From Escherichia coli (GTDB lineage Bacteria; Pseudomonadota; Gammaproteobacteria; Enterobacterales; Enterobacteriaceae), in the NCBI RefSeq assembly GCF_013315695.1, contig NZ_CP054353.1: a stretch of 64,000 bases of DNA; one strand, 5' to 3'. Below the pieces are notes generated by a model. It did no database searches. It had not been told where the DNA came from and saw only the letters and a program-made list of their open reading frames with translations. This document shows positions 1-64,000 of this stretch, in pieces. A program made the position numbers and the translations under genes. How positions within the stretch are numbered: the first letter of the stretch is position 1; each line of letters starts with the position of its first letter.

Positions 1-577
1 TGCGTAAAAGGTGTACCGAACTACTTCGGTGCCCAACGTTTTGGGATTGGCGGTAGCAACTTGCAGGGCGCGCTGCGCTGGGCGCAAACCAATACTCCGG
101 TGCGCGATCGCAATAAACGGAGTTTTTGGTTGTCGGCAGCCCGCAGTGCGTTGTTTAATCAGATTGTTGCTGAGCGCCTCAAAAAAGCAGACGTTAATCA
201 AGTTGTTGACGGCGATGCGCTACAATTAGCCGGACGTGGTAGCTGGTTTGTCGCAACCACCGAAGAACTGGTGGAATTACAGCGTCGCGTCAACGATAAA
301 GAGCTGATGATAACCGCCGCATTGCCGGGCAGTGGCGAATGGGGAACTCAGCGTGAAGCGCTGGCATTCGAACAAGCAGCTGTCGCCGCAGAAACTGACT
401 TACAAGCCTTACTGGTGCGCGAAAAAGTTGAAGCCGCGCGCAGAGCGATGCTGCTGTATCCGCAACAATTAAGCTGGAACTGGTGGGATGACGTCACCGT
501 AGAAATCCGTTTCTGGCTTCCGGCGGGTAGTTTTGCAACCAGCGTTGTCAGGGAACTTATCAACACAACAGGTGATT

Positions 578-597
<20 letters not shown>
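1..597 (+). CDS. truD: tRNA pseudouridine(13) synthase TruD, C-terminal part (5' end outside window)
   Basis: Frame 1 is open from position 1 to the stop at 595-597; translation ([15 protein letters not shown]...) matches the TruD C-terminus; conserved position upstream of surE. Confidence 0.85.
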
Positions 598-1959
<1,362 letters not shown>

Positions 1960-2098
1960 AACGTGAGGAAATACCTGGATTTTTCCTGGTTATTTTGCCG
2001 CAGGTCAGCGTATCGTGAACATCTTTTCCAGTGTTCAGTATGGTGCCTTGCACGGTAATTATGTCACTGGTTATTAACCAATTTTTCCTGGGGGATAA

Positions 2099-3238
2099 AT
2101 GAGCGCGGGAAGCCCAAAATTCACCGTTCGCCGCATTGCGGCTTTGTCACTGGTTTCGCTATGGCTGGCAGGCTGTTCTGACACTTCAAATCCACCGGCC
2201 CCGGTCAGCTCCGTTAATGGCAATGCGCCTGCAAATACCAATTCTGGTATGTTGATTACGCCGCCGCCGAAAATGGGGACGACGTCTACAGCGCAGCAAC
2301 CGCAAATTCAGCCGGTACAGCAGCCACAAATTCAGGCCACTCAACAACCGCAAATCCAGCCGGTGCAGCCAGTAGCTCAGCAGCCGGTACAGATGGAAAA
2401 CGGACGCATCGTCTATAACCGTCAGTATGGGAACATTCCGAAAGGCAGTTATAGCGGCAGTACCTATACAGTGAAAAAAGGCGACACACTTTTCTATATC
2501 GCCTGGATTACTGGCAACGATTTCCGTGACCTTGCTCAGCGCAACAATATTCAGGCACCATACGCGCTGAACGTCGGTCAGACCTTACAGGTGGGGAATG
2601 CTTCCGGTACGCCAATCACTGGCGGAAATGCCATTACCCAGGCCGACGCAGCAGAGCAAGGAGTTGTGATCAAGCCTGCACAAAATTCCACCGTTGCTGT
2701 TGCTTCGCAACCGACAATTACGTATTCTGAGTCTTCGGGTGAACAGAGTGCTAACAAAATGTTGCCGAACAACAAGCCAACTGCGACCACGGTCACAGCG
2801 CCTGTAACGGTACCAACAGCAAGCACAACCGAGCCGACTGTCAGCAGTACATCAACCAGTACGCCTATCTCCACCTGGCGCTGGCCGACTGAGGGCAAAG
2901 TGATCGAAACCTTTGGCGCTTCTGAGGGGGGCAACAAGGGGATTGATATCGCAGGCAGCAAAGGACAGGCAATTATCGCGACTGCAGATGGCCGCGTTGT
3001 TTATGCCGGTAACGCGCTGCGCGGCTACGGTAATCTGATTATCATCAAACATAATGATGATTACCTGAGTGCCTACGCCCATAACGACACAATGCTGGTC
3101 CGGGAACAACAAGAAGTGAAGGCGGGGCAAAAAATAGCAACCATGGGTAGCACCGGAACCAGTTCAACACGCTTGCATTTTGAAATTCGTTACAAGGGGA
3201 AATCCGTAAACCCGCTGCGTTATTTGCCGCAGCGATAA
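2099..3238 (+). CDS. nlpD: lipoprotein NlpD (LysM and M23 peptidase domains)
   Basis: 379 aa; lipobox LAGCS; Pro/Gln-rich repeats; C-terminal M23 domain; lies upstream of rpoS. Confidence 0.9.
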
Positions 3239-3300
3239 ATCGGCGGAACCAGGCTTTTGCTTGAATGTTCCGTCAAGGGATCACGGGTAGGAGCCACCTT

Positions 3301-4293
3301 ATGAGTCAGAATACGCTGAAAGTTCATGATTTAAATGAAGATGCGGAATTTGATGAGAACGGAGTTGAGGTTTTTGACGAAAAGGCCTTAGTAGAAGAGG
3401 AACCCAGTGATAACGATTTGGCCGAAGAGGAACTGTTATCGCAGGGAGCCACACAGCGTGTGCTGGACGCGACTCAGCTTTACCTTGGTGAGATTGGTTA
3501 TTCACCACTGTTAACGGCCGAAGAAGAAGTTTATTTTGCGCGTCGCGCACTGCGTGGAGATGTTGCCTCTCGCCGCCGGATGATCGAGAGTAACTTGCGT
3601 CTGGTGGTAAAAATTGCCCGCCGTTATGGCAATCGTGGTCTGGCGTTGCTGGATCTTATCGAAGAGGGCAACCTGGGGCTGATCCGCGCGGTAGAGAAGT
3701 TTGACCCGGAACGTGGTTTCCGCTTCTCAACATACGCAACCTGGTGGATTCGCCAGACGATCGAACGGGCGATTATGAACCAAACCCGTACTATTCGTTT
3801 GCCGATTCACATCGTAAAGGAGCTGAACGTTTACCTGCGAACCGCACGCGAGTTGTCCCATAAACTGGACCATGAACCAAGTGCGGAAGAGATCGCAGAG
3901 CAACTGGATAAGCCAGTTGATGACGTCAGCCGTATGCTTCGTCTTAACGAGCGCATTACCTCGGTAGACACCCCGCTGGGTGGTGATTCCGAAAAAGCGT
4001 TGCTGGACATCCTGGCCGATGAAAAAGAGAACGGTCCGGAAGATACCACGCAAGATGACGATATGAAGCAGAGCATCGTCAAATGGCTGTTCGAGCTGAA
4101 CGCCAAACAGCGTGAAGTGCTGGCACGTCGATTCGGTTTGCTGGGGTACGAAGCGGCAACACTGGAAGATGTAGGTCGTGAAATTGGCCTCACCCGTGAA
4201 CGTGTTCGCCAGATTCAGGTTGAAGGCCTGCGCCGTTTGCGCGAAATCCTGCAAACGCAGGGGCTGAATATCGAAGCGCTGTTCCGCGAGTAA
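3301..4293 (+). CDS. rpoS: RNA polymerase sigma factor RpoS (sigma-38), intact
   Basis: 330 aa starting [17 protein letters not shown]; start taken at ATG 3301 rather than the upstream track start; codon 33 is GAG (Glu). Confidence 0.95.
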
Positions 4294-4310
4294 GTAAGCA
4301 TCTGTCATAA

Positions 4311-4344
4311 AGGCCAGTCTCTTATGAGGCTGGCCTTTTTCTTT
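4311..4344. terminator. Stem-loop plus T-run downstream of rpoS (likely bidirectional terminator)
   Basis: aggccagtctc..gaggctggcct stem followed by ttttt; lies between convergent rpoS and the MarR-type gene. Confidence 0.6.
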
Positions 4345-4413
4345 TGTATGGGGAGTTGGTGTGTTTCGTCGCCTGGATAAGACACGTCAGCGTCCCATCC
4401 GGCAATCAACATC

Positions 4414-4821
4414 CTATTTGCTCATCATCTTGCGCACCAGCTGCATAAACAGCTCCTGCTCTTCTCCACTCAAACGCCCCAAAAATTCCTCATCCACACT
4501 GTCGCCAATCGGTATCGCCGCAGCAAGTACCTTTTCTCCTTCGGCAGTCAGCCAGACAAAGCGTCGCCGCTTATCAGCGGCGTCATGTTCACGTCTGACT
4601 AAGCCACGATTTTCCATTCTTGCCAACATTTCTGCCAGCGTTGCTTTGGTGCTGACTGCTGCTTCTATCAGTGCCACCTGTTCGATACCAGGCTTATCAG
4701 CAATGGCGCGCATCACCGCGTACTGTGGTTTGGTCAGGTCAGGTAACTCGTGCTGCCAGCGGGCCGTATGCTGCTGAAAAAGCTGTCGTAACTGATGGAA
4801 CGCTTTATTTCGTAACGCCAT
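4414..4821 (-). CDS. MarR/SlyA-family transcriptional regulator
   Basis: 135 aa; winged-helix MarR-like sequence; divergent from the decarboxylase operon. Confidence 0.8.
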   Translation of the reverse strand: MALRNKAFHQLRQLFQQHTARWQHELPDLTKPQYAVMRAIADKPGIEQVALIEAAVSTKATLAEMLARMENRGLVRREHDAADKRRRFVWLTAEGEKVLAAAIPIGDSVDEEFLGRLSGEEQELFMQLVRKMMSK

Positions 4822-4936
4822 GTAAACTCCGGGCTAATTCTCTGTCGCTATCATAGCGGTTTTTCAGTGACGAAGAAGATGTTGTTACTTTTCAATCCTT
4901 GCCGCTGTGGAAATGAAGGAGTATGTTAATAATAAC

Positions 4937-4950
4937 GTTCGTATACGAAC
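4937..4950. promoter_or_regulatory. Perfect 14-bp palindrome gttcgtatacgaac, candidate operator
   Basis: Exact inverted repeat 18 bp upstream of the UbiX-like ATG, in the divergent intergenic region with the MarR gene. Confidence 0.4.
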
Positions 4951-4967
4951 AATTAAGAGAGTAAGCA

Positions 4968-5561
4968 ATGAAACTGATCGTCGGGATGACAGGGGCTACC
5001 GGTGCGCCTCTTGGTGTGGCATTACTGCAAGCGCTGCGGGAGATGCCGAATGTCGAGACTCATCTGGTGATGTCGACGTGGGCGAAAACCACCATTGAAC
5101 TGGAAACGCCTTACAGCGCTCGCGATGTTGCTGCCCTCGCAGACTTCAGCCATAACTCGGCGGATCAGGCGGCGACCATCTCCTCAGGTTCCTTTCGTAC
5201 CGACGGCATGATCGTTATTCCGTGCAGTATGAAAACGCTCGCCGGTATCCGTGCCGGTTACGCCGATGGCCTGGTAGGGCGCGCGGCGGACGTCGTGCTC
5301 AAAGAAGGCCGCAAACTGGTGCTGGTGCCGCGTGAAATGCCGCTTAGCACCATCCATCTCGAAAATATGCTCGCACTTTCGCGCATGGGCGTGGCGATGG
5401 TGCCGCCGATGCCTGCCTTTTATAACCATCCCGAAACGGTAGATGACATTGTCCAGCACGTGGTAGCCCGCGTGCTGGATCAATTTGGCCTCGAACATCC
5501 TCACGCCAGGCGCTGGCAAGGATTGTCGCAGACCCGGAATTTTTCTCAGGAGAATGAATAA
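4968..5561 (+). CDS. ecdB: UbiX/Pad1-family flavin prenyltransferase (decarboxylase subunit B)
   Basis: 197 aa; MKLIVGMTGATGAP flavoprotein motif typical of UbiX/Pad1; first gene of a three-gene operon; gene symbol recalled from O157-type annotations and not verified. Confidence 0.8.
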   Translation: MKLIVGMTGATGAPLGVALLQALREMPNVETHLVMSTWAKTTIELETPYSARDVAALADFSHNSADQAATISSGSFRTDGMIVIPCSMKTLAGIRAGYADGLVGRAADVVLKEGRKLVLVPREMPLSTIHLENMLALSRMGVAMVPPMPAFYNHPETVDDIVQHVVARVLDQFGLEHPHARRWQGLSQTRNFSQENE

Positions 5562-6988
5562 TGGCATTTGATGATTTACGCAGCTTTTTACAGGCGCTCG
5601 ACGACCATGGGCAATTGCTGAAAATCAGCGAAGAGGTGAACGCAGAACCGGATCTGGCAGCCGCAGCCAACGCCACCGGGCGTATCGGCGACGGCGCGCC
5701 AGCGCTGTGGTTTGATAATATTCGCGGCTTTACCGATGCCCGCGTGGCGATGAACACCATCGGTTCCTGGCAGAACCACGCGATTTCCCTCGGCCTGCCG
5801 CCAAATACCCCGGTTAAAAAACAGATCGATGAGTTTATCCGCCGCTGGGACAACTTCCCGATTGCCCCGGAACGCCGAGCCAATCCAGCCTGGGCGCAGA
5901 ACACCGTCGATGGAGACGAGATCAACCTGTTCGATATCCTGCCGCTGTTTCGTTTAAACGATGGCGATGGCGGTTTCTATCTCGACAAAGCGTGCGTGGT
6001 TTCCCGCGATCCGCTTGATCCGGATAACTTCGGCAAGCAGAACGTCGGTATCTACCGCATGGAAGTGAAGGGCAAACGTAAGCTCGGCCTGCAACCGGTG
6101 CCGATGCACGATATCGCCCTGCATCTGCATAAAGCGGAAGAGCGCGGTGAAGATCTGCCGATTGCGATCACCCTCGGTAACGATCCGATCATCACGCTGA
6201 TGGGGGCCACGCCGCTGAAATATGATCAGTCCGAGTACGAAATGGCAGGCGCGCTGCGTGAAAGCCCGTACCCGATCGCCACCGCCCCGCTGACTGGTTT
6301 TGATGTGCCGTGGGGTTCAGAAGTGATCCTCGAAGGGGTTATCGAAAGTCGTAAACGTGAGATCGAAGGGCCGTTCGGTGAGTTTACCGGCCACTACTCC
6401 GGTGGGCGCAACATGACCGTGGTGCGCATCGATAAAGTCTCTTACCGCACGAAACCGATTTTCGAATCGCTGTACCTCGGCATGCCGTGGACGGAAATCG
6501 ACTATCTGATGGGGCCAGCCACCTGCGTGCCGCTGTATCAGCAACTGAAAGCCGAGTTCCCGGAAGTGCAGGCGGTGAACGCCATGTACACCCACGGCCT
6601 GCTGGCGATTATCTCCACCAAAAAACGCTACGGTGGCTTTGCCCGCGCGGTGGGCCTGCGTGCGATGACCACGCCGCACGGTCTGGGCTATGTGAAGATG
6701 GTGATTATGGTCGATGAAGACGTTGATCCGTTCAACCTGCCGCAGGTGATGTGGGCGCTCTCCTCGAAAGTGAACCCGGCAGGGGATTTGGTGCAGTTGC
6801 CGAATATGTCCGTGCTGGAACTCGACCCAGGCTCAAGCCCGGCGGGGATCACCGACAAGCTGATTATCGACGCCACCACGCCTGTCGCCCCGGACAACCG
6901 TGGTCACTACAGTCAGCCGGTGGTGGATTTACCGGAAACCAAAGCCTGGGCTGAAAAACTGACCGCTATGCTGGCCGCACGTCAATAA
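5561..6988 (+). CDS. ecdC: UbiD-family (prenyl-FMN dependent) aromatic acid decarboxylase subunit C
   Basis: 475 aa; UbiD-like length and sequence; start overlaps the upstream stop (translational coupling). Confidence 0.8.
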   Translation: MAFDDLRSFLQALDDHGQLLKISEEVNAEPDLAAAANATGRIGDGAPALWFDNIRGFTDARVAMNTIGSWQNHAISLGLPPNTPVKKQIDEFIRRWDNFPIAPERRANPAWAQNTVDGDEINLFDILPLFRLNDGDGGFYLDKACVVSRDPLDPDNFGKQNVGIYRMEVKGKRKLGLQPVPMHDIALHLHKAEERGEDLPIAITLGNDPIITLMGATPLKYDQSEYEMAGALRESPYPIATAPLTGFDVPWGSEVILEGVIESRKREIEGPFGEFTGHYSGGRNMTVVRIDKVSYRTKPIFESLYLGMPWTEIDYLMGPATCVPLYQQLKAEFPEVQAVNAMYTHGLLAIISTKKRYGGFARAVGLRAMTTPHGLGYVKMVIMVDEDVDPFNLPQVMWALSSKVNPAGDLVQLPNMSVLELDPGSSPAGITDKLIIDATTPVAPDNRGHYSQPVVDLPETKAWAEKLTAMLAARQ

Positions 6989-6998
6989 GGAGAACAAG

Positions 6999-7235
6999 AT
7001 GATTTGTCCACGTTGTGCTGATGAACAGATTGAAGTGATGGCGAAATCGCCGGTAAAAGATGTCTGGACGGTCTACCAGTGCCAGCATTGCCTCTATACC
7101 TGGCGCGATACCGAACCGCTGCGCCGCACCAGCCGCGAACATTATCCCGAAGCGTTCCGCATGACGCAGAAAGATATTGATGACGCGCCGATGGTGCCGA
7201 GCATCCCGCCGCTGCTGGCGGAAGGTAAGCGCTAA
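6999..7235 (+). CDS. ecdD: small decarboxylase subunit D (zinc-ribbon protein)
   Basis: 78 aa; CPRC...CQHC pair of CxxC motifs; RBS aggagaacaag upstream; third gene of the operon. Confidence 0.7.
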   Translation: MICPRCADEQIEVMAKSPVKDVWTVYQCQHCLYTWRDTEPLRRTSREHYPEAFRMTQKDIDDAPMVPSIPPLLAEGKR

Positions 7236-7236
7236 A

Positions 7237-7268
7237 TAAAAGGTCCGATGCCCATCGGACCTTTTTAT
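7237..7268. terminator. Bidirectional intrinsic terminator between the decarboxylase operon and ygbN
   Basis: aaataaaa-ggtccgatgcccatcggacc-ttttt: GC stem flanked by an A-run and a T-run between convergent genes. Confidence 0.7.
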
Positions 7269-7273
7269 TAAGG

Positions 7274-8638
7274 TCAAATTACCGCCCATACGCACCAGGT
7301 AATTAAGAATCCGGTAAAACCGAGAATGGTCGTTAACACTGTCCAGGTTTTCAGACCGTCTGCTACCGACAACCCCAGATATTTGGTCACAATCCAGAAC
7401 CCTGAGTCATTAATATGTGACGCGCCAAGCCCACCAAAGCAGGCTGCCAGCGTCACCAATACGCACTGAATCGGATTCAATCCCATCACCGCTTCTGAGA
7501 GTAACCCGCCGGTTGTCAGGATTGCTACGGTTGCTGACCCCTGCGATGCACGCAGCGCCAGTGAAATAATAAATGCGGCTGGTAACAGAGGCAGGTCAAT
7601 CATTTGTAGCATGTTGGCAAGGGCTTTGCCGACGCCCGATTCCACCAGCACTTTGCCAAATACCCCTCCAGCACCAGTAACCAAAATCACTACCGCCGCG
7701 GTGGGAAGGGCTGAGCCCATAATGTCGCTGGTGTGTTGTAAGCTCCAGCCGCGACGTAAAGCCAATAACCAGAATGCCAGCACCAGCGCAATCATTAGAG
7801 CTACCATTGGTGAGCCGATCAGCTGTAGCGTACCAAGCAGGGGATGCGAAGGCGGCATCAGTGTTGCGGAAACCGTACCCGCCATGATAATCGCGATAGG
7901 AATAACAATTAGCGAGGTGACCAGCGCGACGCCCGGTGGATTTATTTTATCGCTTAATTTTGTCGCGCCTTCCTCACTGGCCGGAGCCAGTTGCATCTGT
8001 TCCAGTACTTCCACCGACATCGCATATTGGCGCTTATTGATTATTTTCGCTGCAAAGTAGCCAACAATCCCTACGGGAATAGAAATCGCAATACCGATGA
8101 TGGTTAGCCAGCCGATGTCTGCGTGGAGTAACCCCGCTGCGGCGACAGGGCCTGGATGCGGCGGTACCGCCACATGAACAGTTAGCATGATTCCAGCGAC
8201 AGGCAGGCCAAATTTGAGTGGCGATATTTTGGCAACCTTGGCAAAACCGTAAATGATTGGCGCAAGAATAATAAAGCCGACATCAAAGAAGACGGGGATA
8301 CCGAGGAAGAACGCTGCCAGAGTCAGCGCAGCGATAGTTCGTTTGTCACCTAACTTGCGACTGAAATAATTAGCCAGTGACTCTGCACCACCAGAGTGTT
8401 CGATCATACGCCCCAGCATAGCGCCCAGACCAATAATAATAGTGACGGAACCAAGCACACCGCCCATCCCGGCGATCATCACTTTACCCACTTCGCCCGC
8501 CGGTATACCCGCCGCAAGTGCGACTAACAGGCTGACGAGGAGCAGAGCAACGAATGGTTGTACCTTTGCCTTGATGACCAGCAGCAACAGCATGATTACG
8601 CCAGTTAACGCAATGCATAACAATGTAATTGTGGACAT
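7274..8638 (-). CDS. ygbN: GntP-family acid-sugar permease
   Basis: 454 aa polytopic membrane protein; GntP-like; conserved position next to ygbM. Confidence 0.85.
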   Translation of the reverse strand: MSTITLLCIALTGVIMLLLLVIKAKVQPFVALLLVSLLVALAAGIPAGEVGKVMIAGMGGVLGSVTIIIGLGAMLGRMIEHSGGAESLANYFSRKLGDKRTIAALTLAAFFLGIPVFFDVGFIILAPIIYGFAKVAKISPLKFGLPVAGIMLTVHVAVPPHPGPVAAAGLLHADIGWLTIIGIAISIPVGIVGYFAAKIINKRQYAMSVEVLEQMQLAPASEEGATKLSDKINPPGVALVTSLIVIPIAIIMAGTVSATLMPPSHPLLGTLQLIGSPMVALMIALVLAFWLLALRRGWSLQHTSDIMGSALPTAAVVILVTGAGGVFGKVLVESGVGKALANMLQMIDLPLLPAAFIISLALRASQGSATVAILTTGGLLSEAVMGLNPIQCVLVTLAACFGGLGASHINDSGFWIVTKYLGLSVADGLKTWTVLTTILGFTGFLITWCVWAVI

Positions 8639-8726
8639 GGGAAACCCTGTCTGAAAGTTATAGTTAACCTACCCCATCCGTAGATGGGGGGATGTATGGG
8701 TACGTTGTAATTAGGGATTTAACGAA

Positions 8727-9503
8727 TTAGCGCCAGGCGTCAAACCAGCCAAGCCCTTCTTCGGTGAGGCCACGAGGTTTATATTCACAACCGATCCAGC
8801 CCTGATATCCCACCTCATCGAACAGGCGGAACAGCCACGGATAGTTGATTTCTCCATCGTCCGGTTCATGTCGATCAGGTAGTCCGGCAATTTGTACGTG
8901 CGCATATTTCCCGGCGTAGTCGCGGATTAAATGCGTCAGGTTGCCATCTACTTTTTGCGCATGAAAAGTATCTAGTTGAATAAACACGTTATCTCGCGCA
9001 ACTTCTTCAACAATAGCCAGTGCCTGATACTGGCTGGAGAAGAGATAATGAGGCTTAACGCCGGGGCTGAGTGCTTCAACTAATATTCGCTTGCCGTGTG
9101 GCGCAAAGCGGTCGGCAGCGTAGCGGAGATTATCGATAAATACTGCCCTGTACCGTTCAGCATCTTCGCCAGCGGGCACGACGCCTGCCATCACATGGAC
9201 TTGTTCACAATTGAGCGCCAATGCATATTCCAGTGCCAGGTCGATGTCTGCGTGTGCTTCGTGCTCACGTCCGGGAAGGGCGGATAATCCCCATTCCCCC
9301 GCATTAATATCTCCGGGAGCGGTATTGAACAGCGCCAGTGTCAGATGGTTTTGCTCCAGTTGCTTTTGGATTTGCAGGGTGGAGTAGTTATAGGGAAACA
9401 GAAATTCCACAGCATCGAACCCGGCTTTTCGCGCTGCGGCGAAGCGTTCAATAAAAGGCACTTCGGTGAACATCATGGATAAATTAGCTGCAAAACGAGG
9501 CAT
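8727..9503 (-). CDS. ygbM: 2-oxo-tetronate isomerase (hydroxypyruvate isomerase-like TIM barrel)
   Basis: 258 aa starting [21 protein letters not shown]; xylose-isomerase-like fold family. Confidence 0.85.
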
Positions 9504-9507
9504 TGCA

Positions 9508-10146
9508 TTAACTCCTTAATTCCGCAATTTCACCTGCGGTCAGATAACGGATCGGGCGGTCACCGAGAATAAAAATCAGCTTTGCCGTTTCCTCCAGCTC
9601 TTCCATATTGTTGGCGGCTTCTTGCAGGCTTTCACCGCAAACCACTGGGCCATGATTTGCCAGTAAAAAAGCCTGATTGTCTGCTGCCAGTTCCGCCAGA
9701 TCCTGTGCGATGCGTTTATCGCCCGGTCGGTAATAAGGCACCAGCGGGATATTTCCCATCCGCATCACCACGTATGGTGTGAACGGACGAATAACGTTGC
9801 TGCTGTCCAGCCCTTGCAGGCAGGAAAGCGCCGTCGACCATGTGCTGTGCAAATGCACCACCGCTTTACAGCGCGGATTGTTGCGATACAGCGCCAGATG
9901 AAAGAGCACCTCTTTCGAGGGTTTGTCACCACTTAACCATTCGCCATCCGCGGCGACTTTGGAAAGCCGCTGCGGATCGAGATTGCCCAGGCATGAACCT
10001 GTCGGTGTCGCCAGTAAATTCCCGTCAGGTAAAAGCAGCGACAGATTGCCAGCCGAACCGGTTGCATAGCCGCGCTGAAAGAATGAACTGGCAATCCGCG
10101 TCATCTCCTCTCGCAAAGACTGCTCTACTTTTGCGAAATCGCTCAT
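9508..10146 (-). CDS. ygbL: class II aldolase/adducin-family 3-oxo-tetronate 4-phosphate decarboxylase
   Basis: 212 aa; class II aldolase-like; 4-bp overlap with ygbK. Confidence 0.85.
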
Positions 10147-11405
10147 GATAAAAACTCTCTTTGGGCTCGTGAAAAAAAGGCTTCATCACCGAAGTTGCCA
10201 GATTTAAGGGCGAGTGAGACAGGCTTATCCAGTGCGTTTACCCACGGCACGCCAGGGGAAATGGTTGGGCCAATATGAAACCCTTTTATTCCCAGGCTCT
10301 GTGTGACTACGCCGGAGGTCTCACCGCCTGCGACAATAAAGCGTGTCACGCCTTCCGCTGCTAACCGCGCCGCTAGTTGAGAAAACAGTGTTTCTACTGC
10401 CTGACTGGCTTTTTGTGCACCGTATTGCTGTTGAATTGCTGCCAATGCGTCAGTGCTTGCGGTGGCAAAAACCAGTGGAGCAAGTACACTTTCCTGGCCC
10501 AGAACCCACTCTGCCAGTTCGTGTGCATAAGCGGCCAGAGTTTCAATTGAGAGGCAGCGTGCCACATCAACTTCACGGGCTGGTGCAATTTGACGGTAAT
10601 GTGCTACCTGGCGGTTGGTCATTTGAGAGCATGAACCGGAGAGCACTACGCCGCGCCCAGCGAGCGGATGCCCTGCTTTGCGAGCCTGGTTACCGTTTTC
10701 TTGCGCCCACTGCCGGGCAAGGCCAATCGCCAGACCAGAACCGCCCGTTACCAGTGGGGCATCGCGCAAGGCTTCTCCCTGAATTTCCAGATGGTATTCG
10801 GTCAGCGCATCAAGCACCGCGTAGCGGTAGCCCTCTTGCTGTAAGCGAGCCAGCTCTTGACGAACGGCATCCACACCTTGTTCGAAAACATGTGCCGAAA
10901 CGACGCCGCAGCGCCCTGTGGATTGCGCTTCAACCAGACGGGGAAGATAGCTGTCGGTCATGGGATTTACCGGGTGATGGCGCATCCCGGATTCGGCCAG
11001 CAGTTGATTCATTACGAACAAATACCCCTGATAAACCGTACGTCCGTTGACCGGCAGGGCCGGAGAGAAGACCGTAAACGGCGTGTCGAGAGCATCCATT
11101 AATGCATCGGTAACCGGGCCGATATTACCTTTCGCCGTACTGTCGAAAGTAGAGCAGTATTTGAAATAGATCTGTTTGCAACCTTGCTGTTGCAACCAGC
11201 TCAGAGCCGCCAGCGATTGCTGTGTGGCTTCAACCACCGGACAGGAACGCGTTTTCAGGCTGATCACCAGTGCGTCGATTGCTTCCGGCATTTTACCTGT
11301 TGGAACACCGTTAATTTGTACCGTTGGTAGACCGTTTTCCACCAGAAAACTGGCGATATCCGTCGCGCCGGTAAAATCATCGGCGATAACGCCAATCTTG
11401 ATCAT
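10143..11405 (-). CDS. ygbK: four-carbon acid sugar (3-oxo-tetronate) kinase, DUF1537 family
   Basis: 420 aa starting MIKIGVIADDFTGATD; overlaps ygbJ stop. Confidence 0.85.
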   Translation of the reverse strand: MIKIGVIADDFTGATDIASFLVENGLPTVQINGVPTGKMPEAIDALVISLKTRSCPVVEATQQSLAALSWLQQQGCKQIYFKYCSTFDSTAKGNIGPVTDALMDALDTPFTVFSPALPVNGRTVYQGYLFVMNQLLAESGMRHHPVNPMTDSYLPRLVEAQSTGRCGVVSAHVFEQGVDAVRQELARLQQEGYRYAVLDALTEYHLEIQGEALRDAPLVTGGSGLAIGLARQWAQENGNQARKAGHPLAGRGVVLSGSCSQMTNRQVAHYRQIAPAREVDVARCLSIETLAAYAHELAEWVLGQESVLAPLVFATASTDALAAIQQQYGAQKASQAVETLFSQLAARLAAEGVTRFIVAGGETSGVVTQSLGIKGFHIGPTISPGVPWVNALDKPVSLALKSGNFGDEAFFSRAQREFLS

Positions 11406-12310
11406 GATTTCGCTCCCGGTAGAGTGATGCCAGAGAAAATCTTGATAACTGCGCTATCGTCTTCTTTCCCGTAACCCGCGTTACTGGCGCTGGTGAACAT
11501 ATTCAATGCTGTTGAGGCCAATGGCAGCGGGAAGTGCAGGGCTTTGGCTGTATCGGCAACCAGACCAAGATCCTTAACAAAAATATCGACGGCTGAATGC
11601 GGGGTGTAATCGCCATCCACCACATGACGCATCCGGTTTTCGAACATCCAGGAATTTCCGGCGGCATTGGTCACGACGTCATACATCACATCCAGCGGGA
11701 TCCCCGCACGGGCTGCAAGTGCCATCGCTTCGGCTCCGGCAGCAATATGTACGCCCGCTAACAACTGGTGAATAATTTTTACGGTCGAACCTGGTCCCGG
11801 TTCTGCACCTATGCGATAAACTTTTCCGGCAACGGCTTCCAGCACGGGTGCCAGTCGTTCAAAGGCAATATCGCTACCGGAGGCCATGACAGTCATTTCA
11901 CCGTTAGCGGCTTTTACTGCACCACCAGAAACTGGCGCATCCAGCATTTCCAGATCGAATCCAGCCAGAGCGGTAGCAATTTCTTGCGCATCAGCACTAG
12001 CGATAGTGGAAGAAACCATTACTGCCGTACCGGGTTTCAGATGTTGTGCAACGCCTGTTTCACCAAACAGCACCTGTTTAACCTGGGCCGCATTGACCAC
12101 CAGCACCAGCAGAGCGTCCAGTTTTTCGGCAAACGTCGCGGCGTTATCAGAAACCCCGCAAGCACCTGCCTCTTTCAACGTAGCGCAGGCATTGCTGTTC
12201 AGGTCTGCGCCCCAGGTAGAAAGACCTGCGCGGACACATGACAGTGCTGCTCCCATTCCCATTGACCCTAAGCCAACGATACCGACATGAAACTCAGATC
12301 CCGTTTTCAT
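11402..12310 (-). CDS. ygbJ: NAD-dependent L-threonate dehydrogenase (3-hydroxyisobutyrate dehydrogenase family)
   Basis: 302 aa; N-terminal Rossmann motif GIVGLGSMGMGAA. Confidence 0.85.
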   Translation of the reverse strand: MKTGSEFHVGIVGLGSMGMGAALSCVRAGLSTWGADLNSNACATLKEAGACGVSDNAATFAEKLDALLVLVVNAAQVKQVLFGETGVAQHLKPGTAVMVSSTIASADAQEIATALAGFDLEMLDAPVSGGAVKAANGEMTVMASGSDIAFERLAPVLEAVAGKVYRIGAEPGPGSTVKIIHQLLAGVHIAAGAEAMALAARAGIPLDVMYDVVTNAAGNSWMFENRMRHVVDGDYTPHSAVDIFVKDLGLVADTAKALHFPLPLASTALNMFTSASNAGYGKEDDSAVIKIFSGITLPGAKS

Positions 12311-12475
12311 CTGCTCTCCTTGTTAATTTAAGTGATATTTTGTTTGATATTGTGAATATAAGCGCTGGAAGATAACGATATGGTGAGCTGATTCACAAAA
12401 ATTAACATTGTGTGTTATTTTATGTGAACTAAGCGTTAGTTGCGCCGCGCACGTTTCGCAGGCAAATAGCGTAGA

Positions 12476-13273
12476 ATGTCAGCAGGACAAAGGAAGGAGC
12501 AAAAGTTGATACCCGTAGAGCGTCGCCAAATCATCCTTGAGATGGTAGCTGAAAAAGGCATTGTCAGTATTGCTGAACTAACGGACAGAATGAATGTGTC
12601 ACATATGACCATTCGTCGGGATTTACAAAAACTGGAGCAGCAGGGAGCCGTTGTGCTGGTGTCCGGAGGCGTCCAGTCTCCGGGACGCGTGGCGCATGAA
12701 CCTTCTCATCAGGTAAAAACTGCGCTGGCAATGACGCAAAAAGCGGCTATTGGCAAGCTGGCGGCAAGTCTTGTTCAGCCGGGAAGTTGTATCTATCTGG
12801 ATGCGGGAACGACCACGCTAGCGATAGCACAGCATCTGATTCACATGGAGTCACTGACTGTGGTCACAAACGATTTCGTTATTGCGGACTACTTGCTCGA
12901 CAACAGTAATTGCACAATTATTCACACTGGCGGTGCAGTGTGTCGGGAAAACCGTTCCTGTGTCGGGGAAGCCGCTGCGACCATGCTGCGCAGCCTGATG
13001 ATTGATCAGGCTTTTATTTCTGCATCGTCATGGAGTGTGCGGGGGATTTCTACGCCAGCGGAAGATAAAGTCACGGTGAAACGGGCGATTGCCAGTGCCA
13101 GCCGCCAGCGAGTTTTGGTCTGTGATGCGACGAAATATGGTCAGGTGGCGACATGGCTGGCGTTACCATTAAGCGAGTTTGATCAGATTATTACAGACGA
13201 CGGTTTGCCGGAGAGTGCCAGTCGCGCGCTGGCGAAGCAGGATCTCTCTTTGCTGGTAGCGAAAAATGAATAA
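12476..13273 (+). CDS. ygbI: DeoR-family transcriptional regulator of the ygb cluster
   Basis: 265 aa from the first ATG (a TTG at 12506 would give 255 aa); HTH plus DeoR sugar-binding domain; divergent from ygbJ. Confidence 0.8.
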   Translation: MSAGQRKEQKLIPVERRQIILEMVAEKGIVSIAELTDRMNVSHMTIRRDLQKLEQQGAVVLVSGGVQSPGRVAHEPSHQVKTALAMTQKAAIGKLAASLVQPGSCIYLDAGTTTLAIAQHLIHMESLTVVTNDFVIADYLLDNSNCTIIHTGGAVCRENRSCVGEAAATMLRSLMIDQAFISASSWSVRGISTPAEDKVTVKRAIASASRQRVLVCDATKYGQVATWLALPLSEFDQIITDDGLPESASRALAKQDLSLLVAKNE

Positions 13274-13323
13274 TGGCCTGCAATAACACCGGGTTACTCA
13301 TGCTTCACAGAAGAAGCATGAGA

Positions 13324-13980
13324 CTACTTTATTTTATAAAATGACAGCCGCCCGCTTTTCGGCGATCCGGTATCAATATAAATCTGGTTAGCGAACGTCT
13401 GAGTGTTATCAAACATCATATGACCAAATATAAAGAAGTCGGCACCGTTTATTTTTTGTAATTCGCTATTAAGTGATTTCTGCACACGATCAACAGGCCA
13501 GAGTAATTCGCTCTCCGCTATTTCTTTGCCAAACTGATACTCCTTCCCCGGATAATCTGCATGTGCGATGACATATTTTATGTTGTCGTTAGTGATTTCA
13601 ATAATATGTGGAAGGTGATGAAATTTCAGCAACAGATCTATTGCCGCTTGTTGCTCTGAATCATTTAAATCGAAAAACCAGTCACCACCGCTGGCAAGCC
13701 ACATATTTCCATCGCCAGTTTCGAATGCATCCAACGCCATCGCTTCGTGGTTGCCTTTAACCGACGTAAACCAGGGCTGGTTTAACAGGCGTAGCACGTT
13801 AAGACTCTCCGGCCCACGATCAATGTTGTCGCCGACAGAAATAAGTAAGTCTTTTTCGGGGCAAAAAGAGCGTTGATGTAAGCGGGATTGTAATAATTGA
13901 TAGTCACCATGAATATCACCAACGGCCCATATATGGCGATAGTGATGGGCATTGATTTTTTGATAGCGTGTAGATGGCAT
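13324..13980 (-). CDS. pphB: serine/threonine protein phosphatase 2 (PPP family)
   Basis: 218 aa; metallophosphatase motifs GDIHGD and GNHE. Confidence 0.9.
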   Translation of the reverse strand: MPSTRYQKINAHHYRHIWAVGDIHGDYQLLQSRLHQRSFCPEKDLLISVGDNIDRGPESLNVLRLLNQPWFTSVKGNHEAMALDAFETGDGNMWLASGGDWFFDLNDSEQQAAIDLLLKFHHLPHIIEITNDNIKYVIAHADYPGKEYQFGKEIAESELLWPVDRVQKSLNSELQKINGADFFIFGHMMFDNTQTFANQIYIDTGSPKSGRLSFYKIK

Positions 13981-14085
13981 GGTTTTACCCTGTAAAATAA
14001 GATTTCCTATTATACAGGGTATTTTTATTTGATTCGTCAGTTGTCGTTAATATTCCCGATAGCAAAAGACTATCGGGAATTGTTA

Positions 14086-16647
14086 TTACACCAGACTCTT
14101 CAAGCGATAAATCCACTCCAGCGCCTGACGCGGAGTCAGTGAATCCGGGTCGAGGTTTTCCAGTGCCTCGACCGCAGGCGAAGTTTCTTCTGGTACGGAC
14201 AGCAAAGACATCTGCGTGCCATCCACTTGCGTAGCGGCGGCGTTCGGCGAAATGCTTTCCAGCTCACGCAGTTTTTGCCGTGCGCGCTTAATCACCTCTT
14301 TTGGCACGCCCGCCAGAGCAGCAACCGCCAGGCCGTAGCTTTTGCTCGCCGCGCCGTCCTGTACGCTGTGCATAAAGGCGATGGTGTCGCCGTGCTCCAG
14401 CGCATCGAGGTGCACGTTAGCCACGCCTTCCATTTTCTCCGGCAGTTGAGTCAGCTCGAAGTAATGGGTGGCAAACAACGTCAATGCCTTAATCTTATTC
14501 GCCAGATTTTCAGCGCACGCCCACGCCAGCGACAGACCATCGTAAGTGGACGTTCCACGCCCAATCTCATCCATCAACACCAGGCTGTACTCCGTGGCGT
14601 TATGCAGAATATTGGCGGTTTCGGTCATCTCCACCATAAAGGTTGAACGCCCGGATGCCAGATCGTCAGCCGCGCCCACACGGGTAAAGATACGGTCAAT
14701 CGGGCCAATCTCGACTTTTTGCGCCGGTACGTAGCTGCCGATATAGGCCATCAGCGCAATCAGTGCGGTCTGGCGCATATAGGTACTTTTACCGCCCATG
14801 TTCGGACCGGTGATGATCAACATGCGACGCTGCGGCGACAGGTTCAGCGGGTTAGCGATAAACGGCTCATTCAGTACCTGTTCAACTACCGGATGGCGAC
14901 CTTCGGTAATGCGAATACCCGGTTTATCAATGAAGGTCGGGCAGGTGTAGTTCAGGGTATAGGCCCGTTCCGCCAGGTTCACCAGTACGTCGAGTTCTGC
15001 CAGTGCGCTCGCGCTCTGTTGCAACGTTTCCAGATGCGGCAACAGCAGGTCGAACAACTCTTCATAAAGCTGTTTTTCCAGTGCCAGTGCTTTACCTTTC
15101 GAGGTGAGTACTTTGTCTTCATACTCTTTTAGCTCTGGAATAATGTAGCGTTCGGCGTTTTTCAGCGTCTGGCGACGCATATAGTTGATGGGTGCCAGAT
15201 GGCTTTGTCCACGGCTGATCTGAATGTAATAACCATGAACCGCGTTAAAGCCGACTTTCAGCGTGTCCAGGCCAGTACGTTCACGCTCGCGGACTTCCAG
15301 ACGCTCCAGATAATCGGTCGCGCCGTCAGCCAGCGCGCGCCACTCATCCAGCTCTTCGTTATAGCCCGGTGCGATAACACCACCGTCGCGTACCAGCACT
15401 GGCGGTGTGTCGATGATTGCTCGCTCCAGCAGATCGCGCAGCTCGGCAAACTCGCCCATTTTTTCACGCAGCGCCTGTACCGGAGCGCTATCGACATTTT
15501 CTAATAGTGCACGCAGCTCCGGCAGTTGCTGGAAAGCGTGACGCATACGGGCCAGATCGCGTGGGCGAGCAGTTCGTAAAGCCAGACGCGCCAGAATACG
15601 TTCCAGGTCGCCGACCTGACGCAGTACCGGCTGCAGCTCGGCGGTGAAATCCTGCAATGCGCCAATAGTTTGCTGGCGCTCAAGCAACACGCGGGTATCG
15701 CGCACTGGCATATGCAGCCAGCGTTTCAGCATACGGCTGCCCATCGGCGTGACGGTGCAGTCGAGCACAGAAGCCAGCGTATTTTCCGCACCACCCGCCA
15801 GATTCTGGGTGATTTCCAGGTTACGACGCGTCGCGGCATCCATAATGATGCTGTCCTGCTCACGTTCCATAGTGATAGAACGAATATGCGGCAGGGTCGT
15901 GCGTTGGGTATCTTTCGCATATTGCAACAGACAACCGGCGGCACAAAGTCCGCGCGGTGCGTTCTCGACGCCAAAACTGACCAGATCGCGAGTGCCAAAT
16001 TGCAGGTTTAACTGCTGGCGCGCGGTGTCGATTTCAAACTCCCACAGCGGGCGACGACGCAGGCCGCGGCGACCTTCAATCAGCGACATCTCGGCGAAAT
16101 CTTCCGCATACAGTAATTCCGCTGGATTCGTACGTTGCAGTTCTGCCGCCATCGTTTCGCGGTCCGCCGGTTCGCTCAGGCGAAAACGACCGGAACTGAT
16201 ATCCAGCGTTGCGTAGCCGAAACCTTTACTGTCCTGCCAGATAGCCGCCAGCAGGTTGTCCTGACGTTCCTGCAACAGTGCTTCATCGCTGATGGTGCCC
16301 GGCGTAACGATACGGACAACTTTGCGCTCGACCGGCCCTTTGCTGGTCGCTGGATCGCCAATTTGTTCGCAGATGGCAACGGACTCGCCCTGGTTCACCA
16401 GTTTGGCGAGGTAGTTTTCCACCGCATGGTAGGGAATCCCCGCCATCGGGATTGGCTCTCCCGCTGAAGCACCGCGTTTGGTCAGTGAAATATCCAGCAG
16501 TTGCGACGCCCGTTTTGCGTCGTCATAAAACAGTTCATAAAAGTCGCCCATCCGGTAAAACAGCAGGATCTCGGGATGCTGGGCTTTCAGCTTGAGATAT
16601 TGCTGCATCATGGGCGTATGGGCATCGAAATTTTCTATTGCACTCAT
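14086..16647 (-). CDS. mutS: DNA mismatch repair protein MutS
   Basis: 853 aa; Walker [10 protein letters not shown]; start [18 protein letters not shown]. Confidence 0.95.
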
Positions 16648-16894
16648 GGGGTTATGTCCGGTTCCCTGATATTAAATGGGGTGTGATGGTTTTTATTTTC
16701 GTTGTTATCACATAAGGCGCACATGATACCGGAGTTAATCATTTCAGGGGAAGAAGCGAACGGCGAGTTCTTGATGGTGATTCCGGGAAAGATGCTGTTT
16801 TGCAGCTTTTGCGTGATGCTTATGAAGCAAGTACGCAAAATTGCGTCGGTTGAATAAACCTCCTCCTTCAGAGCCATAGTCCCCTTTCAAATTA

Positions 16895-16917
16895 AGTTGT
16901 AATATAAATACACCTTA
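16895..16917. promoter_or_regulatory. Putative NsrR operator upstream of ygbA
   Basis: aagttgtaatataaatacacctt resembles the 11-1-11 NsrR inverted-repeat consensus; sits about 17 bp upstream of the ygbA ATG. Confidence 0.4.
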
Positions 16918-16933
16918 AGAGTATGGAGGCAGC

Positions 16934-17278
16934 ATGTCCGGCAAGCGTATCTCTCGTGAAAAACTGACGATTAAAAAAATGATCGATCTTTATCAAGCGA
17001 AATGCCCGCAGGCGTCAGCAGAGCCGGAGCATTACGAGGCGTTGTTTGCTTACGCGCAAAAGCGGCTGGATAAATGTGTGTTCGGCGAAGAGAAACCAGC
17101 CTGTAAGCAGTGTCCGGTGCACTGTTACCAGCCAGCAAAGCGTGAAGAGATGAAACAGATTATGCGTTGGGCCGGGCCGCGAATGCTGTGGCGTCATCCG
17201 ATCTTAACCGTGCGTCATCTCATCGATGACAAGCGTCCGGTGCCGGAGTTGCCAGAAAAATATCGTCCAAAGAAATAA
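16934..17278 (+). CDS. ygbA: conserved small Cys-rich protein YgbA
   Basis: 114 aa; ggagg RBS 6 nt upstream; position between mutS and fhlA. Confidence 0.8.
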   Translation: MSGKRISREKLTIKKMIDLYQAKCPQASAEPEHYEALFAYAQKRLDKCVFGEEKPACKQCPVHCYQPAKREEMKQIMRWAGPRMLWRHPILTVRHLIDDKRPVPELPEKYRPKK

Positions 17279-17282
17279 ATCT

Positions 17283-17305
17283 GCCGGAGAGCCATACTCT
17301 CCGGC
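17283..17305. terminator. Hairpin terminator between ygbA and the Mop gene
   Basis: gccggagag-ccata-ctctccggc (9-bp stem); a U-rich tract follows on the minus-strand transcript. Confidence 0.6.
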
Positions 17306-17316
17306 AAATAAGGCGT

Positions 17317-17745
17317 TTACGCTTTGGTGGCAATCAGGATGGCTGATGCTTTGATCAATGCAATAACGCGCGAGCCAGTGGTGAGTTTCATTTCATCCTG
17401 ACTTTCATTTGTTACCACTGCCACAATTTCAAAACCCGCATCCGTTTTGATATGGACAGTGGCGTTCACTGCGCCTTCGGTGATTGTCGACACGCTGCCA
17501 GCAAACTGGTTGCGAGCAGAGAATTTCAGTCCACAGTCTTCCGTTGCCAGTGTTACCCACGGGGCTTTAATCAGGGCAATCGCTTCTTTCCCTTTTGCCA
17601 GACCAAGAGCCTGCTGGCTGCTGTGTGTAACAATTGCCACCAGCTTTGCACCACCTGCCAGCGTCAGTTCTACTTCATCATTCACAGCGCCCATTGCTAC
17701 TGCGCTAACTGTTCCGGTTAATTGATTTCTTGCTGAAACTGCCAT
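17317..17745 (-). CDS. di-Mop (tandem TOBE) molybdate/molybdenum-pterin-binding protein
   Basis: 142 aa from the ATG at 17745, which has a perfect aaaggagg RBS 4 nt upstream; two ~70-aa halves each starting SARNQ(L/F)xG(T/S)VS; begins 44 bp after the fhlA stop. Confidence 0.75.
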   Translation of the reverse strand: MAVSARNQLTGTVSAVAMGAVNDEVELTLAGGAKLVAIVTHSSQQALGLAKGKEAIALIKAPWVTLATEDCGLKFSARNQFAGSVSTITEGAVNATVHIKTDAGFEIVAVVTNESQDEMKLTTGSRVIALIKASAILIATKA

Positions 17746-17789
17746 ACTGCCTCCTTTCATTGAATGTTGATCGAGTATAACCACATCTG

Positions 17790-19868
17790 TTAAATCAATG
17801 CCGATTTATCAATTCCCAGTCGCTTCATCCGTGACAGCAGAGTCGTGCGTTTCAGCCCCAGACGTTGCGCAGCGCCTTTAGGCCCGGCAACCACGCCGTT
17901 TGTTTCTTTCAGCACGCGAACAATCAACTGATATTCATCTTCGCCCTCCTGGGCGACAACCGTTGCGGCAGGCGGCGTTTCAGGTTCTGGTAAAGCAATA
18001 TCTGGCAATGACAGCTGCAGCACGTTGCCGCGTGTTAGCAATACCGCGCGCTCGATGACGTTTTCCAGCTCACGCACGTTGCCCGGCCATTCCATGTTGC
18101 TCAGGATGCGCAGCGTCTCGGCAGGAATGCTGTCGATATTGCGCCCCAGACGACGGGCAATTTTGAAGGTAAAGGCTTTCGCCAGCAGCGGAATATCTTC
18201 CGGACGCTCGCGTAGTGGCGGCAGGTGGATCGGGAATACGTTCAGGCGGTAATAGAGATCACTACGGAACTCTCGGTCGGCGACCATTTTTTTCAGATCG
18301 CGGTTAGTCGCGGCAATTAAACGTACGTCCGTCTGAATGATTTTGTTGCTGCCGAGGCGTTCAAACTCCTGTTCCTGTAATACACGCAGCAACTTCGGCT
18401 GTAACTCCAGCGGCATATCGCCCACTTCGTCGAGGAACAGGGAGCTTTTATCCGCCAGTTCAAAACGACCAATGCGCTGGGCGCTGGCACCGGTAAAAGC
18501 CCCACGCTCATGACCAAACAGATCGCTCTCCAGCAATCCGGCAGGCATCGCCGCGCAGTTCATTTTTACCATGCGGCGATTATTACGCCCACTGAGATTA
18601 TGGATAGCACGGGCAATCAGCTCTTTACCCGTGCCAGTTTCACCGAGGATCAGCACGGTACTGTCACTTTGCGCCACCATTTCAACTTGTTTAAGCACGC
18701 TGTACATGGCTTCGCTGCGGCCAATAATCTCGCCAAATTCACTATCAACATTGTTGAGCTGCTCGGTCAGGGCGAGGTTTTCATCAACCAGCCGTTCTTT
18801 CAGACGATGGATTTCCTGATAGGCGAGGGCGTTATCGACAGCGATTGCCACACGTTCGGCAATCTGGCGCAGTAAATTCAGATTGGTAGTGGTAAACACT
18901 TTCTCTTCGCATTGCGCCAGTTTCAGCACGCCCAGCATGGTGTCGCCAGACATCAGCGGTAACAGGCACAAGGTTTGAATCTGGTTGCCCCAGGTGTCGA
19001 ACAACATGCGTTCATAGGGGGCTAAATCGTCCCGCTCGTGGAGATTAATCAACAGCATCTCTTTACTTTTGAAGACGCGTTCGGTGAGGGTTCCGGCTTC
19101 ATCGACTTCGCTCTGTTCGTGGGCGGGATGCTGTTTATCAAGATAGTGAGTGGAGTAGATGTTGAGTTTGTTTTTACGGTGGCTGCGTAAGACGATGCTG
19201 ATATCGTCAATGTCGAAGTAGTAATGGATTTCTTTGGCGACTTCGCTGACCAGTTCGTCCATATCCAGGCGGGAAAGCACCGCGTTGGTAATGGCAACCA
19301 GGATGCGGAAGTTATCGCGCTCCCGGCATAACAACTCATAGTCGACATTGTTAACGACGCGGCTCTGGATTTGTTCGGTGACGACCGAAACGATCTGCGT
19401 AAATGTTTGCAGACGATTGAACTCTTTTTCGCTCCAGGGGCGATCGTCATAACGAATAAATTCACAGCCACCAAAAATATGCCCTTCCGCCGCCAGTGGC
19501 ATCAGGCAATAGTGACCAAATTTGGGGTATAGTCCACCTGCGGCCAGCTGCGGCCAGGTTTCACAAAATTCTTCGTAACTGCAATGCAGCGTATCAGGGC
19601 GCGACAAAATGCTGCGTACCGGACCGTGTGCCAGAACAGTTTCGTCTTCATATTTAATGGGGGTGTCTTTTTCACGCGACGCGTAATAAGACGCACGTTG
19701 AGTCTGCGCTTGCCACAACACAATAGCCGCGTTGTCGGCGAGCGCAGAACGCTTTACCAGTTGCGAAAGAGCCTCACACAGCGAGGCCAGATCGGGCTGC
19801 TGCAATAGTGTCCGAGTGATGTCGAACAACCCTTGTTGTCCGAGATCACTCATCGGTGTATATGACAT
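17790..19868 (-). CDS. fhlA: formate hydrogenlyase transcriptional activator (sigma-54 enhancer-binding protein)
   Basis: 692 aa starting MSYTPMSDLGQQGLF; GAF domains, AAA+ core with GETGTGKE and GAFTGA, C-terminal HTH. Confidence 0.95.
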   Translation of the reverse strand: MSYTPMSDLGQQGLFDITRTLLQQPDLASLCEALSQLVKRSALADNAAIVLWQAQTQRASYYASREKDTPIKYEDETVLAHGPVRSILSRPDTLHCSYEEFCETWPQLAAGGLYPKFGHYCLMPLAAEGHIFGGCEFIRYDDRPWSEKEFNRLQTFTQIVSVVTEQIQSRVVNNVDYELLCRERDNFRILVAITNAVLSRLDMDELVSEVAKEIHYYFDIDDISIVLRSHRKNKLNIYSTHYLDKQHPAHEQSEVDEAGTLTERVFKSKEMLLINLHERDDLAPYERMLFDTWGNQIQTLCLLPLMSGDTMLGVLKLAQCEEKVFTTTNLNLLRQIAERVAIAVDNALAYQEIHRLKERLVDENLALTEQLNNVDSEFGEIIGRSEAMYSVLKQVEMVAQSDSTVLILGETGTGKELIARAIHNLSGRNNRRMVKMNCAAMPAGLLESDLFGHERGAFTGASAQRIGRFELADKSSLFLDEVGDMPLELQPKLLRVLQEQEFERLGSNKIIQTDVRLIAATNRDLKKMVADREFRSDLYYRLNVFPIHLPPLRERPEDIPLLAKAFTFKIARRLGRNIDSIPAETLRILSNMEWPGNVRELENVIERAVLLTRGNVLQLSLPDIALPEPETPPAATVVAQEGEDEYQLIVRVLKETNGVVAGPKGAAQRLGLKRTTLLSRMKRLGIDKSALI

Positions 19869-19941
19869 TTTGTTCTTCCAGGAAAGCACCGCAAAGCGGT
19901 GCAAAAGGTCATTGACTAACTATAGGAGATTTAGAATTTTA

Positions 19942-20952
19942 TTAGCATATACGCGGAAGCGGTTCGGCGTGTGGTAAATCGAGGGTTCGTTTCACGCCAT
20001 ACAGACCGGCAAGACGAACACCTTTACGTTCCACCACTTCACCAATCAGCGCCGCGTCTTTTCCCAATGGATGGGAATGTAACGCCGCCAGCACTTGCTC
20101 TGCTGCGTTGCGTTCAACGGCGATCACCAGTTTGCCTTCGTTGGCAAAATTAAGGGCGTCCAGTCCCAGCAGTTCGCAAACGCCGCGTACAGCAGGTTTA
20201 ACCGGCAGTGCCGCTTCTGAAATTTCAATACCACAACCGCAGGCTGCCGCGAACTCATGAACTACCGCGTTCACTCCACCACGGGTGGCATCACGCAGCG
20301 CTTTCACGCCGGGAATGTCACGCAGCGTCTGAATAACCGGCGTTAGTACCGCACAGTCGCTTACCAGTTCGCCATCCAGCCCCAGCTGCTCACGCAGGTT
20401 AAGGATAGTCGCCCCGTGGTCGCCGAGAGTTCCACTCACCAGCAGAACATCGCCTGCGGTTAGCGTTTGTGCGCCCCAGTGAATATTCGCCGGAATTGCG
20501 CCCATGCCAGCGGTGTTGATAAACAGTTTATCTGCCGCGCCGCGCTGCACCACTTTAGTATCGCCAGTAACGATGGCAATGCCTGCCGCGCGGGCGGTTT
20601 CTGCCATGCTGGTCACTACGGCTTTCAGTGTCTCCATCGGCAATCCTTCTTCGAGGATAAAGCCACAGGAGAGATAGCGCGGAATAGCGCCACTGACCGC
20701 AACGTCATTCGCGGTGCCGCAAATCGCCAGCTTGCCGATATTACCGCCAGGGAAGAACAGCGGGTCAATAACGTAACTGTCGGTGGAGAACGCCAGACGG
20801 TCGCCTTCCGCCACCAGTTGTGCCAGATCAAGGCGCGCCTGGTCTTCCTGTTCTGCCAGCCACGGATTGGAAAAAGCTTCCATAAACAGGCTGTTGATTA
20901 ATTGCTGCATCGCCTGGCCGCCGCTGCCGTGGGCGAGTTGGATATTATTCAC
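19942..20952 (-). CDS. hypE: hydrogenase maturation protein HypE
   Basis: 336 aa; AIR-synthase-like; C-terminal PRIC. Confidence 0.9.
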   Translation of the reverse strand: MNNIQLAHGSGGQAMQQLINSLFMEAFSNPWLAEQEDQARLDLAQLVAEGDRLAFSTDSYVIDPLFFPGGNIGKLAICGTANDVAVSGAIPRYLSCGFILEEGLPMETLKAVVTSMAETARAAGIAIVTGDTKVVQRGAADKLFINTAGMGAIPANIHWGAQTLTAGDVLLVSGTLGDHGATILNLREQLGLDGELVSDCAVLTPVIQTLRDIPGVKALRDATRGGVNAVVHEFAAACGCGIEISEAALPVKPAVRGVCELLGLDALNFANEGKLVIAVERNAAEQVLAALHSHPLGKDAALIGEVVERKGVRLAGLYGVKRTLDLPHAEPLPRIC

Positions 20953-22070
20953 GCTTCACTCTCCTGCTGACGATACTGATACCACGCGGCGCATGCTCCT
21001 TCGGAGGAAACCATCAGCGCGCCAAACGCGGTTTGAGGATTACAGGTGTTACCAAACAGCGGGCATTGATGCGGCTTACATTTGCCCGTTAATACTTCGC
21101 CACAACGTGCGCGCGGGTCATCGCAGACCTGCTGCGGTGCCGGGCGGAAATGCGCTTCGGCATCGAATCGTTGATAATCCGGCGTCAGGTGTACACCAGA
21201 AGATTCAATCACGCCTAAGCCGCGCCATTCGCTGTCGCCGTTGACACAGAACACATCGGCAATCGCCTGTTGCGCCAGCAGGTTACCGGCATCCGGCACC
21301 ACCCGACGATACTGATTCTCTACCTTGCTGTGGGCTGCTATTTTCTGCTCCACCAGCATGACCACGCCTTGCAGTAGATCAAGCGGTTCGAAACCAGCCA
21401 CCACCAGCGGACGATGAAAATCGCTGGCGATAAAATTATAGGCGTCGGTGCCGATAACCATACTGACGTGGCCGGGCGCGAGGAACGCGTCGATACCGTT
21501 ATCCGGCTGTTCCAGCAAACTGCGCAGTGTTGGGATGAGCGTAATGTGCTGGCAGAAGAAGTAAAAATTCTGCACATCGCGGGCTTTTGCCTGTTGCAGA
21601 GTGATGGCGGTGGTCGGCATGGTGGTTTCAAAACCTAAGCCGAAGAACACCACTTTGCGGGTTGGATTCTCCTGCGCCAGTTTTAACGCATCCATTGGCG
21701 AGTAAACGATGCGCACATCGGCACCGCGCGCTTTTGCCTGTAACAACGACCCCTGTTTCCCTGGTACGCGCATGGCGTCGCCAAAGGTACAGAAGATGAC
21801 TTCCGGATGGCTGGCAATCTCCACGCAGGTGTCGATTCTTCCCATCGGCAGTACACATACCGGGCAACCCGGACCGTGGATAAACTCAACGTTCTCCGGC
21901 AGCAACTGGTCGAGGCCGAATTTAAAAATGGCGTGGGTATGACCGCCACACACTTCCATAATCCGCAGAGGGCGTTCGGCGGTGTAAGAGAGATGTGAAG
22001 CACGTTCGCGCAGATGCTCAATTAACTGCATCACCTGTTCCGGCGCGCGATATTCATCAACAAAACGCAT
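20949..22070 (-). CDS. hypD: hydrogenase maturation protein HypD
   Basis: 373 aa; conserved CGxH and CPVC motifs. Confidence 0.9.
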   Translation of the reverse strand: MRFVDEYRAPEQVMQLIEHLRERASHLSYTAERPLRIMEVCGGHTHAIFKFGLDQLLPENVEFIHGPGCPVCVLPMGRIDTCVEIASHPEVIFCTFGDAMRVPGKQGSLLQAKARGADVRIVYSPMDALKLAQENPTRKVVFFGLGFETTMPTTAITLQQAKARDVQNFYFFCQHITLIPTLRSLLEQPDNGIDAFLAPGHVSMVIGTDAYNFIASDFHRPLVVAGFEPLDLLQGVVMLVEQKIAAHSKVENQYRRVVPDAGNLLAQQAIADVFCVNGDSEWRGLGVIESSGVHLTPDYQRFDAEAHFRPAPQQVCDDPRARCGEVLTGKCKPHQCPLFGNTCNPQTAFGALMVSSEGACAAWYQYRQQESEA

Positions 22071-22342
22071 TATTTTTCCTCGCCATACAACAGCGCACCG
22101 ACATCCGGCTCAACGTCAAACATGTTTTGTAAGGCGTCGAGAGTGTCGCGCGCTTCGGCTTCATTAATTACGCTCATGGCAAAGCCAACGTGAACCAGTA
22201 CCCACTGGCCCACGCGTGGCTGACCGTTTTCATCGCAGCTGCCGACTAACGTTAAATCGACATCGCGCTGAATGCCGCAGACGTCGACTTTCGCCTGGTT
22301 GCCGTCAATGGTGCGGATCTGGCCGGGAACGCCTATGCACAT
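22070..22342 (-). CDS. hypC: hydrogenase maturation chaperone HypC
   Basis: 90 aa starting MCIGVPGQI (start at the internal ATG of the track ORF). Confidence 0.9.
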
Positions 22343-23205
22343 CGCTGTGTCTCCAGCCAGTTCAGCCACTGCTCCATCCCTTCGCCGCTGGTGGCGGAAA
22401 TAAGGATGATTTCAATTTCTGGATTGACTTCACGGGCGCAGGCGATGCACTTCTCAACGTCGAAATTGAGATACGGCAGCAAGTCAACTTTGTTGAGCAG
22501 CATCAGCGAGGCGGCGGCAAACATATGCGGATATTTCAGCGGTTTGTCTTCACCTTCGGTAACGGAAAGCACCGCCACTTTGTGTTTTTCACCGAGATCG
22601 AAGCTGGCCGGGCAAACGAGGTTACCAACGTTTTCGATAAACAGAATACCGTTATCGGCCAGTGGCAGGCGCGGTGCGGCGTCGGCAATCATCTGAGCGT
22701 CGAGATGGCAGCCTTTACCGGTATTCACCTGAATCGCTGGTGTGCCGGTAGCACGAATGCGTGCGGCATCGTTCACGGTTTGCTGATCGCCTTCAATAAC
22801 CGCGCACGGAACGCTGTCTTTCAGGCGCATTAAGGTTTCCGTCAGCAGGGTGGTTTTACCGGAACCAGGGCTGGAAACTAGGTTGAGCACCAGTTGCTTG
22901 CGGGCAGCAAAGCGCGCGCGGTTGCGTTCAGCCAGACGGTTATTTTTGTCCAGCACGTCAATTTCGACTTCCAGCATCCGACGCTGGCTCATGCCCGGCG
23001 CGTGAGTGCCCGCTTCGCCATGACCGTAATGCAGGTCGCCTTCTTCAGTCTGGCTGGGGGTAAATTCAGGCGCTTTAATGCCGGTGATTTTCATCTTCGG
23101 GCGTGCCGCCGGGGCAAATGGCGCGCTACGAAACGCGGAATGAGGGTTATGTTCATCACCCTCAATATAGAGGTTGCCTTCACCGCAACCGCATGTTGTA
23201 CACAT
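22333..23205 (-). CDS. hypB: hydrogenase nickel incorporation GTPase HypB
   Basis: 290 aa; N-terminal CTTCGC metal site; GSGKTT P-loop. Confidence 0.9.
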
Positions 23206-23208
23206 CGC

Positions 23209-23559
23209 TCACTCCTGGTCTATTTCTATCCGCCGAATCTGTAAACCGTCGTCTGCCACAATCTGTAGCATGTCACCATGACACTGTGGACAGCGGCGGA
23301 CGCGCTGGGTCAGTAGCGTCACATACTGTTGGCATGTTTCACACCAGCATTCGGCCTCTTGTTCTTCGAGGTGCAGTTTACAACCTTCCGCCACGCTGCC
23401 GCGGCAAACCAGATCAAAACAAAAGGCAAGAGAGCTGGTTTCGACACAAGAAAATGCGCCAATTTTGAGCCAGACCCCAGTTACGCGTTTTGCGCCGTGT
23501 TTTGCGGCCTGCTGTTCGATCAATTCCAGTGCCCGTTGGCAGAGGGTTATTTCGTGCAT
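23209..23559 (-). CDS. hypA: hydrogenase nickel insertion protein HypA
   Basis: 116 aa starting MHEITLCQ; CxxC...CxxC zinc site. Confidence 0.9.
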   Translation of the reverse strand: MHEITLCQRALELIEQQAAKHGAKRVTGVWLKIGAFSCVETSSLAFCFDLVCRGSVAEGCKLHLEEQEAECWCETCQQYVTLLTQRVRRCPQCHGDMLQIVADDGLQIRRIEIDQE

Positions 23560-23718
23560 ATCGCCTCCCATTAACTATTGCCAGCTACAAGCAATAATTG
23601 TGCCAGTGTTGATTATCCCTGCGGTGAATAATGTCGATGATGTCGAAATGACACGTCGACACGGCGACGAAATTCATCTTTAGCTTAGAAATTGCTTTAA
23701 TAACAATGAATTAAAAGT

Positions 23719-23735
23719 TGGCACAGAAAATGCTT
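23719..23735 (+). promoter_or_regulatory. sigma-54 (-24/-12) promoter of the hyc operon
   Basis: TGGCACagaaaaTGCtt with GG-N10-GC spacing, about 36 bp upstream of the hycA ATG; the hyc operon is FhlA/sigma-54 dependent. Confidence 0.6.
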
Positions 23736-23770
23736 AAAGCTGGCATCTCTGTTAAACGGGTAACCTGACA

Positions 23771-24232
23771 ATGACTATTTGGGAAATAAGCGAGAAAGCC
23801 GATTACATCGCACAGCGGCATCGTCGCCTACAGGACCAGTGGCACATCTACTGCAATTCGCTGGTTCAGGGGATCACGTTATCGAAAGCGCGCCTGCATC
23901 ACGCCATGAGCTGCGCGCCGGACAAAGAACTCTGTTTCGTCCTTTTTGAACATTTTCGCATTTACGTCACCCTGGCGGATGGCTTTAACAGCCACACCAT
24001 CGAGTATTACGTCGAAACAAAAGATGGCGAAGACAAACAGCGGATTGCGCAGGCGCAACTGAGCATTGACGGCATGATTGATGGCAAGGTCAACATCCGC
24101 GATCGCGAACAGGTTCTGGAACACTATCTCGAAAAAATCGCTGGCGTTTACGACAGCTTATATACCGCCATTGAAAACAATGTGCCGGTGAATTTAAGCC
24201 AACTGGTAAAGGGACAAAGCCCGGCAGCATGA
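23771..24232 (+). CDS. hycA: formate hydrogenlyase regulatory protein HycA
   Basis: 153 aa; first gene of the hyc operon, divergent from hypA. Confidence 0.9.
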   Translation: MTIWEISEKADYIAQRHRRLQDQWHIYCNSLVQGITLSKARLHHAMSCAPDKELCFVLFEHFRIYVTLADGFNSHTIEYYVETKDGEDKQRIAQAQLSIDGMIDGKVNIRDREQVLEHYLEKIAGVYDSLYTAIENNVPVNLSQLVKGQSPAA

Positions 24233-24356
24233 GCTGAGGCTTTGCCCGTTTTGCAGGCGTTACGCCTGTTTGGGGATGGGCGTGTCGATGAGTGTCGAAA
24301 ATGACATTTCATCGGCATGTTTTCGTCAAAAATGACAATCACCTGAGGAATGCCTG

Positions 24357-24968
24357 GTGAATCGTTTTGTAATTGCTGACTCCACGCTCTGTATCGGCTG
24401 CCACACTTGTGAGGCTGCCTGTTCAGAGACGCATCGCCAGCACGGCCTGCAATCAATGCCGCGCCTGAGAGTGATGCTAAATGAAAAAGAATCTGCGCCG
24501 CAGCTCTGCCACCACTGTGAAGATGCACCCTGCGCAACGGTCTGCCCGGTTAACGCCATCACTCGTGTTGATGGTGCTGTGCAGTTGAATGAAAGTCTGT
24601 GCGTAAGCTGCAAACTGTGTGGCATCGCCTGCCCGTTTGGCGCAATTGAATTTTCCGGCAGCCGTCCGCTGGATATTCCGGCAAACGCCAATACCCCGAA
24701 AGCGCCACCGGCACCGCCTGCTCCGGCGTGTGTCAGCACATTGCTTGACTGGGTGCCAGGTATTCGCGCGATCGCCGTCAAATGTGACCTTTGTAGCTTT
24801 GATGAACAAGGTCCGGCCTGCGTGCGGATGTGCCCGACTAAAGCCCTGCATCTGGTGGATAACACCGATATCGCCCGCGTCAGCAAACGTAAGCGTGAGC
24901 TGACTTTTAACACGGACTTTGGCGATCTCACCTTGTTTCAGCAGGCTCAAAGTGGAGAGGCTAAATGA
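24357..24968 (+). CDS. hycB: formate hydrogenlyase 4Fe-4S ferredoxin subunit HycB
   Basis: 203 aa; multiple CxxCxxCxxxCP motifs. Confidence 0.9.
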   Translation: MNRFVIADSTLCIGCHTCEAACSETHRQHGLQSMPRLRVMLNEKESAPQLCHHCEDAPCATVCPVNAITRVDGAVQLNESLCVSCKLCGIACPFGAIEFSGSRPLDIPANANTPKAPPAPPAPACVSTLLDWVPGIRAIAVKCDLCSFDEQGPACVRMCPTKALHLVDNTDIARVSKRKRELTFNTDFGDLTLFQQAQSGEAK

Positions 24969-26791
24969 GCGCAATTTCCCTGATCAATAGCGGCGTGGCG
25001 TGGTTTGTCGCCGTCGCTGTTCTGGCATTTCTCTTTTCTTTTCAAAAAGCGCTAAGTGGCTGGATAGCCGGAATTGGCGGCGCGGTGGGTAGCCTGTATA
25101 CGGCAGCCGCGGGCTTCACTGTGCTGACTGGCGCGGTTGGCGTGAGCGGTGCGCTGTCGCTGGTAAGCTACGATGTGCAAATCTCTCCGCTTAACGCGAT
25201 TTGGCTGATTACGCTCGGTCTGTGCGGTCTGTTTATCAGCCTCTACAACATTGACTGGCATCGCCACGCGCAGGTGAAGTGCAACGGCTTGCAGATCAAT
25301 ATGTTGATGGCTGCCGCCGTCTGTGCCGTCATCGCCAGCAACCTCGGCATGTTCGTGGTAATGGCCGAAATCATGGCCCTGTGTGCGGTGTTCCTCACCA
25401 GCAACAGCAAAGAGGGCAAACTGTGGTTTGCGCTGGGGCGTCTTGGCACTCTGCTGCTGGCGATTGCTTGCTGGCTGCTGTGGCAGCGTTACGGCACGCT
25501 GGATCTGCGCCTGCTGGATATGCGTATGCAACAGCTGCCGCTCGGTTCCGATATCTGGCTGCTCGGTGTGATTGGCTTTGGTCTGCTGGCAGGGATTATT
25601 CCGCTGCACGGCTGGGTGCCGCAGGCACATGCTAACGCCTCTGCGCCAGCTGCCGCGTTGTTTTCTACGGTAGTCATGAAAATTGGCCTGCTGGGCATTT
25701 TAACCCTGTCACTGCTGGGCGGTAACGCACCGCTGTGGTGGGGGATCGCGCTGCTGGTGCTCGGTATGATCACCGCGTTCGTCGGTGGTCTGTATGCGCT
25801 GATGGAGCATAACATCCAGCGCCTGCTGGCTTACCACACCCTGGAAAATATCGGCATTATCCTGCTGGGGCTGGGCGCTGGCGTAACGGGTATCGCGCTC
25901 GAACAACCGGCGCTGATTGCCCTTGGTCTGGTTGGTGGTCTGTACCATCTGCTTAACCATAGCCTGTTCAAAAGCGTGCTTTTCCTCGGGGCGGGGAGCG
26001 TCTGGTTCCGTACCGGTCATCGCGATATCGAAAAACTCGGTGGTATTGGCAAGAAAATGCCGGTTATCTCCATCGCCATGTTAGTCGGGCTGATGGCAAT
26101 GGCTGCGCTGCCGCCGCTGAACGGTTTTGCCGGGGAATGGGTTATCTATCAATCCTTCTTCAAACTGAGCAATAGTGGCGCGTTTGTTGCCCGTCTTCTC
26201 GGGCCGCTGCTCGCCGTGGGGCTGGCAATTACCGGTGCGCTGGCGGTGATGTGTATGGCGAAAGTCTATGGCGTTACTTTCCTCGGCGCGCCGCGTACCA
26301 AAGAAGCCGAAAACGCCACCTGTGCGCCGCTCCTGATGAGCGTAAGCGTAGTGGCACTGGCGATTTGCTGCGTAATTGGCGGTGTTGCTGCGCCGTGGCT
26401 ACTGCCGATGCTCTCTGCTGCTGTACCTCTGCCGCTGGAGCCTGCTAACACCACCGTTTCTCAACCAATGATCACGTTGCTGCTGATTGCCTGCCCGCTG
26501 CTGCCATTCATCATTATGGCGATTTGCAAAGGCGATCGTTTGCCGTCGCGTTCCCGCGGCGCGGCCTGGGTGTGCGGCTACGACCATGAAAAATCAATGG
26601 TGATTACCGCTCACGGTTTTGCCATGCCGGTGAAACAGGCGTTTGCGCCGGTGCTGAAACTGCGCAAATGGCTGAATCCGGTGTCGCTGGTACCGGGCTG
26701 GCAGTGCGAGGGGAGTGCGTTGCTGTTCCGCCGGATGGCGCTGGTTGAACTGGCGGTGCTGGTGGTGATTATTGTTTCACGAGGAGCCTGA
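24965..26791 (+). CDS. hycC: formate hydrogenlyase membrane subunit HycC (NuoL-like)
   Basis: 608 aa polytopic membrane protein. Confidence 0.9.
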   Translation: MSAISLINSGVAWFVAVAVLAFLFSFQKALSGWIAGIGGAVGSLYTAAAGFTVLTGAVGVSGALSLVSYDVQISPLNAIWLITLGLCGLFISLYNIDWHRHAQVKCNGLQINMLMAAAVCAVIASNLGMFVVMAEIMALCAVFLTSNSKEGKLWFALGRLGTLLLAIACWLLWQRYGTLDLRLLDMRMQQLPLGSDIWLLGVIGFGLLAGIIPLHGWVPQAHANASAPAAALFSTVVMKIGLLGILTLSLLGGNAPLWWGIALLVLGMITAFVGGLYALMEHNIQRLLAYHTLENIGIILLGLGAGVTGIALEQPALIALGLVGGLYHLLNHSLFKSVLFLGAGSVWFRTGHRDIEKLGGIGKKMPVISIAMLVGLMAMAALPPLNGFAGEWVIYQSFFKLSNSGAFVARLLGPLLAVGLAITGALAVMCMAKVYGVTFLGAPRTKEAENATCAPLLMSVSVVALAICCVIGGVAAPWLLPMLSAAVPLPLEPANTTVSQPMITLLLIACPLLPFIIMAICKGDRLPSRSRGAAWVCGYDHEKSMVITAHGFAMPVKQAFAPVLKLRKWLNPVSLVPGWQCEGSALLFRRMALVELAVLVVIIVSRGA

Positions 26792-26793
26792 GA

Positions 26794-27717
26794 ATGAGTG
26801 TTTTATATCCGTTAATTCAGGCGCTGGTGCTATTTGCCGTTGCGCCGCTGCTCTCCGGTATTACCCGCGTAGCGCGCGCCCGTCTGCATAACCGTCGTGG
26901 GCCGGGTGTGTTGCAGGAGTATCGCGACATTATCAAACTGCTGGGGCGTCAGAGCGTTGGCCCGGATGCCTCCGGCTGGGTGTTCCGCCTGACGCCGTAT
27001 GTGATGGTGGGCGTCATGCTGACTATCGCCACTGCGCTGCCGGTGGTGACCGTCGGTTCTCCGCTGCCGCAACTGGGCGATTTGATCACCTTACTGTATC
27101 TCTTCGCCATCGCGCGTTTCTTCTTTGCCATTTCTGGTCTGGATACCGGTAGCCCGTTTACCGCTATCGGCGCGAGCCGTGAAGCGATGCTTGGCGTGTT
27201 GGTTGAACCGATGCTGCTGCTTGGTCTGTGGGTCGCCGCACAGGTTGCCGGTTCCACCAACATCAGCAACATCACCGACACCGTTTATCACTGGCCACTG
27301 AGCCAGAGCATCCCGCTGGTGCTGGCGCTTTGTGCCTGTGCGTTCGCCACCTTTATCGAAATGGGCAAACTGCCGTTCGACCTGGCGGAAGCCGAGCAGG
27401 AGTTGCAGGAAGGTCCGCTCTCCGAATACAGCGGTAGCGGCTTTGGCGTCATGAAATGGGGTATCAGCCTGAAACAGCTGGTGGTGTTGCAGATGTTCGT
27501 CGGGGTGTTTATTCCGTGGGGACAAATGGAAACCTTCACCGCTGGTGGACTGCTGCTGGCGCTGGTGATTGCCATCATCAAACTGGTGGTTGGCGTCCTG
27601 GTTATCGCGCTGTTCGAAAACAGCATGGCCCGTCTGCGTCTTGATATTACTCCGCGCATTACCTGGGCTGGGTTTGGCTTTGCATTTTTAGCGTTCGTCT
27701 CCTTGCTGGCGGCGTGA
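26794..27717 (+). CDS. hycD: formate hydrogenlyase membrane subunit HycD (NuoH-like)
   Basis: 307 aa membrane protein. Confidence 0.9.
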   Translation: MSVLYPLIQALVLFAVAPLLSGITRVARARLHNRRGPGVLQEYRDIIKLLGRQSVGPDASGWVFRLTPYVMVGVMLTIATALPVVTVGSPLPQLGDLITLLYLFAIARFFFAISGLDTGSPFTAIGASREAMLGVLVEPMLLLGLWVAAQVAGSTNISNITDTVYHWPLSQSIPLVLALCACAFATFIEMGKLPFDLAEAEQELQEGPLSEYSGSGFGVMKWGISLKQLVVLQMFVGVFIPWGQMETFTAGGLLLALVIAIIKLVVGVLVIALFENSMARLRLDITPRITWAGFGFAFLAFVSLLAA

Positions 27718-27734
27718 TTAAAGAGAGTTTGAGC

Positions 27735-29444
27735 ATGTCTGAAGAAAAATTAGGTCAACATTATCTCGCCGCGCTGAATGAGGCATTTCCGGGCGTCGTG
27801 CTGGACCACGCGTGGCAGACCAAAGATCAGCTGACTGTCACCGTAAAGGTGAACTATCTGCCGGAAGTGGTGGAGTTTCTCTACTACAAGCAGGGGGGCT
27901 GGCTGTCGGTGCTGTTTGGTAACGACGAACGCAAACTGAATGGTCATTACGCCGTTTACTACGTGCTGTCGATGGAGAAGGGCACCAAATGCTGGATAAC
28001 CGTGCGCGTTGAAGTTGACGCCAACAAACCGGAATATCCGTCCGTGACACCGCGCGTTCCGGCGGCGGTGTGGGGCGAGCGCGAAGTGCGCGATATGTAC
28101 GGTTTGATTCCGGTTGGTCTGCCAGATGAACGCCGTCTGGTGCTGCCGGATGACTGGCCGGATGAACTTTATCCGCTGCGTAAAGACAGCATGGATTATC
28201 GTCAGCGTCCGGCACCGACTACCGATGCTGAAACCTACGAGTTCATCAACGAACTGGGCGACAAGAAAAACAATGTCGTGCCGATTGGTCCGCTGCACGT
28301 CACTTCTGACGAACCGGGTCACTTCCGTCTGTTTGTCGATGGCGAAAACATTATCGACGCCGACTACCGCCTGTTCTACGTTCATCGCGGCATGGAAAAA
28401 CTGGCGGAAACCCGCATGGGTTATAACGAAGTGACCTTCCTCTCTGACCGTGTGTGCGGGATCTGCGGCTTTGCTCACAGCACCGCCTATACCACGTCGG
28501 TGGAAAACGCGATGGGTATTCAGGTGCCAGAACGTGCGCAGATGATCCGCGCCATTCTGCTGGAGGTAGAACGCCTGCACTCGCATCTGCTCAATCTCGG
28601 CCTGGCCTGTCACTTTACCGGCTTCGACTCCGGCTTTATGCAGTTCTTCCGCGTGCGTGAAACCTCCATGAAAATGGCAGAGGTCCTTACCGGTGCACGT
28701 AAAACCTACGGCCTGAACCTGATCGGCGGGATTCGTCGCGATCTGCTGAAAGACGACATGATCCAGACCCGCCAGCTGGCACAACAGATGCGTCGTGAAG
28801 TGCAGGAGCTGGTGGATGTGCTGCTGAGCACACCGAACATGGAACAACGCACCGTCGGTATTGGTCGTCTGGACCCGGAAATCGCTCGCGACTTCAGTAA
28901 CGTTGGCCCGATGGTCCGTGCCAGCGGTCACGCCCGTGATACCCGTGCCGATCACCCGTTTGTTGGTTATGGCCTGCTGCCAATGGAAGTCCACAGCGAG
29001 CAGGGCTGCGACGTTATTTCCCGTCTGAAAGTGCGTATCAACGAAGTCTATACCGCGCTGAATATGATCGATTACGGTCTGGATAACCTGCCGGGCGGCC
29101 CGCTGATGGTGGAAGGCTTTACCTACATTCCGCACCGTTTCGCGCTGGGCTTTGCCGAAGCGCCGCGCGGCGACGATATCCACTGGAGCATGACCGGCGA
29201 CAACCAGAAGCTGTACCGCTGGCGCTGCCGTGCGGCGACCTACGCAAACTGGCCGACCCTGCGCTACATGCTGCGCGGCAACACCGTTTCCGATGCGCCG
29301 TTGATTATCGGTAGCCTGGACCCTTGCTACTCCTGTACCGACCGCATGACCGTGGTCGATGTACGTAAGAAGAAGAGCAAAGTGGTGCCGTACAAAGAAC
29401 TCGAGCGTTACAGCATTGAGCGTAAAAACTCGCCGCTGAAATAA
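27735..29444 (+). CDS. hycE: hydrogenase 3 large [NiFe] subunit HycE
   Basis: 569 aa starting MSEEKLGQHYL; RxCGxCxxxH and C-terminal DPCxxCxxR Ni-binding motifs. Confidence 0.9.
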   Translation: MSEEKLGQHYLAALNEAFPGVVLDHAWQTKDQLTVTVKVNYLPEVVEFLYYKQGGWLSVLFGNDERKLNGHYAVYYVLSMEKGTKCWITVRVEVDANKPEYPSVTPRVPAAVWGEREVRDMYGLIPVGLPDERRLVLPDDWPDELYPLRKDSMDYRQRPAPTTDAETYEFINELGDKKNNVVPIGPLHVTSDEPGHFRLFVDGENIIDADYRLFYVHRGMEKLAETRMGYNEVTFLSDRVCGICGFAHSTAYTTSVENAMGIQVPERAQMIRAILLEVERLHSHLLNLGLACHFTGFDSGFMQFFRVRETSMKMAEVLTGARKTYGLNLIGGIRRDLLKDDMIQTRQLAQQMRREVQELVDVLLSTPNMEQRTVGIGRLDPEIARDFSNVGPMVRASGHARDTRADHPFVGYGLLPMEVHSEQGCDVISRLKVRINEVYTALNMIDYGLDNLPGGPLMVEGFTYIPHRFALGFAEAPRGDDIHWSMTGDNQKLYRWRCRAATYANWPTLRYMLRGNTVSDAPLIIGSLDPCYSCTDRMTVVDVRKKKSKVVPYKELERYSIERKNSPLK

Positions 29445-29453
29445 GGAATCGCC

Positions 29454-29996
29454 ATGTTTACCTTTATCAAAAAAGTCATTAAAACCGGCACGGCGACCTC
29501 GTCTTACCCGCTGGAGCCGATTGCGGTTGATAAAAACTTCCGTGGTAAGCCAGAGCAGAACCCGCAGCAGTGCATCGGCTGTGCAGCCTGCGTCAATGCC
29601 TGCCCGTCAAACGCCTTAACGGTTGAAACTGACCTCGCCACAGGTGAGCTGGCATGGCAGTTCAATCTCGGTCGCTGCATCTTCTGTGGACGTTGCGAAG
29701 AAGTCTGCCCGACGGCGGCGATCAAACTGTCGCAAGAGTACGAACTGGCGGTGTGGAAGAAAGAAGACTTCCTGCAACAGTCTCGCTTCGCGCTGTGCAA
29801 CTGCCGCGTCTGCAATCGTCCTTTCGCCGTCCAGAAAGAGATCGACTACGCCATTGCGCTGCTTAAGCACAATGGTGACAGCCGCGCGGAAAACCACCGC
29901 GAAAGCTTTGAGACTTGCCCGGAATGTAAGCGCCAGAAATGCCTGGTGCCGTCCGACCGTATTGAACTGACTCGCCATATGAAAGAGGCCATCTGA
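29454..29996 (+). CDS. hycF: formate hydrogenlyase iron-sulfur subunit HycF
   Basis: 180 aa; two CxxCxxCxxxCP motifs. Confidence 0.9.
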
Positions 29997-30763
29997 TGAG
30001 CAATTTATTAGGCCCCCGTGACGCCAACGGCATTCCGGTCCCGATGACGGTGGATGAATCCATCGCCAGTATGAAGGCGTCGTTACTGAAAAAAATCAAA
30101 CGTTCTGCCTACGTTTACCGCGTGGACTGCGGCGGCTGCAACGGCTGTGAAATCGAAATTTTCGCCACGCTTTCGCCGCTGTTCGATGCAGAACGCTTCG
30201 GCATTAAAGTCGTCCCGTCACCGCGTCATGCGGATATTTTACTGTTTACCGGCGCGGTCACCCGTGCAATGCGATCCCCTGCGCTGCGTGCGTGGCAGTC
30301 CGCGCCGGACCCGAAAATCTGTATCTCCTACGGTGCCTGCGGTAACAGCGGCGGCATTTTCCACGATCTCTACTGCGTGTGGGGCGGTACGGATAAAATC
30401 GTCCCGGTCGATGTTTACATTCCTGGTTGCCCACCAACGCCTGCCGCCACGCTGTATGGCTTTGCGATGGCGCTCGGCCTGCTGGAGCAGAAAATCCACG
30501 CTCGTGGGCCGGGTGAACTGGATGAACAACCGGCTGAGATTCTGCATGGCGATATGGTGCAGCCGCTGCGTGTAAAAGTAGATCGCGAAGCACGCCGCCT
30601 GGCGGGTTATCGTTACGGTCGCCAGATTGCCGATGATTTCCTGACGCAGTTAGGGCAGGGTGAAGAGCAGGTTGCACGCTGGCTGGAAGCGGAAAACGAT
30701 CCGCGTCTGAACGAGATTGTCAGCCATCTGAATCATGTTGTTGAAGAGGCGCGTATCCGATGA
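29996..30763 (+). CDS. hycG: hydrogenase 3 small subunit HycG
   Basis: 255 aa; NuoB-like cysteine motifs. Confidence 0.9.
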
Positions 30764-31170
30764 GTGAAAAGGTGGTGTTCAGTCAACTGAGCCGTAAATT
30801 TATTGATGAGAACGATGCCACGCCCGCCGAGGCGCAGCAGGTGGTCTATTACAGCCTGGCGATTGGTCACCACCTTGGGGTTATCGATTGCCTGGAAGCG
30901 GCGCTCACCTGCCCGTGGGATGAATATCTGGCATGGATTGCCACTCTGGAGGCGGGCAGCGAAGCCCGCCGCAAAATGGAAGGCGTGCCGAAATATGGTG
31001 AGATCGTCATCGACATTAACCATGTGCCGATGCTGGCCAACGCATTCGATAAAGCCCGGGCAGCGCAAACTTCGCAGCAGAAGGAATGGAGTACAATGCT
31101 GTTAAGTATGCTGCATGATATTCATCAGGAAAACGCCATCTATTTGATGGTGAGGAGACTGCGTGACTGA
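30760..31170 (+). CDS. hycH: formate hydrogenlyase maturation protein HycH
   Basis: 136 aa; conserved operon position. Confidence 0.85.
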
Positions 31171-31630
31171 CGTTTTACTTTGTGTTGGCAATAGCATGAT
31201 GGGCGATGATGGCGCAGGCCCGCTGCTGGCGGAAAAGTGCGCCGCCGCGCCGAAAGGTAACTGGGTGGTGATTGACGGCGGTAGCGCACCGGAAAACGAT
31301 ATCGTCGCCATCCGTGAACTGCGCCCGACACGACTGCTGATTGTCGACGCCACGGATATGGGGCTAAACCCCGGCGAGATCCGCATCATCGACCCGGATG
31401 ACATCGCCGAGATGTTTATGATGACTACCCATAACATGCCGCTGAACTACCTTATCGACCAGTTGAAAGAAGACATTGGCGAAGTGATTTTCCTCGGCAT
31501 CCAGCCGGATATCGTCGGCTTTTACTACCCGATGACCCAGCCGATTAAAGACGCGGTAGAAACCGTTTATCAACGGCTGGAAGGCTGGGAAGGGAATGGC
31601 GGCTTCGCGCAGTTAGCGGTGGAAGAATAA
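31163..31630 (+). CDS. hycI: hydrogenase 3 maturation endopeptidase HycI
   Basis: 155 aa starting [20 protein letters not shown]. Confidence 0.9.
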   Translation: MTDVLLCVGNSMMGDDGAGPLLAEKCAAAPKGNWVVIDGGSAPENDIVAIRELRPTRLLIVDATDMGLNPGEIRIIDPDDIAEMFMMTTHNMPLNYLIDQLKEDIGEVIFLGIQPDIVGFYYPMTQPIKDAVETVYQRLEGWEGNGGFAQLAVEE

Positions 31631-31674
31631 TTCTTCATTAGGGAATTCAGGGAATTGAACATCAAAACAGGGAT

Positions 31675-32428
31675 GTGCGCTTTTTATTGAGCTTAGTGCT
31701 GCCTGCACAGGCCACCAGCTTTACCGAATATCTGCCAATGAGTGACAGCGAATACGCGCAAAAGCGGGCGCTGAAACCTCTCTTAAACATGCCTTATGAT
31801 GCCGAGCAAACCTGGCATTTTAGAAAAGTGGGCGTTGCTGGCGTGACGCTTGAAAAGATGCCAAATGATGATAGTGAATGGCAATTGAACGGTAAAGATC
31901 GCGCCGGTAAATCCTGGTCTGTGCCTGTGGGGGGGGCTGCAAAATATGGCGGGTAATGCGCAACTTTACCGTGCCGATCTTGATCGTAACGGCATTCAGG
32001 ATCTGGTTATCTGGCGGGGTATTTCAGGAAATGGTCTGGCACCTAACGCGTTTTTGATTCTGATGACCTTTAATCAGCAAGGTCGCCCGTGTGTTTTTCA
32101 GTCCGATGGTTTTTATAGCGCAAGTGAAACTGGCATTGATGATTTGCTGGATTTACAAAGGAATGGTCACACGCAATTGCTGGATATGCAGTTTGATTCC
32201 GGTTACTGGATAACCAGTCTGTATCAGGTAAAAGACGCCAAATGGCAGCGTGTTCACGGCTGGTTTGGCAAGTTAAGCTATCCCGCGCTCACGCGTTTTA
32301 CTTATACCCCCAACCGTAAACTCGTCCTCAAACCCATCGCCGGGCGCGACCCGCAAACGGAAGATCTGGCACTGACGCAGAGTTGCTTGATAAAGGGGGA
32401 TGTTCTTGATGGGGTGAACCAGCTCTGA
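31675..32428 (+). pseudogene. Secreted-protein gene with DLxRNG repeats, split by a +1 frameshift in a G8 tract (or phase-variable)
   Basis: ORFs 31675..31956 and 31946..32428 overlap in adjacent frames; both frames are open across 31889..31956, which contains the G8 run 31929..31936; deleting one G fuses them into one ~248-aa ORF with a signal-peptide-like N-terminus. Confidence 0.5.
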
Positions 32429-32444
32429 TGCCAAACGCCAGATT

Positions 32445-32469
32445 GCCCGATGCGCTACGCTTATCGGGC
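32445..32469. repeat. REP-like palindromic unit
   Basis: gcccgatgcgctacgcttatcgggc, an imperfect palindrome of the REP type, between the split ORF and the ascB stop. Confidence 0.5.
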
Positions 32470-32496
32470 CTTCCTGGTTCGTGCGACGGTAGTTGC

Positions 32497-35387
<2,891 letters not shown>

Positions 35388-35642
35388 CGGATTTTATCCT
35401 GTTATCAGTAGGGTAGATGTAGTTGTTATCAGTCGACGTGACGGAAAATGCCGATGCTGAAACGGAATTAGGAAACCGGTTTCACAAAATCATGAATAGT
35501 TGTCACTAAATAAGCAAGAGAGTTAATTGTTCATTTTTTATATTTGTGAAACCGGTCACCTGAATATTTTTCCCGCCGATTGCGCAAGGACAATCGGCAA
35601 ACGGTGCAGTACACTGCGTTGATTGCGTGTAAAGGGATGAAA

Positions 35643-36656
35643 ATGATGACGACGATGCTGGAAGTGGCGAAGCGCGCCGGGGTTTCAAAAGCGACCGTTT
35701 CCCGCGTGCTTTCAGGTAATGGCTACGTCAGCCAGGAGACTAAAGATCGCGTGTTTCAGGCGGTAGAAGAGAGCGGTTACCGCCCAAACTTGCTGGCGCG
35801 CAATCTGTCGGCGAAGAGTACTCAGACGCTGGGGCTGGTAGTGACCAACACGCTTTACCACGGCATTTATTTTAGTGAACTACTGTTTCATGCCGCGCGA
35901 ATGGCGGAAGAGAAAGGGCGACAGTTGCTATTGGCAGATGGTAAACACAGCGCCGAAGAAGAGCGCCAGGCGATTCAGTATCTGCTGGATTTGCGCTGCG
36001 ACGCCATTATGATTTACCCGCGTTTTTTAAGCGTGGATGAGATTGATGACATCATTGACGCACACAGTCAGCCGATAATGGTGCTTAATCGCCGCCTGCG
36101 CAAAAACACCAGCCATAGCGTCTGGTGCGATCATAAACAGACCAGCTTTAACGCCGTGGCAGAGTTGATAAACGCCGGACATCAGGAGATTGCTTTCCTT
36201 ACCGGCTCGATGGATTCCCCCACCAGCATTGAACGTCTTGCCGGGTATAAAGACGCGCTGTCGCAGCATGGTATTGCGCTCAATGAAAAACTTATCGCTA
36301 ACGGTAAATGGACGCCCGCCAGCGGGGCCGAAGGGGTAGAAACGTTGCTCGAACGTGGGGCTAAATTTAGCGCGTTAGTTGCCAGTAACGACGATATGGC
36401 GATAGGTGCGATGAAAGCGTTGCACGAGCGCGGCGTAGCGGTGCCAGAGCAGGTGTCAGTTATCGGATTCGATGATATCGCAATTGCCCCCTATATCGTT
36501 CCGGCGCTCTCCAGCGTAAAAATTCCGGTGACTGAGATGATTCAGGAAATTATTGGACGGCTGATTTTTATGCTCGATGGTGGGGATTTCTCACCGCCGA
36601 AAACCTTCAGCGGAAAACTGATCCGCCGCGGCTCCCTCATTGCTCTTTCGCAATAA
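35643..36656 (+). CDS. ascG: LacI-family repressor of the asc operon
   Basis: MTTMLEVAKRAGVSKATVSRVL HTH; start placed at an internal ATG (track ORF begins at 35580); divergent from ascF. Confidence 0.85.
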   Translation: MMTTMLEVAKRAGVSKATVSRVLSGNGYVSQETKDRVFQAVEESGYRPNLLARNLSAKSTQTLGLVVTNTLYHGIYFSELLFHAARMAEEKGRQLLLADGKHSAEEERQAIQYLLDLRCDAIMIYPRFLSVDEIDDIIDAHSQPIMVLNRRLRKNTSHSVWCDHKQTSFNAVAELINAGHQEIAFLTGSMDSPTSIERLAGYKDALSQHGIALNEKLIANGKWTPASGAEGVETLLERGAKFSALVASNDDMAIGAMKALHERGVAVPEQVSVIGFDDIAIAPYIVPALSSVKIPVTEMIQEIIGRLIFMLDGGDFSPPKTFSGKLIRRGSLIALSQ

Positions 36657-36804
36657 ACATTGTCATCACATGTCATCGTCACTAGTGTCGATGACATCGT
36701 TTTTCCTGCATTACAGAATTTAATTTCTTTAAATAATAGTAAATTAAAAACTGGCATGATTTGTGAATGTATCGGCGCATTAACTGTCATTGCTGGAGAA
36801 TTTG

Positions 36805-37332
36805 ATGAACCGTTTCATCATTGCTGACGCGAGTAAATGTATTGGTTGCCGTACCTGTGAAGTGGCGTGCGTGGTTTCTCATCAGGAGAATCAGGACTGT
36901 GCATCGCTGACCCCGGAAACTTTTTTACCGCGAATCCATGTCATTAAAGGTGTGAACATTTCCACGGCAACAGTCTGCCGTCAGTGTGAAGATGCACCGT
37001 GCGCTAACGTCTGCCCGAATGGTGCTATCAGTCGTGATAAAGGGTTTGTTCATGTGATGCAGGAACGTTGTATTGGTTGCAAAACCTGCGTTGTGGCTTG
37101 CCCGTATGGCGCGATGGAAGTGGTGGTACGTCCGGTGATTCGCAACAGCGGCGCGGGGCTGAATGTACGGGCTGACAAAGCCGAAGCCAATAAATGCGAC
37201 CTCTGTAACCATCGTGAAGACGGCCCGGCGTGTATGGCGGCTTGCCCGACCCATGCGCTGATTTGTGTCGATCGTAATAAACTTGAACAACTGAGCGCAG
37301 AAAAACGTCGCCGTACGGCGCTGATGTTCTAA
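36805..37332 (+). CDS. hydN: 4Fe-4S ferredoxin-type electron transport protein HydN
   Basis: 175 aa starting [19 protein letters not shown]; paralogous to HycB; upstream of hypF. Confidence 0.9.
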
Positions 37333-37484
37333 AAATCTTACAGAACTGTTCTGGCATCAAAGGAATTCCCGGAAATATTCGTAGAATACGAAGCGGGCAG
37401 TATCGCCGACCTGTGACTGCCGGATGCGACGCGCTCGTGTCCGGCTGGGCGGGTTACGCAATTCATGATGGCGGGAATAACTCA

Positions 37485-39725
37485 ATGGCAAAAAACACAT
37501 CTTGCGGTGTCCAACTGCGTATTCGTGGCAAAGTGCAGGGCGTCGGTTTTCGTCCGTTTGTCTGGCAACTGGCACAGCAATTAAATCTTCACGGCGATGT
37601 TTGTAATGACGGCGATGGCGTAGAAGTCCGGCTGCTGGAAGCCCCGGAAACGTTTCTTGTTCAATTGCATCAGCACTGCCCGCCACTGGCGCGTATTGAT
37701 AGCGTCGAGCGTGAGCCGTTTATCTGGTCACAACTGCCCACTGAGTTCACCATCCGCCAGAGCGCGGGTGGCGTCATGAATACGCAAATTGTTCCCGATG
37801 CCGCGACTTGCCCTGCTTGCCTTGCCGAAATGAATACCCCAGGCGAACGACGCTGGCGTTATCCGTTTATCAACTGTACCCACTGCGGCCCACGTTTCAC
37901 CATTATTCGCGCGATGCCTTACGACCGCCCGTTTACCGTGATGGCGGCGTTTCCGCTGTGTCCGGCCTGTGACAAAGAATATCGCGACCCGCTCGATCGT
38001 CGCTTCCACGCCCAGCCGGTGGCCTGCCCGGAGTGTGGCCCACATCTTGAATGGGTAAGTCATGGTGAACATGCAGAACAAGAGGCGGCATTACAGGCAG
38101 CTATCGCACAGTTAAAAATGGGCAACATTGTCGCCATCAAAGGGATTGGCGGATTTCATCTCGCCTGCGATGCGCGTAACAGTAACGCGGTGGCGACACT
38201 ACGGGCACGCAAACATCGCCCGGCGAAACCGCTGGCGGTCATGTTGCCAGTGGCTGACGGTTTACCTGACGCTGCGCGCCAGTTGCTTACCACGCCCGCC
38301 GCGCCGATTGTTCTGGTGGATAAAAAATACGTTCCTGAGCTTTGTGATGATATCGCCCCTGGCCTTAACGAAGTTGGGGTGATGTTGCCTGCGAACCCGC
38401 TCCAGCATTTGCTGTTACAGGAACTGCAATGCCCGCTGGTGATGACCTCCGGCAACCTGAGCGGTAAACCACCAGCTATCAGCAACGAACAGGCGCTGGC
38501 GGATTTGCAGGGGATTGCCGACGGATTCTTGATACATAACCGCGACATCGTGCAGCGGATGGATGATTCGGTGGTGCGCGAAAACGGCGAAATGCTGCGC
38601 CGTTCGCGGGGGTATGTGCCGGATGCGCTGGCTTTGCCTCCGGGCTTTAAAAATGTTCCGCCTGTGCTGTGTCTCGGTGCGGATCTGAAAAACACCTTCT
38701 GCCTGGTGCGCGGCGAACAAGCGGTGTTGAGTCAGCATCTGGGCGATTTAAGTGACGATGGCATCCAGATGCAGTGGCGCGAAGCGTTACGCCTGATGCA
38801 AAACATCTACGATTTCACTCCGCAATACGTTGTGCATGACGCGCATCCGGGCTATATCTCCAGCCAGTGGGCGCGCGAAATGAATCTGCCGACGCAAACG
38901 GTACTGCATCATCATGCCCACGCGGCGGCGTGTCTGGCAGAACATCACTGGCCGCTGGATGGCGGTGATGTCATTGCGTTGACGCTCGACGGTATCGGTA
39001 TGGGGGAGAATGGCGCTTTGTGGGGCGGCGAGTGTCTGCGGGTGAACTATCGCGAATGCCAGCATCTGGGCGGCTTGCCTGCGGTGGCGCTTCCGGGTGG
39101 CGATTTTGCGGCGAAGCAGCCGTGGCGTAACCTGCTGGCGCAGTGCCTGCGCTTTGTGCCGGAGTGGCAGAATTACCCTGAAACGGCAAGTGTGCAACAG
39201 CAAAACTGGAGCGTGCTGGCGCGGGCCATTGAGCGTGGAATTAACGCGCCGCTGGCGTCGTCGTGTGGGCGTTTGTTCGATGCTGTGGCGGCGGCACTGG
39301 GCTGTGCGCCAGCCATGTTAAGTTATGAAGGTGAAGCGGCTTGCGCCCTCGAGGCGCTGGCGGCTTCGAGCCAGGGAGTGACGCATCCGGTGACGATACC
39401 GCTGGTGGACAATCAACTGGATCTCGCCACTTTCTGGCAGCAGTGGCTGAACTGGCAGGCACCGGTTAATCAACGCGCGTGGGCGTTTCATGATGCGCTG
39501 GCGCAGGGGTTTGCCGCGTTGATGCGTGAGCAGGCCACGATGCGCGGTATCACTACGCTGGTATTTAGCGGTGGGGTTATTCATAACCGATTGCTGCGTA
39601 CACGCCTGGCGCATTATCTCGCTGATTTCACATTGCTCTTTCCACAGAGTTTACCGGCGGGCGATGGCGGGTTGTCTCTGGGGCAGGGGGTTATTGTTGC
39701 GGCGCGCATCCTGCATGCTGCATAG
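37485..39725 (+). CDS. hypF: carbamoyltransferase HypF
   Basis: Acylphosphatase domain (VQGVGFRP), two zinc-finger-like CxxC pairs, YrdC and Kae1-like domains; start [11 protein letters not shown]. Confidence 0.9.
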
Positions 39726-39803
39726 TGGCGGATGTGGCGTAACGAAGCGTTAAAAGTAGCGCGGACAGTCCCCTCGCCCTTTGGGCGAGGGAGAAAACCA
39801 TGC

Positions 39804-40937
39804 CTACATCGGCAACGTTTTCAACAATCCAAACGCCTCTTTCATCCGATCCTCACTGACCACAAAGGCGCGAAGCTGGTCACCATCGTCAACACCGCGC
39901 GCCACCATTCCCTGGCGTTCGGTATTAATTTGCCAGCGTAAATCCTGACGCTGGGTTTCGCCTGCCAGATGTAGCGGTAATTCTGGCGTTTTGATTTTCA
40001 CCAGCATCGCCGGGAGTTTCAGCGGCGTGTTATTGCCGAGAAGATTTTTTGCCAGCACCATTGCGCTAAGTTGAATCGGCTGGAGGAACGGCAATACCTG
40101 ACCGTTAATTTCCGCGCAATCGCCCAGCGCATAAATATCGGCATTACTGGTTTGCAGATAGCTATCGACGCAAACGCCACGATTAATCGTCAGCCCGGCG
40201 CGTCGTGCCAGGGCTGTTTCCGGGCGCAGCCCGGTGGCGGCAATTACCGCATCCACTTCGATACTACGCTGGTGGTCCAGCGTTGCCAGAATGCCAGAAT
40301 CCGTTTTTTCCAGCCCCTGTAACTGAGATTTCAACAGCAGATGAACGCCCATCTCCGTCAACCGATGCTGCAAGCGGCTGCTTACTTCCGGTGGCATTAA
40401 CGACGCCAGAATACTGGCAGCGTTGTCGATTAGCGTGACCGCTTTGCCTGCACGACAAAAATCCATCGCCAGTTCGCTACCAATCAAACCACCGCCAACA
40501 ATCAACACGCGTCGGGCATCCCGCAGTTGCGTTTCACAGGCGCGATACTCTTGCTGACTATTTAACGTCAGCATTAACTCACGCCCAGGCACAGGCGGGA
40601 CAAAGGCACTGGCACCGGTTGCCAGTACTAGTTTGTCGTATTGCCACTGATTATTCTGGCTTTTCACCACACGGGCTTCGGCATCGATATCCGTCACCCA
40701 GGTTTGTGGAAACAGGTGCAGATTAAACTGCTCGGCAAATTCACCCGCCGTCTGGCGGGTAAGGTCGTCGGCACGTTGCCCCTGACTGATAACATGGCTG
40801 AGGTCAGGTTTGTTGTACTCATCCATGCTGTCGGCGGCAATCAGAGTTAATGGAATACTGGCGTCCTGTTTGCGAATATTTTTCACCAGTTGGCGGGCGG
40901 CGAAGCCCGAACCAATGATCACAATGCTGTTGCTCAT
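39804..40937 (-). CDS. norW: NADH:flavorubredoxin reductase
   Basis: 377 aa; FAD/NAD Rossmann motifs ([10 protein letters not shown]); overlaps norV stop. Confidence 0.9.
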
Positions 40938-42373
40938 TTTGCCTCCGATGCCAGTTCGTCAAAGACGTCTTTGCCGAGAGAGCATTCCGGGCACAGGAAG
41001 TTATCCGGGACTTCACTCCACGGCGTTCCTGGCGCAACGTCCTGCATTGGCTCACCTTTTGCCGGATCGTAAATCCACTGGCAGACGCTGCATTGCATCC
41101 GTGGGCCGAGGTCAGCCGTCGTGGCGGCAGAGGTTTCTTCTTTAACCACCGTATTCACCGTGCTCTGCGGCAGCGGCGCGAGCGCCCACTGACGGGCGAT
41201 TTCGCGACCGTGTTCACGACATAACTCCAGAGCGTCCTGGTCTGGTCGCCATTTGGCTTTCAGGCTAAGCGACATTTCGAAACCCGCATCCTGCAGGCGC
41301 GTGGAAAGACGATCCACCGCACCGCCGCTCCAGCCGTGAGAGCCGAAAGCACTAGCGCGTTTGTTACGGAAGCGTAATCCGGTCATCTCCTCCACCAGCC
41401 CGGCGATTTTCGGCATCATCACATTATTCATCGTAGAGGTGCCGACCAGCACGCCTTTTGAGCGGAAGACATTGGTCAGGATTTCGTTTTTATCGCTTCG
41501 GGCGACGTTGAAAATTTTCACCGCCACGCGTGGGTCGGTTTCCGCAATCCCCTGGGCGATAGCGTCAGCCATCATGCGGGTGTTATTCGACATGGTGTCG
41601 TAGAAAATGGTGATTCTGTCTTCCTGATAATCCGCCGCCCATTTCAGGTACAGCTCGACAATTTGCGTCGGGTTATCGCGCCATACCACGCCGTGAGAGG
41701 TCGCTATCATATCGACTGGCAAGTTAAAGCCTAGGATCTCGGTAATTTTCGGCGTTACCAGGCGGCTGAACGGCGTCAGGATATTGGCGTAGTAACGCTG
41801 GCACTGCTCGAAAAGCTCCGTCTGATCCACTTCATCGTTGAACAGATGCTCGTCGCAGTAGTGCTGACCGAAAGCATCGTTACTGAACAGCACCGCGTCG
41901 CCTGTCAGGTAAGTCATCATGCTGTCCGGCCAGTGCAGCATTGGCGTTTCGACAAAAATGAGCTGTTTGCCGTTGCCGATATCCAGCGTGTCGCCAGTTT
42001 TCACCACATTAAAATTCCACTCCGGATGATGGTGATGACCATTTATCGAGTCGATAGCGTTGGCAGTACAGTAGATCGGCGTATCGGGAATTTGCGCCAT
42101 CAGTTCGGTCAGCGCCCCGGCGTGGTCCTCTTCTGCATGGTTAATCACGATGTAATCGATATCCGCCAGATCGATTTCATTACGCAGGTTCTGCACAAAT
42201 TCGCGGCTGAATTTATGGTCAACGGTGTCGATCAGCACGTTTTTTTCTTCGCGGATGAGGTAGCTGTTGTAGCTGCTGCCGCGCAGCGTTTTATATTCTG
42301 TGCCGTGAAAATCACGCACTTCCCAGTCACGTTGACCAACCCAATGAATGTTATTTTTCACCACAATAGACAT
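40934..42373 (-). CDS. norV: anaerobic nitric oxide reductase flavorubredoxin
   Basis: 479 aa; metallo-beta-lactamase-like and flavodoxin domains; C-terminal rubredoxin CxxC...CPxC. Confidence 0.9.
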
Positions 42374-42420
42374 AGCAACCTCAATTTATTCAGCGTGTTC
42401 TAAAAAGATGTCTTGCTAAT

Positions 42421-42436
42421 TGCAGATTGCGTGCCA
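42421..42436 (-). promoter_or_regulatory. sigma-54 (-24/-12) promoter of norVW
   Basis: Minus strand reads TGGCACgcaatcTGCA (GG-N10-GC) just upstream of norV. Confidence 0.6.
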
Positions 42437-42491
42437 GTTTTTTATCTGATTGATTTTTATGTATAAATTAATTCATGCTCATTAATGAGTA

Positions 42492-42547
42492 GTCAAAATG
42501 ACTATTAATCAAATGGTCGATATGACAATATCTATAGTCAAATTGAC
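42492..42547. promoter_or_regulatory. Three NorR binding sites (GTCA-N3-TGAC) forming the norR/norV enhancer
   Basis: gtcaaaatgac (42492..42502), gtcgatatgac (42516..42526) and gtcaaattgac (42537..42547) in the divergent norR-norV intergenic region. Confidence 0.75.
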
Positions 42548-42559
42548 AGTGAGGCAAAG

Positions 42560-44074
42560 ATGAGTTTTTCCGTTGATGTGCTGGCGAATATCGCCATCGA
42601 ATTGCAGCGTGGGATTGGTCATCAGGATCGTTTTCAGCGCCTGATCACCACGCTGCGTCAGGTGCTGGAGTGCGATGCGTCTGCATTGCTACGTTACGAC
42701 TCGCGGCAGTTTATTCCGCTTGCCATCGACGGGCTGGCAAAGGATGTACTCGGTAGACGCTTTGCGCTGGAAGGGCATCCACGGCTGGAAGCGATTGCCC
42801 GCGCCGGGGACGTGGTGCGCTTTCCCGCAGACAGCGAATTGCCCGATCCCTATGACGGTTTGATTCCCGGGCAGGAGAGTCTGAAGGTTCACGCCTGCGT
42901 TGGTCTGCCATTGTTTGCCGGGCAAAACCTGATCGGCGCATTGACGCTCGACGGGATGCAGCCCGATCAGTTCGATGTTTTCAGCGACGAAGAGTTACGC
43001 CTGATTGCCGCGCTGGCGGCGGGAGCGTTAAGCAATGCGTTGCTGATTGAACAACTGGAAAGTCAGAATATGCTGCCGGGCGATGCCGCGCCGTTTGAAG
43101 CGCTGAAAGAGACGCAGATGATCGGCCTGTCGCCAGGCATGACGCAATTGAAAAAAGAGATTGAGATTGTGGCGGCGTCCGATCTCAACGTCCTGATTAG
43201 CGGTGAGACGGGAACCGGTAAGGAGCTGGTGGCGAAAGCGATTCATGAAGCCTCGCCAAGGGCGGTGAATCCGTTGGTCTATCTCAACTGTGCCGCACTG
43301 CCGGAAAGTGTGGCGGAAAGTGAGTTGTTCGGGCACGTGAAAGGGGCGTTTACTGGCGCTATCAGTAACCGCAGCGGGAAGTTTGAAATGGCGGATAACG
43401 GCACGCTGTTTCTGGATGAGATCGGCGAGTTGTCGTTGGCATTGCAGGCCAAGCTGCTGAGGGTGTTGCAGTATGGCGATATTCAGCGCGTTGGCGATGA
43501 CCGCAGTTTGCGGGTCGATGTGCGCGTGCTGGCGGCGACTAACCGCGACTTACGCGAAGAGGTGCTGGCAGGGCGATTCCGCGCCGATTTGTTTCATCGC
43601 CTGAGCGTGTTTCCACTTTCGGTGCCGCCGCTGCGTGAGCGGGGCGATGATGTCATTCTGCTGGCGGGGTATTTCTGCGAACAGTGCCGCCTGCGGTTGG
43701 GGCTTTCCCGCGTGGTGTTAAGTTCCGGGGCGCGGAATTTATTGCAACATTATAGTTTCCCGGGGAACGTGCGCGAACTGGAACATGCTATTCATCGGGC
43801 GGTAGTGCTGGCGAGAGCAACCCGCAGCGGCGATGAAGTGATTCTCGAGGCGCAACATTTTGCTTTTCCTGAGGTGACGTTGCCGCCGCGAGAAGCTGCG
43901 GCGGTGCCCGTTGTTAAGCAAAATCTGCGTGAAGCGACAGAAGCGTTCCAGCGTGAAACCATTCGCCAGGCACTGGCACAAAATCATCACAACTGGGCTG
44001 CCTGCGCGCGAATGCTGGAAACTGACGTCGCCAACCTGCATCGGCTGGCGAAACGTCTGGGATTGAAGGATTAA
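42560..44074 (+). CDS. norR: sigma-54-dependent NO-responsive regulator NorR
   Basis: 504 aa; GAF domain, AAA+ core ([14 protein letters not shown]), C-terminal HTH. Confidence 0.95.
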
Positions 44075-45036
44075 ATAATCCCGGCCTGATAGAAATCCTG
44101 CAGGTTAATTGCGCCGGTGAGTTTGCCGTTTTCATCCACCACCGGTGCGGCAGTGATTTTGCGCTTCATCAGGATCTCTTTGGCGTCGATGGCACGGCTT
44201 TGCGATTGCAACGTGGTGCCGCCGACCGTCATCGCTTCATTGACTGGCGTGGTGAGTGCGCCGCCGCCAACCAGCCAGCGACGTAAATCACCGTCGGTAA
44301 AGACGCCTTGTACCTGTTGCTGAGCGTCACATACCGCCACCAGCCCCAGACCGGTGCGGCTGAGTTCCAGCATCGCATCCATCACGCTGGCGGTTAACGC
44401 TACCTGCGGAATAGCGTCATCACGGCGCATCAGATGATGCACTTTATTCAGCAAGCGAGCGCCCAGTGCCCCGGCTGGGTGGGAGCGGGCAAAATCTTCT
44501 TCATTAAAACCACGCGCCTGCATGACTGCCATCGCCAACGCGTCGCCCATCATCAGGGTATTCACGGTGCTGGAGGTCGGCGCAAGATGCATCGGGCAGG
44601 CTTCGCGTTCTACGGAGATATCCAGCACCGCTTTCGCCGCCAGGCCCAGCGGTGACGTCGGTTTGCCGGTCATCGCCAGCAGCGCGATAGATTTATCTTC
44701 CAGACGCGGAATAATCAGATCCAGTTCCTTCGCGCCACCGGAGTAAGAGATAAACAGCATCACATCGCGGCTTTCGATCATCCCCAGGTCGCCGTGCAAT
44801 GCCTCTGCCGGATGGACAAAAAAGGCAGGAGTGCCGGTGCTGGCAAGCGTTGCGGCGATTTTCTTACCAATGTGGCCCGATTTGCCAATTCCCGAAACCA
44901 CCACTTTGCCTTCGCAGTGCAGGATGATATTGGCGGCGCGAACAAAATCATCGCCCAGACGTTCCGGTAAACGGCTTGCTTCCTGTAACTCCAGCATTAA
45001 CGTCTGACGTCCCGCGTTCAGTAGTGCTTCACTCAT
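44071..45036 (-). CDS. gutQ: D-arabinose 5-phosphate isomerase (SIS plus CBS domains)
   Basis: 321 aa; KdsD/GutQ family; last gene of the srl/gut operon. Confidence 0.9.
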
Positions 45037-45802
45037 TGCTCTCTCCGGTTATGATCACATCGATCCCTTTCTTTTCCAGCGCCTGACGAAACGCCGGATC
45101 GATACCTACGTCGGTAATTAGCTTATCGACGCTTTCAAGACTACAAACCACGTTGGGGCTTTTACGGCCAAACTTTGATGAGTCCGCCATCAAAATCACT
45201 TCGCGCGCGGCATTGCACATTGCCTTACTGACGGTATAAACCTCGTTGAACGTGGTTACGCCCGCATTGAGATCGATGCCGTCGGTGCCCATAAACAATT
45301 TATCGAAGGTGAAATGCTCGAAGGCATTCTCTGCCAGTTGCCCGTGAAATGAGGCCGATTTTTTACGAAATGTTCCGCCTGGCATCAGGATAGTTTGTTC
45401 GTTATCCAGTTCGGATAGCGCATTGACGATATGCAGGCTGTTGGTCATCACTGTGATGTTATTAAAGCGCGAGAGCAGGGGAACCATCTGCAAAACGGTA
45501 CTGCCAGCATCAAGAATGATCGAATCGCCATCATGGATAAAACTAACGGCAGCTTCTGCAATCAGCTCTTTCTTGTGGGTGTTGATGAGTGTTTTATGAT
45601 CGATAGGCGGATCGGATTCCTCTTTATTCAACACCACTCCGCCATAAGTACGAATGACGGTTCCGGCATGTTCCAGAATGACCAGATCTTTGCGAATGGT
45701 TGTGCCTGTGGTGTCAAAGTATTGCGCCAATTCTTCAACCGAGCATTTACCCTGCTTTTGCAGATACTCCAGAATGGCGGCCTGACGCTGACGAGGTTTC
45801 AT
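45029..45802 (-). CDS. srlR: DeoR-family glucitol operon repressor
   Basis: 257 aa; HTH plus DeoR C-terminal domain. Confidence 0.9.
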
Positions 45803-45868
45803 GGGCGTGATTACCTGATTTAGGTTTCAAAATGATAACTTCGCAAGCAAGTAACATTCACAACGAAA

Positions 45869-46228
45869 TTATCCACGTTTCAGTTTAAGCGCCAATGATA
45901 GAGCATTCTGTGATAGTGGATCATGGGGAAAGATCACATCGGGCTGTAAATCACCCGCATGCATACCGGTAATTGCGGGAATTTTTTGCGGTCGGGCGAA
46001 GACGGTCAGTCCTTTCATAAACAAGGTGTCGACGATGCGCTGCTGATCGTCCAGGGCGATGGCGACCACGACCCGCGGTTTAAAGCGCCCGCTGGAACGG
46101 CCCACGCCAACCCGCCCTTGCTGGCATAGTGTGTCGAAGGCACGGTTAAAACGAGAAATTTGCCAGCCGCCTAAGGCCAGTTGCGCACACCAGGCGATAA
46201 CGGCGACGGTGATGAGTGCGGATACCAT
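45869..46228 (-). CDS. gutM: glucitol operon activator
   Basis: 119 aa; position between srlD and srlR. Confidence 0.85.
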   Translation of the reverse strand: MVSALITVAVIAWCAQLALGGWQISRFNRAFDTLCQQGRVGVGRSSGRFKPRVVVAIALDDQQRIVDTLFMKGLTVFARPQKIPAITGMHAGDLQPDVIFPHDPLSQNALSLALKLKRG

Positions 46229-46259
46229 AACTTCTCCTTAATGTAGTGGCGGAAGTCCT

Positions 46260-46327
46260 GTAGGCCTGATAAGCGTAGCGCATCAGGCATTCTATTAGTC
46301 TCGCGGAGATCCTTAACGGATCTCCGC
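46260..46327. repeat. REP element plus adjacent 10-bp-stem hairpin in the srlD-gutM intergenic region
   Basis: gtaggcctgataagcgtagcgcatcaggc (REP-type palindrome) followed by gcggagatcc-ttaac-ggatctccgc. Confidence 0.6.
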
Positions 46328-46333
46328 TGTTAA

Positions 46334-47488
<1,155 letters not shown>

Positions 47489-47498
47489 GTTTCAGCCT

Positions 47499-49036
<1,538 letters not shown>

Positions 49037-49274
49037 TTATTGTTTTATTACCAAACGGCAATCTAATCTAATCAGATTGAAAGATTTAAAAGTGTTATTT
49101 TGATCGCAAAATGAAAGATAAATATTTTATTTTGAAAGTTTATATAAAGAAGGTAGTGAGGAGAATGAGTTGAGTTATGTAAAGTCCGTATCGGGCAGTG
49201 ACTACCGCTTCCTTGTGCGGGGCGGGATGCTTTACCATACTTGCCCCTGGTTGAATCTGTTAAATGGACCCCTC

Positions 49275-50360
49275 ATGTTCAAGCGTCGTTATGTAACATT
49301 GCTTCCCCTTTTTGTGTTGCTTGCCGCCTGTAGCAGCAAGCCAAAACCTACTGAGACTGAAACGACCACCGGAACGCCGTCTGGCGGCTTCCTGCTTGAG
49401 CCGCAGCACAATGTGATGCAGATGGGCGGTGACTTCGCCAATAACCCGAATGCCCAGCAGTTCATCGACAAAATGGTGAACAAACACGGTTTCGATCGTC
49501 AGCAGTTGCAGGAAATTCTCTCCCAGGCGAAACGTCTGGATTCGGTACTGCGGCTGATGGATAACCAGGCACCAACCACATCGGTGAAACCGCCATCAGG
49601 TCCGAACGGCGCATGGCTGCGTTATCGCAAAAAATTTATTACGCCGGACAACGTGCAGAACGGTGTGGTTTTCTGGAATCAGTATGAAGATGCGTTGAAT
49701 CGCGCGTGGCAGGTGTATGGTGTACCGCCGGAAATTATCGTCGGGATTATCGGCGTTGAAACCCGCTGGGGGCGCGTGATGGGGAAAACTCGCATCCTCG
49801 ATGCGCTGGCAACGCTGTCATTTAACTACCCACGCCGCGCGGAGTATTTTTCTGGCGAGCTGGAAACCTTCCTGCTGATGGCGCGCGACGAGCAGGACGA
49901 TCCGCTCAATCTGAAAGGTTCCTTTGCCGGGGCGATGGGCTACGGTCAGTTTATGCCGTCGTCTTACAAACAATACGCGGTAGATTTCAGCGGCGACGGG
50001 CATATCAACCTGTGGGATCCGGTTGATGCCATTGGTAGTGTGGCGAACTATTTCAAAGCGCACGGCTGGGTGAAAGGTGATCAGGTTGCGGTGATGGCAA
50101 ACGGTCAGGCTCCAGGCTTGCCAAATGGCTTCAAAACCAAGTACAGCATTTCGCAGCTTGCCGCGGCAGGTTTAACGCCACAGCAGCCGCTGGGCAACCA
50201 TCAACAAGCCAGCCTGCTGCGTCTGGATGTTGGAACAGGTTACCAGTACTGGTACGGTCTGCCGAACTTCTACACCATTACCCGTTATAACCACAGCACC
50301 CATTACGCAATGGCGGTCTGGCAGTTAGGACAAGCCGTGGCGCTGGCGCGCGTGCAGTAA
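49275..50360 (+). CDS. mltB: membrane-bound lytic murein transglycosylase B
   Basis: 361 aa from MFKRRYVTLLPLFVLLAACSS (lipoprotein signal); internal start preferred over the longer track ORF. Confidence 0.9.
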   Translation: MFKRRYVTLLPLFVLLAACSSKPKPTETETTTGTPSGGFLLEPQHNVMQMGGDFANNPNAQQFIDKMVNKHGFDRQQLQEILSQAKRLDSVLRLMDNQAPTTSVKPPSGPNGAWLRYRKKFITPDNVQNGVVFWNQYEDALNRAWQVYGVPPEIIVGIIGVETRWGRVMGKTRILDALATLSFNYPRRAEYFSGELETFLLMARDEQDDPLNLKGSFAGAMGYGQFMPSSYKQYAVDFSGDGHINLWDPVDAIGSVANYFKAHGWVKGDQVAVMANGQAPGLPNGFKTKYSISQLAAAGLTPQQPLGNHQQASLLRLDVGTGYQYWYGLPNFYTITRYNHSTHYAMAVWQLGQAVALARVQ

Positions 50361-50504
50361 CTCTTTGCAAGAGGGGGGCGTGAGCTTCCCTCTGGCTAAT
50401 CAGCTTTTTTCTGAATCCTCCTCGTAAAATTGCAACGCCAACACCATCTTCCTGACGAAAGTGCTATCTTGTCCGGCATAAATTTTTGACTGACAGAGGT
50501 TGTG

Positions 50505-51002
50505 ATGACTGACAGTGAACTGATGCAGTTAAGCGAACAGGTTGGGCAGGCGCTGAAAGCCCGTGGCGCAACCGTAACAACTGCTGAGTCTTGTACCGGC
50601 GGTTGGGTAGCGAAAGTGATTACCGATATTGCCGGCAGTTCCGCCTGGTTTGAACGCGGATTTGTCACCTACAGTAACGAAGCCAAAGCGCAAATGATCG
50701 GTGTACGCGAAGAGACGCTGGCGCAGCATGGTGCGGTGAGCGAACCTGTCGTGGTGGAAATGGCGATAGGCGCACTGAAAGCGGCTCGTGCTGATTACGC
50801 CGTGTCTATTAGTGGTATCGCCGGGCCGGATGGCGGCAGTGAAGAGAAGCCTGTCGGCACCGTCTGGTTTGCTTTTGCCACCGCCCGTGGTGAAGGCATT
50901 ACCCGGCGGGAATGCTTCAGCGGTGACCGTGATGCGGTGCGTCGTCAGGCTACTGCGTATGCATTGCAGACCTTGTGGCAACAATTTCTACAAAACACTT
51001 GA
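50505..51002 (+). CDS. pncC: NMN amidohydrolase (CinA C-terminal domain family)
   Basis: 165 aa starting MTDSELMQLSEQVG; immediately upstream of recA. Confidence 0.9.
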   Translation: MTDSELMQLSEQVGQALKARGATVTTAESCTGGWVAKVITDIAGSSAWFERGFVTYSNEAKAQMIGVREETLAQHGAVSEPVVVEMAIGALKAARADYAVSISGIAGPDGGSEEKPVGTVWFAFATARGEGITRRECFSGDRDAVRRQATAYALQTLWQQFLQNT

Positions 51003-52143
<1,141 letters not shown>

Positions 52144-52164
52144 TCGTCTTGTTTGATACACAAG

Positions 52165-52195
52165 GGTCGCATCTGCGGCCCTTTTGCTTTTTAAG
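52165..52195 (+). terminator. recA-recX intergenic hairpin (partial terminator/attenuator)
   Basis: gggtcgcatctgcggccc stem followed by ttttgcttttt. Confidence 0.6.
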
Positions 52196-52210
52196 TTGTA
52201 AGGGTATGCC

Positions 52211-52711
52211 ATGACAGAATCAACATCCCGTCGCCCGGCATATGCTCGCCTGTTGGATCGTGCGGTACGCATTCTGGCGGTGCGCGATCACAGTGAGCAA
52301 GAACTGCGGCGTAAACTCGCGGCACCGATTATGGGCAAAAATGGCCCGGAAGAGATTGATGCCACGGCAGAAGATTACGAGCGTGTTATTGCCTGGTGCC
52401 ATGAACATGGCTATCTTGATGACAGCCGATTTGTTGCGCGCTTTATCGCCAGCCGTAGCCGCAAAGGTTATGGACCTGCGCGTATTCGTCAGGAACTGAA
52501 TCAGAAAGGTATTTCCCGCGAAGCGACAGAAAAAGCGATGCGTGAATGTGACATCGACTGGTGCGCACTGGCGCGCGATCAGGCGACGCGAAAATATGGC
52601 GAACCTTTGCCAACTGTCTTTTCAGAAAAAGTTAAGATCCAGCGTTTTCTGCTCTATCGTGGCTATCTGATGGAAGATATCCAGGATATTTGGCGAAATT
52701 TTGCCGACTGA
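52211..52711 (+). CDS. recX: RecA inhibitor RecX
   Basis: 166 aa; immediately downstream of recA. Confidence 0.9.
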
Positions 52712-52839
52712 ACGCATACGGGATTTTACTTCCCAGTCAAGAAAACTTATCTTATTCCCACTTTTCAGTTACCAGCCGGGCGGTTAACGACACGCAACGG
52801 CTGGTAGCGATATTTCGTTAGCTTGATTTCAGGATAATT

Positions 52840-55470
52840 ATGAGCAAGAGCACCGCTGAGATCCGTCAGGCGTTTCTCGACTTTTTCCATAGTAAGGGAC
52901 ATCAGGTAGTTGCCAGCAGCTCCCTGGTACCCCATAACGACCCAACTTTGTTGTTTACCAACGCCGGGATGAACCAGTTCAAGGATGTGTTCCTTGGGCT
53001 CGACAAGCGTAATTATTCCCGCGCTACCACTTCCCAACGCTGCGTGCGTGCGGGTGGTAAACACAACGACCTGGAAAACGTCGGTTACACCGCGCGTCAC
53101 CATACCTTCTTCGAAATGCTGGGCAACTTCAGCTTCGGCGACTATTTCAAACACGATGCCATTCAGTTTGCATGGGAACTGCTGACCAGCGAAAAATGGT
53201 TTGCCCTGCCGAAAGAGCGTCTGTGGGTTACCGTCTATGAAAGCGACGACGAAGCCTACGAAATCTGGGAAAAAGAAGTAGGGATCCCGCGCGAACGTAT
53301 TATTCGCATCGGCGATAACAAAGGTGCGCCATACGCATCTGACAACTTCTGGCAGATGGGTGACACTGGTCCGTGCGGCCCGTGCACCGAAATCTTCTAC
53401 GATCACGGCGACCACATTTGGGGTGGCCCTCCGGGAAGTCCGGAAGAAGACGGCGACCGCTACATTGAGATCTGGAACATCGTCTTCATGCAGTTCAACC
53501 GCCAGGCCGATGGCACGATGGAACCGCTGCCGAAGCCGTCTGTAGATACCGGTATGGGGCTGGAGCGTATTGCTGCGGTGCTGCAACACGTTAACTCTAA
53601 CTATGACATCGACCTGTTCCGTACGCTGATCCAGGCGGTAGCGAAAGTCACTGGCGCGACCGATTTGAGCAACAAATCGCTGCGCGTAATCGCTGACCAC
53701 ATTCGTTCTTGTGCGTTCCTGATCGCGGATGGCGTAATGCCGTCCAACGAAAACCGTGGTTATGTACTGCGTCGTATCATTCGTCGCGCAGTGCGTCACG
53801 GCAATATGCTGGGCGCGAAAGAAACCTTCTTCTACAAACTGGTTGGTCCGCTGATCGACGTTATGGGCTCTGCGGGTGAAGACCTGAAACGCCAGCAGGC
53901 GCAGGTTGAGCAGGTGCTGAAGACTGAAGAAGAGCAGTTTGCCCGTACTCTGGAGCGCGGTCTGGCGCTGCTGGACGAAGAGCTGGCAAAACTTTCTGGT
54001 GATACGCTGGATGGTGAAACGGCTTTCCGTCTGTACGACACCTATGGCTTCCCGGTTGACCTGACGGCTGATGTTTGTCGTGAGCGCAACATCAAAGTTG
54101 ACGAAGCTGGATTTGAAGCAGCAATGGAAGAGCAGCGTCGTCGTGCGCGCGAAGCCAGCGGCTTTGGTGCCGATTACAACGCAATGATCCGTGTTGACAG
54201 TGCATCTGAATTTAAAGGCTATGACCATCTGGAACTGAACGGCAAAGTGACCGCGCTGTTTGTTGATGGTAAAGCGGTTGATGCCATCAATGCAGGCCAG
54301 GAAGCTGTGGTCGTGCTGGATCAAACGCCATTCTATGCGGAATCCGGCGGTCAGGTTGGTGATAAAGGCGAACTGAAAGGCGCTAACTTCTCCTTTGCGG
54401 TGGAAGATACGCAGAAATACGGCCAGGCGATTGGTCACATCGGTAAACTTGCTGCGGGTTCTCTGAAAGTGGGCGACGCGGTGCAGGCGGATGTTGATGA
54501 AGCTCGTCGCGCCCGTATTCGTCTGAATCACTCCGCAACGCACCTGATGCACGCGGCGTTGCGCCAGGTTCTGGGTACTCATGTATCGCAGAAAGGTTCA
54601 CTGGTTAACGACAAAGTGCTGCGCTTCGACTTCTCACACAACGAAGCGATGAAACCAGAAGAGATTCGTGCGGTCGAAGACCTGGTGAACGCACAGATTC
54701 GCCGTAACTTGCCGATCGAAACCAACATCATGGATCTCGAAGCGGCGAAAGCGAAAGGTGCGATGGCGCTGTTTGGCGAGAAGTATGATGAGCGCGTACG
54801 CGTGCTGAGCATGGGTGATTTCTCCACCGAGTTGTGTGGCGGTACTCACGCCAGCCGCACTGGTGATATTGGTCTGTTCCGCATCATCTCTGAATCGGGT
54901 ACTGCTGCAGGCGTTCGTCGTATTGAAGCGGTAACCGGAGAAGGCGCTATCGCCACCGTTCATGCAGACAGTGATCGCTTAAGCGAAGTCGCGCATCTGC
55001 TGAAAGGCGATAGCAATAATCTGGCTGATAAAGTGCGTTCAGTACTGGAACGTACGCGTCAGCTGGAAAAAGAGTTACAACAGCTTAAAGAACAAGCTGC
55101 CGCACAGGAGAGCGCAAATCTTTCCAGTAAGGCAATTGATGTTAATGGTGTTAAGCTGTTGGTTAGCGAGCTTAGCGGTGTTGAGCCGAAAATGTTGCGT
55201 ACCATGGTTGACGATTTAAAAAATCAGCTGGGGTCGACAATTATCGTGCTGGCAACGGTAGTCGAAGGTAAGGTTTCTCTGATTGCAGGCGTATCTAAGG
55301 ACGTCACAGATCGTGTGAAAGCAGGGGAACTGATTGGTATGGTCGCTCAGCAGGTGGGCGGCAAGGGTGGTGGACGTCCTGACATGGCGCAAGCCGGTGG
55401 TACGGATGCTGCGGCCTTACCTGCAGCGTTAGCCAGTGTGAAAGGCTGGGTCAGCGCGAAATTGCAATAA
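52840..55470 (+). CDS. alaS: alanine--tRNA ligase
   Basis: 876 aa; class II aaRS; start [16 protein letters not shown]. Confidence 0.95.
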
Positions 55471-55704
55471 TATAAGCGTCAGGCAATGCCGTGGACTCGC
55501 TTCACGGCATTCGCATTAACGCTATCGACAACGATAAAGTCAGGTTGAAGTTGTGTATATCGGCTAAACTTAGGTTTAACAGAATGTAATGCCATGACTG
55601 CTTAGATGTAATGTGTTTGTCATTGCTTACTTTTTGGCGTTATATGATGGATAATGCCGGGATACAGAGAGACCCGACTCTTTTAATCTTTCAAGGAGCA
55701 AAGA

Positions 55705-55890
55705 ATGCTGATTCTGACTCGTCGAGTTGGTGAGACCCTCATGATTGGGGATGAGGTCACCGTGACAGTTTTAGGGGTAAAGGGCAACCAGGTACGTATT
55801 GGCGTAAATGCCCCGAAGGAAGTTTCTGTTCACCGTGAAGAGATCTACCAGCGTATCCAGGCTGAAAAATCCCAGCAGTCCAGTTACTAA
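55705..55890 (+). CDS. csrA: carbon storage regulator CsrA
   Basis: 61 aa: [48 protein letters not shown]. Confidence 0.95.
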
Positions 55891-56205
55891 TCTTTCCGCG
55901 TCTCATCTTTATCGGTGAGACGCACCCTCAAAATTTCTCCTTCACTCTATAGTCTTTTCGCTTTACTCCCGTTCATTCAACTTAAGTCTCCATTTTTTTG
56001 CATTACTGCTATCTGTCAGACCTCCGTTTTTCTGTTGATAAAACACTCTTTTTGACGTTTTTACAGACTAATTGAGCGTGAAGTGTGCAAACGATAAAAG
56101 TGTGGGAAAAATTGTTTGACTTATAAGTCTCAGAAAGTAATATGTGCGCCACGCAGCGACGATGAGCGATAAACAAGCTCTTCGAAGCACTCGTAAGAGG
56201 CGTGT

Positions 56206-56298
56206 GGTGAGGTGGCCGAGAGGCTGAAGGCGCTCCCCTGCTAAGGGAGTATGCGGTCAAAAGCTGCATCCGGGGTTCGAATCCCCGCCTCACCGCCA
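56206..56298 (+). tRNA. serV: tRNA-Ser (GCU)
   Basis: 93-nt sequence with long variable arm, anticodon loop cuGCUaa, 3' CCA encoded. Confidence 0.9.
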
Positions 56299-56301
56299 TT
56301 T

Positions 56302-56378
56302 GCATCCGTAGCTCAGCTGGATAGAGTACTCGGCTACGAACCGAGCGGTCGGAGGTTCGAATCCTCCCGGATGCACCA
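56302..56378 (+). tRNA. argV: tRNA-Arg (ACG), copy 1
   Basis: 77 nt gcatccgtagctcagctggatagagtactcggctACGaaccgag...gatgcacca; symbol assignment among the four copies is by K-12 order only. Confidence 0.9.
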
Positions 56379-56440
56379 TCTCTTACTTGATATGGCTTTA
56401 GTAGCGGTATCAATATCAGCAGTAAAATAAATTTCCCGAT

Positions 56441-56517
56441 GCATCCGTAGCTCAGCTGGATAGAGTACTCGGCTACGAACCGAGCGGTCGGAGGTTCGAA
56501 TCCTCCCGGATGCACCA
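56441..56517 (+). tRNA. argY: tRNA-Arg (ACG), copy 2
   Basis: Identical 77-nt tRNA; 139-bp repeat period. Confidence 0.9.
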
Positions 56518-56579
56518 TCTCTTACTTGATATGGCTTTAGTAGCGGTATCAATATCAGCAGTAAAATAAATTTCCCGAT

Positions 56580-56656
56580 GCATCCGTAGCTCAGCTGGAT
56601 AGAGTACTCGGCTACGAACCGAGCGGTCGGAGGTTCGAATCCTCCCGGATGCACCA
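56580..56656 (+). tRNA. argZ: tRNA-Arg (ACG), copy 3
   Basis: Identical 77-nt tRNA; identical 62-bp spacer. Confidence 0.9.
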
Positions 56657-56718
56657 TCTCTTACTTGATATGGCTTTAGTAGCGGTATCAATATCAGCAG
56701 TAAAATAAATTTCCCGAT

Positions 56719-56795
56719 GCATCCGTAGCTCAGCTGGATAGAGTACTCGGCTACGAACCGAGCGGTCGGAGGTTCGAATCCTCCCGGATGCACCA
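56719..56795 (+). tRNA. argQ: tRNA-Arg (ACG), copy 4
   Basis: Identical 77-nt tRNA. Confidence 0.9.
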
Positions 56796-56888
56796 TATTC
56801 TCCGAAATCTTCAGCAATGAAGGTATCGAAGAGGTAGCGATATTAACCGCACGCCAGCAGCGGCCCGAAGGGCGAACGCCAGTGAGTC

Positions 56889-56910
56889 ATCCTCCCGGAT
56901 GCACCATATT
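56889..56910 (+). repeat. 22-nt direct repeat of the tRNA-Arg 3' end (orphan acceptor-arm fragment)
   Basis: atcctcccggatgcaccatatt duplicates 56778..56799 of copy 4, 89 bp downstream. Confidence 0.7.
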
Positions 56911-57053
56911 ATCCAAAAAATTTCCTTCAAAAATATCTCATTTCTAAATAACTACTTTATCCATTTCCTGAATTTTCTTCTCCTTCGCCATCAGCGACAA
57001 AATCAAGCAATTACGCTAAAGTAGCGTCATATTTTTCGACTTGCGAGAAGACC

Positions 57054-57620
57054 ATGTACGAGCGTTATGCAGGTTTAATTTTTGATATGGATGGCACCAT
57101 CCTGGATACCGAGCCTACGCACCGTAAAGCGTGGCGCGAAGTATTAGGGCACTACGGTCTTCAGTACGATGTTCAGGCGATGATTGCGCTTAATGGCTCG
57201 CCCACCTGGCGTATTGCTCAGGCAATTATTGAGCTGAATCAGGCCGATCTCGACCCGCATGCGTTAGCGCGTGAAAAAACAGAAGCAGTAAGAAGTATGC
57301 TGCTGGATAGTGTCGAGCCGCTTCCTCTTGTTGAAGTGGTGAAAAGTTGGCATGGTCGTCGCCCAATGGCTGTAGGAACGGGGAGTGAAAGCGCCATCGC
57401 TGAGGCATTGCTGGCGCACCTGGGATTACGCCGTTATTTTGACGCCGTCGTCGCTGCCGATCACGTCAAACACCATAAACCCGCGCCAGACACATTTTTG
57501 TTGTGCGCGCAGCGTATGGGCGTGCAACCGACACAGTGTGTGGTCTTTGAAGATGCCGATTTCGGTATTCAGGCGGCCCGTGCAGCAGGCATGGACGCTG
57601 TGGATGTTCGCTTGCTGTGA
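57054..57620 (+). CDS. yqaB: HAD-family sugar phosphatase (fructose-1-phosphatase)
   Basis: 188 aa; HAD motif I FDMDGTILDT. Confidence 0.9.
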   Translation: MYERYAGLIFDMDGTILDTEPTHRKAWREVLGHYGLQYDVQAMIALNGSPTWRIAQAIIELNQADLDPHALAREKTEAVRSMLLDSVEPLPLVEVVKSWHGRRPMAVGTGSESAIAEALLAHLGLRRYFDAVVAADHVKHHKPAPDTFLLCAQRMGVQPTQCVVFEDADFGIQAARAAGMDAVDVRLL

Positions 57621-58045
57621 GTGAAGCGTTATCGCTTTTCTCGTTGTTTGCCAGTAGTTTTCTCAGCGCTACACTATTACCCGGCAACTCCGAAGTCGTG
57701 CTGGTGGCAATGTTGCTTTCCGGGATCAGTCATCCCTGGGTTTTAGTTTTAACAGCAACAATGGGTAATAGCCTTGGAGGGTTAACTAACGTTATCCTTG
57801 GGCGTTTCTTTCCATTGCGTAAAACATCGCGCTGGCAAGAGAAAGCTACCGGCTGGCTGAAACGCTATGGTGCAGTCACGCTATTATTAAGCTGGATGCC
57901 CGTGGTTGGCGATTTACTGTGTCTGTTAGCGGGATGGATGCGCATCTCGTGGGGACCGGTAATCTTTTTTTTGTGCCTTGGTAAAGCGTTACGCTATGTT
58001 GCAGTTGCAGCAGCTACCGTTCAGGGCATGATGTGGTGGCACTAA
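57617..58045 (+). CDS. yqaA: DedA/YqaA-family inner membrane protein
   Basis: 142 aa hydrophobic; overlaps the yqaB stop. Confidence 0.85.
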   Translation: MSEALSLFSLFASSFLSATLLPGNSEVVLVAMLLSGISHPWVLVLTATMGNSLGGLTNVILGRFFPLRKTSRWQEKATGWLKRYGAVTLLLSWMPVVGDLLCLLAGWMRISWGPVIFFLCLGKALRYVAVAAATVQGMMWWH

Positions 58046-58090
58046 TTGTAGGCCTGCACATATGGTCACCATTACAGTTATGCTAATTAA

Positions 58091-59674
<1,584 letters not shown>

Positions 59675-59682
59675 CAGAAAAG

Positions 59683-59755
59683 AAAAAGGCCACTCGTGAG
59701 TGGCCAAAATTTCATCTCTGAATTCAGGGATGATGATAACAAATGCGCGTCTTTC
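59683..59755 (-). ncRNA. micA: MicA (SraD) Hfq-dependent sRNA
   Basis: Minus strand reads gaaagacgcgcatttgttatcatcatccctgaattcagagatgaaattttggccactcacgagtggccttttt, the MicA sequence as I recall it, between gshA and luxS. Confidence 0.85.
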
Positions 59756-59823
59756 ATATACTCAGACTCGCCTGGGAAGAAAGAGTTCAGAAAATTTTTA
59801 AAAAAATTACCGGAGGTGGCTAA

Positions 59824-60339
59824 ATGCCGTTGTTAGATAGCTTCACAGTCGATCATACCCGGATGGAAGCGCCTGCAGTTCGGGTGGCGAAAACAATGAA
59901 CACCCCGCATGGCGACGCAATCACCGTGTTCGATCTGCGCTTCTGCGTGCCGAACAAAGAAGTGATGCCAGAAAGAGGGATCCATACCCTGGAGCACCTG
60001 TTTGCTGGTTTTATGCGTAACCATCTTAACGGTAATGGCGTAGAGATTATCGATATCTCGCCAATGGGCTGCCGCACCGGTTTTTATATGAGTCTGATTG
60101 GTACGCCAGATGAGCAGCGTGTCGCTGATGCCTGGAAAGCGGCAATGGAAGACGTGCTGAAAGTGCAGGATCAGAATCAGATCCCGGAACTGAACGTCTA
60201 CCAGTGTGGCACTTACCAGATGCACTCGTTGCAGGAAGCGCAGGATATTGCGCGTAACATTCTGGAACGTGACGTGCGCATCAACAGCAACGAAGAACTG
60301 GCGCTGCCGAAAGAGAAGTTGCAGGAACTGCACATCTAG
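59824..60339 (+). CDS. luxS: S-ribosylhomocysteine lyase (AI-2 synthase)
   Basis: 171 aa starting [14 protein letters not shown]; HTLEH metal motif. Confidence 0.95.
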
Positions 60340-60370
60340 TCAGTAAACTATCTTCACAATTAATTGAAAA

Positions 60371-60394
60371 AAGCCAGTTCAAATGAACTGGCTT
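60371..60394. terminator. Bidirectional hairpin terminator between luxS and emrB
   Basis: aagccagttca-aa-tgaactggctt perfect 11-bp stem between convergent genes, with an A-run upstream. Confidence 0.65.
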
Positions 60395-60402
60395 AGTTGT
60401 AC

Positions 60403-61941
60403 TTAGTGCGCACCGCCTCCGCCGCCACCTGCGCCAAATGGCGGTTTAGCAAACCACACCAGCCCCAGCAAGACGAGGAATATCCCGGCTGACATCCAGA
60501 AGATCTCATTGGCGGAAATAATCAGCCCCTGATTGGTGATCTGCTGGGCAATCCAGCCTGATGCCTGCTGTTGCGTCATCCCAAGCCCTTCCAGTTGACT
60601 GTACATCGCCTGGGCATTCGGGTTGAACGGGTTTACCGACTCAGTCAACTGCGCATGGTGCAGCGACTCGTGGTTGGTCCACATAGTCGTGGTTATCGAT
60701 GTGCCGATAGACCCCGCCAGCGTTCGCGTAAAGTTGGAGAGGCTCGATGCTGCCGCCAGTCGTTCCGGTGGCAAACCGGACAGCGTAATGGTGGTTAGCG
60801 GCATAAAGAAGCAGGCCACCGCAAAACCCTGGATAAACTGCGGCCAGGCCGACGCGCCAAAATCCATACCCGGTTCAAAGGTATAGGCACGCCAGTAGAA
60901 GCAGACGGCATACATAATAAAGCTGAAGGTTACCAGCCGCCGCATATCCAGTTTATGCGCGAAGCGGCCGATAATCGGCGACAGGATCACCGGAATAATT
61001 CCTACCGGCGCAGAGGCCAGACCTGCCCACGTTGCCGTGTAACCGTAGACCTCCTGCAACAACTGCGGCAGCAGAACAATCGCGCCGAAGTAGAGCATAT
61101 ACGCGAGGCTGATACACAAGCAGCCGATGGTGAAGTTGCGCGACTTAAACAACGACAGATCGACTATCGGGTTATCGTCGGTCAGCTCCCAGACAATCAG
61201 GAAGCAGATAGCCACCACCGCCACCACGGTGAGGATGATAATTTCCTGTGATGAGAACCAGTCCAGCTCTTTACCGCGGTCGAGCATAATCTGCAGGCTG
61301 CCGATACCAATAACCAGCAGTGCCAGCCCCACGGCATCAATCCGCCGCCGTTCGGTGCGGGTTTCACGTCCGCGCAGAGTTTGCAGTGTCATCAACACCA
61401 CCGCCACGCCAATCGGCACGTTGATGAAGAATATCCAGCCCCAGTGGTAATTATCGCTGATATACCCACCGAGGATCGGGCCGCAAATTGGCGCGACAAT
61501 CACCGTCATTGACCACAACGCCAGCGCGATCGAGCGTTTGGCTGGCGGGTAGTTATTCAGCAATAGACTTTGCGAAAGCGGGATCAGCGGCCCGGCGACA
61601 ATCCCCTGAATCACGCGGAAGAAGATCAGCATATTCAGGCTGCTGGAGACACCACATGCCCACGACGCAATAGCGAAGGCGATGGTGGACCAGAGGAACA
61701 GTTTCACTTCCCCGACGCGCTTTGCCAGCCAGCCGGTAAGCGGGATCGAGATGGCATTCGCCACCCCGAAAGAAGTGATTACCCACGTTCCCTGGCTGAG
61801 CGATGAGCCCAGATTCCCGGCGATAGTGGGGATCGCCACGTTAGCAATGGTGGAGTCCAGCACCTGCATGAATGTCGCCAGTGACAGCGCAATTGTCATA
61901 ATGACCAGTTGTGCGCCTTCCAGCGGTTTTTGCTGTTGCAT
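60403..61941 (-). CDS. emrB: MFS multidrug efflux pump EmrB
   Basis: 512 aa from MQQQKPLEGAQLVIMTIALSLATFMQVLD; 14-TMS MFS. Confidence 0.9.
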   Translation of the reverse strand: MQQQKPLEGAQLVIMTIALSLATFMQVLDSTIANVAIPTIAGNLGSSLSQGTWVITSFGVANAISIPLTGWLAKRVGEVKLFLWSTIAFAIASWACGVSSSLNMLIFFRVIQGIVAGPLIPLSQSLLLNNYPPAKRSIALALWSMTVIVAPICGPILGGYISDNYHWGWIFFINVPIGVAVVLMTLQTLRGRETRTERRRIDAVGLALLVIGIGSLQIMLDRGKELDWFSSQEIIILTVVAVVAICFLIVWELTDDNPIVDLSLFKSRNFTIGCLCISLAYMLYFGAIVLLPQLLQEVYGYTATWAGLASAPVGIIPVILSPIIGRFAHKLDMRRLVTFSFIMYAVCFYWRAYTFEPGMDFGASAWPQFIQGFAVACFFMPLTTITLSGLPPERLAAASSLSNFTRTLAGSIGTSITTTMWTNHESLHHAQLTESVNPFNPNAQAMYSQLEGLGMTQQQASGWIAQQITNQGLIISANEIFWMSAGIFLVLLGLVWFAKPPFGAGGGGGGAH

Positions 61942-61957
61942 CACACGCACCTCTGGA

Positions 61958-63130
61958 TTAGCCAGCGTTAGCTTTTACGATATCGTCGATCAGTTTATTG
62001 ACAGGTGCCAGGCTGATTTCACGCGCGGTGCTTACCGCGACCGGTGTGGAACGTACTTTGTTTGCCAGTACCTGACCGTCACGGTTAGTGGTATTGACAC
62101 TCACCAGCGTGGATAAACCGATACGCAGCGGGTATTGCTCCAGCTGTTTCTGGTCCAGTTCAATACGCACAGGCAGACGCTGAACGACTTTGATCCAGTT
62201 ACCGGTGGCGTTTTGCGCCGGAAGCAGTGAGAACGCGCTACCTGTGCCCATATCCAGACCAACCACTTTTCCGGTGTATTTCACATCATCGCCGTAAATA
62301 TCGGTGGTGATGGTGACCGGCTGACCGATACGCATATTGGCAATCTGCGTCTCTTTAAAGTTGGCATCCACCCACATATTGGTGGCTGGAACGACCGCCA
62401 TCAGCGGCGTCGTTGGGCTAATTTGCGCCCCAGGCTGTACCGCGCGGCGGGAGACATAACCGGTCATCGGACTGACAATACGGGTACGCTCCAGCGCCAG
62501 CCAGGCGTTACGTACTTCGGTGGCAGCCTGTTGTACGGCAGGCTGATCTTCCAGTTTCGTCCCCAGAATCATCGCCTGATTGGCATTGTATTGTTGAATA
62601 GCGACGTCCAGTTGCGCCTGGGCACTGGTGACGGCGTCGCGGGCGTGTTGCAGCTCTTCGCGACCAATCAGGTTGGCATTGCCCAGCGGCACACGGCGGT
62701 TGTAGTCGCTTTGTGCTTTCGCGAGGGCGATTTTTTGCACCTCAATATTCGCCTGCAACTGTTTGCTGTTAATCATCAGCTGGTGGGTTTGGCGAACGCT
62801 GGAAGCCAGTGCAGTTTTGGCTTTTTCAAACGCCTGGCGAGCATCTGTCGGGTCGAGAGTGACCAGCACGTCGCCTTCTTTTACAAAATCGGTGTTATCG
62901 GCCCAGACTTTCGTCACGCTGCCAGACACCTGAGACATAATTTGAATCTGATTCCCTGCCACGTATGCGTCATCGGTTTCTTCGAAATGACGCAGTACTA
63001 AAAACCAATAAATCCCTATCGCTACGGCAATAATTATAAAGAGCAAGGTGAGAAGGAGGAGCAGACGCTTACGTTTGCCGCTCTTCTTTACCGGTTGCTG
63101 CGGGGTTTGAGTCTCCGCATTTGCGCTCAT
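61958..63130 (-). CDS. emrA: multidrug efflux membrane fusion protein EmrA
   Basis: 390 aa from MSANAETQTPQQPVKK; single N-terminal TM then coiled-coil/HlyD-like domain. Confidence 0.9.
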   Translation of the reverse strand: MSANAETQTPQQPVKKSGKRKRLLLLLTLLFIIIAVAIGIYWFLVLRHFEETDDAYVAGNQIQIMSQVSGSVTKVWADNTDFVKEGDVLVTLDPTDARQAFEKAKTALASSVRQTHQLMINSKQLQANIEVQKIALAKAQSDYNRRVPLGNANLIGREELQHARDAVTSAQAQLDVAIQQYNANQAMILGTKLEDQPAVQQAATEVRNAWLALERTRIVSPMTGYVSRRAVQPGAQISPTTPLMAVVPATNMWVDANFKETQIANMRIGQPVTITTDIYGDDVKYTGKVVGLDMGTGSAFSLLPAQNATGNWIKVVQRLPVRIELDQKQLEQYPLRIGLSTLVSVNTTNRDGQVLANKVRSTPVAVSTAREISLAPVNKLIDDIVKANAG

Positions 63131-63256
63131 ATTGTTCTCCACGATCTTCTTAACTCATCGGCTGAGCCGACCTGCTTGCCAAAAAGGCCAGCATGTTGCG
63201 ATGCTGGCCGGTTATTTTTTCTTTTATAAATCTGGATTTTTGAGCGAGATGACGCG

Positions 63257-63787
63257 TTAGCTCATCGCTTCGAGAACCACACCGTCTTGTTCCATCTGGT
63301 CGAGACGGGAGAGCAATTTGCGGGTGATTTGCTCGAGCTGATCTTTTTCTGTTGTGCTGAGCGCGGACCAGAGTTGATGCAGGCAGTTATGCTGCGGTGG
63401 TAAAACCTCGCGCAAAAACTCGTGACCTTTTTCCGTTAATTGCAGATGCAGGCAGCGGCGATCGTTATCGCTTTCACGACGTTCGATCCAACCGCGTTTT
63501 TCCAGTTCATCGGCAATACGCGTCGCGTTGGTACGGGATGATCCAAGAGCACAACTCAATTCAGAAGGCTGAATACTGTGGTTTTCCTGAGACTCCAGCG
63601 TAATCAACGCCATAAACAACGTCTCGTTAATCCCCTGAGCCTTCAGCATTTTATTGCGGTTCTCCAGCAGCTTGCTTTGCATATGCATGCAAAGACGGGT
63701 CAGAAGGATCTCCTGATAAGGAAAATCTTCGTGGCGGCTGGCGCGAAATTTTAGCATTTGTTCAATGGGCGTAAACGAACTATCCAT
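63257..63787 (-). CDS. mprA: MarR-family repressor of emrAB
   Basis: 176 aa; MarR winged helix; immediately upstream of emrA. Confidence 0.9.
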
Positions 63788-63877
63788 TTGGGTATGACCT
63801 CATTAATTTCAGCCGATATAGTAACGACAGTGACAAATAAAGTAAATGTATTGTTTTAGAAAAATGATTCTTGTGGG

Positions 63878-64000
63878 TTATATAATCGCCATCACTTTCC
63901 AGGCGAGCCCGTAGGCCAGCGCACTAAGCAGTGTTGGGATGATAATGCTGCGTGTTTTATAGAAACTGGCACCCAGTACCGCGAAGCCGACCAGCGTGGG
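63878..64000 (-). CDS. ygaH: AzlD-like branched-chain amino acid exporter subunit, 3' end only (5' end outside window)
   Basis: Minus-strand frame is open to the window edge and ends ...[36 protein letters not shown]-stop; hydrophobic; position upstream of mprA. Confidence 0.6.

Follow-up and report, generated by a model that had tools for sequence, protein, structure and literature searches.

A probable case of recent spacer homogenisation in the tRNA-Arg(ACG) array of the Escherichia coli serV-argVYZQ operon

The locus and its transcription unit

The 64,000-nt stretch of Escherichia coli DNA analysed here (the window) carries a run of tRNA-Arg(ACG) genes which are all alike and which are separated by spacers that are also all alike, and the question raised by this locus is what has made them so. 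The preliminary description had reported four identical genes in a 139-bp tandem with identical 62-bp spacers, and had taken the identity of both genes and spacers as a sign of gene conversion or recent amplification. The array itself was confirmed exactly in its coordinates, period and anticodon by ARAGORN, Tandem Repeats Finder and string extraction. ARAGORN, Rfam and string extraction placed the four genes on the + strand at 56302-56378 (copy 1, in the argV position, with its CCA encoded), 56441-56517 (copy 2), 56580-56656 (copy 3) and 56719-56795 (copy 4, in the argQ position). Each of them scored 67.1 bits with the Rfam tRNA model (RF00005; gathering score 29), was assigned the anticodon acg by ARAGORN and ended in ACCA. 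Tandem Repeats Finder returned 56301-56796 with a period of 139, 3.6 copies, 100% matches, 0 indels and a score of 992, and in the extracted strings the four genes, of 77 nt each, were identical, as were the three spacers of 62 nt (77 + 62 = 139). Perfect identity across approximately 500 bp cannot be explained by chance.

The unique sequence flanking the array was matched in 5425 of 5426 complete E. coli genomes, the best match being 99.9% identical. From the open reading frames and Rfam, the order around the array was recA-recX-alaS-csrA, then serV and the four arg genes, and then yqaB-yqaA-gshA-MicA-luxS. The csrA (55705-55890) and yqaB (57054-57620) reading frames bracket the array, and the same annotation was found in all 14 RefSeq records inspected. 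In MG1655 the same csrA-yqaB interval is annotated as serV-argV-argY-argZ-argQ (b2695-b2691, 2,817,784-2,818,645), with the same flanking genes. As in K-12, a tRNA-Ser(GCU) gene is followed after 3 nt by tRNA-Arg(ACG), there are four Arg copies, and their 77-nt sequence is identical to that of argV, argY, argZ and argQ; the K-12 argY-argZ spacer is, moreover, identical to spacer 2 of the window. This identifies the locus as the serV-argVYZQ tRNA operon of E. coli, orthologous to that of MG1655 and reversed in orientation with respect to it. The K-12 spacers are 198, 62 and 198 nt long, as against 62, 62 and 62 in the window, K-12 having RtT-like inserts after argV, argZ and argQ; this departure is allelic variation within the species and does not count against orthology. 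The operon, and copy-number change in tandem tRNA genes, are already known, and the locus is biologically ordinary. The explanation that we favour, with a probability of roughly 0.87, is that the array belongs to the serV-argVYZQ operon, expressed as a single transcript, that it changes through recombination within the array, and that its spacers have recently been homogenised.

Two features of the operon had been overlooked in the preliminary description. The first operon gene, tRNA-Ser(GCU), lies at 56206-56298 on the + strand (ARAGORN; Rfam tRNA, 56.8 bits; serV in the K-12 annotation), the array being the distal part of the operon, and 93 nt past the last gene the 3' end of the tRNA recurs as a fifth, partial copy. 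The only non-tRNA Rfam family reaching its gathering threshold in the 64-kb window was the small RNA MicA (59684-59755, - strand, 83.9 bits), in the position expected of it in E. coli, between gshA and luxS.

A consensus scan of the + strand found one promoter-like site upstream of the array (TTGACT, 16-nt spacer, TAATAT; 56116-56143), followed by the G+C-rich stretch GTGCGCCACGC; the array itself contained none. If transcription began some 7 nt past the -10 hexamer (~56150), serV would be preceded by a leader of 56 nt. Cloned serV precursors carry leaders of 52-56 nt, with a maximum of 56 nt (PMC7049720), in agreement with the predicted position of the promoter. A single promoter upstream of serV would give a polycistronic transcript of tRNA-Ser(GCU) and the four tRNA-Arg(ACG). 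After the array, the same scan found a weak terminator-like hairpin with a T-run at 57013-57037 (+ strand), roughly 17 nt ahead of the start codon of yqaB (57054), and no other terminator-like site; this hairpin is a candidate for the operon terminator or for a part of the yqaB 5' UTR.

The 62-nt spacer is not junk, as it contains a structurally conserved hairpin, found at 56387-56413 in spacer 1 and again at +139 and +278. Across 18 spacer variants from several genera, 90.2% of the cells at its paired positions could pair, compared with 28-56% when the partners were slid; seven of its 10 pairs had changed on both sides, and none of 500 shuffles reached the observed covariation score. A conserved A/U-rich leader, GCAGTAAA..TTTCCCGAT, lies 3' of the hairpin. 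Judging from other polycistronic tRNA transcripts, the hairpin and this single-stranded leader most likely guide the endonucleolytic separation of the tRNAs by RNase E and/or RNase P, and would keep 3' trimming in check.

On the opposite strand, three overlapping reading frames extend over 56009-56817 (56009-56518, 169 aa; 56334-56657, 107 aa; and 56473-56817, 114 aa). The preliminary description had dismissed them as artefacts of the array, and we agree: they read through antisense tRNA, none of the three matched a Pfam family, and none carried a CDS annotation in the 14 RefSeq records inspected. As 139 leaves a remainder when divided by 3, they meet each unit of the array in a different frame. 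Arrays of this type are easily mis-assembled and yield spurious reading frames, and deserve masking in annotation pipelines.

Modules, length classes and gene dosage

The arrays could be described with three kinds of module: T, the invariant 77-nt tRNA; S, a spacer of 59-64 nt with many variants; and L, an insert of about 135 nt. K-12 reads T-L-S-T-S-T-L-S-T-L, which gives its 198/62/198-nt spacers, and the window reads T-S1-T-S1-T-S1-T-L', where L' is a remnant of L. Complete genomes were found with two (AVS0973), three (APEC E18055), four and five (Z0117EC0117 and Nissle 1917) tRNA-Arg genes, and four-copy arrays carried from 0 to 4 L inserts.

We took a census of array length using the unique flanks alone as the query, with 59 genomes sampled down the ranking and about 20 loci inspected, so that the figures are counts of genomes and not phylogenetically controlled counts of events. 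The csrA-yqaB inserts fell into eight length classes, which the module maps explain. The K-12 type, 914-916 bp, was the most frequent (23 of 59), followed by 1049-1052 bp (10 of 59), 646-648 bp and 779-785 bp (8 of 59 each), 685-687 bp (4 of 59), 748-749 bp (3 of 59), 506-512 bp (2 of 59) and 623 bp (1 of 59). Most of this polymorphism is due to the presence or absence of L, and a minority to a change in the number of tRNA genes. The preliminary description had regarded the array as a potential site of copy-number change and had proposed a comparison across strains; that comparison bears it out, with two to five genes, at least eight csrA-yqaB length classes, and three-copy derivatives within the window's own sub-lineage.

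Tandem tRNA arrays vary by unequal crossing-over, the duplicated E. coli tyrT/tyrV genes being an example. The present array does not differ from them in principle, as it has the same perfect direct repeats within one operon and the same strain differences in steps of one unit. The mechanism that we propose starts from the 77-bp perfect repeats, which would let sister chromosomes misalign and undergo homologous recombination or gene conversion; through such exchanges 139-bp units and the optional RtT-like inserts of about 135 nt would be gained or lost.

The tRNA-Arg(ACG) of the array is tRNA-Arg2; TadA deaminates its A34 to inosine, and the codons that it reads are CGU, CGC and CGA. Four genes would provide a high dosage of this major arginine tRNA. 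Duplication of the operon was reported to give 2.4-fold more tRNA-Arg2, whereas with argV alone left tRNA-Arg2 was 16-fold lower, TadA editing was altered and there was an LB-specific growth defect; tRNA-Arg2 gene dosage affects both the editing of mRNAs by TadA and growth in rich medium (PMC13170351). Because dosage has such measurable consequences, the natural variation from two to five copies could contribute to phenotypic differences between strains.

Origin of the uniform spacers

The identity of the genes and the identity of the spacers turned out to be different matters. The 77-nt tRNA-Arg never varied: each copy was a perfect match (0 mismatches), not only in E. coli but also in loci of the Salmonella-like and Klebsiella-like types, as well as in Enterobacter, Citrobacter, Pluralibacter and Brenneria. 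As this identity spans genera, conversion is not needed to explain the identical tRNAs, and purifying selection would be enough. That part of the preliminary description which read the identical genes as a sign of conversion or recent amplification is therefore not supported.

The spacers behave otherwise. In the window all three are of the S1 type, and lie on the + strand at 56379-56440 (spacer 1, 62 nt), 56518-56579 (spacer 2) and 56657-56718 (spacer 3). The position of spacer 1 is occupied in nearly all other E. coli by the S2 variant: of the 15 other E. coli arrays that were looked at, 14 began with a distinct 64-nt spacer and the remaining one was a two-copy array, and this 64-nt variant, with AAAATCTGCAGTAAAGTAAG, was still recognisable in the Salmonella-like and L016 loci. 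The three spacers of K-12 are all unlike one another, as are its three L copies, and within-array spacer identity in other genera and species is usually only 40-90%. The spacers thus behave as position-specific orthologues, with no continuous homogenisation.

We considered whether, on the contrary, continuous concerted evolution keeps the whole array uniform, spacers included, as a general property of the locus. The tRNA copies are indeed always identical, and identical spacer pairs do occur here and there, as in the middle spacers of Nissle and Z0117EC0117 and in a five-copy tRNA-Arg(ACG) array of Citrobacter sp. FP75 with two identical 194-bp (L+S) spacers. Yet the identity of the tRNAs reaches across genera and calls for no conversion, position-specific spacer variants persist throughout E. 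coli and can be followed to the Salmonella-like and L016 loci, and both K-12, where all spacers and L copies differ, and the 40-90% identity in other genera are hard to reconcile with steady homogenisation, which we consider an unlikely account. The identical spacers of Citrobacter sp. FP75 (locus L039) look like an independent recent duplication of a unit in another genus.

The closest relative of the window by its flanks, AF3, has the same deleted L' and the spacers S2-S1-S5, compared with S1-S1-S1 in the window. Over 3621 bp the two differ at nine positions, seven of them in spacer 1, one in spacer 3 (G in the S5 variant of AF3, A in the window, at 56681) and one in the serV leader. Eight of the nine differences thus lie in spacers 1 and 3, each of which has been turned into the sequence of spacer 2, and since both are now copies of spacer 2, at least two events are required. 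This pattern is the mark that very recent events within the array, gene conversion or unequal exchange, leave behind, and spacer 2 is the likely donor for spacers 1 and 3. As far as these alignments can tell, the identical spacers are a recent derived state and a rare allelic state of a known operon; for the spacers, the reading of the preliminary description as recent conversion or amplification was upheld. The proposed course of events is that the internal RtT-like inserts came to be absent and the terminal one to carry a 22-nt deletion in the sub-lineage of the window, and that the window afterwards underwent two or more very recent events of its own, which would have given spacers 1 and 3 the spacer-2 sequence and left a perfectly uniform array of 4 x 139 bp.

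To count uniform arrays we relied on a 711-nt query covering the whole array, because a 265-nt junction query for genomes with S1 in the first position returned an inflated 454 at >=99%, BLAST having joined pieces from different units. The exact 711-bp architecture was present in two of 5425 complete E. coli genomes, 1517k and WW2. Among the best 60 matches to this query, about 44 were AF3-like and seven were three-copy arrays exactly one 139-bp unit shorter.

These two genomes bear on the suspicion that the uniformity arose in assembly, with a 556-bp repeat collapsed or homogenised by a short-read assembler in a strain which in truth is AF3-like or has another copy number. The array does exceed the typical length of a short read, and the differences between the window and AF3 are confined to the repeats, as errors in calling a repeat consensus would have it. 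Against this, the identical 4 x 139 arrangement occurs in two independent complete genomes, 1517k from Paraguay and WW2 from China, unique sequence flanks the array, and the seven differences in spacer 1, which include a 2-nt indel, could hardly arise as a polishing error. We hold an artefact to be very improbable.

1517k and the window differ at 22 positions in 4.4 kb, none of which lies within 56179-56804; the array is identical, and the flanks of 1517k differ from those of the window at 20 sites in about 3.8 kb. Since the same array stands in divergent flanks, array and flanks must have different histories in at least one strain, and this pattern would fit a single origin followed by transfer as well as independent homogenisation. 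It could also be taken to mean that allelic replacement by homologous recombination brought the complete uniform array into the window from a donor resembling 1517k and WW2. However, directly after the last tRNA (56805 and 56808) and in both flanks the window agrees with AF3 and not with 1517k, so that both end-points of an imported tract would have to fall inside 56179-56804, in or at the edge of the repeats. Such an import is no simpler than two conversions within the array, and we think it rather improbable; homogenisation within the array remains our preferred reading. At 56178, in the serV leader, the window has C where both AF3 and 1517k have T.

The RtT-like element of the array

A repeat search and alignment to intact copies identified the sequence after the last tRNA gene (L', 56796-56906, + strand) as the remnant of an RtT-like, tRNA-linked element. 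It begins at 56796, directly after the CCA of copy 4, and its last part, 56889-56906 (ATCCTCCCGGATGCACCA), duplicates the last 18 nt of tRNA-Arg; both a start after the CCA and a duplicated tail are traits of RtT. In L' a 22-nt deletion with its junction at 56851/56852 has taken away GGCACCAGGGAGGATAACGTTG (alignment columns 59-81), and with it the 5' strands of two helices, the tail stem (P3) and P4, the first core hairpin. L' therefore lacks the first core hairpin and the tail stem of RtT, and a search of the window with the RtT model (RF00391) gave no match even at E<=10. The window strain is without an intact copy of L.

The duplicated 3' end at 56889-56906 might also be viewed as the attR scar of an integrase-mediated element which once resided in the last tRNA-Arg gene, a duplication of the 3' 18 nt of a tRNA being the classic mark of integration into tRNA genes. 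But just 93 nt separate the copies, and these 93 nt are homologous to a structured element that follows internal tRNA-Arg genes in K-12 and is found in many genera; the core of this element is common to RtT repeats at Tyr, Pro and Lys tRNAs, each with its own tail, and the list of reading frames contains no integrase or prophage gene nearby. An attachment-site scar is thus extremely improbable and was rejected, the intervening DNA being an RtT-like element which also occupies internal positions in many genera.

An intact L begins immediately behind the CCA of the tRNA (TATTCTCCG...), and its 3' end repeats the final 18 nt of that tRNA. The three L copies of K-12 scored 31.0, 29.2 and 22.8 bits with the RtT model and aligned over its full positions 1-130, the gathering score of RF00391 being 45 bits. 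Folded singly, intact L sequences gave z values of -4.0 to -6.6 relative to shuffled sequence. The duplicated tail pairs with an upstream strand (GCACC-A-GGGAGGAU with AUCCUCCCGG-A-UGC), so that three hairpins are enclosed and the ACCA end is left free. The structure was specified from the single-sequence folds and was then tested by pair counts with controls: in 36 distinct Arg-linked copies from many genera its six helices were paired in 85.5% of cases, as against 32-46% in slid controls, and 18 pairs had changed on both sides, a covariation score which none of 500 shuffles reached. One compensatory change in L tracks a change in the tail of the tRNA itself. With an alignment of 37 L sequences, RNAalifold did not recover the tail stem and returned only P4 and an alternative pairing.

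A matrix of duplex energies between upstream arms and the tails of the tRNA types was uninformative, because the tails share a CCU-rich T-stem and the upstream window of short elements included the tRNA. A refolding test, which worked only for the Arg and Lys types, was cleaner: Arg elements paired 8.8 tail nucleotides with their own tail versus 2.6 with the Lys tail, and Lys elements paired 8.5 with their own versus 7.5.

A species-level scan for the core found at least 120 stretches across Enterobacterales and some Oceanospirillales. We analysed 115 core matches in 80 loci; among the matches listed, 25 were linked to tRNA-Arg(ACG), 22 to Lys(UUU), 18 to Tyr(GUA) and 23 to Pro, and each linked element carried the tail of its own tRNA. 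Arg-linked L has its core, CGTTGC-loop-GCAACGNCCCGAAGGGCGA...GAGTAATCC, in common with RtT RNA, the 178-bp repeats of the tyrT operon (RF00391; rttR in K-12). Like L, RtT RNA begins after the tRNA CCA, ends with the 3' end of its own tRNA and ACCA, and pairs this end with an upstream strand. Arg(ACG)-linked elements scored 23-41.5 bits, those other than the K-12 copies 29-41.5, all below the gathering score of 45, and the elements at the other tRNAs scored 55-137 bits with the exception of one Pro-linked copy at 44.5 (Tyr, 124-137; Pro, 44.5-101; Lys, 55-61). Judged by these scores and the shared core, L is a divergent, sub-threshold subgroup of the known RtT family. The length polymorphism of the array is thus mostly that of an RtT-like element whose Arg-linked subgroup is missed by Rfam at threshold, and the natural alleles with gain or loss of L provide material for the study of this family.

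Repeats of this sort, linked to tRNA genes, were reportedly described by K. Rudd (1999), and Boesl and Kersten are said to have proposed in 1991 a link between rtT RNA and the stringent response, which is mentioned second-hand in bioRxiv 10.1101/2024.07.17.603846; a search of the open-access literature on rttR/RF00391 tRNA-linked repeats found nothing relevant. It is conceivable, though we regard it as doubtful, that Arg-linked L is a functional structured RNA and not an inert spacer. In such a model the 3' 78 nt of L would fold into a four-way junction shaped in outline like a tRNA, in which a 13-bp stem, by way of the 3' strand of the tRNA, would mimic the stacked acceptor and T arms, with three short hairpins and a free ACCA end. 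If this were true, L cut out by the tRNA-processing enzymes could act in cis on the maturation or termination of the tRNA-Arg2 transcript, or in trans by mimicking uncharged tRNA, a role reportedly once proposed for rtT RNA in the stringent response; the natural dose would then range from 0 to 4 intact copies per E. coli array, with the window strain as a natural null.

A few further observations were made on the distribution and forms of the element. Outside Enterobacterales, RtT-like cores were noticed in loci L040 and L065 (Marinobacterium), L057-L059 and L101 (Alloalcanivorax/Alcanivorax) and L078-L079 (Amphritea); in Marinobacterium lutimaris and in Amphritea L078 the core adjoins tRNA-Arg(CCG), with no exact tail match by the criterion used. 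The few core matches in Streptomyces, Clostridia, Paeniglutamicibacter and Comamonas are probably due to chance. In loci L006 (O157:H7 FRIK2069) and L019 (SW4848), spacer 3 is 101-102 nt long and consists of a 40-nt stub (TATTCTCCGTAATCATCAGTGATGATGGTTAAGATGGATTTTCTTA) joined to an ordinary short spacer; the stub resembles an L reduced to its 5' hairpin domain by loss of the 3' domain, and so represents another deletion derivative. Lastly, in loci L012, L014 and L015, whose CsrA is identical to that of the window, two RtT-like elements stand in direct tandem (L-L) in the operon trailer past the last tRNA-Arg gene, which implies that the element itself duplicates in tandem, like the RtT repeats after tyrV.

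Follow-up and report, generated by a model that had tools for sequence, protein, structure and literature searches.

What is encoded on the minus strand between gshA and luxS of this Escherichia coli chromosome, and which of the transcripts that meet there end at the hairpin next to the gshA stop codon? The stretch of DNA analyzed (the window, 64,000 nucleotides) carries in its ORF list gshA and luxS on the plus strand and, beyond luxS, emrB and emrA on the minus strand. Between gshA and luxS, on the strand opposite to both, lies a segment in which a reading made from the sequence alone had placed an intact gene for the small regulatory RNA (sRNA) MicA, antisense to the gshA-luxS intergenic region. 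The order gshA/micA/luxS/emrB/emrA is that of K-12, with the orientation reversed.

The Rfam/covariance-model scan that had been proposed as a check was run, and the outcome that was to count against the claim, no MicA match, did not occur. In a cmscan of the whole window, the MicA model RF00078 matches positions 59684-59755 of the minus strand with 83.9 bits against a gathering score of 41 (E = 1.4e-11), and with Rfam 15 the match is untruncated, covering model positions 1-75 of 75. Window positions 59600-59900, which hold the gene, its promoter and flanks, are 100% identical to K-12 MG1655 over 301 columns, with 0 gaps or mismatches. The K-12 MG1655 ncRNA micA (b4442, "small regulatory RNA MicA") occupies 2814802-2814874 (73 nt), which corresponds exactly to window 59683-59755. 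The full-length match, the identity to K-12, the strand and the neighbors all bear out the claim, and we regard it as nearly certain that 59683-59755 on the minus strand is the intact micA gene of the E. coli chromosome, encoding the envelope-stress repressor of outer membrane proteins (OMPs). No result of the analysis speaks against this identification. The label "not novel" was also right: MicA at this locus is already known and is not a discovery. Known since 2001, this sRNA belongs to the best-characterized of those that depend on Hfq. Features of the locus are given in Table 1; the distance from the gshA stop codon is 13 nt to the hairpin stem and 8 nt to the 3' end annotated for MicA.

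Table 1. Features of the micA locus; positions are those of the window, and MicA nucleotides are counted from +1.
Feature	Position	Strand	Description	Basis
gshA (glutamate-cysteine ligase)	58118..59674	+	TTG start, 518 aa; convergent with micA	ORF list and RefSeq annotation of identical DNA
Rho-independent terminator of micA	59680..59705	-	7-bp GC-rich stem with 4-nt loop (59688-59705), then UUUUUCUU	Terminator scan
micA (MicA/SraD sRNA)	59683..59755	-	73 nt as in K-12 b4442; +1 is G at 59755	Rfam RF00078 and K-12 identity
A/U-rich linker	59706..59712	-	AAAUUUU	Unpaired in single-sequence and consensus folds
Stem-loop 1, MicA nt 24-43	59713..59732	-	CAUC-C-CUG / CAG-A-GAUG	Single-sequence fold, Rfam consensus, RNAalifold
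5' target-pairing (seed) region, MicA nt 1-24	59732..59755	-		Unpaired in consensus fold and Rfam structure
Sigma-E-type promoter of micA	59762..59788	-	-35 GAACT 59784-59788, N17, -10 TCTGA 59762-59766, N6, +1 G 59755	Motif match
A/T-rich element upstream of -35	59789..59810	-	Abuts luxS Shine-Dalgarno region on the other strand	
luxS (S-ribosylhomocysteine lyase)	59824..60339	+	171 aa; divergent from micA	ORF list and annotation

The PGAP-annotated E. coli records examined carry no feature at the micA position and the K-12 MG1655 record annotates one, in agreement with the claim that the gene is invisible to ORF-based annotation. The sequence-only reading located a non-coding gene of 73 nt with single-base accuracy where PGAP annotation of E. 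coli shows nothing; the finding is correct but ordinary, and as a discovery it matters little. One 48-aa ORF does cover the gene (59611-59757, minus strand), and its ATG ends on the +1 base of MicA, so that it is untranslatable from MicA; it is taken as a mechanical ORF.

For comparison with relatives, one genome per species was scanned for the exact 23-nt 5' pattern of MicA, which gave at least 120 loci in Escherichia, Citrobacter, Enterobacter, Klebsiella, Serratia, Yersinia, Pantoea, Erwinia, Dickeya, Pectobacterium, Rahnella, Edwardsiella, Hafnia and other genera. These listed loci are a sample and not a census, and conservation in the 5' region is by construction, since the loci were chosen by an exact 23-nt match there. 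Among the matches listed, all 109 informative loci have micA between luxS on its upstream side and gshA on its downstream side, with these two genes on the opposite strand; 11 of the at least 120 loci end too near micA to show gene order.

The minimum free energy (MFE) fold of MicA has -20.5 kcal/mol (z = -2.98), and 0 of 200 dinucleotide shuffles fold as well. RNAalifold, applied to 86 distinct orthologous RNA sequences from the matches listed together with the window's own (87 rows), gives exactly the Rfam two-hairpin structure. In this alignment of listed matches, standard pairs fill 98.5% of the cells, as against 28-55% with the partners slid by 1-3 columns, and four pairs show changes on both sides, such as G-C to A-U atop stem-loop 1; covariation is modest because the MicA family is very conserved. 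Stem-loop 1 itself has three of its seven pairs changed on both sides and 98.2% of cells paired, and the terminator stem has six of seven pairs that never vary and an innermost seventh that is A-U, U-A or G-C (87 distinct sequences, among the matches listed). The U's of the linker that adjoin the hairpin are invariant in the same 87-row alignment of listed matches; footprinting has identified the inter-stem linker as the Hfq-binding site (PMC4618604). The single-sequence MFE fold retains both stem-loops and a seed region that is largely single-stranded; the weak 4-bp helix that it adds there (MicA nt 5-8/15-18; 3 bp in the centroid) has no counterpart in the consensus fold or the Rfam structure. 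Extra AUC/CAUC repeat units occur at about MicA nt 21-30 in several genera, ATCATCATCATCCCT at some loci and ATCATCCATCTCATCCCT at one (L106), among the matches listed as L003-L122; repeat-number variation in the target-pairing region has already been noted in a review of MicA (PMC4618604).

Transcription of micA is strictly sigma-E-dependent, as shown in E. coli, and Udekwu & Wagner described for it a sigma-E consensus together with an "AT-rich element upstream of the -35 box" (both PMC1851643). In the window the pattern GAACT-N17-TCTGA-N6-+1 occurs once in 64 kb, where shuffles give an expectation of 0.04. The matches listed provide 110 distinct orthologous upstream regions. Of these, 107 retain the core AAC-N18-TCTnA-N6-+1, and only 45 carry the strict GAACT-N17-TCTGA form, because GAAACT variants of the -35 element and TCTTA variants of the -10 element are common. 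The T/A run of the element at 59789-59810 is conserved at 80-99% per position in the same 110 upstream regions among the matches listed. The -35 and -10 elements of micA lie 36-62 nt upstream of the luxS ATG (59824), and luxS transcripts cross there (PMC2956633), which supports the claim that the micA promoter overlaps the luxS upstream region; the luxS ATG is 68 nt from the MicA +1 here and 67-92 nt from it in most orthologues among the matches listed. A sigma-70 promoter-like site on the plus strand (59733-59762) was set aside: one match is the level found in shuffles, and reporter fusions showed no promoter activity in the luxS-proximal 70 bp (PMC2956633).

At the other end of the gene, K-12 Term-seq places the dominant MicA 3' end at 2814877, abundant and in all three growth conditions (PMC7815308 supplementary file 1). 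This coordinate is window 59680, 8 nt beyond the stem; it exceeds the annotated end of micA by 3 nt, so that mature MicA would be about 76 nt long and end UUUUUCUU, rather than being 73 nt. The 61-mers in the Term-seq table of Adams et al. span 50 nt upstream to 10 nt downstream, though the caption begins "40 bp upstream", and the coordinates were relied on; the conversion from K-12 to window positions was checked on three terminators (MicA, luxS and 2811376) and holds.

The sequence-only reading added, in an aside, that the MicA terminator hairpin doubles as the gshA terminator, and this part is not established. The consensus terminator scan calls the hairpin on the minus strand only. The minus-strand tail of the hairpin is TTTTTCTT and the plus-strand tail AAAATTTC; in the gshA sense the sequence that follows is AAAAUUUC, without a U tract. 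The same asymmetry runs through the orthologues: of the 8 nt in the tail, 6-7 are T in the micA sense and 0-4 in the gshA sense in all 114 orthologues among the matches listed, and the gshA-sense tail begins with AAA in 104. The gshA-sense tail is A-rich because it is the complement of the conserved U-rich linker of MicA.

A true bidirectional intrinsic terminator at 59688-59705, ending both micA and gshA, is nevertheless the alternative that survives best, although we consider it unlikely. In its favor, the gshA stop codon, 13 nt from the stem here, is 8-27 nt from it in all but one measurable orthologous locus among the matches listed, the terminator scan found no other terminator-like site between gshA and luxS, and no gshA-luxS polycistronic message has been reported (PMC2956633). 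Term-seq in K-12 also assigns a "primary" gshA 3' end, the only gshA-sense end at most 50 nt from the stop codon, to 2814861, in LB at OD 0.4 with a score of about 34,600 (PMC7815308 supplementary file 1). That end is within the hairpin, but at window 59696 (plus strand) it is the second base of the loop and not a position past the stem. A different gshA-sense end, 2814914, dominates in LB at OD 2.0, with a score of about 305,900, some nine times higher (PMC7815308 supplementary file 1); this is window 59643 (plus strand), 31 nt inside the gshA ORF. Neither end follows a canonical terminator; processing, cutting by RNase III of a duplex with MicA, or an artefact of library preparation at the palindrome could each have produced them. 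Against termination in both directions stand further the call on the minus strand only, the U-poor gshA-sense tail, and the luxS P1 transcripts, which start inside gshA and read through the micA hairpin (PMC2956633).

The resemblance of this locus to bidirectional intrinsic terminators lies in a single GC-rich hairpin between convergent units (here micA and gshA), flanked on one side by a run rich in A. The micA hairpin differs from them in that it has a U tract in the micA direction only and that the gshA-sense end falls in its loop; it fails the anatomical definition of a bidirectional intrinsic terminator. A literature search returned nothing relevant on a bidirectional terminator in connection with MicA; the sole "terminator" in Udekwu 2010 (PMC2956633) is the plasmid rrnB terminator. 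Thus gshA-sense RNA ends in or near the micA hairpin, and canonical bidirectional intrinsic termination is not established. The hairpin has the anatomy of a one-way terminator, which corrects the aside on gshA.

The trans-acting role of MicA is well documented. Its 5' region pairs with the ompA 5' UTR and with lamB, ompX, phoP and other mRNAs, leading to a translation block and decay; it forms the repressing arm of the envelope stress response, and Hfq is bound at the inter-stem linker and probably also at the U tail (PMC4618604). That MicA is expressed, bound by Hfq and represses OmpA in vivo is known for the identical K-12 sequence (PMC4618604). Since ompA, like the other targets, lies outside the window, K-12 sequence was used to examine the pairing with RNAduplex (MicA nt 1-30 against K-12 ompA -133 to +30). 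MicA nt 7-30 pairs with ompA -45 to -5 at -23.2 kcal/mol, and the contiguous core adjoins the start codon; 20 of 1000 shuffled seeds do as well, so that the advantage is only moderate. The computed pairing is consistent with the published MicA-ompA duplex of 4+12 nt (PMC4618604).

The following course of events is proposed for this locus. On envelope stress, active sigma-E would direct RNA polymerase to start at G 59755 from the GAACT/TCTGA promoter, and transcription would stop at the GC-rich hairpin and U tract at 59680-59705, yielding an RNA of about 73-76 nt. Hfq would occupy the A/U linker and the U tail, and the open 5' end would pair with the ribosome-binding regions of ompA, other OMP mRNAs and phoP. 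This pairing would block translation and promote mRNA decay, thereby reducing the load of unfolded OMPs. In addition, MicA is perfectly complementary to the long luxS 5' UTRs transcribed from the opposite strand, and it has been reported to bring about their processing by RNase III in cis.

This last point raises the alternative that MicA acts mainly as a cis-antisense RNA to the luxS 5' UTR, and possibly to the gshA 3' UTR, with regulation in trans being secondary. MicA is perfectly complementary to any gshA- or luxS-sense RNA that crosses 59680-59755, among them the long luxS 5' UTRs. Transcripts from luxS P1 and P2 cross micA; P1 has a sigma-S-dependent start at -332, and its transcript crosses the whole micA region (PMC2956633, Udekwu). 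By our own coordinate conversion, this start would be the G at window 59492, inside gshA. A further luxS species, R3, has a 5' end that overlaps that of MicA by 14-15 nt, and its abundance depends on MicA and RNase III (PMC2956633); converted in the same way, the R3 5' end would lie near window 59741-59742. The conserved gene order described above (109 of 109 informative loci among the matches listed) is what a cis role predicts, and the gshA-sense 3' end lies inside the MicA-complementary hairpin. On the other hand, the trans targets ompA, phoP, lamB, ompX and others have been validated by compensatory mutations (PMC4618604), the most conserved part of MicA is the 5' seed, which matches ompA, and LuxS protein levels are unchanged by MicA (PMC2956633). 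A primarily cis-acting MicA is distinctly improbable, although the cis and trans roles are not mutually exclusive.

A related and still more doubtful suggestion concerns gshA: its mRNA 3' end might be made not by intrinsic termination but by MicA-dependent processing (RNase III acting on a duplex of the gshA 3' UTR with MicA) or by interference from convergent transcription. The suggestion rests on the hairpin that lacks a U tract, on the conserved convergent geometry and on the ends found in the loop and in the ORF. MicA is most abundant in stationary phase, when the gshA-sense end falls 31 nt inside the ORF. If the suggestion were true, the sigma-E/MicA envelope stress response would also adjust gshA mRNA, and with it glutathione synthesis, in cis.

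Trans-acting MicA from an intact gene remains the preferred reading, and micA is near-invariant within the species: of 5426 complete E. coli genomes, 5423 carry the gene and its promoter, and in 5291 the identity is at least 99%. With this near-invariance, a match to the whole model with double the gathering score, and identity to the functional K-12 gene, promoter included, hardly any credence is left for a decayed remnant or a chance resemblance without a functional gene, in favor of which nothing was found; chance is opposed as well by a fold that beats 200 of 200 shuffles and by a sigma-E-like pattern found once where 0.04 are expected.

Among known systems the gene is closest to K-12 MicA (SraD, PsrA10; RF00078; b4442), with which it shares its sequence (100%), length, strand and luxS-gshA position as well as the sigma-E promoter, the two stem-loops, the U-tailed terminator and the ompA-complementary seed. 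We know of no report that RybB or MicL, two other sigma-E-dependent Hfq sRNAs, stand in a cis-antisense relation to a neighboring gene, unlike MicA. Both resemble MicA in having a sigma-E promoter and a 5' seed and in repressing mRNAs for OMPs or lipoproteins (PMC4618604); their sequences and loci are unrelated to that of MicA, and neither has a match in the window by Rfam, also at E ≤ 0.05. VrrA of Vibrio cholerae, which is about 140 nt long and does not strictly require Hfq (PMC2628432), is a functional analogue and not a member of the MicA family.

Elsewhere in the window, a 10-bp hairpin at 60371-60394, between the convergent luxS and emrB, is terminator-like on both strands. The K-12 Term-seq 3' end of luxS (2814159) corresponds to window 60398, 4 nt past this stem. 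As a shared terminator of convergent genes, the luxS-emrB hairpin is more plausible than the micA hairpin, though its luxS-side tail, AGTTGTAC, is also U-poor.

Rfam agrees, both at the gathering threshold and at E ≤ 0.05, with the claim that MicA is the only trans-acting sRNA recognizable in the window, in that no further sRNA family was found in the 64 kb. At E ≤ 0.05 the whole window gives MicA, five tRNAs, four sub-threshold "Plastid-ycf2" matches and nothing else. The four "Plastid-ycf2 5'UTR" matches (56302-56793, minus strand; 33.4 bits against a GA of 65.7) lie exactly antisense to four tRNA-Arg genes; they almost certainly reflect tRNA-like sequence picked up by the model, or chance, and not a feature. 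The tRNA genes themselves occupy 56206-56795, a tRNA-Ser(GCU) followed by four identical tRNA-Arg(ACG) at a constant period of 139 bp; in K-12 these five tRNA genes are also present, but their start-to-start spacings are 275, 139 and 275 bp. The RNA and promoter of micA are without difference between K-12 and the window, but this nearby tRNA-Arg array is spaced differently, so the host is not K-12 itself.
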